64,000 nt of DNA from an uncultured Holophaga sp. (GTDB lineage: Bacteria; Acidobacteriota; Holophagae; Holophagales; Holophagaceae). The notes below the pieces were generated by a model. The model saw only the letters and a list, made by a program, of their open reading frames with translations. It was not told the origin of the DNA and searched no databases. Both the position numbers and the translations under genes were made by a program. Positions within the stretch are counted from its first letter, which is position 1; every line of letters starts with the position of its first letter. Shown in pieces: positions 1 through 64,000 of this stretch. The stretch covers positions 2,912,001 to 2,976,000 of the forward strand of contig OY761614.1 in assembly GCA_963664825.1 (NCBI GenBank), in the 5' to 3' direction.

Positions 1-145
1 TGAGGATTAGCTCCGAGAGGAGCATCGTCCCCTTGTGGGCCTGGAAGGCCGCCTCGGAGAGCTTCCGTTCCACGTCCCGCACCACGCGTCCCGCCATGGT
101 CTTCAGGTTCTTCAGGACCTTCCTAGCGCGCTTGAACTGCTTGGC
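1..145 (-). pseudogene. IS5-family transposase internal fragment (runs off the window's left edge)
   Basis: Manual minus-strand translation gives AKQFKRARKVLKNLKTMAGRVVRDVERKL..., matching the AKQFKR...GRV.RD..RK motif of IS5-type transposases. No start codon in this frame at the junction. Confidence 0.65.
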
Positions 146-186
146 CTTAGGGTGTCCACGAGACGTTTGGTGATCTTTCCGGCCAT
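146..186 (-). pseudogene. N-terminal stub of a tyrosine integrase (arm-binding domain start)
   Basis: ATG at 186 gives MAGKITKRLVDTLRP, resembling the K(I/L)TKR.VD.L.P start of P4-like integrases. It lies next to a tRNA att fragment and runs into IS5 sequence in another frame. Confidence 0.5.
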
Positions 187-373
187 GGATGCCTCCATGG
201 CCATGATAGCTCGGGTGCCTATTTGGGGAACACCACTGGGTACACCGATTGAATGCTTTTCGAGGGGTAATCCAAGCGGCCTGGTTCGGTTGTAAATATC
301 ATAAGTATTGAAAAATAAAGATAATATGCGGTGTTATGCGACCTGGTTCGGTGTAGTTCGGTGCGATGAAAAA

Positions 374-421
374 AGACTGCAAATCTGCTATTCCTCGGTT
401 CGATTCCGAGCGGCGCCTCCA
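374..421 (+). mobile_element. att site: duplicated 3' part of tRNA-Cys(GCA)
   Basis: AGA-CTGCAAA-TCTGCT...CTCGG-TTCGATT-CCGAG-CGGCGCC-TCCA is the anticodon loop, T-arm, 3' acceptor strand and CCA. The 5' half (D-arm and 5' acceptor strand) is absent. Confidence 0.85.
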
Positions 422-444
422 AAAATCAGTCGCTTCAATAAATT

Positions 445-473
445 AGGCCACTCCTGAGAGTGGCCTTTTGTTT
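445..473 (+). terminator. Rho-independent terminator
   Basis: AGGCCACTC-ctga-GAGTGGCCT followed by TTTGTTT. Confidence 0.75.
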
Positions 474-514
474 GCCCGGAAGGCGGCCCTTCGAGTCGGC
501 GTCTGTGCGGGGTT

Positions 515-1552
515 TCAAGTTCGAGCTGAGAGGTGGTCCAACCGTTCCCTCACATAGTCCAGCAGGTCTTCGGCCCCCAGGACCCGCTGCTCGGCGACCC
601 AGAGGGGGATGCCCAGTTCCAGGCCCGGGGGCAGCTTCACGGCATCCTTCTCCGTGCAGACAAGCCCCTCCGCTCCCAGGGATCGGGCCTCCTGGGCCAG
701 GGCACGCAGGCTGGCTTCGCCGATCACCTGATGATCCCGGAAGCTGCGGTAGCCCACCCAGGAGAGGCCCGCGATGATGAGGTCGGCATAGAAGGCCTCC
801 GGGTGTCCCAGGGCGCAGAAGGCGAACAGAGGGCCTGGATGCCCCCCGGGGAGGGGCCTCTGTTCCCCCTTCGGGAAGGAACGGAGGGCGAGAATGGCGA
901 AGTCCACCCAGAAGACGGGCCCGCCGGAGCCGAAGCGTTCCCACCAGGCGAGGATTTCCGCGCGGGGGGCCCGGCTTCCCCGGGTGACCACCAGGGCGCT
1001 GGCGCGCCGGGCGGATTCCATGGGCTCGCGCAGATCGCCCGCGGGCAGCATCTTCCCATTCCCCCAGCGCCGCACGCCATCCAGGAGCAGCAGATCGAGA
1101 TCCCGTTTGAGGGCTCTGTGCTGGAATCCATCGTCCAGCAGCAGCACCCGGGGCCGTGGTTCCTGGGAGAGGGCACGCAGGCCCGCCGCGACGCGCTTCC
1201 GCCCGACGACCACCCGGCCGGGACCCAGGCGCTGGGCCATCATAAGGGGTTCGTCTCCCGTCAGGGCCGGGTCCGAGTCGGGCCGCACATCCATGGGATC
1301 GAATTCCCGGTGACCGCCATAGCCCCGGGAGAGGATCGCGTTGCTCCAGCCCTGCTCCTGGAGCTTTTCCGCGAGGTGAAGGGTGATGGGCGTCTTCCCG
1401 GTCCCGCCGCTGGAGAGGTTCCCGATGGAAAGGACGGGCATAGGCAACCCGGTGGAGCGCTCCGGATGGAGGTCGAAGGCGCGGTTGCGAGTTCGGACCA
1501 CGGCCCCGTAGAGGGGCGACAGGGGAGCGAGAACCCAGCGGAGGAGGCGCAT
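515..1552 (-). CDS. lpxK: Tetraacyldisaccharide 4'-kinase
   Basis: SIGNLSSGGTGKTP, ILSRGYG, GDEP, LLDDGFQH, LPAGDLRE and CTEKDAVK motifs. Start taken at ATG 1552. Confidence 0.95.
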   Translation of the reverse strand: MRLLRWVLAPLSPLYGAVVRTRNRAFDLHPERSTGLPMPVLSIGNLSSGGTGKTPITLHLAEKLQEQGWSNAILSRGYGGHREFDPMDVRPDSDPALTGDEPLMMAQRLGPGRVVVGRKRVAAGLRALSQEPRPRVLLLDDGFQHRALKRDLDLLLLDGVRRWGNGKMLPAGDLREPMESARRASALVVTRGSRAPRAEILAWWERFGSGGPVFWVDFAILALRSFPKGEQRPLPGGHPGPLFAFCALGHPEAFYADLIIAGLSWVGYRSFRDHQVIGEASLRALAQEARSLGAEGLVCTEKDAVKLPPGLELGIPLWVAEQRVLGAEDLLDYVRERLDHLSART

Positions 1553-1677
1553 CCTCCGAGGATAGCCCGGGGGAGGGAAGCGGTGTTCCCCTTCGGCCGG
1601 GGAAAAGATGCGCCAACGCATCGTTTCCCCCCGCCCCAGAGCAGGGTATCTTAGTGCTTAGATTTGGATTCCCCCCC

Positions 1678-2397
1678 ATGACGGATTCGAGCTTTATCGA
1701 ACAGAGCAAGCTTCGCTTCAACGAGGGCGAAGTGGTGTACCACAAGGGGGAGATGGCTCAGCAGATGTACATCCTCCTCTCGGGCAAGATCCGGCTTTAT
1801 GTGGGGTTCGAACCCGTGGGCGATTGGAGCGAGGAACTCACCAAGGGGGACTTCTTCGGCGAAGGCAGCCTCCTGGAGCCCATTCCCCGTGGCAATACAG
1901 CTGTGGCCCTGGAGGATACGGAACTCATCGCGATCTCCCGGGGCACCTTCCTGCGAATGATCCGGCAGAACCCGGAAGTCTCCGTGAAGATGATGCAGCG
2001 TCTGGCCCAGCGGAACCGGGAGCTGGGGAGCCGGGTGGATGCCGAGGGGGGGCGCCGCGGCCGCTCGGCCCAGACCAATGCCTGCCTGGTGTCGGTGATC
2101 TCCGGTAAGAAGTACGCCATCACCTCCCACGGCGCCCTGGTGGGCCGCTTCGATCCCAATACGGGGATCCACCCCGATATCGATCTCACCGACGAGGACC
2201 CCCAGCTGAGCGTCAGTCGGCGCCATGCTCGGGTCCTCTGCGAACACAGCCGCTACTTCTTGGTCGAAGAACACGGCGTGGCCAATGGCACCTACATCAA
2301 GGGGGACCGCCTGGCCCCGGGTGACGCCCGGGAACTGAAGCCCGGCGATCGCGTGGGTTTCGGCATGGTGGTGCTCTTCTTCGAGAAGCCCAGCTGA
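1678..2397 (+). CDS. Cyclic-nucleotide-binding domain + FHA domain protein
   Basis: N-terminal MYILLSGKI...GDFFGE.SLL..PR..TAVA (CNB domain); C-terminal VGR...VSRRHA...NGTYI (FHA domain). Confidence 0.85.
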   Translation: MTDSSFIEQSKLRFNEGEVVYHKGEMAQQMYILLSGKIRLYVGFEPVGDWSEELTKGDFFGEGSLLEPIPRGNTAVALEDTELIAISRGTFLRMIRQNPEVSVKMMQRLAQRNRELGSRVDAEGGRRGRSAQTNACLVSVISGKKYAITSHGALVGRFDPNTGIHPDIDLTDEDPQLSVSRRHARVLCEHSRYFLVEEHGVANGTYIKGDRLAPGDARELKPGDRVGFGMVVLFFEKPS

Positions 2398-2472
2398 ACG
2401 GCAGATCCGGCCCGCTGGTGCCGGGGGCTGAAAGGCCTAAGCTGGCTCAGAGCAGATTCCAGGGGAGGTGTC

Positions 2473-2700
2473 ATGTCCACGATGCATATCGAGACTTGGC
2501 GGGATGAACATGGTGTCACCTGGGAACTGGTGCAGTTCAGCCTCGACGAGGTGGGCGGCTCCTGCATCATCCGCGAGGGCCTCTCCAGCCTGGACGTGGC
2601 CGATGGCGATGCCCGGGAAGGGGTGGAGATCATCGCCCGTTTCGGTGATCTCGAGGATGCGCGGGACTACCTCTACTCCGAGGGCTTCGAACCCATGTGA
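2473..2700 (+). CDS. Small acidic hypothetical protein
   Basis: 75-aa ORF with GGAGG RBS and host-like codon usage. Confidence 0.65.
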   Translation: MSTMHIETWRDEHGVTWELVQFSLDEVGGSCIIREGLSSLDVADGDAREGVEIIARFGDLEDARDYLYSEGFEPM

Positions 2701-2956
2701 ACCCGGGTCCCGGCGGGCCTACGGGGTGGTCTGAGACGTTCCAGGGGGAGCCTTGGGGCTGGAACCTAGGGGCTCCTTCCGGTGAGGCGGCCCCCTACCG
2801 GAGGTCTACCCAGAACTGCGGCCTCTCCCTGTATTCACCGCAGGTCCGTGTTTCAATGTATTCTAAAAAAGATATCGACATGAGGAAGCCTTTGCCCTAA
2901 AAGCCTTCGGCGCTTTGGCCCTCACCTCTGGGGAGTCTTCGTGAGGATAGGACGCT

Positions 2957-3553
2957 ATGACTGAGTTGCCGGATGAATCCTGTCCCACGCGACGCCAAGG
3001 CTTCGGCACGGCCCAGGTGGTCTTGCTCGCCACCATGGTGGCCCTGGACTTCGCCTTTGGGTGGGTGGCCAAGCCCCTTGTGCACGCCCTGGGTCTGGGC
3101 AGCTTCCTCAAGGTGGAGATGATCCCCCCCGTGATGTTGATGCTGCTCACCCGGCTCACCCTGGACCGCTTCGGCGTGCTGATCGCCTACAACGGAGCCT
3201 GGGCCCTGGCCTGCATGGTGCTGATGCCCGGCGCCGTGCTCCCTGGGCCCCTGAAGCTGGTGCCCCTCCTGCTCCAGGGGTTCTTCCTGGACGCGGTCTT
3301 CAGCGGGTGCCGTCGGTGGGGGGGCGGGAGGGTCGTGGTCGCGGCCATCCTGGGCGGATTGGCGGGAAGCCTCTGCCTGGGAGCCCTCCGGGTCCTCCTG
3401 GGGATGCCCTGGGCCAAGTCCACCCAGGTCTACCTCGGCTTCCAGCTCCTGGGCAGCGTGGTGGTTCACGCGGTGGCGGCCTTGCTCGTGCTGGTGGTCT
3501 GGCGCCGGGTGCGGGAGCATCAGGCCTTGCAATGGATCAGGGTGGAACCTTGA
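2957..3553 (+). CDS. Putative ECF transporter S component (about 6 TM helices)
   Basis: Hydrophobic 198-aa protein directly upstream of, and translationally coupled to, ECF A and T genes. Confidence 0.7.
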   Translation: MTELPDESCPTRRQGFGTAQVVLLATMVALDFAFGWVAKPLVHALGLGSFLKVEMIPPVMLMLLTRLTLDRFGVLIAYNGAWALACMVLMPGAVLPGPLKLVPLLLQGFFLDAVFSGCRRWGGGRVVVAAILGGLAGSLCLGALRVLLGMPWAKSTQVYLGFQLLGSVVVHAVAALLVLVVWRRVREHQALQWIRVEP

Positions 3554-4866
3554 TCGAGGCCGCAGGCCTGCGGTACCAGGCTCAGGGCAGTGGCGCGAGG
3601 CTTCTGAGGGACATCGATCTCAAGGTGGCCCGGGGGGAGCGCATCGGTCTGGTGGGCCCCTCCGGCTCGGGCAAGACCACCCTGGGCTACCACCTCTGCG
3701 GCGTGCATGCCCTGGCCCTGGGGGGACGCTCCTCCGGGAGCCTCCGCCTGGACGGGCAGGAGGCCATTCGGGGCGGTCCCAGGGGCTTCGGTGGCATGGT
3801 GCTCCAGAACCCTGAAACCCAGATATTTTGCCGGAAGGTCGAGGAAGAAGTGGCCCTGGCCCTGCCTTCAGGATCGGGCGAAGCCGAACTCTCAGCGGTC
3901 CTTAGACGGACGGGCCTCCTGTCCCACCGGCGCTCGGAGGTCTCCGCCCTCTCCCTGGGATGGAAGCAGCGGCTCTCCATCGCGGGTATGTTGGCCATGG
4001 CCCCTCGCGTCCTGGTCCTGGACGAGCCCACCAATTTCTTGGATGCCGGGGCCTCCGACGCGCTCTTCCAGCTCCTGGGGGATCTAGGGGCCACGACGGT
4101 GATCGTGGCCGATCACGACGAGGGACGCCTTGTGGGTTGGGCGGATCGGATGCTCCGGGTGGAGGAGGGCGCCCTGGTCCAGGATGTGCCGACGGCGGCA
4201 TACCGCTGTTCACCCCCCCTCGCGCCCAGGACTTCCCTCGCCAGTCCCGGCGGCCTGCTCCTGGAGATGCAGGAACTGGATTTTGCCTACAGGCGCCATC
4301 ATCCGGTGCTGGAGCATTTCTCCCTAGAATTGCGCGAGGGGGAGGCCATCGCCCTCCTGGGGTCCAATGGATCGGGCAAGACCACCCTCCTGCGCCTAGC
4401 CAAGGGACTCCTCAAACCCGCCTCCGGGACCCTGCGCGCCACCTCCGGGGAGCCTCTCATGAAGGCGGTGGGCCTGGTGTTCCAGAACCCCGAGGAGGGC
4501 CTCTTCGCCTCCAGCGTGGAAGCCGAATGCGCCTTCCTGCCCGCCAATCTGGGCCTGGAGCGCCCCCGGGAGAGGGCCCGGGAGATCCTGGAACGCTTCG
4601 GCATGGGCGATATGGCGCAGCGGGCGCCCTTCACCCTGAGCTATGGGGAGAAGCGCCGGGTGAGTCTGGCCTCGGTCCTGAGCGGCGGCGCGCGCATCCT
4701 GTGTCTGGACGAACCCACGGTGGGCCTGGACCGGGGCAACCTGGAAGGCCTGGCCGCCATGCTGCGGGAGCACACGGCCCAGGGCGGGGGTGTGATATTC
4801 GCAACTCACGATCCGGCCTTTGCCGCCGCCGTGGCCACGCGCACCGTGCATCTGGGAGGCGCATGA
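3550..4866 (+). CDS. ECF-type ABC ATPase with two fused nucleotide-binding domains
   Basis: Two Walker A motifs (GPSGSGKTT, GSNGSGKTT), two QNP Q-loops, LSLGWKQR and LSYGEKRR signatures, two LDEPT motifs. TTG start overlaps the upstream TGA. Confidence 0.9.
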   Translation: MIEAAGLRYQAQGSGARLLRDIDLKVARGERIGLVGPSGSGKTTLGYHLCGVHALALGGRSSGSLRLDGQEAIRGGPRGFGGMVLQNPETQIFCRKVEEEVALALPSGSGEAELSAVLRRTGLLSHRRSEVSALSLGWKQRLSIAGMLAMAPRVLVLDEPTNFLDAGASDALFQLLGDLGATTVIVADHDEGRLVGWADRMLRVEEGALVQDVPTAAYRCSPPLAPRTSLASPGGLLLEMQELDFAYRRHHPVLEHFSLELREGEAIALLGSNGSGKTTLLRLAKGLLKPASGTLRATSGEPLMKAVGLVFQNPEEGLFASSVEAECAFLPANLGLERPRERAREILERFGMGDMAQRAPFTLSYGEKRRVSLASVLSGGARILCLDEPTVGLDRGNLEGLAAMLREHTAQGGGVIFATHDPAFAAAVATRTVHLGGA

Positions 4867-5477
4867 AGAGGCGACTCCCCACGGCGGTCCGCATGGTCCT
4901 CTTCCTGTTGGTGAGCCTGGCCCTCTCCCTCGTGCAGAGCCCCTGGCTTCTCTATGGGGGGGCCGCGCTGCTGGTGGCCCTGGCATTCAGACAGAGCATG
5001 TCCAAAAGCATGGTCCGGGCCCTGGCCTGGGTCACCCTCCTGCCCCTGCCTTGGATGGCCCTGCTCTTCATCCTGGCGGGCCGGGAGGCCACGGGCGCAT
5101 GGCTTCCGGGAGTCTGGTGGGGGCTCTTCAAGCTGGCACCCTACGCTACGCGCATCGGTAGCCTGATGCTGGCCAATCTCCTCTTCCTCCAGGCCACGCC
5201 CCTGCCCGAATTGATGGGGGTCCTGGGGCGGCTACCCATTCCCCCTTCCGCGGCCCTCATGATGGCCACCCTCGTTCGCTTCCTGCCCACGTCCCTCCAG
5301 GAGGTCCGCCGGGTGGTGGAGGCCCAGCAGTGCCGGGGCCTGGAGCGGTGGAGGCTCCTGACCCCCTCGGGCCTCCTCTCCCTGGCCGTGCCCCTCTTTC
5401 TGGCCCAGGTCCAGAGAGCCCACGACCTGGCCATCTCTCTGGAAATCCGAGGCTACGCCTCGTCTCAGCGCCCTTGA
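4863..5477 (+). CDS. ECF transporter T component (CbiQ/EcfT family)
   Basis: RFLP...AQQCRG...LEIRG coupling motifs; ATGA overlap with the ATPase gene. Confidence 0.85.
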   Translation: MKRRLPTAVRMVLFLLVSLALSLVQSPWLLYGGAALLVALAFRQSMSKSMVRALAWVTLLPLPWMALLFILAGREATGAWLPGVWWGLFKLAPYATRIGSLMLANLLFLQATPLPELMGVLGRLPIPPSAALMMATLVRFLPTSLQEVRRVVEAQQCRGLERWRLLTPSGLLSLAVPLFLAQVQRAHDLAISLEIRGYASSQRP

Positions 5478-5487
5478 AGGAGTCCCC

Positions 5488-6273
5488 ATGATCCCACCCC
5501 TCTTGGCGGAGGTCCTCTCCACCGTGCCCGACGATGGGCAGGTGGTGGAGGATATCCACGTCTACTCCAACTGGGTGCTCAGCCGGGCCCGCCGCCCGGC
5601 CCTCAGCACCGTATTCCACGGCATGCCCGGGTTGGAGAGCCCCCAGCACTGCCGGACTTGGATGGGCGACCGGTTGAACCTGCCGGCCAAGGCCGTGGCC
5701 GCCGATGCCTTGGGCAGCGGCAGCGCCCTGGAGATGGCCCTGGGCATGTCGCTCCTGGGGGCCACCCTGCCTCTGCCGGAGGATCTCTTCGAGGGCAACG
5801 CCATCGACGTGTGCGCCCACCTGGCCAGGAAGCTGCGGACGGTCTTCATCGGCCACTTCGTGGAAGGGGAACAGTGGCGGGCCGCGGGCTGGCCCGTGGA
5901 TATCGTGGAACTCTTCCCCCGACCCGGGGATATCCCCTGGGAGGAGAGCCACGAGGTGCTGGCCAGGGCCGAGCTCGTGCTCATCACCGGGCTCACCCTC
6001 ATCAACGGCACCTTTCACGAGGTGGTGCGCCGGAGTCCGAAGGCCCTGCGGGCCCTCCTGGGGCCTACGGTGCCCCCCAGCCCGGTCTTTTTCGGCCACG
6101 GCATCCATCTGGCGGGCTCCACCCTCGTGGAGGATCTGGAAGGCACCATCCGCTACTGCCGCCTGGGGGGCGGAGGGATCGCCCAGGCGCCGGGGGGGCT
6201 CTTCCGGAAGGTCAACCTCGCGCATTCGGATTTCAGGAAGGAGGCCGCCCATGTGGCTCGGACGACTGCATGA
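5488..6273 (+). CDS. DUF364 (Rossmann-like, putative metal/cofactor-binding) protein
   Basis: VFIGHF, VELFPRPGD, VLITGLTLINGT and LLGPTVP motifs typical of DUF364. Confidence 0.8.
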   Translation: MIPPLLAEVLSTVPDDGQVVEDIHVYSNWVLSRARRPALSTVFHGMPGLESPQHCRTWMGDRLNLPAKAVAADALGSGSALEMALGMSLLGATLPLPEDLFEGNAIDVCAHLARKLRTVFIGHFVEGEQWRAAGWPVDIVELFPRPGDIPWEESHEVLARAELVLITGLTLINGTFHEVVRRSPKALRALLGPTVPPSPVFFGHGIHLAGSTLVEDLEGTIRYCRLGGGGIAQAPGGLFRKVNLAHSDFRKEAAHVARTTA

Positions 6274-7063
6274 ATGGGCCAGCCAGGGCATGGCCTGCGC
6301 CCTGGTCACCATTGTGGAAGCTGAAGGCAGCACCCCCCGGGGCCCCGGCTCCAAGATGGCCGTGAGCGCCAGCGGCGAGATTGCCGGTTCCGTGGGGGGC
6401 GGCGCCGTGGAGCACCACTGCGTTCAGGCCGCCAAGGAAGTGATGGAATCAGGCCTCCCCAGGCTCCTCCGCTTCGTCATGGACGGCACGGAATGGACTG
6501 TGGAGGGCGATTCGAAGGATTTCGGGGCCTGCGGAGGGGCCGTCTCCGTGTTCATCGAGCCCATCCTGCCTCCGGTGGAGCTGGTGGCCTTCGGGGCGGG
6601 GCACGTGGCGGAGAGCCTGGGCCGCCTCTGCGCCGCCCTCGGCATGCCCTTCCGGGTCTACGACGATCGGCCGGAATTCCCCACGCCGGAGCGATTTCCC
6701 CAGGCCCGGGAGAGGGTCGTCGGATCCTATGAAGAACTTTCCAGGCACATCCACCTGGGTCCGGCCAGCTACTGCGTGATCCTCACCCAGGGCCATGTGC
6801 ACGACGAGACGGTGCTGGAGCAGCTCCTCCGGATCCCATCCCTGCCCTACATCGGCATGATCGGAAGCCCCATCAAGGTCCGCCATTCCTTCGCCCAGGT
6901 AAGGGGGAAGGGCGTCCCGCCGGACGCGCGGGTCTTCAGTCCCGTGGGGCTCGCCCTGGGGGGCGGCCTGCCCGGAGACATCGCCCTCTCCATCCTGGCG
7001 GAGGTGCGGATGCTCCTCTTCGGCGGCCAGGGCCGCCATCTGAGGGTTTCACCCGGGGCCTGA
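6251..7063 (+). CDS. XdhC/CoxI family molybdoenzyme maturation factor
   Basis: GSTPRGPGSKM, GSVGGGAVE, CGG.V.VFIE, FGAGHVA, VYDDRPEF, YIGMIGS and SPVGL motifs. Confidence 0.9.
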   Translation: MWLGRLHEWASQGMACALVTIVEAEGSTPRGPGSKMAVSASGEIAGSVGGGAVEHHCVQAAKEVMESGLPRLLRFVMDGTEWTVEGDSKDFGACGGAVSVFIEPILPPVELVAFGAGHVAESLGRLCAALGMPFRVYDDRPEFPTPERFPQARERVVGSYEELSRHIHLGPASYCVILTQGHVHDETVLEQLLRIPSLPYIGMIGSPIKVRHSFAQVRGKGVPPDARVFSPVGLALGGGLPGDIALSILAEVRMLLFGGQGRHLRVSPGA

Positions 7064-7122
7064 GGCTAGGCCCAGATTCCATTCATTCGAGTCGGCCCGA
7101 TGGACGGGCCCAGGAGGTTTTT

Positions 7123-9153
7123 TTGAAAACGCGTGAGATCTCGAGACTGATGCTGGTCTTGGCGGCCCTGACGGGTCCCTGCCTGAAGGCCGAAGAACCT
7201 TCAAATCCCCCCAAGGCCACCGAAGCGGCTCCCTCCAAGGACGCCAAGCAGAACACCTTCAAGCTGGGGGAGGTGACGGTCCTGGTGACCGATCGCCTGG
7301 AGGCCTCGGAGACCGTGAACCTGCGGATCGACCAAGCGCATCTCCAGGCCTTCGGCCGGAGCACCGTGGCCTCCGCCCTGGACCTGACGCCGGGCGTGAG
7401 CCTCTCCCTCAATTCCCGGAACGAACAGATGCTCTACCTGAGGGGCCTCGATTCCCGGCAGGTGGCCGTCTTCGTGGACGGCGTGCCTGTCTACGTGCCC
7501 TACGACGGCGAGATGGATTACGGGCGCTTCACCACCTTCGACCTAGCCGAAATCCAGGTGGCCAAGGGCTTCAGCTCCATCACCTTCGGTCCCAATACCC
7601 TGGGCGGCGCCATCAATCTGGTGACCCGCAAACCCACCAAGGCTTTCGAAGGGGATCTCTCCCTGGGCGCCTTTTCCGAAAAGGGCCGACAGGCCTCCTT
7701 CAATGCCGGGTCGAGGATGGGGGCCTGGTACCTCCAGGTGGGGGCCAGCACCCTCTCCATGGACGGATGGCGCATGTCTTCGGACTTCAAGCCCAATGCC
7801 CGGGAGGACGGAGATCAGCGGAACAATTCCGACGCCCTGGATCGCCGCTATTCCCTGAAGGTGGGTTTCAACCCCTCCGAGGGGAACGAATACGCGTTGG
7901 CCTGGAGCCGCCAGAAGGGCGAAAAGGGCAATCCCGTGGCCACCGCCCCGGATATCTCCCCCACCTACTGGCGCTGGCCCACCTGGGATAAGGATAGCCT
8001 CTACTTCACCTCTTCCACCGCCCTCGGCGCCCAGAGCGCGCTGAAGTCCCGGATCTACCACGACGAGTACGAGAACACCATCCAGGAGTACACCAATGGC
8101 ACCTTCACGGTGCCCAGCACCACCGGCAAGCTCAAGCCCACGGGCCAGAGCTTCTACCGGGACTTCAGCAATGGCGTGGCCCTGGAATGGGACACGCTGG
8201 CCCTGGAGGGACATCTCATCCGGGCCTCACTCCAGGCCAAGCGGGATGTGCATCGGGAGGATAACGGGCTGGCCACTTCCCGCAAGTTCTACGAGGACGA
8301 CCTGCTCTCGGGGGGCCTGGAGGATACGGTCTCCCTGGGGCGGACCCTGGACCTGGCCCTGGGGCTGGGCTATGACCAGCTCCATCCCGTGGACGCGGGC
8401 ACCTGGCATCTGCCGGATTCCAAGGGCTTCCTCCACGGCCAGGCGGCGTTCTACTGGCAGGTGGATTCCAAGATCCGGCTCCATGTCTCCATCGCCCAGA
8501 AGGACCACTTCCCGACCCTCAAGGATCGCTACTCCCTGCGCCTGGGCTCCTACATCGAGAACCCCGATCTGAAGCCCGAGCGGGCCCTCAACTGGGAGGC
8601 GGGGGCCGAAGTGCGGCCCTTCACCTGGGTGGCCCTGAGCGCCGCCCTCTTCCGCAGCGATATCCGGGATCTCATCCAGGCCCAGTCCGTGGCTGGAACG
8701 ACCTTCATGCAGAACCGCAATATCGGTAAGGTGCGCCATCAGGGCGTGGAGTTCACGGCCGAATTCACGCCCTGCGCTTGGCTCCAGGGGGGCCTGGGCT
8801 ACACCTACCTGGACCGGAAGAACCTGAGCGATCCCACGCTGGTACTCACCTCCACCCCCCGGAACCGGCTCACGGCCCACCTAAAGGTGGAGCCCGTGAC
8901 GGGCCTGCGCTTCCAGACCAAGGTGGAGAGCCAGGACGCCCTCTGGGACACCTACTCCAATCTGTCCAAACTGACCGTGAACACCCGGTTGGGGGGCTAC
9001 ACGACCCTGGCCTTCTCCGCGGGGTGGGATGTCTGCAAGGGCGTCAGCCTGGAGGGAGGCCTCTCCAATCTCCTGGATCGCAATTACCAGCTGACCACCG
9101 GCTACCCCTTGCCGGGACGCACCTGGTTCGCCAATCTCCGCTACCGCTTCTAG
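7123..9153 (+). CDS. TonB-dependent outer-membrane receptor
   Basis: Signal peptide, GEVTV TonB box, plug motifs (LRG, VFVDGVP, GGAINLVT), NPDLKPE, NLLD and terminal Phe. AGGAGG RBS before the TTG start. Confidence 0.92.
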   Translation: MKTREISRLMLVLAALTGPCLKAEEPSNPPKATEAAPSKDAKQNTFKLGEVTVLVTDRLEASETVNLRIDQAHLQAFGRSTVASALDLTPGVSLSLNSRNEQMLYLRGLDSRQVAVFVDGVPVYVPYDGEMDYGRFTTFDLAEIQVAKGFSSITFGPNTLGGAINLVTRKPTKAFEGDLSLGAFSEKGRQASFNAGSRMGAWYLQVGASTLSMDGWRMSSDFKPNAREDGDQRNNSDALDRRYSLKVGFNPSEGNEYALAWSRQKGEKGNPVATAPDISPTYWRWPTWDKDSLYFTSSTALGAQSALKSRIYHDEYENTIQEYTNGTFTVPSTTGKLKPTGQSFYRDFSNGVALEWDTLALEGHLIRASLQAKRDVHREDNGLATSRKFYEDDLLSGGLEDTVSLGRTLDLALGLGYDQLHPVDAGTWHLPDSKGFLHGQAAFYWQVDSKIRLHVSIAQKDHFPTLKDRYSLRLGSYIENPDLKPERALNWEAGAEVRPFTWVALSAALFRSDIRDLIQAQSVAGTTFMQNRNIGKVRHQGVEFTAEFTPCAWLQGGLGYTYLDRKNLSDPTLVLTSTPRNRLTAHLKVEPVTGLRFQTKVESQDALWDTYSNLSKLTVNTRLGGYTTLAFSAGWDVCKGVSLEGGLSNLLDRNYQLTTGYPLPGRTWFANLRYRF

Positions 9154-9178
9154 AGGGCATTGCCAGCTCGCGAGCAAG

Positions 9179-9218
9179 CAACAGGGCAGCCATCCCCTTG
9201 GGTGTGGCTGCCCTGTTG
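9179..9218. terminator. Long hairpin between convergent genes (probable bidirectional terminator)
   Basis: CAACAGGGCAGCCA ... TGGCTGCCCTGTTG, a 14-bp inverted repeat. Confidence 0.6.
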
Positions 9219-9244
9219 GCGCGGGTTCTTGTGGGCAGAGGCTG

Positions 9245-11248
9245 TTAGCTGTAGCCGCCCATGAGCTTGTGGATGAAGCGGCTCACGAAGGCCCAGAGCA
9301 GGATGCAGGCGAAGAGGGCCAGGCCCGCGCACCAGATGAAGATGATCCACATGGGGGTGCCAGCCATGTTGCTGGCGATCTTGCCTGCGGCGTAGGATCC
9401 CAGGCCGCTGCCGAAGAACCAGATGCCCATCATCTGGCTGCCCAGCTGGCGGGGGGCCAGCTTGGAGACGTAGGCCAGGCCCACGGGAGAGAGACACAGC
9501 TCGCCCAGTGTGGCGAAGACATAGGTGCCGAAGAGCCAGCCCAGGGAGACCTGCATCACCTGGCCCAGTTGGGGCTGGGCCAGGCGGGCCGCCATGGACA
9601 TGACGCCTAGCGCCAGGGAGACGCAGAGGAGCCCCAGGGCGAATTTCACCGGGCTGCTGGGCCACTTGCCGCTGCGCTTGCGCCAAAGGGCGGCGAAGAC
9701 CGCCCCGAGGATCACCACCAGGGTGGGATTGGTCACCAGCACGAAGACCGGCGGGATCTCGAAGCCGCCCTTGGCCTGGAGGAGATCCGTCTTCTGTTTC
9801 TCCAGAGCCTTCTCCTTCTGGGCCACAGCGGCGAGCTTGGCCTCCGCGGCGCTCATTTGGTCCAGCACGCCCTTCATCTCCTGGGCCACCGGTGGGTTCT
9901 GGTCGGAGGTGGCCTTCATATGGGCTTCCATCGCCGGGCGCTCGCCCTGGAGGCGTTGCACTTCGGCGGCGCGCTTGGCGGCATTCTTCGGCGTGTCCTG
10001 GGCCGGTTTCAGGTCCTGGAGGGTCTGGATCTCCTTATCCAGGGTCCTGAGTTTGAGGGTGGCTTCCACCAGAGGATTATCCTGCTTGCGCAGGGCATCG
10101 AAGGTCGTCTCGAAGGCCTTCACCGCTTTATCGGCCGGGGGCAGTTCGTTGAGGCGGATCTTGGCCTGTTCGACGGCGAGGGCTTGAGCCTGGGGGTTGC
10201 CGAAGACCCGCTTGCTGTAGTCCCGGGCGAAGAGATTGAAGGTGGAACCCGCCTGCTGGAAGAGCATCCAGAAAATCAGGCTGAAGGCGATCATCAGGCC
10301 CACTACGCCGATGCGGGTCCAGTCGGAACCGGTGAGCTTCTGGTGCTCAATGGGGGTGCCGCCGGAGGTGGCTGCAACCGATGTGCGGGTCTTCACGAGG
10401 CCGCGGTTGATGAGGGCCTGGACGCCGAACATGAGGAAGATGGCCCCTCCGATGCCTGCTGCCAGCTGGACATAGGGGTTCGGATGACTGATGACCAGGA
10501 AGGCGAGGCCCACCACCACCGCCACCTGGAAGGCCACGAAGGGCAGGCCCGCGGGCCTCGGCTCCACTTCCCCCTCGGGGAGGGTGAGGTCCTGGATGAG
10601 CTTGCGGCGCAGGACGAAATTCACCAGGGAGAGCAGCATGCCGAAGCCCGTCATGCCGAAGGCCCAGGCCCAGCCATTGGGGCTATCCAGCCCCACGGCG
10701 CGCAGGAGGGACATGAAGCTGGGACTGCTGGACATCCAGCCGCAGAGGAAGACTGCGATGATGGAGCCCACGTTTATGCCCGCGTATTCGATGGTGAAGG
10801 CGGCGTCCCTTCTGGGATCGTGCTTGTCGTACATCTTGCCGACCGAGGCCGAGAGATTGGGCTTCATCAGGCAGGTGCCCACGGCGATGGCGGTGAGCGA
10901 GAAGAGCAGGGCCTGGGCGCTATGCACCTGGAGCAGGAGCTGGCCTGCGGCGATGAAGAGGCCCCCCAGGAGGATGGTGCGCTTGGCGCCGATGAAGCGA
11001 TCAGCGATCTGGCCGCCGGAGAGGGCGAAGACATAGAGGGAGAGGTAGTAGCCCGCAAATATCGCCGTGGCCCGCCCCAGATCGAGCCCCAGCCCGCCCA
11101 TGGCCGCGGAGGCCGTCATATACAGCATCAACAGGGGCCGCGTCCCATAGAACGACATGCGTTCGAAGGTCTCCGTGATGACGAGCACCCAGAGGCCCTT
11201 GGGGTGACCTTTCGGGATGTCCGTCGCTGGAACAGCGGACTGGTTCAT
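9245..11248 (-). CDS. POT/PTR family peptide:H+ symporter with a large coiled-coil insertion
   Basis: GHPKGL, ETFERMSFYG (ExxERFxYY-like), ADRFIG, KPN, INVGS and GELCLSPVGL motifs. Confidence 0.92.
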   Translation of the reverse strand: MNQSAVPATDIPKGHPKGLWVLVITETFERMSFYGTRPLLMLYMTASAAMGGLGLDLGRATAIFAGYYLSLYVFALSGGQIADRFIGAKRTILLGGLFIAAGQLLLQVHSAQALLFSLTAIAVGTCLMKPNLSASVGKMYDKHDPRRDAAFTIEYAGINVGSIIAVFLCGWMSSSPSFMSLLRAVGLDSPNGWAWAFGMTGFGMLLSLVNFVLRRKLIQDLTLPEGEVEPRPAGLPFVAFQVAVVVGLAFLVISHPNPYVQLAAGIGGAIFLMFGVQALINRGLVKTRTSVAATSGGTPIEHQKLTGSDWTRIGVVGLMIAFSLIFWMLFQQAGSTFNLFARDYSKRVFGNPQAQALAVEQAKIRLNELPPADKAVKAFETTFDALRKQDNPLVEATLKLRTLDKEIQTLQDLKPAQDTPKNAAKRAAEVQRLQGERPAMEAHMKATSDQNPPVAQEMKGVLDQMSAAEAKLAAVAQKEKALEKQKTDLLQAKGGFEIPPVFVLVTNPTLVVILGAVFAALWRKRSGKWPSSPVKFALGLLCVSLALGVMSMAARLAQPQLGQVMQVSLGWLFGTYVFATLGELCLSPVGLAYVSKLAPRQLGSQMMGIWFFGSGLGSYAAGKIASNMAGTPMWIIFIWCAGLALFACILLWAFVSRFIHKLMGGYS

Positions 11249-11330
11249 AGGGGAGCCTCCTCAGGATTCGTTCTGGCCATCGTCTCGCGAGGGCCACCCC
11301 GCTGGCAATGATGGATGCCGAATTCAGGCC

Positions 11331-12740
11331 TCAGAAATGAAAGCGGGCCGAGAGGGCCAGGATCTCGATGCGGTTCTGGAAGTGGCCGCTCAGGTTGCCC
11401 CGGAAGAAATCCGGGCTGGTGGAGGTCCCGGCGCTGAGGGCGAGGGGGGCTTCCTGGATGGCGATATGGGTGTAAGCGAGATCCACCGCCAGGGTCTTGC
11501 TGAAGGTGTAACCCAGGCCCACGGAAAACCAGGTGCGGTCGCCGTCCGGGATGCGGGGGGTGCGGGTGCTATCCGGGGCGGCGCCCTGGTCGCTGGCCAG
11601 GCCTGCCCTCAGGGAGAGCGATTCCGAACACTTCCAGGTGGCCCCCAGGCTGCAAAACCAGGTATCGCGCCAGTTTTCGAGGGTGACGGAATCGGACTGG
11701 CCGGATCCGAACTTCATCCGGAGTTCCTTGAAGGCGCTCCACTCCGTGCGGGAGACCTCCCAGGCCAGGTTGAAGGCGGGGTGGAGATCGTATGAGATGC
11801 CCAGGGAGATGGAATCGGGCAGGGACACCGCCGCCGTCACGGGGCCGTCGATGAGATGGCCTCCGTTGATCACGCCGGTGAAATAAGGCGCCAGGTTCGG
11901 GGAGACGGTGGGGTATTGGTAGGTGACGGTGCCTTCCACCTTCGGCTTGGTTGCGCCGGAGTATGCGAGCCCCAGGTGGAGTGTGCGGGTGGGCTCGAAG
12001 GTCAGGCCGAGCTTATAGCCGATCACCGACGCATCGCCCTTGATCGTGGCCTTGCCATCGTAGGGGGAGGAGGTGCCGCTGGGGATGAAGGCCCCGGAAA
12101 CCGAGGCGGAGGCTAGGCCCAGGAAGGCGATCTGGCCCATATCCACCGCGTTGCTCAGCTCGGCGTCCACCTTCCGGTAGATCAGGCTCGCGCCCACAGA
12201 CAGGGTCGGATGGATCCGATAGGCGGCGTTGAGGGCCACATCCAGCGTCTGAAGATCGGATTTGAGGGCGTGGTAGCGACCGGTGAAGCTGGGATCGTAT
12301 TGGGTCACCAGTCCGAAGGGGGCGTTCACGGACAGGCCCAGCTTGAAGTCCTTCGTTACCGACCACAGGGCATAGAGGTTGGGCAGCAACGCATCGTTGG
12401 CGGCGTCCGGATGGGAGGCGGGCCCTGGGATGGTGGTCCCGCCAAAGGGCGCCAGGGTTCCGGAATAGGTGCCCCGGGTGGCCGAGGCGCCTCCCAATTC
12501 CGCCTTGGGGGCTACAGAGGTCCCGCCGATCACGAACTGGAAGCCCTCGAAGGCCGTTAGGGTGGCGGGGTTGAAGAACATGCTGCTGATATCGGTCCCC
12601 CCCGCGCTGATGCCGGCGAAGGCGCTGCCTTGGGCGCTGGGGCTCTGTTCCCGGAGCTGGAAGCCAGAGGCCAGGGCCCGGGGCGCGAGGGTGCCCGCCA
12701 CGAGAAGGGTGAGGGTGATCGTTCGGATGGGTGGGGTCAT
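11331..12740 (-). CDS. OmpP1/FadL family outer-membrane transporter
   Basis: Signal peptide, ASGFQLREQS...G.AFAG, FFNPA, APFGL, RTPRIPD and terminal Phe. Confidence 0.9.
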   Translation of the reverse strand: MTPPIRTITLTLLVAGTLAPRALASGFQLREQSPSAQGSAFAGISAGGTDISSMFFNPATLTAFEGFQFVIGGTSVAPKAELGGASATRGTYSGTLAPFGGTTIPGPASHPDAANDALLPNLYALWSVTKDFKLGLSVNAPFGLVTQYDPSFTGRYHALKSDLQTLDVALNAAYRIHPTLSVGASLIYRKVDAELSNAVDMGQIAFLGLASASVSGAFIPSGTSSPYDGKATIKGDASVIGYKLGLTFEPTRTLHLGLAYSGATKPKVEGTVTYQYPTVSPNLAPYFTGVINGGHLIDGPVTAAVSLPDSISLGISYDLHPAFNLAWEVSRTEWSAFKELRMKFGSGQSDSVTLENWRDTWFCSLGATWKCSESLSLRAGLASDQGAAPDSTRTPRIPDGDRTWFSVGLGYTFSKTLAVDLAYTHIAIQEAPLALSAGTSTSPDFFRGNLSGHFQNRIEILALSARFHF

Positions 12741-12900
12741 GTCTGGAGCACTCCGATCCCGGTTCGCCGGGGCTGGGAATGAACCAGACTAGGGAAGGGT
12801 ATGGAATGTTGACAATGACAAACAATCGGCGAGATCAGCTAATGGTGACCATGGATAACGCGGGTATGAACATGTTGAGAAAAAAAAGATATGCCCGAAA

Positions 12901-13659
12901 TCAGTCTTTCCCGAGCAGTTCCTTCAGCCGGCCGTACCCGCTCTTGCTCACCGGCAGGCGCGTGCCGTCGATTAGGACGGCGATCCAGCTCTCGGTCTCG
13001 CTCTGTTCCAGGCGGGCCAGGCGGTCCGTCTGGATGATGAAGCTGCGGTGGATGCGCAGGAAGCGTTTGGGATCCAGGCGGGATTCGAGACTTGCCAGGG
13101 TCTGCTGCTTGAGATGGCCCTTCTCGGGGGTCTTCAGGAGCACGTAGTCGTCCTGGGCCTGGATGTAGTCCAGCTTGGAGAGGGGGATGAGGGTCACCTT
13201 GGTGCCGTCCCGCACCACGATGCGGTCCAGGGGCCAATCGCTCTTGGCGGTGCTGGAGAGATCGGTGGCCTGGACCCGGGTGGGCTCCCCCGAGCCCAGC
13301 CGGATCTTGGCCCGCTGGAGGGCCTCCTCGAAGCGCTCCAGGCCGAAGGGCTTGAGGAGGTAGTCCACGGCGTGGACCTCGAAGGCCTTGAGGGCATGCT
13401 GGTCGTAGGCCGTCACGAAGATGACCGTGGGCTGGGGATCCAGCAGCTCGAGGACCTCGAAGCCGTCTAATTTAGGCATCTGGATATCCAGGAACATCAG
13501 GTCCGGCTTGAGCTCGGTGGCCATTTTTACGGCGTCGAAGCCGTTGGAACTTTCGGCCAGGATCTGCACTTCGGGATGGCTGGCCAGGTGTTCCCTCAGG
13601 ACGGCCCGGGCCAGGTCCTCGTCATCGACGATGAGGGCTGTGAAGGTGCGTTCGCTCAT
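12901..13659 (-). CDS. LytTR family response regulator
   Basis: IVDDE, FLDIQMP, FVTAYDQ, DYLLKP and FLRIHRS motifs. Confidence 0.93.
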   Translation of the reverse strand: MSERTFTALIVDDEDLARAVLREHLASHPEVQILAESSNGFDAVKMATELKPDLMFLDIQMPKLDGFEVLELLDPQPTVIFVTAYDQHALKAFEVHAVDYLLKPFGLERFEEALQRAKIRLGSGEPTRVQATDLSSTAKSDWPLDRIVVRDGTKVTLIPLSKLDYIQAQDDYVLLKTPEKGHLKQQTLASLESRLDPKRFLRIHRSFIIQTDRLARLEQSETESWIAVLIDGTRLPVSKSGYGRLKELLGKD

Positions 13660-14726
13660 GGTTCTACCTCGCCTGAATGCCGGGGGAAGGTCAGCACCAC
13701 CTCGTGACGCCCCTCCCGGATCTTCGCTTCGAAAAAGGTCTGGCTGCCGTATCGCCCCTGGAGCCGCTGCTTCACCTGCTTGAGCCCCAGCCCCAGGCCC
13801 TGGGGCTGTTCGGCATCGGCGTCCATGGGATTTCCCACATGGATCTCCACGAAGGCGCCGTGGGCCAGGGCGGAGATGTGGATCGTGCCCCCCTCGGGGA
13901 TCTGGGCGATGCCATGTTTGATGGCGTTTTCCACCAGGGGCTGGAGGAGCAGGGTGGGGATCTCGACGTCCTCGAGGGCAGGGGACAGATCCCATTGGAT
14001 CCTGAGGTGCTCTCCGAAGCGGATCTGCTCGATGGCCAGGTAGTTCCTGACGAGGTCCAGTTCATCCGAGAGCCTCACCGTGGCGCGCTCTCCCAGGCGG
14101 AGGCTCTTGCGGAGGAAATCCGCCAGCAGCACGCACATCTCCCGGGCGCGCTTGGCGTCCAGGCTCGTGAGGGCGCTGATGGAGTTCAGGCTGTTGAAGA
14201 GAAAGTGCGGATTGAGTTGGGCGCGCAGAGCCTTCAGTTCGGCCTCCCGGGCCAGGACCCGCAGTTCCTGTTCCATGCGCTCGGCCTCCTGGCGCTGTTC
14301 GAGTGTCATCAGAAGGTAGTGCAGGGCCACGGTGAGGAGGTAGAGGATGCAGCCCGTGGTCCCGGCCACCAGCAGGTTCAGAAGGCTCATCTCCCCATAG
14401 GGGGCCAGGGCCGGATAGCCCCGTCCCAGCTGCTTGAGGACCTCCAGCATCAGGATGGACCAGAGGGCGCCCATGGCCAGGGAGGCCGCCATCCAAGTGG
14501 TCACCAGCGTGCGAGTCTCCGTGGTGGCGATGGGGAGCGTGCGGCACAGGAAAAACGAAGAGAGGAAGAGGCCCGCGGCGGTGTAGGCGCCCACCAGGCC
14601 AACGATGATCGCGGCGGGCAGGGGGGCGTGCTTGACCGCGGCCTGGGCCGCCAAGAGCGCCGCAATGGGGACCCACCCCAGGAGGTAGGTCCCCAGTCGG
14701 GCCCGGCTTCTTAAGACTGGATGCAT
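13656..14726 (-). CDS. LytS/YehU-type sensor histidine kinase
   Basis: TM region, LRAQLNPHFLFNSLN, LLQPLVENAIKHG and GLGL motifs. Confidence 0.92.
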   Translation of the reverse strand: MHPVLRSRARLGTYLLGWVPIAALLAAQAAVKHAPLPAAIIVGLVGAYTAAGLFLSSFFLCRTLPIATTETRTLVTTWMAASLAMGALWSILMLEVLKQLGRGYPALAPYGEMSLLNLLVAGTTGCILYLLTVALHYLLMTLEQRQEAERMEQELRVLAREAELKALRAQLNPHFLFNSLNSISALTSLDAKRAREMCVLLADFLRKSLRLGERATVRLSDELDLVRNYLAIEQIRFGEHLRIQWDLSPALEDVEIPTLLLQPLVENAIKHGIAQIPEGGTIHISALAHGAFVEIHVGNPMDADAEQPQGLGLGLKQVKQRLQGRYGSQTFFEAKIREGRHEVVLTFPRHSGEVEP

Positions 14727-14727
14727 C

Positions 14728-15441
14728 TCAGTGCCGGATCTCGATGCCCCCGAAGAGCACGAGCCCCGTGATGACGAGCCGGGGACGGGCTTCTCCGCCC
14801 TGGGGCAGGGGGGCGGTCTTGTCATTGACGCCGCCGAAAATGGCCGTGGCCTGCACCAGCACTTCCCAGCCCTCGGGCACCTTGATATCGCCGCCGCCGA
14901 ACATCACGAAGGTATCGAGCCGGGCGGAGCTGCCCTCGATCATGGCCTGGCGGAGATCCACCTCGAAGCTGCCGAAGATGGAGGTGAGTTCTCCCCCCCG
15001 GAAGGCCTGGGACTGGGGGCGGTGCTTGAAGGCGCTGAGGATGGCGTTGCCCCGCAGGAAGCCTTCGCTCTGCTGCAATTCCTCCGGCACCCGCCTGTGC
15101 TGCTTGAGGGCCCTGAGCACGATGAAGATGCCGACGCCCGTGAGGAGCATGGGGCCGATGAGATCCCCCACGCTGCGATCCCACACCGTCTTGAGGAGGA
15201 GCATGAGGCCGATGCCCGTGAGCAGGTAGCCGCTCACGCAGGTGCCCTGGCAGGCCCGCAGCTTGAGGAGGCCCACCGCCACCAGAATCAGGGGCCAGAA
15301 CTTGAAGACCATATGGCCGTAATAGAAATTGAGATCGAAGTTGTCCAGGAGGAGGCCCAGGCCGAATATGACGATGGCGATGCCGACGACCAGGGCGGGG
15401 GTGACGAAGCGGCCAGGGTGGGATTCAGTTTCGGGGTTCAT
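14728..15441 (-). CDS. LiaF-like membrane protein (DUF5668 N-terminus, DUF2154-like C-terminus)
   Basis: FWPLILVAVG TM motif; FRGGELTSIFG..VDLR, FGG..I.VP..W and LFGGIEI motifs. Confidence 0.8.
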   Translation of the reverse strand: MNPETESHPGRFVTPALVVGIAIVIFGLGLLLDNFDLNFYYGHMVFKFWPLILVAVGLLKLRACQGTCVSGYLLTGIGLMLLLKTVWDRSVGDLIGPMLLTGVGIFIVLRALKQHRRVPEELQQSEGFLRGNAILSAFKHRPQSQAFRGGELTSIFGSFEVDLRQAMIEGSSARLDTFVMFGGGDIKVPEGWEVLVQATAIFGGVNDKTAPLPQGGEARPRLVITGLVLFGGIEIRH

Positions 15442-15839
15442 GAGGGCCTCTCGTTGGAATCCTGACAGAAAGATTCGGGAGCCTGGATGGGTTCGGTCTT
15501 GGGGGCTGGCCACAGGGCCCGGAGCGTGAGCACGAGGCCCATCCAGACAACGCCCAGGGGCCACCATTTCTCCAGCAGGTATTCCTTCTCCAGGCATCCC
15601 AGTTGGAGCATCAGGCCCACCAGGACCAGGACGTGTCCTCCCGTGGCGCGCAGGAAACCCCGGCTGAAGATCCGCTCTAGGCCCAGCACGACCAGGGCCA
15701 GGGGCCAGAATCGCAGGCTGTGGCTGGCGTCCAGGATGCCCAGGTTGTGCAGCAGGAAAGCCGCTCCGAAAACCATGCAGAGGATTCCCAGCACCAATTT
15801 GGCGGTGAAGCGGGAATCGCATTCCGATCGTGCGTGCAT
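15438..15839 (-). CDS. LiaF/DUF5668 small membrane protein
   Basis: FWPLALVVLG and WWPL repeats; 4 predicted TM helices; coupled to the downstream gene. Confidence 0.75.
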   Translation of the reverse strand: MHARSECDSRFTAKLVLGILCMVFGAAFLLHNLGILDASHSLRFWPLALVVLGLERIFSRGFLRATGGHVLVLVGLMLQLGCLEKEYLLEKWWPLGVVWMGLVLTLRALWPAPKTEPIQAPESFCQDSNERPS

Positions 15840-15963
15840 CGTGTGCCTCCTGAACCAAGCTACGGGGCTGGATGCGCGGCGGCCATCCCCATTCGGCGAA
15901 TGGCGGAGAGGGATCGGCGAACGAAGGGGGATCCTGCGGTTTCGAGTTCTGGGTAAGCAGATT

Positions 15964-16054
15964 CACCACGGAGGCACGGAGCCCACGGAGAAAAGCAGAT
16001 GGATAAATGCGCGGCTGCCAAGCTTCTCTCCGTGTCCTTTGTGTCTCCGTGTTG
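15964..16054. repeat. Imperfect palindromic REP-like element built from CACGGAG units
   Basis: CACCACGGAGGCACGGAGCCCACGGAGA ... TCTCCGTGTCCTTTGTGTCTCCGTGTTG. Confidence 0.7.
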
Positions 16055-16083
16055 GGTTTCAGTTTTTTGACGCTCAAGGGGGA

Positions 16084-16692
16084 TCATTCCCAGATGACCA
16101 TGCCCCCCCGGCTGCGCTCGCGCCAGGCGTGTTCCAGGGCGCTGGCGCGTTCCGGGGGGATCCGGAAGTGGAGGGTGGAGAGGCTGCCCTGGAAATCCTG
16201 GCCCAGGATCTCCGAATCGGGAAAGGCTCCCAGCACCTGGAAGGGCAGATGGGCCTGGGCGGCGCCGACCTGGATGGATCCGGCGCATAGGATGCGGATC
16301 GGCTCCAGCAGCCCCTGGGCATGGGCCTCCCCCAGGGCTCCCTGGACGCCTTCGGTGTAGGCGCGCACCAGGCCTCCCGTACCCAGTTTGGTGCCTCCGA
16401 ACCAGCGGATGCACACGGCCAGGAGATCGGTGAGATCTCCCCCCTCCAGCACCTTGAGCATGGGGCCCCCGGCCGTGCCCGAAGGCTCCCCGTCGTCATC
16501 GGCCCCTTGGCCGCGCAGGGGAGCCCCCTCCCGCCAGGCCGAGCAGTGGTGGGTGGCGTCGAAATCGCGCTTGCGGAGCCCCGTGAGCAGGGTGCTTCGC
16601 GCTTCAGGGGTTTCGGCGGGATGCAACTCGGTCAGGAAGACCGAAGCCTTCTCCCGGAACTTGAAGCTGCAGGGCGCAATCAGGCGGCGCAT
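16084..16692 (-). CDS. YigZ/IMPACT family protein
   Basis: ATHHCSAW, DDDGEPSGTAG.PML and RWFGGTKLGTGGLVRAY motifs. Confidence 0.92.
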   Translation of the reverse strand: MRRLIAPCSFKFREKASVFLTELHPAETPEARSTLLTGLRKRDFDATHHCSAWREGAPLRGQGADDDGEPSGTAGGPMLKVLEGGDLTDLLAVCIRWFGGTKLGTGGLVRAYTEGVQGALGEAHAQGLLEPIRILCAGSIQVGAAQAHLPFQVLGAFPDSEILGQDFQGSLSTLHFRIPPERASALEHAWRERSRGGMVIWE

Positions 16693-16821
16693 CCTCTCAG
16701 CCTGCCACACAATGGCGCGACCCACATCACGCGAGTCCAGCCCTTCCCAGGGCTGGGGCGCCTTGCAAATTCCGGGCATTGGGAGTGTGATTGGGCCGAT
16801 CCCCTTTCGATGGAGGCGGCC

Positions 16822-17739
16822 ATGGCTACGGCACGTGTGAAGGAAATCCTCTCCTGGTATGCGTCGGAAAATCCGGGCGTGAAGGCCAACCTGGCGCGTC
16901 TCATGAATGCAGGGCGCCTGGCGGGCACGGGAAAGCTCGTAATCCTGCCGGTGGACCAGGGTTTCGAGCATGGTCCGGCCCGCAGCTTCGCCCCCAATCC
17001 CCCGGCCTACGATCCGCGCTATCACGTGGAACTGGCCCTGGAAGCGGGCTGCAACGCGTACGCAGCGCCCCTGGGCTTCCTGGAGGCCATCGCGTCGGAC
17101 TACGCGGGAGAGATCCCCCTCATCCTCAAGCTCAATAATTCGGATTCCCTGAGCAAGATCGAACCCTGCGGCGCGGTGACGGCCAGCGTGGAGGACGCGC
17201 TGCGGCTGGGATGCACGGCCATCGGCTACACGATCTATCCGGGCTCCAGCGACCGCAATGGGATGTACGAGGCGCTGCGGGAGCTGATCCTGGAGGCCAA
17301 GGCCGTGGGCCTGCCCACCATCGTCTGGTCCTATCCCCGGGGCGCGGGTCTTGCCAAGGAGGGGGAGACCGCCGCCGATGTCTCGGCCTACGCCGCCCAG
17401 ATCGCCTGCCAGCTGGGGGCCCACATCGTGAAGGTGAAGCCCCCCAAGGCCAACCTGTATACCCCAGAGGCCGCGAAGGTCTACGAGAAGTGCCAATTGC
17501 CCACCGGGACCCTGAGGGAGCGCGTGGCCGAGGTGCTGCGCAGCGCCTTCAATGGTCGGCGCATCGTGATCTTCAGCGGCGGCGAGGCCAAGGGCACAGA
17601 GGAGGTCTTGGCTGAAGTCCGAGAAATCGCCGCGGGCGGAGCCTTCGGCAGCATCATGGGCCGCAACGCCTTCCAGCGACCGAAGGCCGAGGCGCTCGAA
17701 CTGCTGCGCGCGGTCATGGAGATCCACGCCAAGGCTTGA
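16822..17739 (+). CDS. fbaB: Class I fructose-bisphosphate aldolase (DhnA/FbaB type)
   Basis: ILPVDQGFEHGP, GYTIYPGS, WSYPRG, LGAHIVKVK and IMGRNAFQRP motifs. Confidence 0.9.
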   Translation: MATARVKEILSWYASENPGVKANLARLMNAGRLAGTGKLVILPVDQGFEHGPARSFAPNPPAYDPRYHVELALEAGCNAYAAPLGFLEAIASDYAGEIPLILKLNNSDSLSKIEPCGAVTASVEDALRLGCTAIGYTIYPGSSDRNGMYEALRELILEAKAVGLPTIVWSYPRGAGLAKEGETAADVSAYAAQIACQLGAHIVKVKPPKANLYTPEAAKVYEKCQLPTGTLRERVAEVLRSAFNGRRIVIFSGGEAKGTEEVLAEVREIAAGGAFGSIMGRNAFQRPKAEALELLRAVMEIHAKA

Positions 17740-17765
17740 CCCGACAAGGCCGCTATCCTGGTTCC

Positions 17766-18392
17766 ATGAGCGAACGCAAGGCACCTCTCTGTCTGAGCCG
17801 CTGGGATTTCGCGGGCGCTGGAGCGCTGATGGCGCTCCTGGCGGCCTGGGGGATGCTCAAGGGACGCCTCCCCTCGCGTGTGCCCACCCATTTTGATATC
17901 GCGGGAAGGGCCAACGGGTGGATGGACCGCGGCAGCCTGCCCTGGCTGGTCTTCGGTCTGCCCATCGGGATCTGGCTCCTGTTCTGGTTGATGGACCTAG
18001 CCATGGCTGGGGCCGATGATCGAACTGCGGCGAAGATGGCCGCGATGCGACCGGCTCGGGGCTTGATGACCCTTGGGGTGGCGGGACTGAGTCTGGCCAT
18101 GCTGCTCATCCCCCTTCAAGGTCTCTGGATCCTCTGGGTGGCCCTCGCCTTCCTCTTCCTCTGCCTGGGCGTGGGCATCTGGGAAAGCGTCCTCTCCAGC
18201 CGCCGCCTGGGGCCCCAGCCTGATGACGAATACTACGTCTGGGGGCTCTTCTACGTGAACCCCCGGGACGAGCGGATCTGGATCCCCAAGCGCATCGGCA
18301 TCGGCTGGACGCTAAACTTCGGGAGGCCCGCGGGCTGGCTCATGCTGGCCCTGCTCCTGGCGCCGCTCCTCCTGCTCCTGGCCCTGCGCTAG
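17766..18392 (+). CDS. DUF1648/DUF5808 membrane protein
   Basis: LPSRVPTHFD..G.ANGW and FYVNPRD.RIWIPKRIGIGWTLNF motifs. Confidence 0.85.
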   Translation: MSERKAPLCLSRWDFAGAGALMALLAAWGMLKGRLPSRVPTHFDIAGRANGWMDRGSLPWLVFGLPIGIWLLFWLMDLAMAGADDRTAAKMAAMRPARGLMTLGVAGLSLAMLLIPLQGLWILWVALAFLFLCLGVGIWESVLSSRRLGPQPDDEYYVWGLFYVNPRDERIWIPKRIGIGWTLNFGRPAGWLMLALLLAPLLLLLALR

Positions 18393-18396
18393 TCCC

Positions 18397-20202
18397 ATGC
18401 CTCCCCGCTCCAATGCCGAGTTCTCCCCCCTCCTGAAGCGGAAGCTTGCCGATCTCCCCACCCGGCCGGGGGTCTATCTCTACCGGGATAGGGAAGGGAA
18501 CCTCCTCTACGTGGGCAAGGCCAAGGTGCTGCGCAACCGGGTGAAGAGCTACTTCCAGAACAAGCACCAGGACGCCAAGACCCGGCGCCTGGTGGCGCGC
18601 ATCTGGGACCTGGAGTTCATCGTCTGCGAGACGGAGCTGGAGGCCCTGGTCCTCGAGAACAACCTCATCAAGGAACACTTCCCCCCCTTTAATATCCTGC
18701 TGCGGGACGACAAGACCTACCCCTACGTGAAGCTCACCTGGAAGGACGCCTTCCCCCAGGTCTTCGTGACCCGGCGGGTGGTGAAGGACGGGTCGCTGTA
18801 CTTTGGCCCCTTCTTTCCCGCCTCTACCGCCTACCGCACGGTGGAATTGGTCTACCGCTTCTTCCAACTCCGGGATTGCGATCTGGTCATCGATGGCCAG
18901 CGGAGCAGGGCCTGCATGAAGTACCAGCTCCACCGCTGCACGGCCCCCTGCATCGGCGTCATCCAGGCCGAGGCCTATGGCGAACAGGCCCGGGAGGCGC
19001 GGCTCTTCCTGGAGGGCAAGCGGGACGAGCTGAAGAACCGCCTGGAAGCGGCCATGTGGAAGGCTTCCGAGCACAGCGCCTTCGAACAGGCGGCCCATCA
19101 CCGGGACGCCCTCCAACAGCTGGATGCCTGGTTCACCCGCCAGAAGGCCGCCACCGTGGACCAGGAGGATACGGATCTCTACGGATCGGCGGTGCTGGAT
19201 GGCAGGGCCTGCGTCCACCGGCTCGTGATGCGGGAGGGGCGCATGGTGGGCCGGAAGGAATACATGATCGAGGATGTGGAGGCCGTGGATGGGGCTGTGC
19301 TCGCCCAGGTGCTCCAGCGGGTCTATTCGGAAGATCCCGTGCCCCTGCGCATCCTGGTGGAAGTGGAACCCGAGGATGTGGAGGTGCTGCGGGAGTGGCT
19401 GGGGGGGATGCGGGGCACGAAACCCACGATCCACGTGCCTCAGCGGGGGGAGAAGGTGGAACTCCTGGCCATGGCCCAGGAGAACGCGGGGCTGGCTCTC
19501 GAACGGAAATTCGAACCCGCCCGCCTCAACCAGGCCGTGCTGGAGGGCCTCCAGGCCTTCCTGGGGCTGGCCCAGCTGCCCCGGCGCATCGAATGCTTCG
19601 ATATCAGCCATGGACAGGGCCGCGAGGTGGTGGCCAGCTGCGTGGTCTTCACCGAAGGCGTCCCCGACAAGGGGCAGTACCGGCGCTTCAAGCTGACGAA
19701 CGAACAGAACGACGACTTCGCCAATATGCAGGAGACCGTCCAGCGCCGTTACAGGCGGCTGCGCGACGAGGGCAAGGAGCTTCCAGAACTGGTGCTCATC
19801 GATGGCGGCCTGGGCCAACTGCATGTCGTGCAGGAGGTGCTGCACGAACTGGAACTGGATCGGCTCGAGCTGGCCTCCCTGGCCAAGAAGGAGGAACTGG
19901 TCTTCCGCCCCGGTTCAAGCGAGGCCGTGCGCATTCCCAAGACCAGCCCCGTCCTCCAGCTCCTCCAGCGCATCCGCGACGAGGCCCACCGCTTCGCCAT
20001 CACCTATCACCGGAACCTGCGCGCCAAACGCACCCTCCAGACCGAACTCACGCAGATCCCCGGCATCGGCGAGGCCACGGCCCGAAAGCTGCTCCTGGCC
20101 TTCGGCAGTGTGACCGGTGTGCGGGAAGCGGAGGAGGCGGCCCTCCTTGAATCCATCGGCCCGGCCGCGGCGCGAAAGGTCATGCTCTGGCGCCAGGGCT
20201 GA
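18397..20202 (+). CDS. uvrC: Excinuclease ABC subunit C
   Basis: GIY-YIG N-terminus (PGVY..YVGKAK.LR.RV.SYF), RIECFDISH, LIDGG.GQL, RDEAHRFA and HhH motifs. Confidence 0.97.
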   Translation: MPPRSNAEFSPLLKRKLADLPTRPGVYLYRDREGNLLYVGKAKVLRNRVKSYFQNKHQDAKTRRLVARIWDLEFIVCETELEALVLENNLIKEHFPPFNILLRDDKTYPYVKLTWKDAFPQVFVTRRVVKDGSLYFGPFFPASTAYRTVELVYRFFQLRDCDLVIDGQRSRACMKYQLHRCTAPCIGVIQAEAYGEQAREARLFLEGKRDELKNRLEAAMWKASEHSAFEQAAHHRDALQQLDAWFTRQKAATVDQEDTDLYGSAVLDGRACVHRLVMREGRMVGRKEYMIEDVEAVDGAVLAQVLQRVYSEDPVPLRILVEVEPEDVEVLREWLGGMRGTKPTIHVPQRGEKVELLAMAQENAGLALERKFEPARLNQAVLEGLQAFLGLAQLPRRIECFDISHGQGREVVASCVVFTEGVPDKGQYRRFKLTNEQNDDFANMQETVQRRYRRLRDEGKELPELVLIDGGLGQLHVVQEVLHELELDRLELASLAKKEELVFRPGSSEAVRIPKTSPVLQLLQRIRDEAHRFAITYHRNLRAKRTLQTELTQIPGIGEATARKLLLAFGSVTGVREAEEAALLESIGPAAARKVMLWRQG

Positions 20203-20226
20203 GGAATTCGGATTCGATAACCCGTA

Positions 20227-20928
20227 TTAACGCGAGGGCGTCTTCCCCTCCAGGGCCTTCAGCTCCTTCTGGGCGGCCACGCTCCCGGCCGCCGCGGCCT
20301 TCCGGTACCACTTCAGGCCTTCTTCCTGGTTTCTTTGCACGTTCAGGCCGTTGTAGTACATGACGCCGAGCATCCGCATGGCGTCCTTGTCCCCCTGCTG
20401 GGCCTTCTCGAGGTACGAGCGCAGGGCAGGGGGCACTTCGGTGGTGGCAGCCTCCTGGGGGCCGGGTTTTGCATCCGGTTCCGACTCTGGGGCCTCGGCG
20501 GTCTTGAAACCCAGGAGTTCGGGCCTCAGGAAATAGACCGTCCCCAAGCCCAGCAGCAGAACCAGGGTCGCCCAGCCCCAGAGGGGCATCCGCTTCCGCG
20601 GTGGCAGGGGCAGTTCCCCCGGGGCGATTCGCCGGGTCTGGACATCCGGATGGAGGATCTGTGTCTCGAAGAGAGGGGCAGACTCCGGAGGGGCTCCGGC
20701 CTGGATTCTCACCTCGGGGCCATTCAGGAGGGCCTGCACGGCCTCGGCGGAGGGGCCCAGGGGGCTCACGGGAATGGGCTGGGTGGGTTCATCGCTGGCG
20801 GCGGGCAGACGCTCGAACATGGGCAGCTCGGGCCTCTCCCCTTGGGTCATCTGGAGCGCATCGAGGTCATGGGTCTGTGTCGTGTCCCCGGGTTGGGATT
20901 CCGGAGGTTGGGGCAAGGGATCGGGCAT
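20227..20928 (-). CDS. Membrane-anchored Sel1-repeat protein
   Basis: Pro-rich N-terminus, one TM helix, AMRMLGVMYYNG...WYRKAA..G. Confidence 0.8.
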   Translation of the reverse strand: MPDPLPQPPESQPGDTTQTHDLDALQMTQGERPELPMFERLPAASDEPTQPIPVSPLGPSAEAVQALLNGPEVRIQAGAPPESAPLFETQILHPDVQTRRIAPGELPLPPRKRMPLWGWATLVLLLGLGTVYFLRPELLGFKTAEAPESEPDAKPGPQEAATTEVPPALRSYLEKAQQGDKDAMRMLGVMYYNGLNVQRNQEEGLKWYRKAAAAGSVAAQKELKALEGKTPSR

Positions 20929-20982
20929 GGTGGCTTCCCTGGAATGAACCCCAGCATAGCGCCGGGACCCTGGAACGGAGGA

Positions 20983-21456
20983 TCAGAAGTGGGCGCGCAG
21001 GCTCTCCAGGTAGGCGGCGGCTTCCGCTGTTTGCTCCAGCGGCGCCCAGGGAGGGCGTTCCTCGGCTCGAGGGGCGGCGTAGGGACCGGCCTTGGCCTCG
21101 AGGAAGACCGAACCGCGCTCCAGGGAAACCAGCCCGTGGAAGGTGCCGTGGGGTATGGTGAGGCCGAGGCAGCCTCCCGGGGTCAGGACCCGGGCCTCAA
21201 GGACCCCTCCCTGGGGATCGAAGATGAGGGCGCCCAGGCGGCCCCGGAGGACCAGCAGGGTCTCGTCCTTGGTGGGCTCCCCGTGGCAGTGGGGCGGGAT
21301 GTAGGAAGAGGGCTCGATGGCGATGAGGAGCCTGTGGCAGGGGTATTCCGCGTGGGGATGGAAGTTGTGGTGGGTGCGCTGACGGGCCGTGGCCCGAGCC
21401 TCATCGCTGAGGGCGTCCAACAGGGCGACATCGATGAAGGTGGCGCGGTTGTTCAA
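20983..21456 (-). CDS. WbuC family cupin-fold metalloprotein
   Basis: R.HHNFH, YIPPHCH..KDE, FH.LV and FLEAKAGPY motifs. Confidence 0.88.
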   Translation of the reverse strand: MNNRATFIDVALLDALSDEARATARQRTHHNFHPHAEYPCHRLLIAIEPSSYIPPHCHGEPTKDETLLVLRGRLGALIFDPQGGVLEARVLTPGGCLGLTIPHGTFHGLVSLERGSVFLEAKAGPYAAPRAEERPPWAPLEQTAEAAAYLESLRAHF

Positions 21457-21640
21457 AGCTTCTCCTCTTGCTCCGAGGCCAAGGCCCTCGCTGCGATGAA
21501 GGGGGACCGCCTGCTCTCTCCAGATAGCCTACCCGGGTCCAAAACACCGGATCTAAAAGAGCTTTCCCGGTTCCGGAAGGTGATCCACTCTCCGGTTTAG
21601 CTTTCGCCAGGCGCGGTTGGGCGGTCCCCCCTGAATTGCA

Positions 21641-22420
21641 TCAGGCAGCCTGCACGCGGATCTCGCCGAAGGCTTCCGACTGCACCAGCCTCACCCGGCC
21701 CGTGCGCATGAGTTCCAGGAGGGCCAAAAAGGTGATGACGAGATCCTCCCGGGTCTGGGCCGTGGCCAGGAGTCCGCTGAAGGGGAGCCAGCGGCCATCC
21801 TGAAGATCCTTGATCACTTCGGCGATGCGCTGGTCTAGCGTCCTGGGGGCCGTGCGGACCTCGACGGCGGGGGGCGGGAGCAGCTTCTTGAGGGCTTCCC
21901 GGTAGGCGCCCAGCAGATCGAAGAGGGTGGCCTGGATGGGCTCCTCCTCCACCCGGGCGTGTTCCTGGAGATCCAGGCCCTTGGTGTAGACCACGGATTG
22001 CCATTCGCCTTCCCGCACGGCGAGTTCCTTGGTGGCCTCCTTGACGGCCTGGTAATCGAGCAGGCGCTGGACCAGTTCCTCCCGGGGATCCTGTTCCTCG
22101 CCATCCTCCGTGGGGGGCAGGGGCAGCAGCAGCCGGGACTTGATCTGGATCAGATGGGCCGCCATGGCGATGAATTCGGCGGCGACCTCCAGATTGAGTT
22201 CCTCCATGAGCAGCAGGTGATCCATGTACTGCTTGGTGACTTCTGCCATGGGCAGATCCAGGAGATCGAGCTTGTGCTCGCGGATGAGGTAGAGCAGCAG
22301 GTCCAGAGGCCCCTCGAAGGAGGCCAGGCGCAGCGAGAGATCCCGGAACTTTGTCTCGAAGCCCTTGGGGGCCTCAAAGGAAGGGCGGGTCTCGGCCGAG
22401 GAATCCTGGGGGTCGGGCAT
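21641..22420 (-). CDS. scpA: Segregation/condensation protein A
   Basis: FEGPLDLLLYLI, IKSRLLLP, DPREELV and TFLALLEL motifs. Confidence 0.95.
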   Translation of the reverse strand: MPDPQDSSAETRPSFEAPKGFETKFRDLSLRLASFEGPLDLLLYLIREHKLDLLDLPMAEVTKQYMDHLLLMEELNLEVAAEFIAMAAHLIQIKSRLLLPLPPTEDGEEQDPREELVQRLLDYQAVKEATKELAVREGEWQSVVYTKGLDLQEHARVEEEPIQATLFDLLGAYREALKKLLPPPAVEVRTAPRTLDQRIAEVIKDLQDGRWLPFSGLLATAQTREDLVITFLALLELMRTGRVRLVQSEAFGEIRVQAA

Positions 22421-22975
22421 GGGTCGATTGTACCTCCTGACCCTTCATGTCCTACCTCGATTTGCCCGTCAGGTCCTCGATCTCTTGCAGTAGCTTGTCC
22501 GCCTTACCCTGGGGCAACAGGGGCAGGTTTTCGTAGAACACCCTGAACGAGGCCAAGCGCGCTCCCTGGACCGGACTGGGCAACTGGTCACTGAACTCTG
22601 CGGGCCGAGGCCCCGAGAGGGTCAGGGCCGCCGCCGACAGGAGATCCGCGGCATCAGGGTTGGCCTCGGCATTGTTCCTTCGCGCCGAGGACGTGTTGCT
22701 GGTTGCCCCCGGGGATGCGGTGCCCCTAGCTGTCCTGGATCAGTGGGTGGACTGATTGGCTTCGTATGCCTGAAACCGTAGCATTCATGGGCTTCACGGC
22801 GGTATCCCATGGGTGGCCCTATTGCTTTGTTCGGAGGATAAAAAACTGAAGCCAATGGCCGCCAAATGGCCATCTCAGTCGATTCAGATCTACCTCGATC
22901 CATGGCAGTCGTTGGGCCATGATTTGACGAAGTCTTGACGACGAAGACGATTTGACGAATCGGTTTGCCGGTATA

Positions 22976-23009
22976 AAACAAGAACCCCCCGGATTTCTCT
23001 AGGGGGTTT
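22976..23009 (-). terminator. Terminator downstream of tRNA-Ala
   Basis: Minus strand AACCCCCTAGA...TCCGGGGGGTT followed by a T-rich tail. Confidence 0.55.
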
Positions 23010-23085
23010 TGGTGGAGCTGATCAGGATCGAACTGACGACCTCTGCAGTGCGATTGCAGCGCTCTCCCAACTGAGCTACAGCCCC
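23010..23085 (-). tRNA. tRNA-Ala(CGC)
   Basis: GGGGCTGTAGCTCAGTTGGGAGAGCG-CTGCA-AT CGC AC-TGCAG...GTTCGATCC...CTCCACCA; G3-U70 pair. Confidence 0.95.
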
Positions 23086-23190
23086 ATGGGAATCTCCAGT
23101 CTAGCGGGGCGTGGTCCGGCGTCAACCGATGCCTCGTGGCTCTGCGGCCATTCCCCTTGTTTTTTCGGGAGGAGGGCCCGATCCTGGGGC

Positions 23191-23742
23191 ATGGCCAAGA
23201 TGGGGCGTCGGGTATCGTTTTTTTCATTCCTGCTGGCAGGGGCGGTGGGTGCCTCCGAGCCTCTTCCCCTGCCGGCCCTCGAGGCGCCCCAGGCCGGGCC
23301 TCCCCAGGCCTTCACCTGGGTCATGGTGCTCCCGGCCCGGGATTGGGGGGGCGGCGAATGGCGGACCTGGGTCGGCTCGGACCTGACATCGCGCAAGGTG
23401 GGGCGGTCCCGGCGAGGCACTCCCGGGGCCACGGTGGAAGTGGTGGAGCGCTTCTTCGATGAGCGCCAGGAGAGGATTTTGGATTTCAAGGCCACCTGGA
23501 AGCCGGTGCTGGCCCGCTCCTTTCAGCTGGGATGGCAGAGCTCGTACACCGGGGAGATGCTCTCGGAATTCATGACCATGACCGCCGCCAATCTGGGCCC
23601 CTTGAGCGTTCCCTCGGTTTGGTACAACGGTCTCATCCCCTATTGGGTCCAGCAGGGCTGGGATTCTTCCATGGGCTCCCGGGTTTCGATCACGAGTACG
23701 CCGTCGGACCGACCCATGATCCTATACCCCAAAAAACGCTGA
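23191..23742 (+). CDS. Hypothetical exported protein
   Basis: ORF with a signal-peptide-like N-terminus; start uncertain. Confidence 0.5.
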   Translation: MAKMGRRVSFFSFLLAGAVGASEPLPLPALEAPQAGPPQAFTWVMVLPARDWGGGEWRTWVGSDLTSRKVGRSRRGTPGATVEVVERFFDERQERILDFKATWKPVLARSFQLGWQSSYTGEMLSEFMTMTAANLGPLSVPSVWYNGLIPYWVQQGWDSSMGSRVSITSTPSDRPMILYPKKR

Positions 23743-23758
23743 TCGCCGCAAAAGGGGT

Positions 23759-24790
23759 CTACCGAAGGGCTTCCATGCAAGCCTGAAGCACCTCCGGGCC
23801 GGGTTTGACGGACTCCTGGGGCAGGAGGGCCAGGGGCGCGTCCACCAGGTGGAGGTATTCCTGCAGGGTGGGGCGATTGGGCTGGAGGCAGAGGAGGCCT
23901 GTGAGGAGTTCCCCCGCTTCCCGGGCCTCGTGGAGGGCCTTCATGGCGCCGAAGCGGTCCATGGGGTCGTAGTCCGCGTGCAGGCAGCGGAAGGTCAGGC
24001 GACTGCCATCGGGGAAGGCCACTTCCCGGGTCTCTCCGGCGGGGATCTCGATCTGCTCGAGCTCCGCGTAGGGCACGAAGCCCAACTCCTGAAGGGGAAT
24101 CTCCCTGTCCTTAGCCACCTTGTAGGATCTCGTGCTGCCCTCGTGGTTATTGAAGGTGACGCAGGGGCTGATCACGTCGATGAGGGCCGTGCCGCGATGG
24201 GCGAAGGCGGCCTTGAGGAGGATATTGAGCTGCTTGGGATTGCCGCTGAACCCCCGGGCCACGAAGCCGCAGCCCAGTTCCATGGCCAGGGTGCAGGGGT
24301 CGATGGGCGGGAACTCGTTCCGATCCCCCTTCTTGAGCAGGGAGCCGATATCGGCCGTGGCGGAGAACTGGCCCTTGGTCAGGGCATAGACGCCGTTATC
24401 CTCCAGGATGTAGACCACCGGCACGTTCCGGCGAATCATGTGCATGAACTGGCCCATGCCGATGGACATGGAATCGCCGTCGCCGCTGACGAGGAGGTTG
24501 GTGAGTTGACGGTTCGCCAGGGTGACGCCCGTGCAGATCGCCGCGGCGCGTCCATGCACGGAATTGAAGCCCCAGGCCTGGTTCAGGAAGTAGGCGGGCG
24601 TCTTGCTCGAGCAGCCGATGCCTGAGAGCTTGGCCACCCTGTGGGGCTCGATGCCCATCTCGAAGGCCGCCTGGATGATCTGAGCGGTGATGGCGTCATG
24701 GCCGCAGCCGGGGCAGAGGGTGGATTTGGCGCCCGCATAGTCCTGTTTTGTGAGGCCGAGGGCGTTGGTGATAGGGGGCATGGTGGGCAT
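23759..24790 (-). CDS. 2-oxoacid:ferredoxin oxidoreductase beta subunit
   Basis: LCPGCGH, SGIGCSS, HGR, SGDGD (TPP binding), TKGQFS and SPCVTFN motifs. Confidence 0.93.
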   Translation of the reverse strand: MPTMPPITNALGLTKQDYAGAKSTLCPGCGHDAITAQIIQAAFEMGIEPHRVAKLSGIGCSSKTPAYFLNQAWGFNSVHGRAAAICTGVTLANRQLTNLLVSGDGDSMSIGMGQFMHMIRRNVPVVYILEDNGVYALTKGQFSATADIGSLLKKGDRNEFPPIDPCTLAMELGCGFVARGFSGNPKQLNILLKAAFAHRGTALIDVISPCVTFNNHEGSTRSYKVAKDREIPLQELGFVPYAELEQIEIPAGETREVAFPDGSRLTFRCLHADYDPMDRFGAMKALHEAREAGELLTGLLCLQPNRPTLQEYLHLVDAPLALLPQESVKPGPEVLQACMEALR

Positions 24791-24797
24791 GTGGGAC

Positions 24798-26621
24798 TCA
24801 CTTCTCGAAGGCATTGATCTGGTCGACGAGGGTCTGGGCGTGGAGGGGCGTGCTGTCGTAATGCCTCAGCTTCCGGATCTTTTGCGAGAGCTCGGGGAAG
24901 AATTCCCTCAGGAGATTGGCCATCTGGCCGTCGCGGTTCTGGTCCACCACGTAGACCACCTCCATGCGTTCCAGGAAGGTTTCGATCTCCTGGGTGAAGG
25001 GCAGGGCGCAGATGCGCAGGTAGTCCGCCGACTTGCCATGGGCTTCTGCGAGGATATCCAGGGCCTCCTGGACGGCGGGGTCGCTGGATCCGTACGCCAG
25101 GATGCCCCGCTTGGAATGGGCGCTGCGTAGGATCGGCGCGGGCACAAAGGCTCTCGCCGTATCGAACTTCCGACGCAGGCGGTCCAGGTTGGACTTCCAA
25201 TCGGCGGGCTTTTCCGAATAGAGGGCGTGACCGTTGTGGCCTGTGCCCCGGGTGAGATAGGCGCCCTTTCCCCCCGGCGTGCCCGGCAGGGTGCGCCAGC
25301 AGATGCCATCACCATCCACGTCCTGGTAACGTCCCCAGTCCTGGACTTCCTGGAGTTCGGCTTCGCTCAGCACCTTCCCCCGATCGAATTTCGCCTCCGG
25401 GTAGGTGAAGGGGCGCGAGGCCCAGTTCTGCATCCCCAGATCGAGATCGGTGACGACGAAGACCGGCGTCTGGAAACGCTCCGCCAGATCGAAGGCCTCG
25501 TAGGTGAAGCGGAAGCACTCCTCCATGTTCCCCGGGTAGAGGCAGATGTGGTAGGTGTCTCCGTGGCTGGCCTTGGCGCAGAGCTCGATATCGCCCTGGC
25601 TGGTGCGGGTGGGCAGGCCGGTGGAGGGGCCCATGCGCGTCACATCGATGAAGACGCTGGGGCATTCGGCGAAGTAGCCCAGGCCAATGCATTCCGACAT
25701 CAGGGAGAGGCCGGGCCCCGAGGTGGCGGTCATGGCGCGGGCCCCCGCCCACCCCGCGCCGATGATGGCCCCGGCGCTGGCGAGTTCGTCTTCCATCTGG
25801 ACGATGGCCACATTCATCTTGCCGGTGGTCGGATCGGTCCGGTACTGCTTCGCATATTCGGCCAGCGTCTCCACGACGCTGGAACTGGGCGTGATGGGAT
25901 ACCAGGCCACCACCGTGACGCCGGCGAACATGGCCCCCAGGGCGCAGGCTTCATTGCCATCGAGGATGATCTGGCCTTGGGTCTGGGTATCCCGGGCGAT
26001 CTTCAGGCGGTCCTGGGCTGGCAGGTGCTGGAGGGCCCAGTCGAAGCCCGCCTTGGCCGCGCCGGCGTTGAGCGCGATGGCCTTCTGCTTGCCCCCGAGC
26101 TGGTGGGCGATGGCCCGCTCCACCTCGTTCATGTCCAGGCCGAGCATCCGCGCCGCGACCCCCACGTAGATCATGTTCTTCACGAGCTTGTGGAGCTTGG
26201 GTTCCGGACAGGAGGCCGTGACCAGCTGCTGGAAGGGGACGGGGAAAAAGACCAGATCCGAGCGCAGGGCATCCAGCCTCAGGGGCTCGTCGAAGAGGCA
26301 CAGGGCGCCCGGCTCCAGCTTGGCCACATCCTCCCGGGCGGTTTCGGCGTTCATGCAGATCAGCAGGTCCACATTCGGCTTGGGGGCCGCGTAGCCTCTG
26401 GGATTGACGCGAATCTGAAACCAGGTGGGCAACCCGGCGATGTTTGACGGGAAGAGGTTCTTCCCGCTAACGGGCACGCCCATCTGGAAAATGGTGCGCA
26501 TCAGCACATTGTTGGCCGTCTGGCTGCCGGATCCGTTGATCGTGGCGATCTCGATGGAAAAATCATTCAACAGGGTTTTCCCATGGGGCATCACCCCTGG
26601 AACCTCGTGGGGGGAAGACAT
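24798..26621 (-). CDS. 2-oxoacid:acceptor oxidoreductase alpha subunit (gamma-alpha fusion)
   Basis: NGSGS, GNEA, WYPITPSS, QMEDELA, TATSGPG and GPSTGLPT motifs. Confidence 0.93.
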   Translation of the reverse strand: MSSPHEVPGVMPHGKTLLNDFSIEIATINGSGSQTANNVLMRTIFQMGVPVSGKNLFPSNIAGLPTWFQIRVNPRGYAAPKPNVDLLICMNAETAREDVAKLEPGALCLFDEPLRLDALRSDLVFFPVPFQQLVTASCPEPKLHKLVKNMIYVGVAARMLGLDMNEVERAIAHQLGGKQKAIALNAGAAKAGFDWALQHLPAQDRLKIARDTQTQGQIILDGNEACALGAMFAGVTVVAWYPITPSSSVVETLAEYAKQYRTDPTTGKMNVAIVQMEDELASAGAIIGAGWAGARAMTATSGPGLSLMSECIGLGYFAECPSVFIDVTRMGPSTGLPTRTSQGDIELCAKASHGDTYHICLYPGNMEECFRFTYEAFDLAERFQTPVFVVTDLDLGMQNWASRPFTYPEAKFDRGKVLSEAELQEVQDWGRYQDVDGDGICWRTLPGTPGGKGAYLTRGTGHNGHALYSEKPADWKSNLDRLRRKFDTARAFVPAPILRSAHSKRGILAYGSSDPAVQEALDILAEAHGKSADYLRICALPFTQEIETFLERMEVVYVVDQNRDGQMANLLREFFPELSQKIRKLRHYDSTPLHAQTLVDQINAFEK

Positions 26622-26761
26622 GATTCTCCTTTCGGGCGCAGCGTGAGCTGGAATCCCCAGGGACGTGAGACCTCAGCCATGGAATAAAGTATACCAAACA
26701 GGTAAGGATTTGGGGCTCGTGGGGTTTCGGGTGGCTGGCTAAAAAAAGCGAAAAAAAAGGA

Positions 26762-26790
26762 TTGACCCGTGCACCTCCGTTGCTTAATTT
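26762..26790 (+). promoter_or_regulatory. Putative sigma70 promoter of lexA (leaderless)
   Basis: TTGACC-N17-TAATTT, ending 7 nt before the ATG at 26798. Confidence 0.55.
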
Positions 26791-26797
26791 TGGATGC

Positions 26798-27436
26798 ATG
26801 AAGACCTCGAATCTCACCAAACGCCAGCTCGCCGTCCTCCAGTTCATCCGGAGCTTTCTCCAGGAGGAGGAGCGGAGTCCCACCCTCAAGGAGATCGCCG
26901 ATGGCGTGGGCTCCAGCGCCGTGAGCACGATCCACAAGCATGTCCAGCACCTTACAGAAAAGGGCTTCCTGGATCGCAGCCACGGGGCCGGCAATAACAT
27001 CGTGGTCACCGAGGATGAGGATCTTTCCCTTCCCGTGTCCAGGTATCAGGGCACGGGGCGCATGCTGCCCTTCTGCGGGGATGTGGCGGCGGGCGCGCCT
27101 CTCATCCCCGAGACCCGGGCCATCCCCATTGAAGTGCCCAATGCCATCCACCGGGATCGGGAGGAGCTCTTCGTGCTCCGGGTCCGAGGCGATTCGATGG
27201 TGGAGGATTCCATCCTGGACGGCGATCTGGTCGTGCTCCAGAGGCGCGGGGACTACCGCAACGGGGACCGGGTCGTGGTGCTCATCGATGGCGAGGATGT
27301 CACGCTCAAGGAATTCCGCCGGGATCCCGGAGGAGTCTGGCTCATCCCCCATAATCCCAATCTCGGCCCCCAGTGCTATGCCCCGGACCGGATCCAGGTG
27401 CAGGGCCTGCTCGTGGGCGTGATGCGCAGCTGCTGA
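26798..27436 (+). CDS. lexA: SOS repressor LexA
   Basis: LTKRQ..L.FI, PTLKEI, VAAG cleavage site, V.GDSM (catalytic Ser), TLK (catalytic Lys). Confidence 0.93.
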   Translation: MKTSNLTKRQLAVLQFIRSFLQEEERSPTLKEIADGVGSSAVSTIHKHVQHLTEKGFLDRSHGAGNNIVVTEDEDLSLPVSRYQGTGRMLPFCGDVAAGAPLIPETRAIPIEVPNAIHRDREELFVLRVRGDSMVEDSILDGDLVVLQRRGDYRNGDRVVVLIDGEDVTLKEFRRDPGGVWLIPHNPNLGPQCYAPDRIQVQGLLVGVMRSC

Positions 27437-27524
27437 ATCCACTCGAGCGGGGATTTCCTGAGATCCCCGCTGGAATGACGCACTTCCCCGCGCTACAATC
27501 CCATGACAACTGGGGAAGCCAAGG

Positions 27525-28691
27525 ATGGTCTTTTTTAACCACGCCACACGCCAAATGACGGCGAAGATCGTTTACTACGGGCCCGGTCTGTGCGGGAAAA
27601 CCACCAATCTGAATACGATCTATGGCAAGACGACCCAGAAGGCCCGGGGTGAGATGGTCTCGTTGAATACCGAGACGGATCGCACGCTCTTCTTCGATCT
27701 GCTCCCCTTGGATATCGGTGTGGTGGGAGGCTTCAAGACCAAGCTGCAGCTCTACACGGTGCCCGGCCAGGTCTTCTACAATTCCACGCGGAAACTCGTG
27801 CTCAAGGGTGTGGATGGCATCGTTTTCGTGGCCGATAGCCAGACGCCCATGCTGGATGCCAATCGAGAGAGCCTGCAGAACCTCGACGATAATCTGCGGG
27901 AACTGGGCCTGGACGTCCGCCAGATCCCCATGGTCTTCCAGTGGAACAAGCGGGATCTGCGCAATGTCGTCCCCATCGATCAGATGGAAACCGAGCTCAA
28001 TCCCCGCAGGCAGCCCAGCTTCCAGGGCATCGCCTCTGATGGGACGGGTGTCTTCGAGACCCTGAGGGGCATCACCAAGCTTGCGCTGGGGCACATCAAG
28101 GTCCATCACTTTCCCGATACGGGTGTGGATGAAGCCCCCGCCCCGCCTCCACCTCCCACCCCTCCTCCCGCGGCAGCCACACCCTCTCGCCCCGAGGTGC
28201 TCACCCTTTCGGATCTCCCTTCCGTGGGCGAATTGCTCGACGAGGCCGCCTCGGCCCCGCCTGCCGCCGCTCCCCATCCGTCTCCGTCTGCGGCTGCGGC
28301 CCCCATCACCATGGCGCCCCCCCGGCTGGCGGCCCCTCGGCTTCACGCCTCTCCCCTGAAGCCTCTCCGGCCCGCGGTGCTGCCCGTGCATCTCTCCCTT
28401 CCCAAGCCTGTGGCGCCCATGATGGTCACCCTGGCGCCGCCGGCGCTGCCTCGGCCCTGGGCCCTGGCGGCCCCCCGGCCTGCCATGGCTGCGATGTTCA
28501 GCGATCTGGCTCCCGCCGGGGCGCTCTCGGCCCTGAAGCTGGAACTGCCTTCCAGCCTGGAGGGCCCCGATCTGGAGATCACCGTCCAGGTGAGGCAGGG
28601 TGGTTATGTGGTGAGTGAAGGCACCCTTCACAAGGCTGTGCCTGGCGCGGGCAGTGTCTCCCGGTTCAGCGTCGAACTCAAGCGGAGCTGA
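27525..28691 (+). CDS. MglA-like small GTPase with a Pro/Ala-rich C-terminal extension
   Basis: KIVYYGPGLCGKTTNL, RTLFFD, LYTVPGQVFYN, VDGIVFVADS and NKRDL motifs. Confidence 0.9.
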   Translation: MVFFNHATRQMTAKIVYYGPGLCGKTTNLNTIYGKTTQKARGEMVSLNTETDRTLFFDLLPLDIGVVGGFKTKLQLYTVPGQVFYNSTRKLVLKGVDGIVFVADSQTPMLDANRESLQNLDDNLRELGLDVRQIPMVFQWNKRDLRNVVPIDQMETELNPRRQPSFQGIASDGTGVFETLRGITKLALGHIKVHHFPDTGVDEAPAPPPPPTPPPAAATPSRPEVLTLSDLPSVGELLDEAASAPPAAAPHPSPSAAAAPITMAPPRLAAPRLHASPLKPLRPAVLPVHLSLPKPVAPMMVTLAPPALPRPWALAAPRPAMAAMFSDLAPAGALSALKLELPSSLEGPDLEITVQVRQGGYVVSEGTLHKAVPGAGSVSRFSVELKRS

Positions 28692-28696
28692 TCCCC

Positions 28697-29278
28697 GTGC
28701 ATCGGCCTCTCCTCCTCGTATTCCTGACCTTCACCCTTGGGGCCCAGGCGCCGCCCAGCTGGTGGAAGGCCTTGCCCAATCTGCCTCGCCTGGAATCGAC
28801 CTTCGTCCAGGAATCCGAAAGCGCCGTCTTCGGCAAGCTCCGGAAGGAAGGACGCCTTCAGCTCACGAAGGGCGGCCGCATCCGGGTGGCCTATACGGGC
28901 GGGCTGCTGGTGGTTTCCGATGGGAAGACGGTCATCCAATACGACCCCGGGGCGCGAACGGCCCAGAAACTCGATCTGCGCGTCGTCGCTTCCGAAATGC
29001 CCCTGCTGAACGTGCTGGTGGATCCCCGCGCCTTGGAGCGTGTCTATCGCGCCCAGGTGCAGCCCTCGGGGATCTTGGTGCTGGAACCCCGGAAACCGGG
29101 ACTGCCCAAGGTCGAGCTGGAGGGAAAGGGCGGATTGCTGAAGAAAATCTCCTGGGTGGATGCCACCGGGGCCCGACAGGTGCTGGAGCTGCTGGACCCC
29201 AAGGTGCCGGCCTCCATCCCCGATTCCACCTACAAATTGCGTGTCCCCGCCGGGACCCGCTGGATGGAAGCCCGGTGA
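28697..29278 (+). CDS. Outer-membrane lipoprotein carrier LolA-like protein
   Basis: Signal peptide; F.QE...G.L...G.IR..Y, VSDGKTV..YDP motifs. Confidence 0.75.
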   Translation: MHRPLLLVFLTFTLGAQAPPSWWKALPNLPRLESTFVQESESAVFGKLRKEGRLQLTKGGRIRVAYTGGLLVVSDGKTVIQYDPGARTAQKLDLRVVASEMPLLNVLVDPRALERVYRAQVQPSGILVLEPRKPGLPKVELEGKGGLLKKISWVDATGARQVLELLDPKVPASIPDSTYKLRVPAGTRWMEAR

Positions 29279-29285
29279 AACGCCT

Positions 29286-29690
29286 TTAGGCCGTGACGCC
29301 CATTTCCCGCTGGATCATGGCGACGACGTCCTCGGTGTTGGTGCCGGGCTGGAAGATTTCCTTGATGCCGATGGCCTTGAGGCCGGGCACATCCTCGTCG
29401 GGGATGATGCCGCCGGCAAATACCAGCACATCGGTGGCGCCCTGGGCCTTCAGCAGGCGCATGATCTCGGGAAAGATCTGGTTGTGGGCGCCGCTGAGGA
29501 TGGAGAGGCCCAGCACCCGCACATCCTCCTGGATGGCGGCGGCGACGATCTGGGAAGGCGTCTGGCGAAGACCCGTGTAGATGACCTCCATGCCCGCATC
29601 CCGCAGCGCGCGCGCCACGACCTTGGCGCCGCGATCGTGGCCGTCCAGGCCGGGCTTGGCGATCAGCACACGGATGGGAGATGTGGACAT
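29286..29690 (-). CDS. Cobalamin-binding subunit of a methylmalonyl-CoA mutase-type enzyme
   Basis: [25 protein letters not shown] and F.PGT motifs. Confidence 0.93.
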
Positions 29691-29743
29691 CGTTGCTCCA
29701 GAAGAGATGAATCAGGGACAGTCTAGCCCGCAGAGCCTGTGTT

Positions 29744-30337
29744 CTACTTCACTTCCTTGGCTTCCTTGATGAGCACGGGCGTCACGGGCACGTTCTTCAT
29801 GTCCCGGACGGTCTTGGTCTTCACGGCCTTGATCCGGTCGATGACCTCCATGCCCTGGATGACCTTGCCGAAGGCGGTGTAGCCATACCCGCTCATGGTC
29901 TTGGCCTTGAAATTGAGGTTCGGATTGTCCTGGACGTTGACGAAGAACTGGGCCGTGGCGCCAAAGGGGTTGTTCTGGGGGAGGGCCATGGCGATGGTGC
30001 CCCGCCTGTGGGTCAGGCCCTTGGCCTTGGCCAGATCGCTCTCGGGGGGGATGGGCGGGTCGGTGGGCTTCTTGGTGAGGTCGGGCAGATGGCCTCCCCC
30101 CTGGACCATGAAGGAGGGCATGACCCGGTGGAAGATGGTGCCGTTGTAGTAGCCCTTCCGCACGTATTTCAGGAAGTTGTCGACGGTTTTCGGCGCGGCC
30201 CCCGGCTCCAATTGGACCGTAAAGGCCCCCATGGAGGTCACGAACTGGACCTTCGGTTTCATGGCGTCGGCTGCGGGTTTGGGGCCAGCGGCCAGCAGGG
30301 GCAAGGCCAGGAACAAGGCAGCGAAGGCTGGGCGCAT
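29744..30337 (-). CDS. Periplasmic cyclophilin-type peptidyl-prolyl isomerase
   Basis: Signal peptide; APKTVDNF, FHRV..FMVQGG, GTIAMA, QFFVN and FGKV motifs. Confidence 0.92.
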   Translation of the reverse strand: MRPAFAALFLALPLLAAGPKPAADAMKPKVQFVTSMGAFTVQLEPGAAPKTVDNFLKYVRKGYYNGTIFHRVMPSFMVQGGGHLPDLTKKPTDPPIPPESDLAKAKGLTHRRGTIAMALPQNNPFGATAQFFVNVQDNPNLNFKAKTMSGYGYTAFGKVIQGMEVIDRIKAVKTKTVRDMKNVPVTPVLIKEAKEVK

Positions 30338-30443
30338 GGGAACTCCGGGGGGATCCCCGATTATCCCCTCGATGCCCAGCCTTTGGAACCGTCTTGGGCG
30401 AGGGTGTCTGCAAACTCCCGTTTCCTGTGGCTAGAATGGAAGC

Positions 30444-30519
30444 GGCCCTATAGCTCAGCGGTCAGAGCTGGCGGCTCATAACCGCTTGGTCCTCGGTTCG
30501 AATCCGGGTGGGGCCACCA
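30444..30519 (+). tRNA. tRNA with CAT anticodon, most likely tRNA-Ile2 (lysidine type)
   Basis: GGCCCTATAGCTCAG...GGCGG-CT CAT AA-CCGCT...GGTTCGAATCC...GGGGCCACCA; acceptor and anticodon stems resemble Ile2. Confidence 0.9.
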
Positions 30520-30796
30520 AGTTTCATGCTGTGAGGCGCAGGATTCGAACCGAGGATCGCAGGGGCGCGCCGCAAGGATCAGCGAGGGACGCATGCGTCC
30601 CGAGCGGTGCGGCTTTAGCCGCAGATCCGGGCGCAGCCCATGCGCGGCGGGACGGAGGCTTCGAATCCGGGTGGGGCCACCAAGTTTCATGCTGTGAGGC
30701 GCAGGATTCGAACCGAGGATCGCAGGGGCGCGCCGCAAGGATCAGCGAGGGACGCATGCGTCCCGAGCGGTGCGGCTTTAGCCGCAGATCCGGGCG
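30497..30796 (+). repeat. tRNA-linked tandem repeat (163-bp period) containing the tRNA 3' end
   Basis: 30497-30633 is identical to 30660-30796; each copy begins with TTCGAATCCGGGTGGGGCCACCA. Confidence 0.92.
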
Positions 30797-30868
30797 TAGC
30801 CTGCGTTGCGGGATGGAGGTGATGCTCCTTCCGCCCTTGCCCGGTTAGTCTTGGGTCTAGGAGCCTCC

Positions 30869-31654
30869 ATGCGCCTGCCGCTTTTCCAGATCGATGCCTT
30901 CAGCGATCATCCCTTCGCGGGCAATCCTGCGGCCGTGGTGATCCTGCCCCAGTGGCTTCCGGACGCGCTGATGCAGGCCATCGCGCTGGAGAATAACCTC
31001 CCCGAGACGGCCTTCCTGGTGAAAGAAACGGCGGGTTGGCGTCTCCGCTGGTTCACGCCGGAACTGGAGATGGATCTCTGCGGGCACGCCACCCTGGCCT
31101 CGGCCTTCGTGCTCTTTCACGAATTCCAGGCACCGGGGAAGAGCCTCCACTTCCATTCCCTGAGCGGGCCCTTGAGCGTGGAAAAGGATGGGGAACGTCT
31201 GGTGCTGGACTTCCCCAGCCGCCCGCCTGTTCCCTGCGAGGCGCCTCCCGGGCTCTTCGAGGCCCTGGGCATGTTGCCACGTCCCGTCGCCAAGGCCCGG
31301 GATCACTTCCTGGTTATGGATTCCCAGGCCGAGGTCCAGGCCCTGCGCCCGGATTTTGCCGCTCTCGATCAGGTGGATTCCCCCGGCGTCATCGTGACGG
31401 CCCCGGGCGATGAGATGGATTTCGTGAGCCGCTTCTTCACGCCCCAGGCGGCGATCCCGGAGGATCCCGTGACTGGCAGCGCCCACTGCACCTTGATCCC
31501 CTACTGGGCAGAGCGCCTGGGGAAGTCTCGGCTCTCCGCCCGGCAGATCAGCAGCCGGGGGGGAGACCTGGACTGCGAAATGCGAGGGGACCGGGTGCGG
31601 ATCGGGGGCCGGGCCGTGAAGGTGTTCCAGGGGGAATTCTTCCTGGCGGATTGA
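30869..31654 (+). CDS. PhzF family isomerase
   Basis: QIDAF...GNPAAV, ETAF, LRWFTP..E.DLCGHATLA and EDPVTGSAH motifs. Confidence 0.93.
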   Translation: MRLPLFQIDAFSDHPFAGNPAAVVILPQWLPDALMQAIALENNLPETAFLVKETAGWRLRWFTPELEMDLCGHATLASAFVLFHEFQAPGKSLHFHSLSGPLSVEKDGERLVLDFPSRPPVPCEAPPGLFEALGMLPRPVAKARDHFLVMDSQAEVQALRPDFAALDQVDSPGVIVTAPGDEMDFVSRFFTPQAAIPEDPVTGSAHCTLIPYWAERLGKSRLSARQISSRGGDLDCEMRGDRVRIGGRAVKVFQGEFFLAD

Positions 31655-31696
31655 AGGGAGGCCTCGCCCCCGCCATGCTAGGAACTCGGAGGATGC

Positions 31697-32482
31697 ATGA
31701 GCCTTCTGCTCGCCGTTGATATCGGCAACACCAATATCGTCCTGGGGGTTTTCGATCTTTCGAAGGGGGCGAAGGCCCCGCTCATCCACTCCTGGCGCCT
31801 GGCCACCAGCCGCGAACGCACCATGGACGAGTACGGCCTCTCCAGCTTCGCCCTCCTGAGGCACTGCGGCATCGAACCCGAGCGGATCGAACACGTGGTG
31901 GTCTCCAGCGTGGTGCCGCCCATGCATCCTGTGCTGGAGGCCTGGGTGAAGGCCTATTTCCATCTGGATCCCTTCTGGATCGAACCGGGCATCAAGACGG
32001 GACTGAAGCTCCTGCTGGAAAATCCGGCCGAACTGGGCGCCGATCGCATCGTCAATGCCGTCGCGGGTCTGGCCCGCTACGGGGCGCCCCTCATCGCGCT
32101 CGATTTCGGCACGGCCACCACCTTCGATATCGTGAACGCCCAGCGGGAATACCTGGGCGGCATCATACTACCGGGCCTCAAGATCGCCGCGGAAGCCCTC
32201 TTCCAGAGGGCCTCCCGCCTCCCGAGGGTGGAGATCGCCGAGCCCGAACACCTGGTGGGCCGCAATACCGTCCAGGCCATGCAGTCGGGCCTCTTCTACG
32301 GCTACGTGGGCCAGGTGGATGGCATCCTGGAGCGGTTGTTCAAGGAATATCCCGATTGCCCCGTGGTGGCCACCGGAGGCCTCGCCAAGATCATCGCCCC
32401 CGCCAGCCGCTACATCCACAACGTCGAACCGGATCTGACCCTGGAGGGCTTGAAGATCCTGTGGATGAAGAACAGGAAATGA
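31697..32482 (+). CDS. coaX: Type III pantothenate kinase
   Basis: DIGNTN, SSVVP, LGADR, DFGTATT, GGIILPG and ATGG motifs. Confidence 0.95.
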   Translation: MSLLLAVDIGNTNIVLGVFDLSKGAKAPLIHSWRLATSRERTMDEYGLSSFALLRHCGIEPERIEHVVVSSVVPPMHPVLEAWVKAYFHLDPFWIEPGIKTGLKLLLENPAELGADRIVNAVAGLARYGAPLIALDFGTATTFDIVNAQREYLGGIILPGLKIAAEALFQRASRLPRVEIAEPEHLVGRNTVQAMQSGLFYGYVGQVDGILERLFKEYPDCPVVATGGLAKIIAPASRYIHNVEPDLTLEGLKILWMKNRK

Positions 32483-33180
32483 CCCTTCCCCTGATCCGCC
32501 TATCGTTGGTGGATTCCACCCAGTCCTTCCTGGCCCGTCATCCGGAGCTGGGCTGCTGCGGGGTCTTGGCCGACGCCCAGAGCGAGGGCCGGGGCAGGGG
32601 GGAGCACCGCTGGGAGAGCGCGCCGGGGGCAGGTCTCTGGCTTTCGGTGGCCCTGCCCAGGCCGGAGGTAGCTCCGGGGCTCCTGCTCCAGCGGGCCATG
32701 GGGGCCGTGGCGGAGCTGCTGGAGCCCTGCGGCCTGAGGCTGGGCCTGAAGTGGCCCAACGATCTCGTGGCCTGGCGTGAGGGGAAGCTGGTGAAGTTGG
32801 GTGGCATCATCGGCGAACAGAAGGGCGAAGGGGTGCTCCTCGGCCTGGGCCTGAATCTCCGGGCGGCGCCTTCCATCCCTGGGCGCGCCATTCCGCCCGC
32901 CTCGCTGATCGAACTGGGCGCCAGGGATCTGCCGGAGGCACCTGCGCTCGCCCGGGCCATCCTGGAGGCCTGGGAGGATCTCACCGTGATCCCCAGGCCC
33001 GCCTTCCGCTGGCCCGGGAAGGGCGATGCCATCGCCTGGGAGGAGGGCGAGGGCCTCTGCGAGGGCTGGCGGGAGGATGGCCAGCTCGCCGTGAGCACGG
33101 CCCAGGGGCTTCGAAACCTCAGCGGGGGCGATGTGAGGGGCCTGTCCTATGCGGAGGGCTCCGTCAATCCCCATTCCTGA
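32479..33180 (+). CDS. birA: Biotin protein ligase (no N-terminal HTH)
   Basis: VDSTQ, Q..GRGR...W.S, LKWPND and KLGGI motifs. Confidence 0.85.
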   Translation: MTLPLIRLSLVDSTQSFLARHPELGCCGVLADAQSEGRGRGEHRWESAPGAGLWLSVALPRPEVAPGLLLQRAMGAVAELLEPCGLRLGLKWPNDLVAWREGKLVKLGGIIGEQKGEGVLLGLGLNLRAAPSIPGRAIPPASLIELGARDLPEAPALARAILEAWEDLTVIPRPAFRWPGKGDAIAWEEGEGLCEGWREDGQLAVSTAQGLRNLSGGDVRGLSYAEGSVNPHS

Positions 33181-33440
33181 AGGGCCCCCAGCAGGCGCTT
33201 CAGCTGCTGGGTCTCGGTGGTGTGGAAGCGGCTCACCAGCTTCCAGCCCTGGGCCACTTTCTGGTAGCGGTGCAGCCAGAGGAAGGGCCCTTCCCAGGCC
33301 GCCTCAGGCCCATTGCGCGTCTTCACCAGGAAGGCCACCGAGGTCCAGGGGCCGCGGCTGAGCACCTGGCGGCCCAGTTCTTCGAGCCCTGTATCCTCGT
33401 CATGTTCCAGGATCAGGTCGTCGATATCGGGGATGAACAT
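33147..33440 (-). CDS. Hypothetical protein
   Basis: ORF with GGAG RBS; VLSRG.W...FL...RYQK segment. Confidence 0.6.
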   Translation of the reverse strand: MFIPDIDDLILEHDEDTGLEELGRQVLSRGPWTSVAFLVKTRNGPEAAWEGPFLWLHRYQKVAQGWKLVSRFHTTETQQLKRLLGALQEWGLTEPSA

Positions 33441-33534
33441 GGGGTCTCCTTGGATGGGGCATTTTCCCACGGAAACCTGAAGCCTCCGTCCTCCGGCTTA
33501 GAGTGGGTGCAAGATGGGGGATCAAGGGGGACCC

Positions 33535-33885
33535 ATGGCTGATCCGAACTGCCTCTTCTGCAAGATCGCGTCCAAACAGATTCCATCGACCATCCTCTTC
33601 GAGGACGAGCAGGTGTTGGCCTTCCGGGATATCTCGCCCCAGGTGCCGGTGCATGTGCTCATCGTGCCCAAGCTCCATGTGGCGGGCCTGGACGCCCTGA
33701 CCGAGGCCCATGGGGCCCTGGTGGGCCATATCGCCCTGGTGGCTCAGAAGCTGGCACAGGAACTGGGTGTGGCCAAGAGCGGATACCGCCTGGTGGCCAA
33801 TTCCGGCCCCGATGCCGGCCAGACCGTGTTTCATCTGCATTTTCATCTGCTGGGCGGGGCGCCCATGGCCGGGAAGATGGTCTGA
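33535..33885 (+). CDS. HIT (histidine triad) nucleotide-binding protein
   Basis: CLFCKI, AFRDISPQ.P.H.L and GQTVFHLHFHLLGG motifs. Confidence 0.95.
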   Translation: MADPNCLFCKIASKQIPSTILFEDEQVLAFRDISPQVPVHVLIVPKLHVAGLDALTEAHGALVGHIALVAQKLAQELGVAKSGYRLVANSGPDAGQTVFHLHFHLLGGAPMAGKMV

Positions 33886-34003
33886 GGCCTTGGGTGAACT
33901 TCTCGGATAGGGGAAGGGGCTGAACCCGGACGCCTGAAAAAAAATCTTTTCGGACTGGGGAAACAGCCTCGATCGTCCGAAAGATACCCTGAGGCCCCTC
34001 CAC

Positions 34004-37000
34004 GTGATTCTTCGATTTCCGGTCATCCGGCTCCTCCTGGCGAGCGCCCTGCTCGCGGGCGGGGCCCTGGCAGCGCTGGATCCTGCCCCCTCCCGGGCTA
34101 TCGAAGCGACGGGCCGTCCGGCCCTCAGGGTCTTCACCGACAAGGACGGACTGCCCCAGAATTCCGTGGAGGCCCTGGCCATGGACCAGAGGGGCTACCT
34201 CTGGATCGGCACCCAGGATGGGGTCGCCCGCTACAACGGGCGGTCCTGGACGCGGGTTGCCATGCCCGTTCAGGAACAGAGCCGCTGGGTCCGATCGATC
34301 CTGGCGGCTTCGGATGGCAGCCTGTGGTTCGGTCAGGTCAATGGGGGCGTGGTGGCCCTCCGGAATGGGGTCTGGCAGAGCTTTGCGATCGCCGCGGGGG
34401 TGGCCTCGGGTCAGGTCCGCTGCCTGGCGGAGCGACTCGATGGCCGCATCCTGGCCGGCACCAGCCTGGGGGTCTTCCAATGGGATGGCCGGAGCTGGAG
34501 CCCTGTGCGGGATCCCGGGGGGCGGCCCATGGGGACCGTGCTCTCGATCCGGGAGGTCCGGGAACCGGGGCGGCCTCCCGTGCTCTGGATCGGGACCGAG
34601 CAGGGACTCGCCCAGGTGGGGCCCACGGGACCCTGGCACTGGTTCACGGTCCGGGATGGTCTGCCCTCCAATAGCGTCTCGAGCCTCTTGGAGACCCGTG
34701 AACCCGATGGCCAGACCCTGCTCTGGGTCGGAACCGCTCGGGGGCTGGCCAGGTGGGACGGCCATGGCTGGAAGGCCTATGGCCCTCGCGAGGGCCTGCC
34801 CACCAATGCCGTGAATCAGATCGTCCAGTCGACTTCGTCCGGAGGGGCTCGCACCCTCTGGCTGGCCACCAACGAAGGCCTCGCCTACCGCGAAAGAGGC
34901 CGGTGGCAGATCCTGGATACGGGCTCCGGATTCCCCAACCGGGTGGTGCGGAGTCTCTGGATTGAGGAGGCACCGGGAGGGCGTCACACCGTCTGGGCCG
35001 GCACCTTCGGGGGGTTGGTGCGCCTGGCCAGGGGGGGGTGGACCACCTTCGATCGCCAGACGGGGCTGCCCGATAATTCGGTCTTCGGGATCCTGGAGAG
35101 CCGCCTGGGAGCGGGTTTCTGGATGGCCACCCTGGGGGGAGGGCTGGCTCACTTCCAGCAAGGCAGGTGGACCAGCTTCGGCCCCAATTCCCTGGTGCCC
35201 GATCGCCAGATCCTATCCCTGCTGGAGACCCGTTCGGAGCGTGGCCAGCCTGTGCTCTGGATCGGCAGCGGGGGAGGGGGCGTCCTTCGGCTGGAGGAGG
35301 GTCGGGTCACCCGGAGCGCGGAAGCCACGGGTCTGCCGGATGCCTGGGTCTTCGAATTGGCCGAAATCCAGGGGGCGGATGGTCAGAAGGAAATTTGGGC
35401 CGGCACCCGGAAGGGCCCCGCCCGCCTGAGGGGGGGGCGGTGGGAATGGCCCGAAGGAGCTCAGGCGCTCCCCTGGGGCACCGTGATGGCCATCCGGCAG
35501 GGAGCCGCCCCCGGAGGAGGCCAGGGGGTATGGGTGGGCACCCGGGGCCAGGGGGTCTACCTGTTCCAGGGGGGGCGCTGGACCCAATTCTCCAACCGGG
35601 AAGGGTTGCCCGATGCCCGCGTGACGAGCCTGACCCTCATTCCCGATGGGACCCAGGTCGTTTGGCTCTGGGTGGGGACCTTGAACGGCCTCTGGCGCAG
35701 ACGCCTGGACCGCCTGGAGGCCCCCTGGGAGCCGGTGGGGGACCTTCCCAGCCGCCTGGTCTACTCGGTGGTGCCCGATCGGAAGGGGCGGGTCTATGTC
35801 TTCACCCATCGCGGGGTCTGCCAGCTGAGTCCGCGGTCCCCTAGCTCTGAGGATTCCAGGCCTTTCCGGGAGCGGACCTTCACCACGGGTGATGGGCTCC
35901 CCAGCAATGGATGCACTCAGAAATCCGCCCTCCTGGATAGTCTGGGCAGGCTTTGGACGGGGACCGTGGCGGGGGCGGCCATGTACAACCCGGAGGAGGA
36001 GGCCTCCGATCCCACTGCGAAGCCCTTCCATTTCGAACGCATTCTGGCGGGGAACCGCTCCCTGGAAGGCCCTCAGGCCTTCCAGGTGGATTGGCGTCGG
36101 CCAAGCGTCCTCTTCGAATTCGCACTCCTCAGCTACTACCGGGAGGAGGACACCCAGTATTGCTCCCAGCTCGAAGGTCTCGAGGCCGAGCCGACGCCCT
36201 GGACCCGGGACGGGAAGCGGGAATATCCCTCCCTTCCGCCGGGGGCCTACACGTTCAAGGTGTGGGCGGTGGATGGCGCGGGCCACGCCAGTGAGCCACT
36301 CTCGGCCTCCTTCCGGGTCCTGCCCGCCCCCTGGGAGACCTGGTGGGCTCGGGGGCTCTATGGCTTCGGGGCAGTGGGCTTGGTTCTGGCGCTCCTCTGG
36401 GGGCGCAGTCGGGTGCTCAAGGCCCGGAACCTGGAGCTCGAGCAGAAGGTCCAGGCGCGCACGGGGGAATTGATCGAGGCGATGTCGGATCTGGAAAGCG
36501 CCCGGGAGGAGGCCACCCAGGCCAATGATGCGAAATCCTTCTTCCTGGCCACCATGAGTCACGAGATCCGCACCCCCCTCAATGGCATCCTCGGGATGTC
36601 CGGGGCCCTGTTGGATACCTCCCTGAATGCGGTCCAGCGCGAATTCTCCGAGACCATCCACGGATCCAGCGAGAGCCTGCTCCTGATCCTCAACGAGATC
36701 CTGGATTTCTCGAAGGTGGAATCCGGACACCTGGAATTGGAGGAAATCCCCTTCGATCCGGTGGCCGAACTGGAGGAATGCCTGGGGCTCTTCGCCGAGG
36801 CCGCTCAGCGCAAGGGCCTGGAATTGGTGGGGCGTTTCGACCCAGGCCTGCCCCAGCGTGTGATCGGGGATCCCGGGCGCTTCCGCCAGCTGGCCGCGAA
36901 CCTCCTGGGCAACGCGGTGAAGTTCACCCTGGAAGGCGAGGTGCGCCTGCATCTGGAAGCCTTGGCCGGGGAACCAGGGCAGACGCTTTCCCTGCGGCTG

Positions 37001-38401
37001 GAAGTCCGGGACTCGGGCATCGGGATCTCGCCGGAGGCCGCTGCGCGCTTGTTCAATCCCTTCGTGCAGGCCGAGCGCTCCACCACCCGGAAGTTCGGCG
37101 GGACCGGGCTGGGCCTGGCCATCTGCAAACGGGTCGCGGAGCGCATGGGGGGCCAGATCCAGGTCGAAAGCGACGTGGGACAGGGCAGCCGGTTCATCTG
37201 CGAAATCCCCTTCCGGGTGGAGGAGGCCCGGCTGAATTCCTGGGAGCCCCTTCCGGAGGGCCTGCGGGTGCTGGTCCACGATCCCAACCTGGCGGTGCGG
37301 GAGGCCGTTCTGGAAAGGCTCCGGGCCTGGGAGGTGGAAGCCCTGGCCACCGGCAACGCCCAGGAACTCGAGAGGCTCTGCCAAGACGAGGGGCGTGCCT
37401 TTGATCTGGTGCTCCTGGGCCTGCCCCCCCTGGAAGCCGACCCCGTCCAGGCCCTGGAGCCCCTTGAAAAGGCTGGCGTGCCGGTGGTCCTGCTGGTGGG
37501 CATCGCGGCCATCGCCGCCGCGGAGCGCCTCCGGGGCAGCGGGCGGGCCGCCTATCTCACCAAACCCCTGCGGATCTCCAGGCTGCGGCAGGCCTTGCGG
37601 CAATGCCTGGAGCCCCTGGACCGGGATCCCGAGACTCAAGGGATCCGGGGGCAAGTGCTCGTGGTCGATGACAACGCCACCAACCGCAAGGTGGCCGAGC
37701 TCCATCTGAAGGCCCTCGGCTTCGGGTGCAGATTAGCCGAGAGCGCCGAAGAGGCCCTGGGGATCCTGAAATCCGAAGCCTTCGAGATCGTCCTCATGGA
37801 CTGCGAAATGCCCGGCGTCGATGGGTTCGAAGCCGCTCGGCGGATTCGGGAGCAGGAGGCTCCCGGCACCCATCAGATCATCCTGGCGCTGACGGCGAAC
37901 TCCGTGGAGGGGGCCCGGGAACGCTGCGTGGCCGCGGGCATGGACGGATATCTCACCAAGCCCTTGCACCGGGAGCCCCTGAACGCCGCCCTCAGTCGTT
38001 GGCTCCAGGTCTCTGCCCCCGTGCCGCCTGTGGAGGCACCGGAAGGGGAAATCCTGCTGGACGCCCACGCCTGGGAGGGCCTGGCCTACCTGGAAAAGGC
38101 CTCGGGGCCCGGCGCCATCCGGGAGGTGGTCGAGGACTTCCAAAAGGATGTGCATGCCCGCCTGGAGCGCATGCAGGCGGCTCTCGAAGGGGGAAAGCTG
38201 GAAGAACTGGGGCGCCTGGCCCATGACCTGAAATCCAATGCCGCCACCCTCGGGGCCCTGGAACTCTCGGCCCGTGGCGCCGAGATCGAGCGTGGGGCTC
38301 GGGAGGGCGCACCTCTCGATTTCGCGGGCCTCCTGCAAGGCTGTCGCCTCCAGGTGCCGGCCCTGCTCCGCCTGCTCCAGAGCCGGATACCCCCTCTTTA
38401 G
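34004..38401 (+). CDS. Hybrid sensor kinase (beta-propeller/Y_Y_Y sensor, HisKA, HATPase, 2 REC, Hpt)
   Basis: Repeated GLP.N.V / LWIGT blades, [36 protein letters not shown] and AHDLKS motifs. Confidence 0.93.
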
Positions 38402-38459
38402 CTCTTGCCGGGAATTCCCGAGCGGCCCTGGGGCATACTCAATCCCAGGGAGGTTCCCC

Positions 38460-39908
38460 ATGATTCCCCTTCTGGACGCAGCTGCGATGAGGCGCGTGGA
38501 GCAGGAAGCCATTTCCGCCTGGGGTGTGTCCTCCCTGGTGCTTCAGGAACACGCGGCCCTGGGGGCCCTGGCCCTGATCCCCCCAGGGGAACCGATCCAC
38601 GTGCTGGCCGGACCCGGCAACAACGGGGGGGATGCCCTGGCCCTGGCCCGGCTCGCCCATCTGCGGGGCGAGCGCGTGGAGGTGTGGGCCCTGGAGGCCA
38701 GTCCCCTCTGGAAGGGGGATGCCGCCCTCCAGGCCGCCCTCTGGGAGGGGTTGGGCGGCACGTACCGCTTCACCTCCACCCCCATCGCCGTGATCGGCGG
38801 CTTCCGGGGCTGGGTGGTGGATGGGCTCTTCGGCCTGGGGGTGCGCCTGCCCCTGGAGGGGCTGGCCAAGGCCTGGGTCCTGGCTCTCCAGGATTCCGGC
38901 CAGGAGGCCCCCTTCCAGGTGCTGGCCCTGGATCTGCCTTCGGGCCTGGATCCCAGCAGTCCGGACATGGCAGGCCCCGTGCTCCCGGCCCACAGGACGG
39001 CCTGCTTCGGCCACCTGAAGGTCTGCCATGGGCTCCGGCCCGCAAAGGACTGCTGCGGCGCCATCTCCGTCATCCCAATCCCGCTGCGGGCGGAGCCCCG
39101 GGCCTCGCTCGCGCTGTTGGAGAGGCCCGGGAAGGCTCTGATGGGGCCCTGGGATAGTCACAAGGGGACCTTCGGCCACCTGGCGATCCGGGCAGGCAGC
39201 CCCGGCATGAGCGGAGCCGCCGTGCTGGCGGCCCTGGGCGCCCTCCGCATGGGAGCCGGTCTCGTGACGGTGCTGGTGCCTGCGGAATTGCGGGCCGAGA
39301 TCGCCTCCCAGGTGCCGGAGGCCATGGTGCGCGTCTGGGAGGGCAGGGTCCCCGAGGGCATCGACGCGTTCCTGGTGGGGCCCGGTGGCGTGGCGGAGAT
39401 CCCGGAATGGGCCGGCCCCCTGGTCCTGGATGCCTCGGCCCTGGTTCCGGGGGAGGGCCCCAGGTGGATGGGCCGCCCCGAAACGGTGCTGACGCCCCAT
39501 CCTGGCGAATTCAGTCGGCTCTTTGGCATGGCCAAGCCCCTGGGCCCTGGGACCTCCGAGCGCCTCGCCTGGGCCCGGCAGGTGGCTCAGGGGCCCGGCA
39601 TCCTGGTGCTCAAGGGCGCCCAGACGCTCATCGCAGGGGGCCCTTCAGACCAGGTCTGGGTCAATCCCACCGGGCATTCGGGGCTCTCCACCGGCGGCAC
39701 CGGGGACTTCCTGGCGGGCATGGTGGCCGCCCAGGTGGGCAGGTGGAAGAAGGCCTCATGCTCCAATGAGATGGGCTTGCGGCGGGCCGTGGCCGAGGCC
39801 GTCTGGCTCCACGGCGCGGCCGCCGACCGCTTGGGCCGGGGCCCCTTGCTGGTGCGGGATTTGGGTGAGAGTCTGGCGGAGCTCTTGAGGGAACTGCATG
39901 CGCAATGA
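38460..39908 (+). CDS. nnr: Bifunctional NAD(P)H-hydrate epimerase/dehydratase
   Basis: GPGNNGGD, DGLFG.G, DLPSG, SHKG.FG, LTPHPGEF and GGTGD.LAG motifs. Confidence 0.92.
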   Translation: MIPLLDAAAMRRVEQEAISAWGVSSLVLQEHAALGALALIPPGEPIHVLAGPGNNGGDALALARLAHLRGERVEVWALEASPLWKGDAALQAALWEGLGGTYRFTSTPIAVIGGFRGWVVDGLFGLGVRLPLEGLAKAWVLALQDSGQEAPFQVLALDLPSGLDPSSPDMAGPVLPAHRTACFGHLKVCHGLRPAKDCCGAISVIPIPLRAEPRASLALLERPGKALMGPWDSHKGTFGHLAIRAGSPGMSGAAVLAALGALRMGAGLVTVLVPAELRAEIASQVPEAMVRVWEGRVPEGIDAFLVGPGGVAEIPEWAGPLVLDASALVPGEGPRWMGRPETVLTPHPGEFSRLFGMAKPLGPGTSERLAWARQVAQGPGILVLKGAQTLIAGGPSDQVWVNPTGHSGLSTGGTGDFLAGMVAAQVGRWKKASCSNEMGLRRAVAEAVWLHGAAADRLGRGPLLVRDLGESLAELLRELHAQ

Positions 39909-40341
39909 ACGGAGATTCCTGGCCGACGAGGCCGCCACCGAAGCCCTGGGAGCCGAGCTGGCCCGGCTGACCCCGCCGGGGGGCACGTGGCTTCTGCGGG
40001 GGGAGCTGGGGGCGGGCAAGACCACCTGGGTCCGAGGCTTCCTGGCGGGGCTGGGCGGGGATCCCGACCAGGTGGCCTCCCCCACCTATGCCGTGCTCCA
40101 CCGCTACGAGGTGCCGGGCTGCCATCTCTTCCACCTGGATCTCTACCGGCTGGGGGAGGGCGGCAGCTGGTCCCTGGGCCTGGAGGAACAGGTGCTGCCC
40201 GCGGATTACCTGGTGGTGGAATGGGCCGGACAGGATGGCCCCTGGCCCACGGCCTGGGTGGCGGAACTGGCATTCAGTCCCTCGGGAGAGGGCCGGGAAG
40301 CCCAATGGACATTCCCTGACGCGTCCGGTAGTTCATCCTGA
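39898..40341 (+). CDS. tsaE: tRNA threonylcarbamoyladenosine biosynthesis ATPase
   Basis: GELGAGKTT, SPTY, HLDLYRL and VEW motifs. Confidence 0.93.
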   Translation: MRNERRFLADEAATEALGAELARLTPPGGTWLLRGELGAGKTTWVRGFLAGLGGDPDQVASPTYAVLHRYEVPGCHLFHLDLYRLGEGGSWSLGLEEQVLPADYLVVEWAGQDGPWPTAWVAELAFSPSGEGREAQWTFPDASGSSS

Positions 40342-40345
40342 AGGG

Positions 40346-41530
40346 ATGAGCCTCGAACTGATCCTCCTCTCCGCTGGAGTCCTCCTCGCGTTTCTCGCCG
40401 CCCTGGGGGCCTGGCGTCCCCGACGGGAGGGCGAGGCCTTGGCCCGACGGGTGGAGGATGGGGCCAGTCGAAGTCGCATGGAACTCCAACACTTCCTGGC
40501 GACCCAGCTGCTGCCCCTGCGGGAGGAGATGCGCCTGGCCCGGCTGGATCAGGGGGCCCGCCTGGAGGCGCTCCAGAACAAGGTCCAGGAGCGCCTGGAG
40601 AAGATCGGCAGTGCTAACGAACAGAAGCTGGAGGAGATGCGCCGCACGGTCGACGAGCGCCTCCAGGCCACGCTGGAACAGCGTCTGGGCGAAAGCTTCC
40701 GCCTGGTGGGGGAGCGCCTGGAACAGGTGCAGCGGGGGCTCGGCGAGATGCAGGCCCTGGCCCAGGATGTGGGCGGCCTCAAGCGGGCCCTCACCAACGT
40801 GAAGATCCGGGGCGTCCTGGGCGAGGCCCAGCTGGGGGCCCTGCTGGAGCAGTTCCTGGCGCCGGGTCAGTACGCGCCCAATGTGAGGGTGAAGCCCCGC
40901 ACCCAGGAGATGGTGGAATACGCCGTGAAGCTCCCCGGCACTCAGGAAGGGGAACAGGTGTGGCTGCCCATCGATGCCAAGTTCCCCCTGGAGGATTACC
41001 AGCGGTTGGGCGAAGCCTACGAGGCCGGGGACCCGGCCGGGGTGGAAATGGCGGGCAAGGCCCTGGAACAGCGGCTCCTGGGCCAGGGCCGGGAGATCCG
41101 CGACAAGTATCTGGCGCCGCCTTTCACCACGGACTTCGCCATTCTCTTCCTCCCCTTCGAGGGGCTCTTCGCCGAGGCCCTCCGCAGGCCCGGGCTCCTG
41201 GAGCGCCTCCAGCGGGAATGCCGCGTGGTTCTTCTGGGGCCCACGACCCTGACGGCCTTCCTGAACAGCCTCCAGATCGGTTTCAGGACGCTGGCCATCA
41301 CCAAGCGGAGCAGCGAGGTCTGGAAGCTCCTGGGCCACGTGAAGGCCGATTTCGCGAAATTCGGCGAGGCCCTCCAGGCCGTGGATCGCAAGCTGGACGA
41401 GGCCAAGTCGCGCCTGGGCACGGTCTCGGAGCGCAGCCGCATCCTCGGGGAAAGGCTGACGCGGGTGGAATCCCTGCCCGAGGGGGAGGCCATGGCTGAG
41501 GTTTCTGCTTCTGCTGATTTCAGTATGTGA
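40346..41530 (+). CDS. rmuC: DNA recombination protein RmuC
   Basis: N-terminal TM helix, coiled coil, K.RG..GE.QL, LPIDAKFP, TTDFAILFLP and GPTTL motifs. Confidence 0.93.
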   Translation: MSLELILLSAGVLLAFLAALGAWRPRREGEALARRVEDGASRSRMELQHFLATQLLPLREEMRLARLDQGARLEALQNKVQERLEKIGSANEQKLEEMRRTVDERLQATLEQRLGESFRLVGERLEQVQRGLGEMQALAQDVGGLKRALTNVKIRGVLGEAQLGALLEQFLAPGQYAPNVRVKPRTQEMVEYAVKLPGTQEGEQVWLPIDAKFPLEDYQRLGEAYEAGDPAGVEMAGKALEQRLLGQGREIRDKYLAPPFTTDFAILFLPFEGLFAEALRRPGLLERLQRECRVVLLGPTTLTAFLNSLQIGFRTLAITKRSSEVWKLLGHVKADFAKFGEALQAVDRKLDEAKSRLGTVSERSRILGERLTRVESLPEGEAMAEVSASADFSM

Positions 41531-41601
41531 TGTAAATAATTACAAAAATTCATCCTCTGATTCAGCGTGGCCGATATAATATTTCCATTCCGGAGGAAAC
41601 C

Positions 41602-43071
41602 ATGGCCACAATCGATATCAGTTCCCAAATGGGGAAGGATTTTTCGGGTGATGTGCTGATCGTTCCGGTTTTCTCTGGGCGAGAACGCCATAGGCTGCCC
41701 CTTGCCATCAGTAAGGTGGCTAGGCAGGTGATGGATGAGCGGGATTTCAAGGCCGACTATCTGGAGCTTGTGCCCCTCCACCATCCCAATGGGGTGAAGG
41801 AATGTCGCTGGATGCTGCTGGTGGGCCTCGGTGAAGAGGAGGCCATCACCCACAACAAGCTCCGGAAGGCCGCCGGCACGGCGGCCCGCCACTGCCTCAA
41901 GAAGGGCTGGAAGGCCGTGGGCCTCATTTCCCCGGCGACCTCCCTCCTGGATCACGACGAAGTCCAGATCGCGGTGCTGGAGGGCGTGATGCTGGCGGAT
42001 TACGATTTCGTGAAATTCAAGGGAAACCCTGAACCCAAGGGCTTCGAGCGGATCGAGGTCTTCACCAATGGCGATGACACCCGCAAGACCCGGCGCCATC
42101 TGCCTCAGATCGAGGCCGGCGTGGCGGCCTGCCACCGGGTCCGGGATCTGGTCAATACCCCCGCGGGTGATCTCTACCCGGAGGCCTTCGCCGATATCGC
42201 CCAGAAGCTGGCCAAGCAGCACAAGCTGGGCATCGAGATCCTGGACGAAGGCGCCCTGGTCCAGGGCGGCTTCAATTGCGTCCTGGCGGTGGGCCAGGGC
42301 TCTGCGAAGCCCCCGAGGGTGATCAAGCTGGAATACAAGCCCAAGGAAAAGGCCAAGAAACACGTGGTGCTCGTGGGCAAGGGCCTCTGCTTCGACGCCG
42401 GCGGCCTCTCCCTGAAGAATGCCTCGGGCATGGAGACGATGAAGGACGATATGACGGGAGCAGCCATCGTGCTGGCGACGCTGGCGGCCTGCGCGGAAAT
42501 GCAGGTTCCGGTCCAGGTGACAGGGATCATGGGACTGGCGGAGAACATGCCTTCGGGCTCCAGCTTCAAGCCCGGCGATGTGCTGCGCAGCCGCAGCGGC
42601 AAGACGATCGAAGTCCTCAATACCGATGCGGAGGGCCGCCTCGTCCTGGCCGATCTCCTCCACTACGCCACGGAACTCGGGGCTGATCACATCGTGGATC
42701 TCGCGACCCTCACCGGCGCCTGTCTGGTGGCCCTGGGCGACGGGGTCTCGGGCATCTTCGGCGAGGACCAGAAGCTCGTGGAACGCCTGCTGGACGCGGG
42801 GAAGGCCACCGGGGAACACCTGTGGCAGCTGCCCCTGGTGCCCGAATATAGGGATGCCCTCAAGAGCCCAATAGCCGACATCAAGAACATCAGCAGCACC
42901 CGCTGGGGCGGTGCCATCAGCGCCGCCATGTTCCTCAAGGACTTCGTGGATCATCCTTCCTGGGCCCACGTGGATCTCTCGGGCAGCTGGTCGAGCTCCG
43001 AACGGGACTACCGGACCCAGGGCGGCAGCGGCGAAGGCCCCCGTTGGCTCCTCGAGTGGCTGATGGCCTAA
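41602..43071 (+). CDS. pepA: Leucyl aminopeptidase (M17)
   Basis: LVGKG..FD.GG.SLK, MK.DM.GAA, ENM, NTDAEGRL.LAD and ATLTGA motifs. Confidence 0.93.
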   Translation: MATIDISSQMGKDFSGDVLIVPVFSGRERHRLPLAISKVARQVMDERDFKADYLELVPLHHPNGVKECRWMLLVGLGEEEAITHNKLRKAAGTAARHCLKKGWKAVGLISPATSLLDHDEVQIAVLEGVMLADYDFVKFKGNPEPKGFERIEVFTNGDDTRKTRRHLPQIEAGVAACHRVRDLVNTPAGDLYPEAFADIAQKLAKQHKLGIEILDEGALVQGGFNCVLAVGQGSAKPPRVIKLEYKPKEKAKKHVVLVGKGLCFDAGGLSLKNASGMETMKDDMTGAAIVLATLAACAEMQVPVQVTGIMGLAENMPSGSSFKPGDVLRSRSGKTIEVLNTDAEGRLVLADLLHYATELGADHIVDLATLTGACLVALGDGVSGIFGEDQKLVERLLDAGKATGEHLWQLPLVPEYRDALKSPIADIKNISSTRWGGAISAAMFLKDFVDHPSWAHVDLSGSWSSSERDYRTQGGSGEGPRWLLEWLMA

Positions 43072-43263
43072 AAAGGTGCTCCCCCGGCAGCAGCCGACGC
43101 GAGTGACGAAGCGGGTAGCGAAGGGTGCACGCACCCGAAGCTGGGACCCGCCGGCACGAGAGGCTGCGTGGAGCCGCGCGAACCAGGCTCGGCTGAAGGC
43201 CGAACTGGAGCGTGCGGCGTCCGGGGGGGCCCGACAAAAAGGTGCCTCCCCCGGCAGCAGCCG
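43070..43263. repeat. About 166-bp structured segment bounded by 27/28-bp direct repeats
   Basis: AAAAAGGTGC(C)TCCCCCGGCAGCAGCCG at 43070-43096 and 43236-43263. Confidence 0.8.
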
Positions 43264-43414
43264 GCCTCGGAGGCTCCGGACGTCCAGAAGTGTCTAACGG
43301 AAAAGGGGGCCGCTTTCCCCTCCTTTTGTGTGAATATGCATGGCAAGCCCTTGACCTCCGGAGCGGATAGGGCTCTTATTGGTTCACACTCTCAATTCTG
43401 CGCTGGAGCCCCCC

Positions 43415-43711
43415 ATGGAAGCGATGGAGACCCTCACCAAAGCTGACCTGTCCAAGCACCTCACGGAGAACCTGGCTTTTCCCAAGAAGGATGCGGACCT
43501 GCTCGTGAACACCTTCCTGCAGTGCATCGTGGGTTCGCTGCACAAGGGCGAGGGCGTTGAACTGCGGGGCTTCGGGAGTTTCCGTCTCCGGGATCGGAAG
43601 GCCCGGCAGGGCCGGAATCCCCGCAGCGGCGAATCCATCGAAGTGCCCCCTAAGCGGGTGGTCTACTTCAAGCTGGGCAAGGAACTGCGCAGCAAACTCA
43701 TCGAAGACTAG
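43415..43711 (+). CDS. HU/IHF family DNA-binding protein (IHF-beta-like)
   Basis: TKADL, VELRGFGSF, GRNPRSGE and FKLGKELR motifs. Confidence 0.92.
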   Translation: MEAMETLTKADLSKHLTENLAFPKKDADLLVNTFLQCIVGSLHKGEGVELRGFGSFRLRDRKARQGRNPRSGESIEVPPKRVVYFKLGKELRSKLIED

Positions 43712-43747
43712 CTTTTCCCTGCGGGGCAATCCGCCCCATCGGAGGTC

Positions 43748-44488
43748 ATGATGCGAATGGGCAGATTCATCGTTGCCCTTCTGGCGGGTGTGCTCCTGGG
43801 GGCGCCACTGGCGGCCCAGAAACTGAGCAAGGAGCAGAAGGCCAAACTGCCGCGGGTGGCCATCATCGAGTTCAAGGCCGCTCCCGATGCCTGGCAGGGC
43901 TGGCGCCACGGGGGTTGGGGCAACAACATGTCGACCATCTCCAATCAGCTCCGGGATCTCCTGGTCACGGAACTGACCCAGCGGGGGCGGGGCAAGTTCC
44001 GGATGGTGGAGCGGGAGCGCCTGGAGGAGATTCGCGGGGAGCTGGCCTTCCAGCAGAGCGGCGAGGTTGATACCTCCACCGTGCAGAAGCTGGGCAAGCT
44101 CCTGGGCGTGAAATACATGATCACCGGCAAGGTGACGCGCTTCGCCTACAAGGAAAGCGGCATCAGCGGCGGTTGGGGCCTCGGAGCCATCGTGGGCAAG
44201 GTGACCGGCAGCGGGCTGGCCGGAGCCGTGGCCGGCGATATGAAGATGAAGAAGGCCTCCTTCACGGGGAGGCTGGACCTCCGCATGATTGAAGTGGAGA
44301 CCGGCGAGATCCTGGGCACCTGGAAGGACGAGGAGAAGATCGCCGATACCAGCGTCAAGATCGCCGGAACCGGCACCGAGGTCGATTACGACGAAGAGCT
44401 GGTCAACAAGGTCTTCGAACCCATCGTCCAGCGCCTCGCCCCCAAGATGGTGCGCGTCATCACCCAGGAAGGCGCCGACGAAGACTGA
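43748..44488 (+). CDS. CsgG/HfaB family protein
   Basis: Signal peptide; RVAIIEF, F.MVERE.L, G.LLGV.Y.ITG.V and DLRMIEVETGEI motifs. Confidence 0.85.
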   Translation: MMRMGRFIVALLAGVLLGAPLAAQKLSKEQKAKLPRVAIIEFKAAPDAWQGWRHGGWGNNMSTISNQLRDLLVTELTQRGRGKFRMVERERLEEIRGELAFQQSGEVDTSTVQKLGKLLGVKYMITGKVTRFAYKESGISGGWGLGAIVGKVTGSGLAGAVAGDMKMKKASFTGRLDLRMIEVETGEILGTWKDEEKIADTSVKIAGTGTEVDYDEELVNKVFEPIVQRLAPKMVRVITQEGADED

Positions 44489-44533
44489 AGGCCCGGTGGA
44501 TCCTTGAAGCCAGGGGGCCTTCCGGGCCCCCTG

Positions 44534-45499
44534 CTATTTTCCCCAGGCCTTGCGGGAGGCCTGCATCAAGGCCCCGTAGCGAGGTCCCAGCACCTCCGAG
44601 CAGTGCAGGTGCCAGGTGGGCACTTCCACGATCTGGATGCGATGGAAATGGGCCGCCACCCGTCGCTGGACGGGGGGAGGGGCCAGCCGGTCTTGGGTGG
44701 CCAGGAAGCAGAGGCTTGGCGTCTCCAGGCGGCGGCCCTCCAGGCTCCGTTCGAGCTGGGTCGCGTCCCGGGAATAGTTCCCCCGGCGAGCGGCCCACCG
44801 GCTGCCCAGCTCGCCGATGAGGGGCGCCAGGAAGGCATGCCAGTAGTGGTCCTTGGGGCCCCGCACGAGCCGTTCCCCGAAATCCCGACTGGAGGCAGGC
44901 GCCCCTTCCCAGATCATGCCTCCCAGGGGGCCCTGGCCGTCCCCTTCGAGGTGGCTGAGGGCCAGCAGGCCCACGCTGGCGCCGAGGCTGCGGCCCATGA
45001 GGAGGATCCGGTGTCTCGGGGTCCCCGTGGCCTGGAGATGGCGCACGATGCGGGCGACCTCCTCGGATTCCCGGGCCCCGAAGGTGACGAAGGGGGCAGG
45101 GCCCCCGGCGCGCAGGGCGTCGTCCCGGCGCCGATAGGTGAAGATCGCCGCGTCGAATTCGGGGAAGAGCCGCAGGGCCGGGCTCGTGCCCCAGCGGTCG
45201 TCTCCGAATCCGTGGAGCAGGAGCACGATGCCCTTGGAGGGCGTTTTCCGCGTCAGTGTCCAGAGCTGAAGGCCCTCGATCTCCTCCGAGTGCCAAGTCC
45301 CCCCGGGATCATCCGAGTCCCCCTTCGCCAATTTCGCGTAGGTCTGCTGGACCCGTTCCAGGGGCTGGGGATGGTAGAAGGGGGGATCCGTCAATTCCCA
45401 GGCCACGGCCCGGGCCTTCCAGGCCACGAAGGCCGAGAGGGCCAGCAGGCCGCAGGCCCCCCCTCCGAGGAGGCCGCGGCGCAGGTAGGAACCCTTCAC
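44534..45499 (-). CDS. Alpha/beta hydrolase
   Basis: LLLHGFG, GRSLGA nucleophile elbow, D and H catalytic candidates. Confidence 0.8.
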   Translation of the reverse strand: MKGSYLRRGLLGGGACGLLALSAFVAWKARAVAWELTDPPFYHPQPLERVQQTYAKLAKGDSDDPGGTWHSEEIEGLQLWTLTRKTPSKGIVLLLHGFGDDRWGTSPALRLFPEFDAAIFTYRRRDDALRAGGPAPFVTFGARESEEVARIVRHLQATGTPRHRILLMGRSLGASVGLLALSHLEGDGQGPLGGMIWEGAPASSRDFGERLVRGPKDHYWHAFLAPLIGELGSRWAARRGNYSRDATQLERSLEGRRLETPSLCFLATQDRLAPPPVQRRVAAHFHRIQIVEVPTWHLHCSEVLGPRYGALMQASRKAWGK

Positions 45500-45508
45500 G
45501 AGGAAGCC

Positions 45509-45946
45509 CTAGGGCTCCAGGCGGGCTCTCACACCCGGGATGCCTTCGGCCGCGGGCAGCGGCTCGGCTTGGCCATAGAGTACGGCGTTGAAGGTCTGGG
45601 CGAAGGTCACGAGATAGACGCCCTTGGCGGCTGTGGTCTCGAATTCGCCCTGATCGGCACCAAAGGCGTCCCGGGAACTGTAGAGGAAGAAGCGGTGTTT
45701 GCCTGCCGCAATGCCCGTGAGGACCAGGCTGTGGGCCTTCTTGCCCTTCTTGACCGGTTCCACCGGGATCCGCACGCCATCCAGGGTCAGTTCCACGGGG
45801 CCCTGGACCTTGCGGGTGAACTGGAAGAGGACCGTGCCGGCCGGGATGGGCTTGGTGGGCCGGGTGGCCACTTTGTTGGAGCAGGCCACTCCCGCCGCCA
45901 GCGCCAAGACGCTGATGAGCAGGGCCGACTTCAGGGAACTCCGCAT
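45509..45946 (-). CDS. Hypothetical lipoprotein
   Basis: Lipoprotein-type signal ending GVA-C; GGAGG RBS. Confidence 0.7.
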   Translation of the reverse strand: MRSSLKSALLISVLALAAGVACSNKVATRPTKPIPAGTVLFQFTRKVQGPVELTLDGVRIPVEPVKKGKKAHSLVLTGIAAGKHRFFLYSSRDAFGADQGEFETTAAKGVYLVTFAQTFNAVLYGQAEPLPAAEGIPGVRARLEP

Positions 45947-46086
45947 GAGACCTCCAATTCCTTTTGAGACTAGCCTTCCCTGGGCTTTCTGGCCACTAGG
46001 GAAGGACATCCACCAGTGCCGACTGGGCCTGGAAGGTTCATCCGGGCTATCCTGGGGTCTCCGCAAGGCGCGGACCCGGAGCCTCC

Positions 46087-46554
46087 ATGACCCGTGCACT
46101 ATTTCAGACCGACAAGGGTGATATCAACGTCGAACTCTTTTCCCAGGAAGCCCCTGGGACCGTGGCCAATTTCGTGAAGCTCATCGAAGCCGGCTTCTAC
46201 GATGGCCTGCGCTTCCACCGGGTGATTCCGGACTTCGTCATCCAGGGCGGCTGCCCCAATACCCGGGAAGGCGCCACGGGCACTCCCGGCACCGGCGGCC
46301 CCGGCTGGCAGATCAAGTGCGAGACCGTCGGCAACCCCCACAAGCACGAACTGGGCGCCCTCTCCATGGCCCACGCGGGCAAGGACACGGGGGGCAGCCA
46401 GTTCTTCGTCGTCAACGGCGATAGGCGCAATGTCCAGCACCTGGACGGCGTCCATACGGTGTTCGGCAAGTGTGTGGCCGAGAACGACATCAAGGTGGTC
46501 CAGGCCATCCGTCAGGGCGATTTGATCATCAAGGCCACCCTTGTAGAGGCCTAG
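46087..46554 (+). CDS. Cytoplasmic cyclophilin-type peptidyl-prolyl isomerase
   Basis: [39 protein letters not shown] and [10 protein letters not shown] motifs. Confidence 0.95.
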
Positions 46555-46725
46555 ACCCTGGATTTCTCATCGCGCGATTCGAGGCCCGCCGTATTCCAGG
46601 TGGGCCTCTTCGCATTGGTAGGAGACCTTCCGTCCAGCGCGACCTGGGCTGTAGGATGACACTCGCGCCCCATCCCGTTTACACTGGAAAGTTCGCGCCT
46701 TCCCATTTGCTTTTTCGAGGTTTCC

Positions 46726-48435
46726 ATGTTTCTTGCCTCCGCTCGTGAATACCTTGCCTTCCCCCATCTGGAGGCCGATCTCCGGGCCGAACTGCAACCC
46801 CTGGTGGCTGCGGCCGAGGCCGGAGAGCCCAAGGCCATCGCCGAGATCCAGGATCGTTTCTTCGAGCCTCTGGCCTTCGGCACGGGCGGGCTGCGGGGCA
46901 TCATGGCCGCGGGCCTGCGGCGCATGAATCGGCCCAATATCCGCCGGGCCACCCTGGCCCTGGCACACGTCACGAAGCGCCGGGCGCCCGGGGTCAAGAC
47001 GGCCCTGGTGGGCTATGACACGCGCCTGCAATCGGATGTCTTCGCCCGGGAAGCGGCCCGCGTCTTGGCGGACGCGGGCTATACGGTCTACCTGGGCGAC
47101 CGCCCGCTGCCCACGCCCTTCCTCTGCTATGCCATGCGCAAGCTGGGCACGGCCTGCGGCGTGATCGTGACGGCCAGCCACAATCCCAAGATCTACAACG
47201 GCTACAAGGCCTATGACAACCAGGGCGGGCAGGTGGTGGCCCCCTGGGATACGGAGGTGGAGGCTCTCATGAGTTCCCTGCCCCTGGTGCCCACCCCCCC
47301 CAGCGCGGCCGCCGAGGCCCGCATCCAGCCCATTCCCAAGGAGGTGGAAGAGGCCTTCTACGGCATGAGCCTGGGCTTCCTGGCCCATCCCCAGGTCTTC
47401 ACCCCCGCCAAGATCCTCTACACGCCCTTCCATGGCACGGGCATCGCCTTCGTGCCTGAACTCTTCAAGCGCGCCGGACTGCCCCTGGAAATCTGCGCCT
47501 CCCAGGCCATCCAGGACGGCACCTTCCCTACCGCGCCCCGGCCCAATCCCGAGGAGATGGCCGCCTTCAAGGTGACGTTGGTGGACGCCGAGAAGCTGGG
47601 CGTGGACGCCATCCTGGCCAATGATCCCGATGCGGATCGCCTGGGGGTGGTGCTCAAACACAAGGGCCAGTGGATGCAGATGACCGGCAACGACATGGCC
47701 GCCCTCACCCTGGACTACCTGGCCAGCCAGCACCACACCAAGGGCACGGTGGTCACGACGGTGGTCACCTCCGATTTCCTGGCGGAAACGGGTAAGCAGT
47801 ACGGCATGCAGACCGTCTGGACCCTCACGGGCTTCAAGAACATCGCCGTCTGCCAGCATCGCCTCAAGGCGCTCGGCGAGGCCTATGCCTTCGGCGCCGA
47901 GGAGAGCATCGGCATGTGTCCCTCCGGGGAGCTGCGGGACAAGGACGGCGTGACCGCGGCCCTGCTCGTGGCGGAGATGATCGGCCACTACAAGGCCAAG
48001 GGTCAGAACCTGGTGGAGGCCGTCGAGGAGCTCCAGGGCCGGGTCGGCGCCTTCCACAACCGCCTCGTGAACCTCGAGGATCCCAAGCCCGGGGGCGCCC
48101 AGCGCTTCAAGGAGGCCATGACACGCATCCGCGAGGCCGGATTGACCGAATTCGCTGGCGAGCAGGTGATCTCCTGGGAGGACTTCTCCACAGGCCTCCT
48201 GCACCGCATGGATGGCAGCGAGACCCCCATTGTGGACCGGCCGGACCGCCTCGACGTGGCCCTGCCCATCGAGAACAGCAACGTATTGAAGTTCCGCTTC
48301 GCCTCCGGCGCCTTCGCGGCCTTCCGTCCCAGCGGTACCGAGCCCAAGCTCAAGGTCTACCTCCAGAGCTGCAGCACGCCGGAACTGCTGGACCGCATGG
48401 AAACCGAGGCCCGGAAGCTCCTGGGTCTCGGCTGA
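46726..48435 (+). CDS. Phosphoglucomutase/phosphomannomutase
   Basis: FGTGGLRG, TASHNP, DPDADR, GFK, EESIG, DKDG and RPSGTEPKLK motifs. Confidence 0.93.
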   Translation: MFLASAREYLAFPHLEADLRAELQPLVAAAEAGEPKAIAEIQDRFFEPLAFGTGGLRGIMAAGLRRMNRPNIRRATLALAHVTKRRAPGVKTALVGYDTRLQSDVFAREAARVLADAGYTVYLGDRPLPTPFLCYAMRKLGTACGVIVTASHNPKIYNGYKAYDNQGGQVVAPWDTEVEALMSSLPLVPTPPSAAAEARIQPIPKEVEEAFYGMSLGFLAHPQVFTPAKILYTPFHGTGIAFVPELFKRAGLPLEICASQAIQDGTFPTAPRPNPEEMAAFKVTLVDAEKLGVDAILANDPDADRLGVVLKHKGQWMQMTGNDMAALTLDYLASQHHTKGTVVTTVVTSDFLAETGKQYGMQTVWTLTGFKNIAVCQHRLKALGEAYAFGAEESIGMCPSGELRDKDGVTAALLVAEMIGHYKAKGQNLVEAVEELQGRVGAFHNRLVNLEDPKPGGAQRFKEAMTRIREAGLTEFAGEQVISWEDFSTGLLHRMDGSETPIVDRPDRLDVALPIENSNVLKFRFASGAFAAFRPSGTEPKLKVYLQSCSTPELLDRMETEARKLLGLG

Positions 48436-48500
48436 ACCCTGGTTTGAAGGCCTAAGGAAAGAGGGCACGGGATCCGTGCCCTCTTTCGTGCGTAGCGAGA

Positions 48501-49073
48501 TCAGTGCTGTGCGGGCCCCGGGGCCGGGGGCAGCCTGGGGAATCCATGGGCAGGCTGGGTGGCTTGGTCGATCTGCGCGGCCTGCTTCTCGTCGAGCTTT
48601 CGGGTCACCTCCGCGGGAGGGAACATCTCGGGGGCTTCCTCCTGCAGGAAGCGCTTGGTGCGGGCCATGAGGGCGTCGATCTCCTGGAGGAAGCGCACGC
48701 GCTCCAGCTTCAGGCTGCGCAGGGCCGTTTCGATTTCCACCACGCGCTGGTGGGCGTCCCGGATGATCTCGTCGGCCTTGAAATCGGCCTCCTTGAGGAG
48801 CAGCGCCTTCTCGCGGTTGGCGGCATCCAGGAGCTCCTCCTTGGTCTTCTGGGCGTGGAGCAGGGTCTCGCGGAAGATGCGGTCCTGGTCCTGGTACTGC
48901 TGCAGCCGCTCCCGCAGATCCAGCACTTCGTCCCGGAGCTTGGAGTTCTCGTGCTGGACCTCTTCCCACTCGGCGGCCACCTCGTGGAGAAAGCCGCGCA
49001 CTTCGTTTTCATCAAGGCCGCGGAAGCCCTTTTCGAACTCGCGACGCTGGATATCCAGGGGCGTGAATTTCAT
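48501..49073 (-). CDS. DivIVA domain protein
   Basis: TPLDIQ..EF.K.FRG.D..EV..FL followed by a coiled coil. Confidence 0.9.
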   Translation of the reverse strand: MKFTPLDIQRREFEKGFRGLDENEVRGFLHEVAAEWEEVQHENSKLRDEVLDLRERLQQYQDQDRIFRETLLHAQKTKEELLDAANREKALLLKEADFKADEIIRDAHQRVVEIETALRSLKLERVRFLQEIDALMARTKRFLQEEAPEMFPPAEVTRKLDEKQAAQIDQATQPAHGFPRLPPAPGPAQH

Positions 49074-49080
49074 GGGCACC

Positions 49081-49341
49081 TCAGGACGCGAATCCGCGCT
49101 GGAGAAGGGTTTGGAGGAGCCAAAGCACCAGGAGGGCGATGATGGGGCTGAAATCCATCCCCAGATTGCTGGGGAGCAGGGTCTGGATGGGGTGCAGCAG
49201 GGGATCCACCACGGCGTGAAGGAGCTTCACGATGGGGTTGCGCGGGTCAGGATTGAACCAGGACAGCAGGCTGGTGATGAAGATCAGCAGGATGAGGGCC
49301 TGGATGGCGTAGTGAGCGAGGATGACGAGGATCATGGGCAC
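49081..49341 (-). CDS. YggT family protein
   Basis: LLSWF.PDPRNP, DP.L.PI and MDFSPI motifs; adjacent to DivIVA. Confidence 0.88.
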   Translation of the reverse strand: MPMILVILAHYAIQALILLIFITSLLSWFNPDPRNPIVKLLHAVVDPLLHPIQTLLPSNLGMDFSPIIALLVLWLLQTLLQRGFAS

Positions 49342-49400
49342 GCCTTGGGCAAGAGCCCATCATAGACTTGATCGGTCCGCTCCGGACCGGAGAGCCCTCG

Positions 49401-50546
49401 ATGCGCATCGGCATATCCTGTTATTCCACCTTTGGGGGTTCCGGCGTCGTGGCCACGGAGGTGGGCAAGGCCCTCGCGGCCCGGGGCCATGAGGTCCACC
49501 TCCTCAGCCCCTCGGTGCCTCCTAGGCTCCTCGGCTTCGAGGACCGGGTCTGGTTCCACGAAGTGACCGCCAGCCCCTATCCGCTTTTCGAAGCCGAACC
49601 CTTCTCCATCGCCCTGGCTTCCAAAATGGCCGATGTGGCCGAGCACCATGGCCTGGAGATCATGCACGCCCACTACGCCATCCCCCACGCCAGCGCCGCG
49701 CTCCTGGCGCGCATGGCCCTGGAGGGGAAGCTCAAGGTCGTCACCACCCTCCATGGGACCGATATCACCGTGGTGGGCGCCGACCCCAGCTATCTGCCCA
49801 TGGTGAGGCTCGCCATCCGGGAGAGCGATGCGGTCACCGCCGTCTCGGCCTATCTGCGGGACGAGACCTATCGGACCTTCAAGGTGGATCGCCCCATCGA
49901 TGTGATCCCCAATTTCGTGGCCCCCCCCCAGGAGGATCAGCACGGCTGCCGCTCCTGGTTGGCCCCTTGTGGATGTTCGGTCCTCACCCACATCTCGAAC
50001 TTCCGGCCCGTGAAGCGGGTGATGGACGTGATGAGGGTCTTCGAACGTGTGCGCCAGGAACGACCCTGCCGGCTGGTTATGGTGGGGGATGGCCCCGATC
50101 GGCCCGAGGCGGAGGCCTACGCCCGCCAGCATGGATTTGCCGAGGAGGTCCGCTTCACCGGCAAGCAGCTCGATATCGGCTCCGTGCTGGCCTGCAGCGA
50201 TGTCTTCCTCCTGCCCAGCTGCACCGAGAGCTTCGGCCTAGCGGCCCTGGAGGCCATGGCCTCCAAGGTGCCCGTGGTGGCCAGCCGCGTCGGTGGCCTG
50301 CCCGAAGTGGTCCGCCACGGGGTGGACGGGTTCCTGGAGCCCCTGGGGGATGTGGAAGCCATGGCGCGCGATGTCCTCCGGCTCCTGAGGGACCCCGCCC
50401 TGCGCACGGCCCTGGGCCTTTCCGCCCAGGCGCGCGCCCTCAGCACCTTCGCCGAGGATCCCATCATCGATCAGTACGAGGCCGTCTACGAGCGAGTCCT
50501 CTCCGGCTCAAAACGGACCGTGGATTTCGGCGTTGGACCACGCTAG
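49401..50546 (+). CDS. bshA: N-acetyl-alpha-D-glucosaminyl L-malate synthase
   Basis: [43 protein letters not shown] and [11 protein letters not shown] motifs. Confidence 0.9.
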
Positions 50547-50558
50547 ACTAGCTTTTCT

Positions 50559-50635
50559 GGCTGGGTAGCTCAGTTGGTTAGAGCGAAGGTCTCATAATCC
50601 TTAGGTCGGCGGTTCGAATCCGCCTCCAGCCACCA
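50559..50635 (+). tRNA. tRNA-Met(CAT), elongator type; integration site
   Basis: GGCTGGGTAGCTCAGTTGGTTAGAGCG-AAGGT-CT CAT AA-TCCTT...GGTTCGAATCC...CAGCCACCA. Confidence 0.93.
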
Positions 50636-50650
50636 GTAATTACAGCAATT

Positions 50651-50679
50651 AGCGTCATTCTCGAGAATGACGCTTTTTT
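50651..50679 (+). terminator. Terminator downstream of tRNA-Met
   Basis: Perfect 24-bp palindrome AGCGTCATTCTC/GAGAATGACGCT followed by a T-run. Confidence 0.75.
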
Positions 50680-51090
50680 GTTGTGCTACAACCTTGCTAC
50701 ACGTTGGGTCTGCGCCACATGTGAGCTTGTGCGGCCATGTGCGGTAAAAACAGCAGGAAGGCACCATGTAGGTGGCTCGAAGCGAACTCGCCACCATCCT
50801 TTGGATCTCATAGGGAGGCCTATTCCCGGAGGTTCCATCGACCAGAAGGCCAATGGCCTCGTTGCAGCACCGAGCAAAGGGCTAGTTAGGAACACAGAAC
50901 TTTTCGGAAGCCCCCAAAACACAAGGGCATGCGGGCAAAGGGGAACGGCCCGAAGGGTCGTAACCCTTTGGGTGGCAAGTTGTGCGTGGCGCATTACTGT
51001 GGCGCCCGGTGGGCTAAGCCCTGTCTTTCGATAGGTTGGGGATGGTGTGTTCGTGTTGCGGCACCAGTTCGATGCACCAGGAGGAGCACC

Positions 51091-51555
51091 ATGAATGAAC
51101 GGAAAGGCCTACCAGTATTGGGTTCTAGGCATGCCAAAAGCATGGTGCATGCTCGCGTTGGGACGGAATCCTGGGAGGTGTTGGAGGAGCTCGCCAGGCG
51201 TCAGGGTGTGACCCATACGCAAGCCCTCCGGAACCTCCTGGACGATGCGAAGGAGCGCATGGCCGAGGAGGCCTTCGGGCCTCGACTCGAATCCCTGGCA
51301 CGCACGCTCCTGGGAGTGGTGGAGCAGCAGGCGCGGCATGCCACCCGCATCGAGGCGCTGGTGGCCATCCTGCGGAAAGTCGAGGAGGGCCAGGCGGAAC
51401 GCGAGGCGCAGATTCTCCAGACCCTCTCCGGCGTGGTGGGGCTTTGCCAACTCACCTACGCCCACCTCCTGGGTGTGGTGGAATCCAGTCCGCGAGCTGC
51501 CGAGATCACCACCTCCGCCCAGGCCAAGATGCGCGCCCTGCGCGGGGAGGGATGA
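51091..51555 (+). CDS. Ribbon-helix-helix relaxosome accessory-like protein
   Basis: VHARV (strand) - SWEVLEELARRQG - HTQALRNLL; AGGAGG RBS; coupled to the relaxase gene. Confidence 0.65.
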   Translation: MNERKGLPVLGSRHAKSMVHARVGTESWEVLEELARRQGVTHTQALRNLLDDAKERMAEEAFGPRLESLARTLLGVVEQQARHATRIEALVAILRKVEEGQAEREAQILQTLSGVVGLCQLTYAHLLGVVESSPRAAEITTSAQAKMRALRGEG

Positions 51556-53108
51556 TGCCCATCATCAAGATCGGGTTCCGCCCCGGCTTCCGGGGACGCA
51601 CCCAGGCACCCACCTGCAACCGGCGGATGCACTACCTGGCCAGCCAGCACGACCGGGATTCGGCGCGCCTGCTGGGGGCCGAAGGGCAGGAGCTGACCCC
51701 GAGCCAGGCCGCCGAGGTGCTGGGAGGGCCCCAGGCCAGCTACCACGAGATCATCGTGGCCCCGAGCCACGCGGAGTGCGAGGCGATCCGAGCCCGTTGC
51801 CCAGAGGATCCGGGCCGTGCCGCACGAGAGGCGGGTGATCGACTGGCGAAGGCCTGCGCGAAGGGGCGCCCGTACGTGCTCGCCATCCACGAACAGGATG
51901 GGCGTTTCCACTACCACCTGGCAGTGGCAGGCCCCATGCCCGAGCGGGCCCTGGGGCGCCACGGCCAGGTACAGAAGACCTGGGATCGCGAATTCGGCGG
52001 AGACGAGCCCCGGATCCAGGACTGGGCCGCGCATCGGCGCTTCCAGCAGGAGCGGGCCCGCCTCCAGGAAGTGATCCGGACTCAGAAGGAAACTGAACAG
52101 GAGCGGCGGGAGGCTGTGAAGCGGGCCACGCCGGAGCGCAAGGCCGACGTAGCTAGGCCCTTCGAGCGGAGGGCTCGCGACCTAGTGGAGGAGCGCTACC
52201 AGGTGGAACTGTGGGCCATCCAGGCGCGCTACGAGGCGCGGGGCAGCCTCGGAAGCCCCAGACATAACGCTGAGATCGAACAGGCCGAGCATCGCCGCAC
52301 GGGCTCCCTGCGACGGCTGGAACGGCGGGAAACAACTCGTGAAATTGGCGTGTTCAAGGCGAAGCTCGGGCGTGTCGTGGAGAACGGTGGGCGGGCCCTC
52401 CAAAAGGGGACGCGGACCGGAGGAAGGATCGCCCGCCAGGCCGTAGACGTGGGATTGAAGAGCCTGGGCGTGCCCAGGCCCATCCGAAAGCTCACGGGCG
52501 CCAGTCTGGTGCTGGCCCAGGAGACGGTGCAGACGGCGCTTCGGGCGGCCCAGGAGGCCGCGAAGGCCGCTGCCCGAAGCAGCGTGCATGTCGCCCAGGC
52601 CTCAATGAAGTTGGGCTTGGGCCTCGTGACGGCCCTCCCCACGGCGGGCGCCAGCCTGACGACTGCCGGAAAGGAAGCTGCCCAGGACCTAGCCCAGGCC
52701 GGGAAGGAACTTGGCCAGGGGGCCCTCCGAACCGGCGCTGCCGTGGGCCAGGGGGTCGCACGGGCGATGGTGGCCACGGGGCAGCAGCTGATCCCCAGCG
52801 AGCTCGGCCTCGCAGGGCGGGCCGCCAGCGTGACGGCCCGCACCACCGCTGGAGCCGCCAAGGACGTGCTCACCCTCTCACCCCTATCCCTGGGCCAAAC
52901 CCTCGCGGGGGGCGCCCTGGACCTCGGCAAGACAGCCGCCCGTGCCGCCGGGGCGAACGCCAGCCTACCGGAGCCCCTCCGGCGGGCCTTCCAGGTGGCG
53001 GGCTGGGTGCCCGTGGTGGGTGTCGCCGCCAAGGCCGCCCAAGTCACAGCCGAAACCACGCAAGCCATTCACAACGCCGCATCCCGCGGCATGGAGGTAG
53101 ACCGATGA
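51552..53108 (+). CDS. HUH relaxase-like protein with an Ala/Gly-rich C-terminal half
   Basis: MHYLAS (Tyr motif I), YHEIIVAP (motif II), AIHEQDGRFHYHLAV (3H motif III). Confidence 0.75.
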   Translation: MMPIIKIGFRPGFRGRTQAPTCNRRMHYLASQHDRDSARLLGAEGQELTPSQAAEVLGGPQASYHEIIVAPSHAECEAIRARCPEDPGRAAREAGDRLAKACAKGRPYVLAIHEQDGRFHYHLAVAGPMPERALGRHGQVQKTWDREFGGDEPRIQDWAAHRRFQQERARLQEVIRTQKETEQERREAVKRATPERKADVARPFERRARDLVEERYQVELWAIQARYEARGSLGSPRHNAEIEQAEHRRTGSLRRLERRETTREIGVFKAKLGRVVENGGRALQKGTRTGGRIARQAVDVGLKSLGVPRPIRKLTGASLVLAQETVQTALRAAQEAAKAAARSSVHVAQASMKLGLGLVTALPTAGASLTTAGKEAAQDLAQAGKELGQGALRTGAAVGQGVARAMVATGQQLIPSELGLAGRAASVTARTTAGAAKDVLTLSPLSLGQTLAGGALDLGKTAARAAGANASLPEPLRRAFQVAGWVPVVGVAAKAAQVTAETTQAIHNAASRGMEVDR

Positions 53109-54985
53109 ACAACCTGATCCTCAACCTGCTCCGCGCCTGGCATGGAGGCGGAGCCCTTGCCATGACAGGTCTTGGGCTCCTGGGCCTGCTCTGGTGCTTC
53201 CTTCGCTGGGCCTGGGTGGAGCGTGAGCACCCTCTGGTCCTCCTGCGGGATCGCTTCCACGGGCTCACCCGTTGGCTGCTGCTGCACCGCCGTTCTCCGA
53301 AGACCCTTCCCCTCAGCGTAGTTCTGATGGCCCTGGGCCTGGGCATGACCTGGGCCGTGGAGCAGGAGGTCTTCGTGCGAGGGGCGTTCCGTAACGGCCC
53401 GCTCTTCCTGGGAGCCCATGCGGTGCTGGTACTCCTGGCGCTGGTGGCCTGGGTTACCTGGAACCGGGAACCCAAGTATGTAAAGTCGGGCGAGGGCCGC
53501 GCCGATGCCCGGTTCCGCGACGTGGCCGAGGAATGGAGCGTGCGCGTGGTGGAGGGTGGTACGACCCACACGGACAACCGCCCCACAGCCGAGTTGCTGG
53601 TGTACCGCAGCCCCTCGCGCCTGGCATGCCGCATCGTGGCAGCGGGCCAGCACAAGGGGTGCAACCTCACCCTGCTGTCCTTCCGCTGGGACATCCTCTC
53701 ACGGCACGTTTTTGTGGTGGGCCCCCAGGGCTCGGGCAAGACCGCCAGCCTCTACGCGCCGATCATGCACAGCTCGCTAGTGCCTTGGATCTACCAAGAC
53801 AGCAAGGCCGAGCTGCCCTTCCGCGATGAGTTCCCGGATCGACCTGTCTTCGGCTTGGACGTGCGCGGACACGCCACCCGCAGCGGCATCTGGAACCCGC
53901 TGGAGGAGATCCGCAGCGCCGAGGATTTCGATCTCATCGTGGATTACCTTTTCCCGAGTGATCCAAATGATAAGAACAAGTGGATCCGAGATATGTCTCG
54001 CGTGCTTTTCGGGGTGATTCTCCGTCTTCAACGATGGGAGAGCATCCAAGAGATCGCACGAACCCTGCGGAAGACACGACTAGAACCCCTGCTTGCGCAG
54101 CTTGATCCTATCTATTTGGATACAATGAAAGACCCGCGAAGCCAGGCAATTGTGCTCACGGATCTAGTCGTTGGGCTGAGCCGCTGGGAAACCGTTCGGG
54201 TGCGCAGCATCACCGAGGGCAGGAGCACCGTCACCTTGGACGATTTCATCGCCAGGGGCGGCTACCTGATGAACTGCGAGGACAGCGATGCCCTGAAGGG
54301 CCCCGTGTATGTCTTCTGGGCCATGCTGCTGGGGCGCTTGAGGAATCGCCCCGAAGGCGCATCGAAGCTCCTGCTTCTACTCGATGAGTTTGGCGACTGT
54401 GGGCGCATCCCGAACATCCAGCGGGCCCTGGTGTTGCTGCGCTCCAAGGGCGTCTCCATCGTGGCGGGCATCCAGAACCTGGGCTTGCTCCAGGATGTCT
54501 ATACCCAGGACTGGAAGGCGGTCATGGAGGGCTTCGGCACACGAATCTGGCTGGCTCGGAACCTGGAAGACGATCTGCGCGAGCGGCTCTCCAAGGCCTT
54601 GGGCAAATTCACGCGCCGCGTCCCGCCTGCCAACAAGAACGCCAAGGAAACGGAGAAGGAGGCCGACCTCATGCCCGTGGATGCCTGGGGTCGCTGGTCT
54701 GAGCTGCGGGTAGCCCTGGGGCGCCTGCATGGATTCACCTACTGGTTCCCCGTACCCATCGAGATCCCACGCACGCCCCTGGGCGAGGTGCTGCCCGGCG
54801 GCGATCCCTGGGCCGATTCCGAGGCGGAGGCCAAGGCCGCTGCCCAGGATGCCCTGAAGGCCATCGAGTTGCCGGAATGGTGTCTCCAGGTGCCTACAGA
54901 ATTGGCGACGCCTGATGCCGATCCTCAGCCCTCTCATAGCCTTGAGAGTGTCATCCGCACTGTGCATGAGGAGGACTGGCTGTGA
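53105..54985 (+). CDS. VirD4/TraG-like type IV coupling protein
   Basis: N-terminal TM helices, HVFVVGPQGSGKT, D.K.EL, WNPL, LLLLDEFG, R.KG...GIQN..L. Confidence 0.88.
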   Translation: MNNLILNLLRAWHGGGALAMTGLGLLGLLWCFLRWAWVEREHPLVLLRDRFHGLTRWLLLHRRSPKTLPLSVVLMALGLGMTWAVEQEVFVRGAFRNGPLFLGAHAVLVLLALVAWVTWNREPKYVKSGEGRADARFRDVAEEWSVRVVEGGTTHTDNRPTAELLVYRSPSRLACRIVAAGQHKGCNLTLLSFRWDILSRHVFVVGPQGSGKTASLYAPIMHSSLVPWIYQDSKAELPFRDEFPDRPVFGLDVRGHATRSGIWNPLEEIRSAEDFDLIVDYLFPSDPNDKNKWIRDMSRVLFGVILRLQRWESIQEIARTLRKTRLEPLLAQLDPIYLDTMKDPRSQAIVLTDLVVGLSRWETVRVRSITEGRSTVTLDDFIARGGYLMNCEDSDALKGPVYVFWAMLLGRLRNRPEGASKLLLLLDEFGDCGRIPNIQRALVLLRSKGVSIVAGIQNLGLLQDVYTQDWKAVMEGFGTRIWLARNLEDDLRERLSKALGKFTRRVPPANKNAKETEKEADLMPVDAWGRWSELRVALGRLHGFTYWFPVPIEIPRTPLGEVLPGGDPWADSEAEAKAAAQDALKAIELPEWCLQVPTELATPDADPQPSHSLESVIRTVHEEDWL

Positions 54986-55482
54986 GCGATCCGGGATGGG
55001 TTTCCTACGGGCGAGGCGTTGTCGAGGATGGCCTTGCCAACCTCGATGGCTGGGCGGATATCGTCGTGGACCTTCGTGCAGAAGGCCTGGAGGATGGGGA
55101 AATCACCCTGGTCCTGCGGGAGCAGCAGGCCTGGACGGCCGAAGCTCGCGAATGGAAGCAGCATGGGTTCCCCTACGACGAGATCATCACCCGACTCCGG
55201 GATGAGCTGCTGGCGGAGTGGGGAGATGTGGCCCACGCGTTGATGGAGGTGGGTCTTCCACCCGCCGATATGCTGCGCGCGGTTCTCCCGCTCACCGAGG
55301 AGAGCGAGCTGGTTCTAGTGGTGCAGGCCGCGCTCCTGGACGGTCCAGAGGATGCGGACTACCAGGAAGTTCGTGGCGTGTTGGGATTCTTCTTCAGGAG
55401 CGAGGAAGAGGCGCTCGGAGTGTTGGATCTGGATGGCGTTCAACGGGAGATTGCAGCCCAGCGTTTGGGGCTCTCGAGGTAG
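54982..55482 (+). CDS. Acidic hypothetical protein
   Basis: GTG start overlapping the T4CP stop (GTGA), GAGGAG RBS. Confidence 0.6.
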   Translation: MSDPGWVSYGRGVVEDGLANLDGWADIVVDLRAEGLEDGEITLVLREQQAWTAEAREWKQHGFPYDEIITRLRDELLAEWGDVAHALMEVGLPPADMLRAVLPLTEESELVLVVQAALLDGPEDADYQEVRGVLGFFFRSEEEALGVLDLDGVQREIAAQRLGLSR

Positions 55483-55684
55483 TTGTCTGGATTGAGGTGA
55501 GGGCATGGGAGGCCACGGCTTTCCGTGCCCTTTCCCGTGTCAGGCACTGCCGGTTGTCCTGATCCCGCGCCACGGCGGGCCTACCCGCTCTCTACCCGGT
55601 CCCCGGTTCGTTCCCGGTCCGGCCCTGGGGAGCGGGGGACCCCGGTGTGTTCGTGCCCCGACCCGGTGGGCACGGAGAAACGCC

Positions 55685-56383
55685 ATGACCCCTACCAGCC
55701 TTTCCCTCTTCGATCAGCCAATCACCACTGCTCCCAGCCAACCCAAGAGCTTCCCCGTTGCCGAGACGGTTGCCCTCTACGGTCCCGAGTCCCTCTCGGA
55801 TGCCCAGATCATCGAAGCCATGCTGAACCGCGTCCGCCCAGGAAGGGCCGAGGAGATCCTCCACCAGGTCGAAAGCCTGGGACGCCTGGTTGCCCTGGGG
55901 CCCGCCGAACTTCAGGCCCTCGGCCTCACAAAGGGCGAGATGGCCCGCTTCGCGGTCCTCCAGGAGGTGCAGCGCCGCTCCACCCGCAGCTTTGAACGCC
56001 CGCGCATTTCCTCCCCCAGGGCCGCCGGGAGCTACCTGCTGCCCAAGGCCCAGGGCTGGACCGAGGAGCGCTTCGGGATGCTGGCCCTAAACGCCAAGGG
56101 CGAACTGCTCGCCGACCGGGTGCTGGCCCACGGCACCGCCACCGCCTGTCTCATTAGCCCTCGGGAGTTCTTCCGGGAAGCCCTCCGCTTCGGCGCCACC
56201 ACGGCCCTGGCCTGGCATAACCACCCGTCAGGGGATCCTACTCCTTCCCGCGAGGATTGCGCCCTCACCAACCGCCTACGCTCTGCTGGCGAGAGCCTGG
56301 GGGTGCCCCTGGCGGACCACATGGTTCTGGGCAGCGAAAGCTGGCACAGCTTCCGGGCGGCGGAGGGGTGGGAGCGGAGTTAA
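55685..56383 (+). CDS. RadC-like JAB domain protein
   Basis: G.ESLSD, EERF..L.LN, PREFFREAL, HNHPSGDPTPSRED and DH.VLG motifs. Confidence 0.92.
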   Translation: MTPTSLSLFDQPITTAPSQPKSFPVAETVALYGPESLSDAQIIEAMLNRVRPGRAEEILHQVESLGRLVALGPAELQALGLTKGEMARFAVLQEVQRRSTRSFERPRISSPRAAGSYLLPKAQGWTEERFGMLALNAKGELLADRVLAHGTATACLISPREFFREALRFGATTALAWHNHPSGDPTPSREDCALTNRLRSAGESLGVPLADHMVLGSESWHSFRAAEGWERS

Positions 56384-56463
56384 TCGGTCATCGCTCCAGG
56401 CTTGCCCGACGCCACCATCAGAAGACCAGTTCTGGCCATGGACGCGCCTTACCAATTGCATAA

Positions 56464-57972
56464 TTATATACTATTCAACAACGGCATTGCTTTAAATCGT
56501 CCCAACAATGCCAGCACCCCTGGATCCGTGATCTCAGAACATGCCCGTTCGGCTTCGGTGAGAAGACCCGAGGTGGATTCGGCCTTGGCGTGAATTTCCT
56601 CTTTCAGAAGGTGAAGAATCGCCATGGCTTTGAGAGTTCGGTCCCCGGTGGCGGCTTCAATCGCCTTCAGGTAGAGGGCTTTCCCGGCAGCAGTTTGTCC
56701 AGATCGATAATGGAGAAGCCCATCTGTGGCCAAAAGGGTAGTGTTGAGGAAGGGGCCGTCCTTCTGTTGAGGAATTGAATCAAAAACCAATTTTGCTTCC
56801 CCGATCTTGCCTTGGTATGCAAGTGCCACCGCCTTGTTATTGAGAAGAACAGGGTGAGTGGGGTTTGCCCGAAGGCCAAAATTAGATATCTCTTCACTCA
56901 ATTCAGGATTTTCGAGCAAAGTGCAAGCAAGGTACGAGCCAAACGTCGCTGGCCTCGATGAAAAAGGCTCATCCAGGCCCCACTTAATGAACGCATCAAG
57001 AGACTCTTTCCAGCTCCCTCTCAGATAGGCGAGACGAGCCTGTGCCTCATACGAACGTTCAACACTCTTAACATCTGTCTGCACGTTGATGGTCTTGATC
57101 CGTTTCGCCAACCAGACAGCCTGGGCGACAGCATTTTCAGTCGGAGTCCCGAGGCTTTGCTTGATCAATTTCTTTCCCTGCTTATGGTTCCCAGCAGCCA
57201 ATTCCATGGACCCTAAAGCGCTGGAAAGTTCTGAGAGTTGTAATTCAGAGAAGGAGGCCGAGGCAAGCATCTCCCGCGCCGATTTGATATTCACCGCAGG
57301 CGCCTCGGCGACCTCCGAGGTAGCGATCTGGGCAGCAAGGAGCCACGGGTCTCGCACTGTTGCAGGGCTTCTACTCAGAATCGCGAGTGCCCGGTCTGTA
57401 TCCTTGTTATGAATATACAGCCGTGCAGCCGATCGCAGAATGTAACGATTATTTGGCGCCGCCTCCACCGCACGTCTCATCGCTCGGAGAGAGGGACCAA
57501 GCTGTCCGATCAAGACGTATGCGCGGGCAAGATCGGCCCAAAGAAGCGGATTCATTGGGTAATCAATTAATGTTCTTTTAATCGCCGCAATCTGAACCTG
57601 AGCCAACTTATGGCTGAATTCAGGCTCGGATGAAATTGTTGGTGCTTGTCTTGGTTTGATCTGATCAAGAACAGCCTTCGCCAAGGATTGGCTGAACGGC
57701 GATGCTGTCGGAAAGCCCAGGATCAATTCGGCGGCAGGCCTCGCCTCAGAGAATCGGTTGAGGGCCATGGCGCCCACAATAATGTCGTACGCGATGCCAG
57801 GCGTCTGTTGTTCGCACCATTCCTTCAATGAATCTTCAAAATCAGAGGACTCAATCAGAACAGTGCTTCTGAGGGCCTTAAGTGGGCTCAGTTCACCAAC
57901 CTGAATCGTAGTCGCAGAGTCTCTCCATCTTGGGATGACTCTTCTTTTGTCATCTTTAACCCCGAGGCTCAT
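56464..57972 (-). CDS. TPR-containing alpha-helical protein
   Basis: TPR-like segments (PMNPLLWADLARAYVLIGQ..., APNNRYILRSAARL, PTHPVLLNNKAVALAYQG); start 4 nt after the kinase stop. Confidence 0.8.
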   Translation of the reverse strand: MSLGVKDDKRRVIPRWRDSATTIQVGELSPLKALRSTVLIESSDFEDSLKEWCEQQTPGIAYDIIVGAMALNRFSEARPAAELILGFPTASPFSQSLAKAVLDQIKPRQAPTISSEPEFSHKLAQVQIAAIKRTLIDYPMNPLLWADLARAYVLIGQLGPSLRAMRRAVEAAPNNRYILRSAARLYIHNKDTDRALAILSRSPATVRDPWLLAAQIATSEVAEAPAVNIKSAREMLASASFSELQLSELSSALGSMELAAGNHKQGKKLIKQSLGTPTENAVAQAVWLAKRIKTINVQTDVKSVERSYEAQARLAYLRGSWKESLDAFIKWGLDEPFSSRPATFGSYLACTLLENPELSEEISNFGLRANPTHPVLLNNKAVALAYQGKIGEAKLVFDSIPQQKDGPFLNTTLLATDGLLHYRSGQTAAGKALYLKAIEAATGDRTLKAMAILHLLKEEIHAKAESTSGLLTEAERACSEITDPGVLALLGRFKAMPLLNSI

Positions 57973-57976
57973 GAAC

Positions 57977-59044
57977 TCACGCCTTCTTTCTGAAGACGAA
58001 TTCCGCCTTGCTTGCCATCAGATTGAACTTCGACACATACCGCTCCATAGAAAACTGCATGGCGCCATTCCCTCTTGCTTTTGGGTTCCCGCGTCGAGCA
58101 ATGTCCGGGTCGCAAAGTTGGGTGATGGTTTCCAGGATCTCGTCGCGAAATTCGGGATCAATGGCGGGCCGTAGTCGTTCTATCACTGTGCCGAATGATT
58201 TTTTTATTACAGGCAAAACTTCCATATAGGTCCCAGTCCAGTCGCCGCTCCATGTTCTGGGCCGATGTGAAACGGGAGTTACATTCATTAATTCTGGGGT
58301 CATCGCCGTGCCGGCGAAGAAGTAGACAACCATGCTCCCGAGAAGGTATAGATCGCAGCCATGCCGACGCACGTACCAATTGTCGCTGATGTGATTGAAC
58401 AGCAATTCTGGGGGTGCGTAGCGCAAATCACCTTGAACGGGATGAATCTCATGAGGCGGTTTTTTCCCCTGGGCTGCTGCGCGCCCCATGTCCGTGATCT
58501 TAGAAACGTTGTCGTTGAACACGAGCACGTTGGAAGGTTTCAAGTCCTGGTGTGCAATCGCCTGTTTGTGTAATTGCCACAAGCCGGTAGCGATGTGATG
58601 GAGGGCCCGAAGTCTGAGTGCGATGTCAAATCTCCGGGAGAAATCAATTTGAGATCTGACATCTCCATCTGCCAATTCAAAGATTAGATAGGGGACAGCG
58701 CCTGCATCACCTGCATCCGCGATTCGTGTCGTTCCATCCGCAATTGCTGTGGCTATCTTGTCGAGGCGACGATCCCGGCATAGATTCAATATGTCTCTTT
58801 CAAAATTGTACCCTTCGGTGAGGGCTTGGATTGCACGGGCGGGATCGGCGGACCCTAGGGCGGAGGAAATATCGAGAGCTTTCAGGAATGCCTTCCGGCC
58901 CTTCTCGTCCTCGACAAAATACCCCACGGAAAAAGATCCGCCTGTAGAACTGGGGCCCCTGGAATGCCTTTCGATGACCTTCCATCCACCATCAAGGGTC
59001 AACCCAATCAATCTCTCAGCAGGCTTCAGGGCAGGAGTGGGCAT
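57977..59044 (-). CDS. Hanks-type Ser/Thr protein kinase (soluble, non-RD)
   Basis: GGSFSVGY, AFLKAL, HQDLKPSNVL, DMG, YAPPE and DLYLLG motifs; GAGGA RBS before ATG 59044. Confidence 0.9.
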   Translation of the reverse strand: MPTPALKPAERLIGLTLDGGWKVIERHSRGPSSTGGSFSVGYFVEDEKGRKAFLKALDISSALGSADPARAIQALTEGYNFERDILNLCRDRRLDKIATAIADGTTRIADAGDAGAVPYLIFELADGDVRSQIDFSRRFDIALRLRALHHIATGLWQLHKQAIAHQDLKPSNVLVFNDNVSKITDMGRAAAQGKKPPHEIHPVQGDLRYAPPELLFNHISDNWYVRRHGCDLYLLGSMVVYFFAGTAMTPELMNVTPVSHRPRTWSGDWTGTYMEVLPVIKKSFGTVIERLRPAIDPEFRDEILETITQLCDPDIARRGNPKARGNGAMQFSMERYVSKFNLMASKAEFVFRKKA

Positions 59045-59133
59045 TTGGTTCCTCGGAAGTAATCTATTCGCTAAGCTTGGTGAATGGTATCTATTTTCAG
59101 CAAAAGGGACGTCATTCCGGCTCACTCGGCCAA

Positions 59134-59439
59134 TTAAACCCGGGGATAGGCGAACTTCAGGCCCAGCATCTCCGCATAATCCTTGGCCTGCTGGAGGTCG
59201 TCCGAGGCGGCCTTGTACTCGGCCTTCGCTTCCACTATTGCGATGGGGAAGTCGCGCCGGAAGCGAAGCAAGTAGTCCACCCGCTTTGGAGGGCGACGGA
59301 TGAATCCTTTGCCGACAGAAACGATCCGACCATCCGTGATGGACCTCTGTTCCGCGATGGAATGAGGTTCGGCGTCCCAGCCCGCCACCTGAAGCAGGGG
59401 GACGACAAACTTCCTACAGGTGTCGGCTTCAGTGGGCAT
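59134..59439 (-). pseudogene. Truncated type I restriction subunit HsdR, N-terminal nuclease fragment
   Basis: EADTCRKFV.P.L..AGW, DYLL, AIVEAK...QQAKDYAE.LGLKFAY, then a premature stop. Confidence 0.85.
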
Positions 59440-59589
59440 GGTTTGGCGATCAGGGTCTCGGTGAAAAGGGCGATTCTCGTTTCACTCTATCGCTTATGAG
59501 GAGATTTGCTGAGCCGTTTATTCCTTGGTTGGTATTTTCCTGCGAGCCCATCGAAACCAAGAAGGGCCAGGGCATTATCTTCATCGACG

Positions 59590-59829
59590 GCCGCCAAGAC
59601 CGCCTTCGCGGGACTCCTTCAGGGCTCCACCCTCAATGGCGATCAGATCGACTTCTTGGACATTATGATTAACCGTCTCACCGAGCACGGCGCCATGGAT
59701 CCGGCACTGCTCCACGAATCGGCCTACACGGACATCAGCCCCAAGGGGATGGAGGGAGTGTTTGATCCTCCGCAGGTGGAGCTGCTGCTTGGATTATTGG
59801 CGGATGTGCGGCAGAGAACGGTGGCGTAA
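59590..59829 (+). pseudogene. HsdR C-terminal (EcoEI_R_C-like) fragment
   Basis: AAK.AF...L....QIDFL..II..LTEHG.M.PALL.ES..TD..P.G..GVF; no start or upstream domains. Confidence 0.75.
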
Positions 59830-59877
59830 AATGCAAGTATTATTATTTTTAATATTGGCTTGCGCAAATTTACATGA

Positions 59878-60510
59878 TCATGGGTTATCTATCCCAAGAT
59901 CTGGCATCGATTCATAAACTGTTGCAACTTCTTTTATACCAAATAAATACAATTCGCCATTGATGGCAGCTATATCCATTACATCACTTGAATCATAATC
60001 ATTCGAATTTGTTTCATGATTATGACCAGACGCAATATTATCGTTATTTTTGTCAATTTTTGCTTTTTTTATTATAGATTCGTCAAATTTTCTTATTGCT
60101 TCTGACAAGTCCGACGATTTGCCCTTAAACACCAGCTTTGGATCAACACGTATTATTGTGCGCACCCCAGCCGTTGTCTTCATGCCTTTAGGTCTTACAA
60201 TAACGCCTGATTTTTCTAACCCCCTAAGTGCCCTATTGTATGCCTGAGGACACATTCCTAATTCGGGTGCCAGTTCCGTTTGTGCCAAAAAAATCCAGTT
60301 ACTAAACTGCATTTTGGCAATTAGATGCAGTAATACCTTTAGTTGAACCGGAGTAACTTTTTTCGATGTTGATGAGGTTATTACAGACAACAACTTGGTC
60401 TGCTTAAGGGTTACCCAGGCAGCTGCAGGTATTATTCGATCATCCATAATGGTTGAATCATCGACGCAACCGCTATCTTGAGATCCATTCCCCGTCTCAG
60501 GCTTTGACAT
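59878..60510 (-). CDS. RepL-like winged-helix protein
   Basis: QTELA.ELGM....NRALR.L...GVI followed by VDP.L.FKG; AT-rich sequence. Confidence 0.6.
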   Translation of the reverse strand: MSKPETGNGSQDSGCVDDSTIMDDRIIPAAAWVTLKQTKLLSVITSSTSKKVTPVQLKVLLHLIAKMQFSNWIFLAQTELAPELGMCPQAYNRALRGLEKSGVIVRPKGMKTTAGVRTIIRVDPKLVFKGKSSDLSEAIRKFDESIIKKAKIDKNNDNIASGHNHETNSNDYDSSDVMDIAAINGELYLFGIKEVATVYESMPDLGIDNP

Positions 60511-60883
60511 AACTCACCTACTCCGCCAGACACAAACACGAACCACACATACAGCTCAAAGCACTCCAAACGGGTCAATTAACCCTGGGGTTAATGGGGA
60601 AGGTCATAATATAGAATAGCCATGGGCTACCCACGTGTCAAATAGGCAATTAACTTGTGTACCCGCAGCACTTTAGACATCGCCCATAACCTACAAAGTA
60701 GGAATCCGCTAAGCGTAGGAGCGTAATCGGTTCGTTTTGAGTTGGTCTCATGGAGGAGTCGAGGCCTCCGACACTCCAGAGTCTGAACCACAATCCGAAC
60801 CCATCCTCCGAATGCAGGTGGTCTCTACCCAATCCCATTTGAAATGGGATGCGGAGGTGGAACTTTATCCCGAAGGAGCAAGT

Positions 60884-61168
60884 GTGTTGCCACGTAAACA
60901 GCCGAACACCCTGACACCAGATCAAAATGCGAGTCCCTCCGCACTAGAGTGCCTCCACCTCATCACTCAATACCCAAATCGCTACCTGAAGACCCCCCAA
61001 GCCGCCATCTACCTTGGGCTTTCCGCCCGATACCTTGAAGGCCTTCGCTGTGCGGGTGGAGGGCCACCATTCATCAAGCTGGCACCCCGAAAAGTGGTCT
61101 ACGACCTCCTGGACCTCGACGCTTGGGCTGATAGCTACCGTCGCCGAAATACGGCTCAGGAGGGATGA
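60884..61168 (+). CDS. Excisionase/AlpA-like HTH protein
   Basis: YLKT.QAA.YLGLS...L...R..GGGPPFIK...V.Y...DLDAW; AAGGAG RBS before GTG 60884. Confidence 0.8.
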   Translation: MLPRKQPNTLTPDQNASPSALECLHLITQYPNRYLKTPQAAIYLGLSARYLEGLRCAGGGPPFIKLAPRKVVYDLLDLDAWADSYRRRNTAQEG

Positions 61169-61989
61169 TCATGCCGCGGGAAAGTCGACTCTCAGAACCC
61201 CTCCCCTGGTATCCCTGGCAGCCCCTCCTGTGGCAGGCCGACCGTGTGGTCCAAAAGCTGTCCTGGGCCGAACGCGGGCTGCTGCGGGAGCTGCAGGACG
61301 AGTGCTACCTCAGACGCAGCATCCCACCCGATCTGGATGCCCTGGCGGATCTCCTGGCCGTAGAACCGGGAGAGATTGTCGAGTTCCTGCCAAAGGTACT
61401 TCGCCACTTCAAACCGACAGAGGGAGGGCGCTTGGTCAGTCCCCTGATCGAAGGGATTCACGAAAAGCAGGATGAGGCCCGCTTGAAGCAGTCCTTCCGG
61501 CGTCTAAAACAACCCTCTTCAAATTTCCGGCCTTATCCAGGGACCACCGCGGACACCTGCGGACCAGGAGAAGAGGAGATAGAGATAGAAAATAACAATA
61601 AACGGAAGAAAGATACTCCTGCGGGGTATTGCCCAGAGGCGGCGCTGCCGACTCCTGGGCAGGACGACACCGGCCTCACTCTTCCCTGCAATGGAAGCGG
61701 GCCACAGAGTTGGCCCATAACACCCCAACTGCTCTCTAAGTGGGCGCTGGCATTCCCCGGAGTCAACCTCCAAGCTGAGAGTCAAAAAATGCGCCTCTGG
61801 TTGGAGCAAAACCCCAAAAAGGGCAAAACCTACGCTGGAATGTCGCGATTCACGCTGGCATGGCTTTCTCGGTCCCAGGACCAGGGAGGCTCTTCCCGCG
61901 AAGGTAATTCCATGAGGAAGAGGCCCGAGTCAGACCTGAGCGCTCAACTCGAACAAATCGATTGGAATGGAGATGTAAATGCACAATAG
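61165..61989 (+). CDS. Phage-type replication initiator (YdaU/DUF1376-like N-terminus)
   Basis: LPWYPW....W.AD.....LS..ERG...L; C-terminal W...FP.V......KM..WL..NP.K.KT..G..RF...WL.R.QD. Confidence 0.7.
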   Translation: MIMPRESRLSEPLPWYPWQPLLWQADRVVQKLSWAERGLLRELQDECYLRRSIPPDLDALADLLAVEPGEIVEFLPKVLRHFKPTEGGRLVSPLIEGIHEKQDEARLKQSFRRLKQPSSNFRPYPGTTADTCGPGEEEIEIENNNKRKKDTPAGYCPEAALPTPGQDDTGLTLPCNGSGPQSWPITPQLLSKWALAFPGVNLQAESQKMRLWLEQNPKKGKTYAGMSRFTLAWLSRSQDQGGSSREGNSMRKRPESDLSAQLEQIDWNGDVNAQ

Positions 61990-62560
61990 GACGCTGTTTC
62001 TGCTCGAACATATTGGGCTTGCCCCAAAGGAACTGAATTACCTGGGTCAAGAGGCCATCCTGCAGGTTCCCCACCGTCCGAGTGGGTACGGCTTGGTTGG
62101 TAGCACGGGCACAGGTAAGACCTGCCATTTGGCCCGAGGGTTAGGGCAGACGATCGAGGCCATAGTTTTGGTGGCACCTGAACCTGCCCGCGCTTGTCTC
62201 CCCCGGAATGGATTTCGCTGGATTAATTGGCCTATGCGTGTTGAGAAAATCAAGCGTCTGGTCTCGAACAAACAATTCCAAGATATCGACGAAATAGTCT
62301 CAAGCCTCGCAGACGTGGGGCAGCTCTATCTCGATGATCTCGGGCGGGAGCGCATCGCCAATGACCATGACTATGGTGTTGGAATCCTCGCCGAGATTAT
62401 CGACCACCGCTACCGGCACAACCTGCCAATCTTCTGGAGCTCAAATTTCGCCCCTCAGGAACTCCTGGGGAAGTATCATGACGCGATCATCAGCAGGCTC
62501 GTCTCAACTTGGCCGCCAATCGTGATCAAGGGGAAGGACTTGAGGCTGCCTGAACGCTAA
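61979..62560 (+). CDS. DnaC/IstB-like AAA+ ATPase (helicase loader)
   Basis: GSTGTGKT, LYLDDLGRE, IID.RY, SSN and SRL motifs. Confidence 0.82.
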   Translation: MHNRTLFLLEHIGLAPKELNYLGQEAILQVPHRPSGYGLVGSTGTGKTCHLARGLGQTIEAIVLVAPEPARACLPRNGFRWINWPMRVEKIKRLVSNKQFQDIDEIVSSLADVGQLYLDDLGRERIANDHDYGVGILAEIIDHRYRHNLPIFWSSNFAPQELLGKYHDAIISRLVSTWPPIVIKGKDLRLPER

Positions 62561-62751
62561 GCCTTCAGTCTTGGAGACTGGTGGCCTCGTTCGTGGAAGC
62601 AGCCACCCGGAATGGCCATCCATGGCATGAGAGTCCGGAAGAGCTAAAGGGTCGCAATGGTCTTCTGTGGAGACTTCGAGACTGGGGAATCTGGCCGTTG
62701 CCTGAGCAATTGAAGGGCTGAATCTGTTGAGAAAGGGCCGGGGCAACCCGG

Positions 62752-62769
62752 TAATGCCGCTCACTTAGG
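62752..62769. mobile_element. IS4 terminal inverted repeat
   Basis: TAATGCCGCTCACTTAGG resembles the IS4 end TAATGCCGATCAGTTAAG and overlaps the transposase stop codon. Confidence 0.75.
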
Positions 62770-64000
62770 GATTTTATAGACAAAACGGACGTCGTATCTC
62801 GATGGTCGTGATTTGACGAGGCGGGGGCATTGTCGCCCCCGCCTCTCCTCTTTGAGGGCTTCCTTGAGCTGTTCGCGCAGGCGGTGCAGCATGCCTGGGA
62901 TGTTGCCGACAGCCTTGGTCATAGCGGCGAACAGAAGCTGGTGCTGGACGTAATGCAGGGCGCGGATGAAGCTCAGGTCTGTGGGCTGGGCCTTCGCCTC
63001 CAGGGCAGCCTTCGCCATTTCCAGGCGCGCGAGGTTGTAAGCGATCAGGGCCCCCCAGATCTCCTGAGCGATGCCTTCGGGATCCTGACTCCGCAGAGTC
63101 AGTGGGCCGCCCAGCATCGTCTGCTTCAGTTCGCGGTAGCTCGTCTCCACCTCCCAGCGCCGCAGGTCGCAGGCCGCGATGTCGGAAGCTGTGAACCTCC
63201 TCCGATCCATCAACGAGGTCAGTAGGATGCGTTCCCTGCCGTCGGGCAGCACCGTGCGGATGGCCCGGGCCTCCCAGGTTTCGGGAAGCTCCGGGTGCTT
63301 CTTCCGTGCCTGGGGCGAGACCTTCATCTGCACGATGGCATCATCAGATGTGCCGGAGATGACTTCCCACTTCGTGTGGGCCTTGGACGGAATGAGGAAA
63401 TGGCGCTGCTCGCCGTGCAGGGTCAGTCCAAGCAGGATGGCGGCCGAGAAGAATCCCTTGTCGAATACCGTGAGCGAGCGGTCGGGGATGCGAGGGACGA
63501 GTTCCTCGGCGTAGCGCATCTCATTGGTGTCGTATTCCCCGAAGGCCATGTCGGCCACGAGGCGCGTGGGCAGGGCCATCAGGCTGACACCGCGCACCTG
63601 CGGATAGCTCGCGGCCTTCCCGCTGGCATAGCCCTGGGCCCCGAAGAACGCGCGGTTCTCGGGGCTGTCGGGCGTCCGGAAGGTCGTGCCATCCATGGCC
63701 CAGAGCGACAGCCCTTTCCATACGTAGGAGGATGCATCCAGAGCGCACCAGGACTGGGCCGTTCGCTCGAACAGCAGCGCCAGTGGCTTCGCGCCCAGGC
63801 GCTGGCGGGCCTGGGAAATGCCGGCCCGCGTGATTGGGGAGGATGTCCCGTTCGGGAGCACCAGATCGAGGGATTCCAGCACCTCGGACATGGATGTGCC
63901 GCGATAGAGGGCGAGGGCGATCACCAGCCAGACGACCTGCTCCGCAGGCAACCGACGGCGACGGATGCTCGCCGTGCCCGTGCGCGACAAAGACTCCTCA
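62761..64000 (-). mobile_element. IS4 family transposase (5' end outside window)
   Basis: RRRRLPAEQVVWLVI, ARQRLG, DGTT, FDKGF and RWEVE..YRELK (DDE/YREK) motifs. Confidence 0.93.

Follow-up and report, generated by a model that had tools for sequence, protein, structure and literature searches.

The closest counterpart of the two genes described here is PDC-M71, a computationally predicted phage defence candidate of PADLOC-DB v2.0.0 (Payne et al. 2024, bioRxiv 10.1101/2024.01.29.577857). The PDC predictions made there start from genes that lie inside BREX, DISARM or type I restriction-modification (RM) systems. In main texts the name PDC-M71 was found only in an ecological survey, and a cold-seep study tested eight PDC/HEC candidates, M71 not among them. 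Full texts, mostly from outside the subscription literature, yielded no experiments with PDC-M71 or with two-gene defence by a Hanks kinase and a TPR protein. Likewise, neither the family accession or name nor any of five short motifs turned up in the main-text passages or supplement files covered of the DefensePredictor study (PMC13092281), and the pair was not seen in the passages and supplement covered, non-exhaustively, of Rousset et al. 2022 (PMC9122126).

Few cases of bacterial kinase-based immunity have been worked out. Stk2 of Staphylococcus offers a precedent for a phage-activated kinase that causes cell death (Depardieu et al. 2016, as cited in PMC13276650): this eukaryotic-like kinase is proposed to be activated by a phage protein and then to kill the cell through phosphorylation. 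It resembles what is proposed here for the present kinase, but is a single gene without a dedicated TPR partner. In DS-6 (HipA-like kinase with DUF3037/DUF1829), a two-gene defence proposed to be toxin-antitoxin-like in the passages seen of PMC13092281, kinase activity is required; however, the kinase is of the HipA family and the partner is unrelated to the TPR protein. BcTir/Tpr of Bacillus cereus is, in the parts seen of bioRxiv 10.1101/2023.05.26.542521, a complex-forming two-gene anti-phage operon with a TPR protein, but the partner is a TIR protein, the TPR protein carries an NADase domain and there is no kinase. TPR repeats of Avs and other STAND NTPases are proposed phage-protein sensors (PMC13276650, seen in part), whereas here the putative sensor and effector are separate proteins.

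The gene pair and its family

By HMM matches, adjacency and strand, the kinase-TPR pair is a member of the PADLOC candidate family PDC-M71. The kinase matches the PDC-M71A model PDLC04780 with 380 bits, against 67 for the next best family (E 2.3e-114, profile 5-349 of 352), the TPR protein matches the PDC-M71B models PDLC04781 (E 2.3e-124, profile 1-487 of 515) and PDLC04782 (E 1.1e-51), and the genes stand in the family order, A then B on one strand with a 4-nt gap; nothing of substance differs. The earlier note had called the system undescribed and without a named match, and was wrong in this because both genes match the listed candidate, near full length; the note itself had named such a match as refuting, although the listing is a prediction. 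The locus is one more member of a catalogued family and no discovery in itself; what is added to PDC-M71 is a complex model, a putative self-threaded arm and positions in P2 and P4 hotspots.

Named kinase systems were rejected as identities, their matches being confined to the kinase core: Stk2 (E 1.5e-5, profile 216-312 of 500, 100 residues), PD-T4-6 (best E 1.1e-14, profile 74-202 of 327), MADS mad6 (core match E 3e-19; NCBIfam MAD6 31.9 bits against a cut-off of 460) and Mokosh MkoA (E 2e-9). PD-T4-6, mad6 and MkoA have the Hanks kinase core in common with the present kinase; none of the other genes of PD-T4-6, MADS or Mokosh was found within the window, the whole 64,000-nucleotide stretch of DNA analysed. 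An Avs/STAND identity was rejected too, no NTPase family being found in either protein by Pfam or PADLOC and the TPR model consisting entirely of helical repeats.

Features of the gene pair and its surroundings (positions in the window)
Feature	Position	Strand	Basis
PDC-M71A, soluble Hanks-type protein kinase, 355 aa	57977..59044	-	PADLOC PDLC04780, Pfam Pkinase
PDC-M71B, TPR superhelix protein, 502 aa	56464..57972	-	PADLOC PDLC04781, PDLC04782
Kinase catalytic loop HQDLKPSN, residues 165-172	58529..58552	-	sequence
GAGGA, likely ribosome-binding site (putative function), 5 nt before ATG at 59044	59050..59054	-	sequence
4-nt gap (GTTC), kinase stop to TPR ATG	57973..57976	-	sequence
N-terminal arm RRVIPRWR of TPR protein, residues 10-17	57922..57945	-	motif and covariation
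hsdR N-terminal fragment (EcoAI/FtnUII-like, first ~98 aa), ends just upstream of kinase	59134..59439	-	NCBIfam NF046051, PADLOC REase_I
hsdR C-terminal fragment (EcoEI_R_C), opposite orientation	59506..59829	+	Pfam PF08463 E 9e-7
radC (JAB domain), convergent with TPR gene, context only	55685..56383	+	Pfam RadC E 4e-33, profile 1-118 of 121
Mobilisation module, context	50929..55482	+	Pfam TrwB_AAD_bind, T4SS-DNA_transf, TraG-D_C
Type IV coupling protein within mobilisation module	53105-54985	+	Pfam
tRNA-Met, left attachment site of ~25-kb integrated element	50559..50635	+	ARAGORN

The layout read by the earlier note, a soluble Hanks kinase followed 4 nt later by a 502-aa TPR protein with the N-terminus MSLGVKDDKRRVIPRWRDSATT...GELSPL, was confirmed. 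The longest kinase ORF (57977-59125, 382 aa) begins with GTG; the ATG at 59044 is the likely start because GAGGA lies 5 nt upstream and the 355-aa product equals entry P0079 of the protein collection. The two genes may be translationally coupled across the gap. A promoter and terminator scan gave counts at chance level.

The host island

The pair lies in a tRNA-integrated element, as had been proposed: a 47-bp core at 50591-50637 (the 3' end of tRNA-Met) is perfectly repeated 25 kb away, beside an integrase gene (G000:C1:2987561-2987607, equivalent to 75561-75607, past the window end). Three of three same-genus genomes tested agree with the window as far as the tRNA, and all three lack both the mobilisation module and the pair; in another genome (G041), a 71% identical mobilisation module and a copy of the pair lie 2 Mb apart. 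The pair reads opposite to the mobilisation genes and is more AT-rich than its backbone (GC 0.521 against 0.637 for the genome, with 24 of 1346 equal-sized tiles as low), both as first described. Of the flanking genes taken for remnants, hsdR is indeed in fragments (NF046051 matches the N-terminal one with E 9e-29, profile 2-96 of 768), while radC looks intact, with a full JAB domain. These two hsdR fragments adjoin the pair, and a whole RM system is absent from the locus.

Pairing and broken partners

The two genes are a co-inherited, near-obligate coupled pair, in line with the co-encoding check proposed in the earlier note. Among 80 TPR-anchored loci the kinase lies directly upstream in 75, four end at a contig edge and one has truly lost it (75/76 assessable). 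Of 80 kinase-anchored metagenome loci, 72 carry the TPR gene next, six end at a contig edge and two have lost it (72/74 assessable), and in 14 viral loci, 13 of them family members, it follows the kinase in 13/13. The intergenic gap falls between -30 and +30 nt in 74/75 related loci, most commonly at -4.

At locus L111 an intact kinase stands without the TPR gene and is followed instead by a type II RM pair, and at L143 the TPR gene next to an intact kinase is interrupted by IS66 after ~68 residues. An always-toxic kinase restrained by its TPR partner should not tolerate such losses. Three further loci (L042, L120, L144) have a broken TPR frame, which may reflect sequencing errors, beside an intact kinase. 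Insertion sequences disrupt the kinase at L031, L061 and in one E. coli IS5 event, and both genes are broken at L011; insertions showed no significant preference for either gene (p 0.66, L011 counted in). Of the two mechanisms first offered, a sensor-gated kinase fits better, and a strict kinase-toxin/TPR-antitoxin pair is disfavoured because L111 and L143 keep intact kinases without an intact TPR protein.

Spread and defence context

The pair is mobile and horizontally spread, with a defence-like genomic context. It occurs in 2/133 genomes of the host family, its GC is below that of the distal flanks in 47/49 long loci, and one copy, annotated as WP_164715493.1 and WP_049121198.1, is at least 99.9% identical in Enterobacter and 13/5426 E. 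coli genomes. There were three plasmid matches; in GenBank phage records (n=50,697), no match to the TPR protein and only weak kinase matches were found. The family is large, widespread and present in E. coli.

The expected enrichment of defence genes near relatives was borne out: at E<=1e-40, PADLOC matches make up 43/429 neighbouring ORFs against 2/106 control ORFs from one genome (Fisher p 0.005), or 39/429 after removal of four doubtful matches (p 0.013). The per-locus contrast is marginal (27/79 against 2/19 in the one-genome control, p 0.05). The pair sits between hmaA and hmaB, inside the Hma system, at L031 and L038, and adjoins type I RM genes at L010, L054 and L078. In a P4-like element (L189) it lies alone between psu and the integrase, and in two P2-like prophages (L190, L195) between gpA and the portal gene, both described as anti-phage hotspots in the passages seen of Rousset et al. 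2022 (PMC9122126). Taken alone, anti-phage activity of the pair is probable.

Two readings without a primary defence role bear on this evidence. The pair might serve chiefly to stabilise mobile elements, as an addiction module of the type II toxin-antitoxin kind with the kinase as toxin and the TPR protein as antitoxin, its defence neighbours being only shared island cargo. Such a reading draws on two coupled genes in one operon on mobile DNA, on the 1:1 binding over the kinase substrate face predicted below and on the 52/79 loci with no PADLOC match among the nearest ORFs at the strict cut-off; however, L111 and L143 retain kinases without an intact partner, a Pfam scan found no DNA-binding domain for autoregulation in either protein, neutralisation should not require a partner as large as 500 aa, with many invariant residues in a groove distant from the interface, and the pair occupies P2/P4 hotspots and Hma interiors. 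We consider it rather improbable. A non-defence signalling pair, in stress or metabolic regulation, is very improbable: kinases and TPR proteins are frequent in ordinary signalling, and the host genome has 12 further kinase matches, but the patchy distribution, low GC, horizontal spread and defence-rich, hotspot contexts speak against it.

The kinase

The kinase (Pfam Pkinase, E 5e-17) carries the motifs HQDLKPSN, DMG (185-187) and APPE (210-213) where the earlier note had placed them. All Hanks-type catalytic residues are intact (K55, E82 in alphaC, D167, N172, D185, E213), and five (K55, E82, D167, N172, D185) are retained in 131/134 aligned relatives. The predicted structure (pLDDT 95.6) consists of the kinase domain and nothing else, and its fold matches that of a solved kinase with Z 25.1 (269 residues, rmsd 2.9 A). 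For neither protein did sequence and structure searches find a solved relative beyond the general-fold level.

The residue preceding the catalytic Asp is Q in 127/134 relatives and R in 1/134, which bears out the reading of a non-RD (HQD) kinase. The RD type represented by PknB and PknA was rejected, neither the Arg before the Asp nor an activation-loop Thr being conserved in the family. At residues 182-207 no Ser/Thr exceeds 50%, so that the activation loop has no conserved Ser/Thr before 208, and G-D stands where PknA carries the usual G-T; for these reasons, control of the kinase by its partner appears more likely than control by loop phosphorylation. A likeness to Wee1-type tyrosine kinases, suggested by G-D-x-x-Y and KPSN, found no support, as Wee1 ranks 49/50 in the fold list, amid many kinases, and is absent from the 60 best sequence matches.

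The TPR protein and the predicted complex

Seven TPR-type Pfam families are listed for the TPR protein, three above cut-off, and the predicted structure is all-helical, of helical repeats (pLDDT 93.8). Pfam and structure comparison revealed no recognisable enzymatic or membrane domain, and an ESM Atlas search returned generic TPR clusters only. The RxVIPRWR arm motif is present in 126/150 aligned relatives and covaries with groove helices of the same protein, which suggests that this conserved arm threads through the protein's own groove. Most of its invariant polar residues fall within 176-459, at a distance from where the kinase is predicted to bind. The best structural neighbours (Z 12-15, rmsd 5-11 A, identity 9-14%) are APC/C subunits (Cut9-Hcn1, CDC26-APC6), AimR, NprR and Rap, although these Z values are within the general helical-repeat range. 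All are TPR superhelices that bind extended peptide in the groove; here, by contrast, the groove appears to take up the N-terminus of the same chain.

The kinase and the TPR protein are predicted to bind each other directly, as the modelling check suggested in the earlier note was meant to reveal. The 1:1 complex scores 0.84 (runs 0.84, 0.88, 0.84) against 0.00 for the best of three controls, with at least 80% of contacts shared between runs and partner pLDDT of at least 84; the score mark is reached by 116/157 solved complexes and 2/215 mismatched pairs. In the model the TPR N-domain (residues 19-144, 172-178) contacts the kinase C-lobe, and kinase contacts include 28, 37, 130-137, 170-171 and 201-208, that is, the G-loop, alphaD, catalytic loop and P+1 loop, which we take to be the substrate-binding face. 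Such contact fits the TPR protein equally as substrate or adaptor, besides inhibitor. The predicted interface is no better conserved than the whole protein (0.40 against 0.47). Inter-protein covariation over 126 pairs placed 7 of the top 50 residue pairs in the interface against 3.75 expected and gave no independent support, because the pairs are too few. Pairwise identities of the two proteins correlate, with a Mantel r of 0.78 over 65 pairs, but kin share both genes, and the correlation is therefore no evidence that the proteins co-evolve physically.

Mechanism of the pair

A TPR-gated non-RD kinase that causes abortive infection is the most likely explanation, held at slightly less than an even chance. 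In this mechanism the two proteins would form the predicted 1:1 complex, in which the TPR N-domain may keep the kinase substrate face covered and inhibited. A phage product would bind the TPR superhelix, possibly in its groove, and the freed kinase may then phosphorylate host or phage proteins and so abort the infection. Should the arm fill the groove permanently, however, the groove would be no sensor but a structural core.

The TPR protein could instead be an activator or substrate adaptor in the manner of a cyclin, the lone kinase being silent and the complex active, or aimed, after a phage product has bound. This would accommodate the intact kinases of L111 and L143, the tight predicted complex and insertion sequences that strike either gene, and an activating partner is plausible because the kinase has no conserved activation-loop phosphosite. 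Cyclin-type activators, however, bind the alphaC side of kinases, not the C-lobe substrate face predicted here, and we regard this possibility as somewhat unlikely. The TPR protein might also be both substrate and effector, with N-terminal phosphorylation leading to oligomerisation or to binding of a host target. In the model, residues 19-72 rest on the kinase substrate face, and 80% of 150 relatives have Ser/Thr at positions 22 and 57; yet Thr57 may merely cap a helix, conservation is low (0.18) in the linker 29-42, the part closest to the predicted contact, and no enzymatic or membrane domain is recognisable, which leaves this reading quite improbable.

Returning to the gated kinase, a direct test is possible because there is a copy suited to E. 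coli, the complex is modelled with confidence and specific residues can be named (kinase D167; TPR R10/R15/W16/R17, D208, E248, N280, E309 and D334). A more specific and doubtful proposal is that the pair forms a two-protein pattern-recognition receptor, in which the RxVIPRWR arm plugs its own groove until a phage peptide displaces or cleaves it, the N-domain then leaves the kinase substrate face and the kinase executes defence. If true, the kinase would be coupled to a sensor that latches itself and is released by peptide displacement, in ~2,500 sequence clusters of many phyla; with clustering at 50% identity, 2,511 clusters match the TPR profile at E<=1e-30, some of which may be general TPR proteins.

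Family identity and pairing

Both genes match PDC-M71, a computationally predicted phage defence candidate catalogued in PADLOC-DB 2.0, so the pair is not the undescribed system proposed in the earlier note. The kinase matches the PDC-M71A model with an E-value of 2.3e-114 (380 bits, against 67 bits for the next family) and the TPR protein matches PDC-M71B with 2.3e-124; the pair is a real member of this candidate family. PDC candidates were predicted from genes that lie within BREX, DISARM or type I RM systems (Payne et al. 2024). Among the papers searched, PDC-M71 is named in the main text of one, a soil survey, and a full-text literature search found no experimental test of it. Membership tests ruled out PD-T4-6, Stk2, MADS and Avs. 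The closest named relatives of both proteins are in Geothrix sp. PMB-07 (63% and 73% identity). What is new, all of it prediction, comprises the hotspot positions, a confident complex and a self-threaded TPR arm. Two TPR relatives of 657 aa (P0019 and P0245) have about 150 additional C-terminal residues, possibly a fused domain.

Pairing is conserved from either anchor, each of which favours loci whose anchor gene is intact. Among the best 80 of 104 genome loci anchored on the TPR gene, the kinase lies directly upstream in 75 (gap ≤30 nt in 74), four reach a contig edge, and one, L054, has lost the kinase together with the first ∼125 TPR residues. Among the best 80 of 406 metagenome loci anchored on the kinase, the TPR gene is next in 72, six reach a contig edge, and it is absent from two, L111 (kinase intact) and L153 (kinase truncated). 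Of 14 viral loci 13 belong to the family, all 13 being paired. Named hosts of the TPR-anchored loci include Acidobacteriota, Chloroflexota, Planctomycetota, Bacteroidota, Actinomycetota and Pseudomonadota, among others, and within the window's host family just 2 of 133 genomes carry the pair. In 13 of 5426 E. coli genomes there are copies with at least 99.9% identity to one from Enterobacter; the island involved encodes a MobQ relaxase. The long kinase ORF of L001 is probably a same-frame read-through of its neighbour, not a true fusion.

The mobile element

The gene positions in the earlier note hold (see table), as does the AT-richness of the pair (52.1% GC versus 63.7% for the genome; 24 of 1346 genome tiles of equal size are as low), and the 355-aa kinase product occurs identically in the protein collection. 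The proposed tRNA-integrated element is also confirmed, spanning ∼25 kb from tRNA-Met to a perfect 47-bp copy of the tRNA 3′ end, outside the window and adjoining an integrase. Its mobilisation genes, which form a plus-strand coupling-protein module, read opposite to the pair as described; the flanking hsdR remnants are real (two fragments in opposite orientations), while radC, also called a remnant, is apparently intact. Other cargo comprises one IS4 and the gene of a likely surface protein rich in Kelch and Ig-like (I-set, Big_2) repeats. In three genomes of the same genus the match to the window extends as far as the tRNA, and both the mobilisation module and the pair are missing. The two lie some 2 Mb apart in a further genome, G041, and the pair is therefore exchangeable cargo.

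Coordinates of the pair, its element and features at related loci
Feature	Location	Strand	Product	Remarks
Kinase gene	window 59044 (ATG)–57977	−	355 aa	GAGGA 5 nt before ATG
TPR gene	window 57972–56464	−	502 aa	starts four bases past kinase
tRNA-Met	window 50559–50635			start of element
ORF before coupling protein	window 51444–53108	+	554 aa	FHYHL (H-Y-H motif); 71% DNA identity in G041
AT-rich ORF	window 59878–60510	−	210 aa	very AT-rich; weak RepL/HTH_Crp_2 matches (E about 1e-3)
ORF row	window 60737–62560	+		consecutive HTH_17 (excisionase-like), DUF1376, P-loop ATPase-like
Ig/Kelch gene	G000:C1:2976444–2984930 (L100:2444–10930)		2828 aa	just beyond window end; largest cargo
Second tRNA-Met repeat	G000:C1:3017964–3018005			perfect, 42 bp; 30 kb beyond first repeat
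Defence genes	L026:5674–15704			CBASS-type cyclase and PDC-M32A directly upstream of pair; type III RM directly downstream
Menshen NsnB-like genes	L038:7302–8884; L059:6336–8242			immediately before pair
TPR + TIR cassette	L101:23133–24819			separate two-gene cassette, E. coli island, ∼5 kb downstream of pair
Long kinase ORF	L001:2712–4577		621 aa	upstream portion matches Aconitase_C (E 5e-10)
Enterobacterial subfamily	L064:10001–11635; L189:7071–8705			RLLLPEW arm

The second tRNA-Met repeat suggests two elements in tandem at the same tRNA. The 554-aa ORF, which gave no match in Pfam and NCBIfam scans, is possibly an unclassified relaxase, and the ORF row resembles a phage-type replication/excision module. 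A RepL gene is also found on the E. coli island bearing the pair.

Defence neighbourhood

Enrichment near defence genes, a check suggested by the earlier note, was observed. ORFs were called by a simple length-and-composition rule, the nearest three per side were scanned (429 of 949 called) and scored against PADLOC at E ≤ 1e-40. Hits were found for 43 of 429 ORFs (27 of 79 loci) versus 2 of 106 control ORFs (2 of 19 stretches, all from the window's own genome), both control hits being general families. With pair loci not fully independent, Fisher p was 0.05 per locus and 0.005 per ORF, the latter becoming 0.013 without four doubtful hits (RmuC, IstB scored as DrmD, DinG and a partial mad3); 52 of the 79 loci have no PADLOC hit among scanned neighbours. 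The hits are mainly RM, DISARM, Hma, CBASS, Pycsar, Septu and other PDC genes.

Positions are more telling than these counts. The pair is nested in Hma at L031 and L038 (hmaA, pair, hmaB), is the sole insert between psu and the integrase of a P4-like element (L189), and is flanked by gpA and the portal gene in two P2-like prophages (L190 and L195). The P4 and P2 positions are hotspots of anti-phage systems (Rousset et al. 2022, PMC9122126), and the copies there match both PDC-M71 models and can be aligned with the proteins of the window (29% and 34%). An anti-phage function of the pair is judged likely, and ordinary signalling highly improbable. At L038 an NsnB-like gene also lies inside Hma with the pair.

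Predicted structures and complex

The kinase is modelled as a bare kinase domain (pLDDT 95.6; Z 25.1, rmsd 2.9 Å over 269 residues to a solved kinase), and a structure search found no close solved relative. All five catalytic residues are retained in 131 of 134 relatives, and the kinase is non-RD (Q in 127 of 134). In the activation segment Ser/Thr nowhere exceeds 50% between residues 182 and 207, and G-D replaces the G-T of PknA, which makes regulation by loop phosphorylation unlikely.

In the TPR model (pLDDT 93.8) an extended arm at the N-terminus is followed by a four-helix N-domain (43–105) and about nine helical hairpins; the closest folds are peptide-binding superhelices, with scores only at general-repeat level. 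Conservation is highest at two places, the arm, where 126 of 150 relatives have RxVIPRWR, and a set of polar and aromatic residues in the repeats (R176, R180, R184, H188, D208, W210, E248, N280, Q284, E309, W331, D334, N378 and N379). Mean-field covariation over 332 sequences places 11 arm-to-body pairs in the top 100, in itself close to the ∼8 estimated for chance, including R11-E335 (rank 17), S19-L143, I13-I187, V12-S251, R17-D334 and R15-E279. Of the 11 partners, however, eight lie on helices taken to line the groove (29% expected, p 0.004), and D334/E335 account for the remaining three; this suggests that the arm threads through the TPR protein's own groove.

The kinase–TPR complex was predicted at 0.84 (0.84, 0.88 and 0.84; best of three controls 0.00), the runs sharing at least 80% of contacts with partner pLDDT of at least 84. 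Solved complexes attain the mark applied in 116 of 157 cases and mismatched pairs in 2 of 215, counts only rough for alignments built here. Recall of a solved structure is unlikely, since structure searches found no similar complex. The predicted interface joins TPR residues 19–144 and 172–178 to kinase residues 28, 37, 130–137, 170–171, 201–208 and 244–294, corresponding to the kinase's substrate-binding face. Invariant arm residues 10–17 and invariant repeat residues beyond 178 lie outside it. Inter-protein covariation did not confirm the interface, nor was it specially conserved in the conservation analysis. That the TPR protein is itself the effector phosphorylated by the kinase appears very unlikely.

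Proposed mechanism

Coupled translation would yield a 1:1 complex in which the TPR N-domain sits over the kinase substrate face. The N-domain would move when a phage product acts on the arm or the conserved groove, and the released kinase would phosphorylate host or phage targets and halt infection, as Stk2 is reported to do (review PMC13276650). A strict inhibitor, the kinase-toxin/TPR-antitoxin arrangement of the earlier note, is counted against by L111 and by L143, where an intact kinase accompanies a TPR gene split by IS66 after ∼68 residues; an addiction module is quite unlikely. Insertions strike the kinase as well (L031, L061 and an IS5 removing the last helix in six related E. coli genomes), so gene decay has no clear direction. 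On this balance, inhibitory gating of the kinase by the TPR protein until a phage product arrives is tentatively rated at slightly below even chances, and a TPR protein acting as activator or adaptor of the kinase is rather less probable.

A more specific form of the gating model, in which a phage peptide displaces or cleaves the arm from the groove and so frees the kinase, is unlikely though conceivable. The enterobacterial subfamily, in which RLLLPEW replaces RxVIPRWR and groove residues are mostly kept, is a natural variant bearing on this idea.
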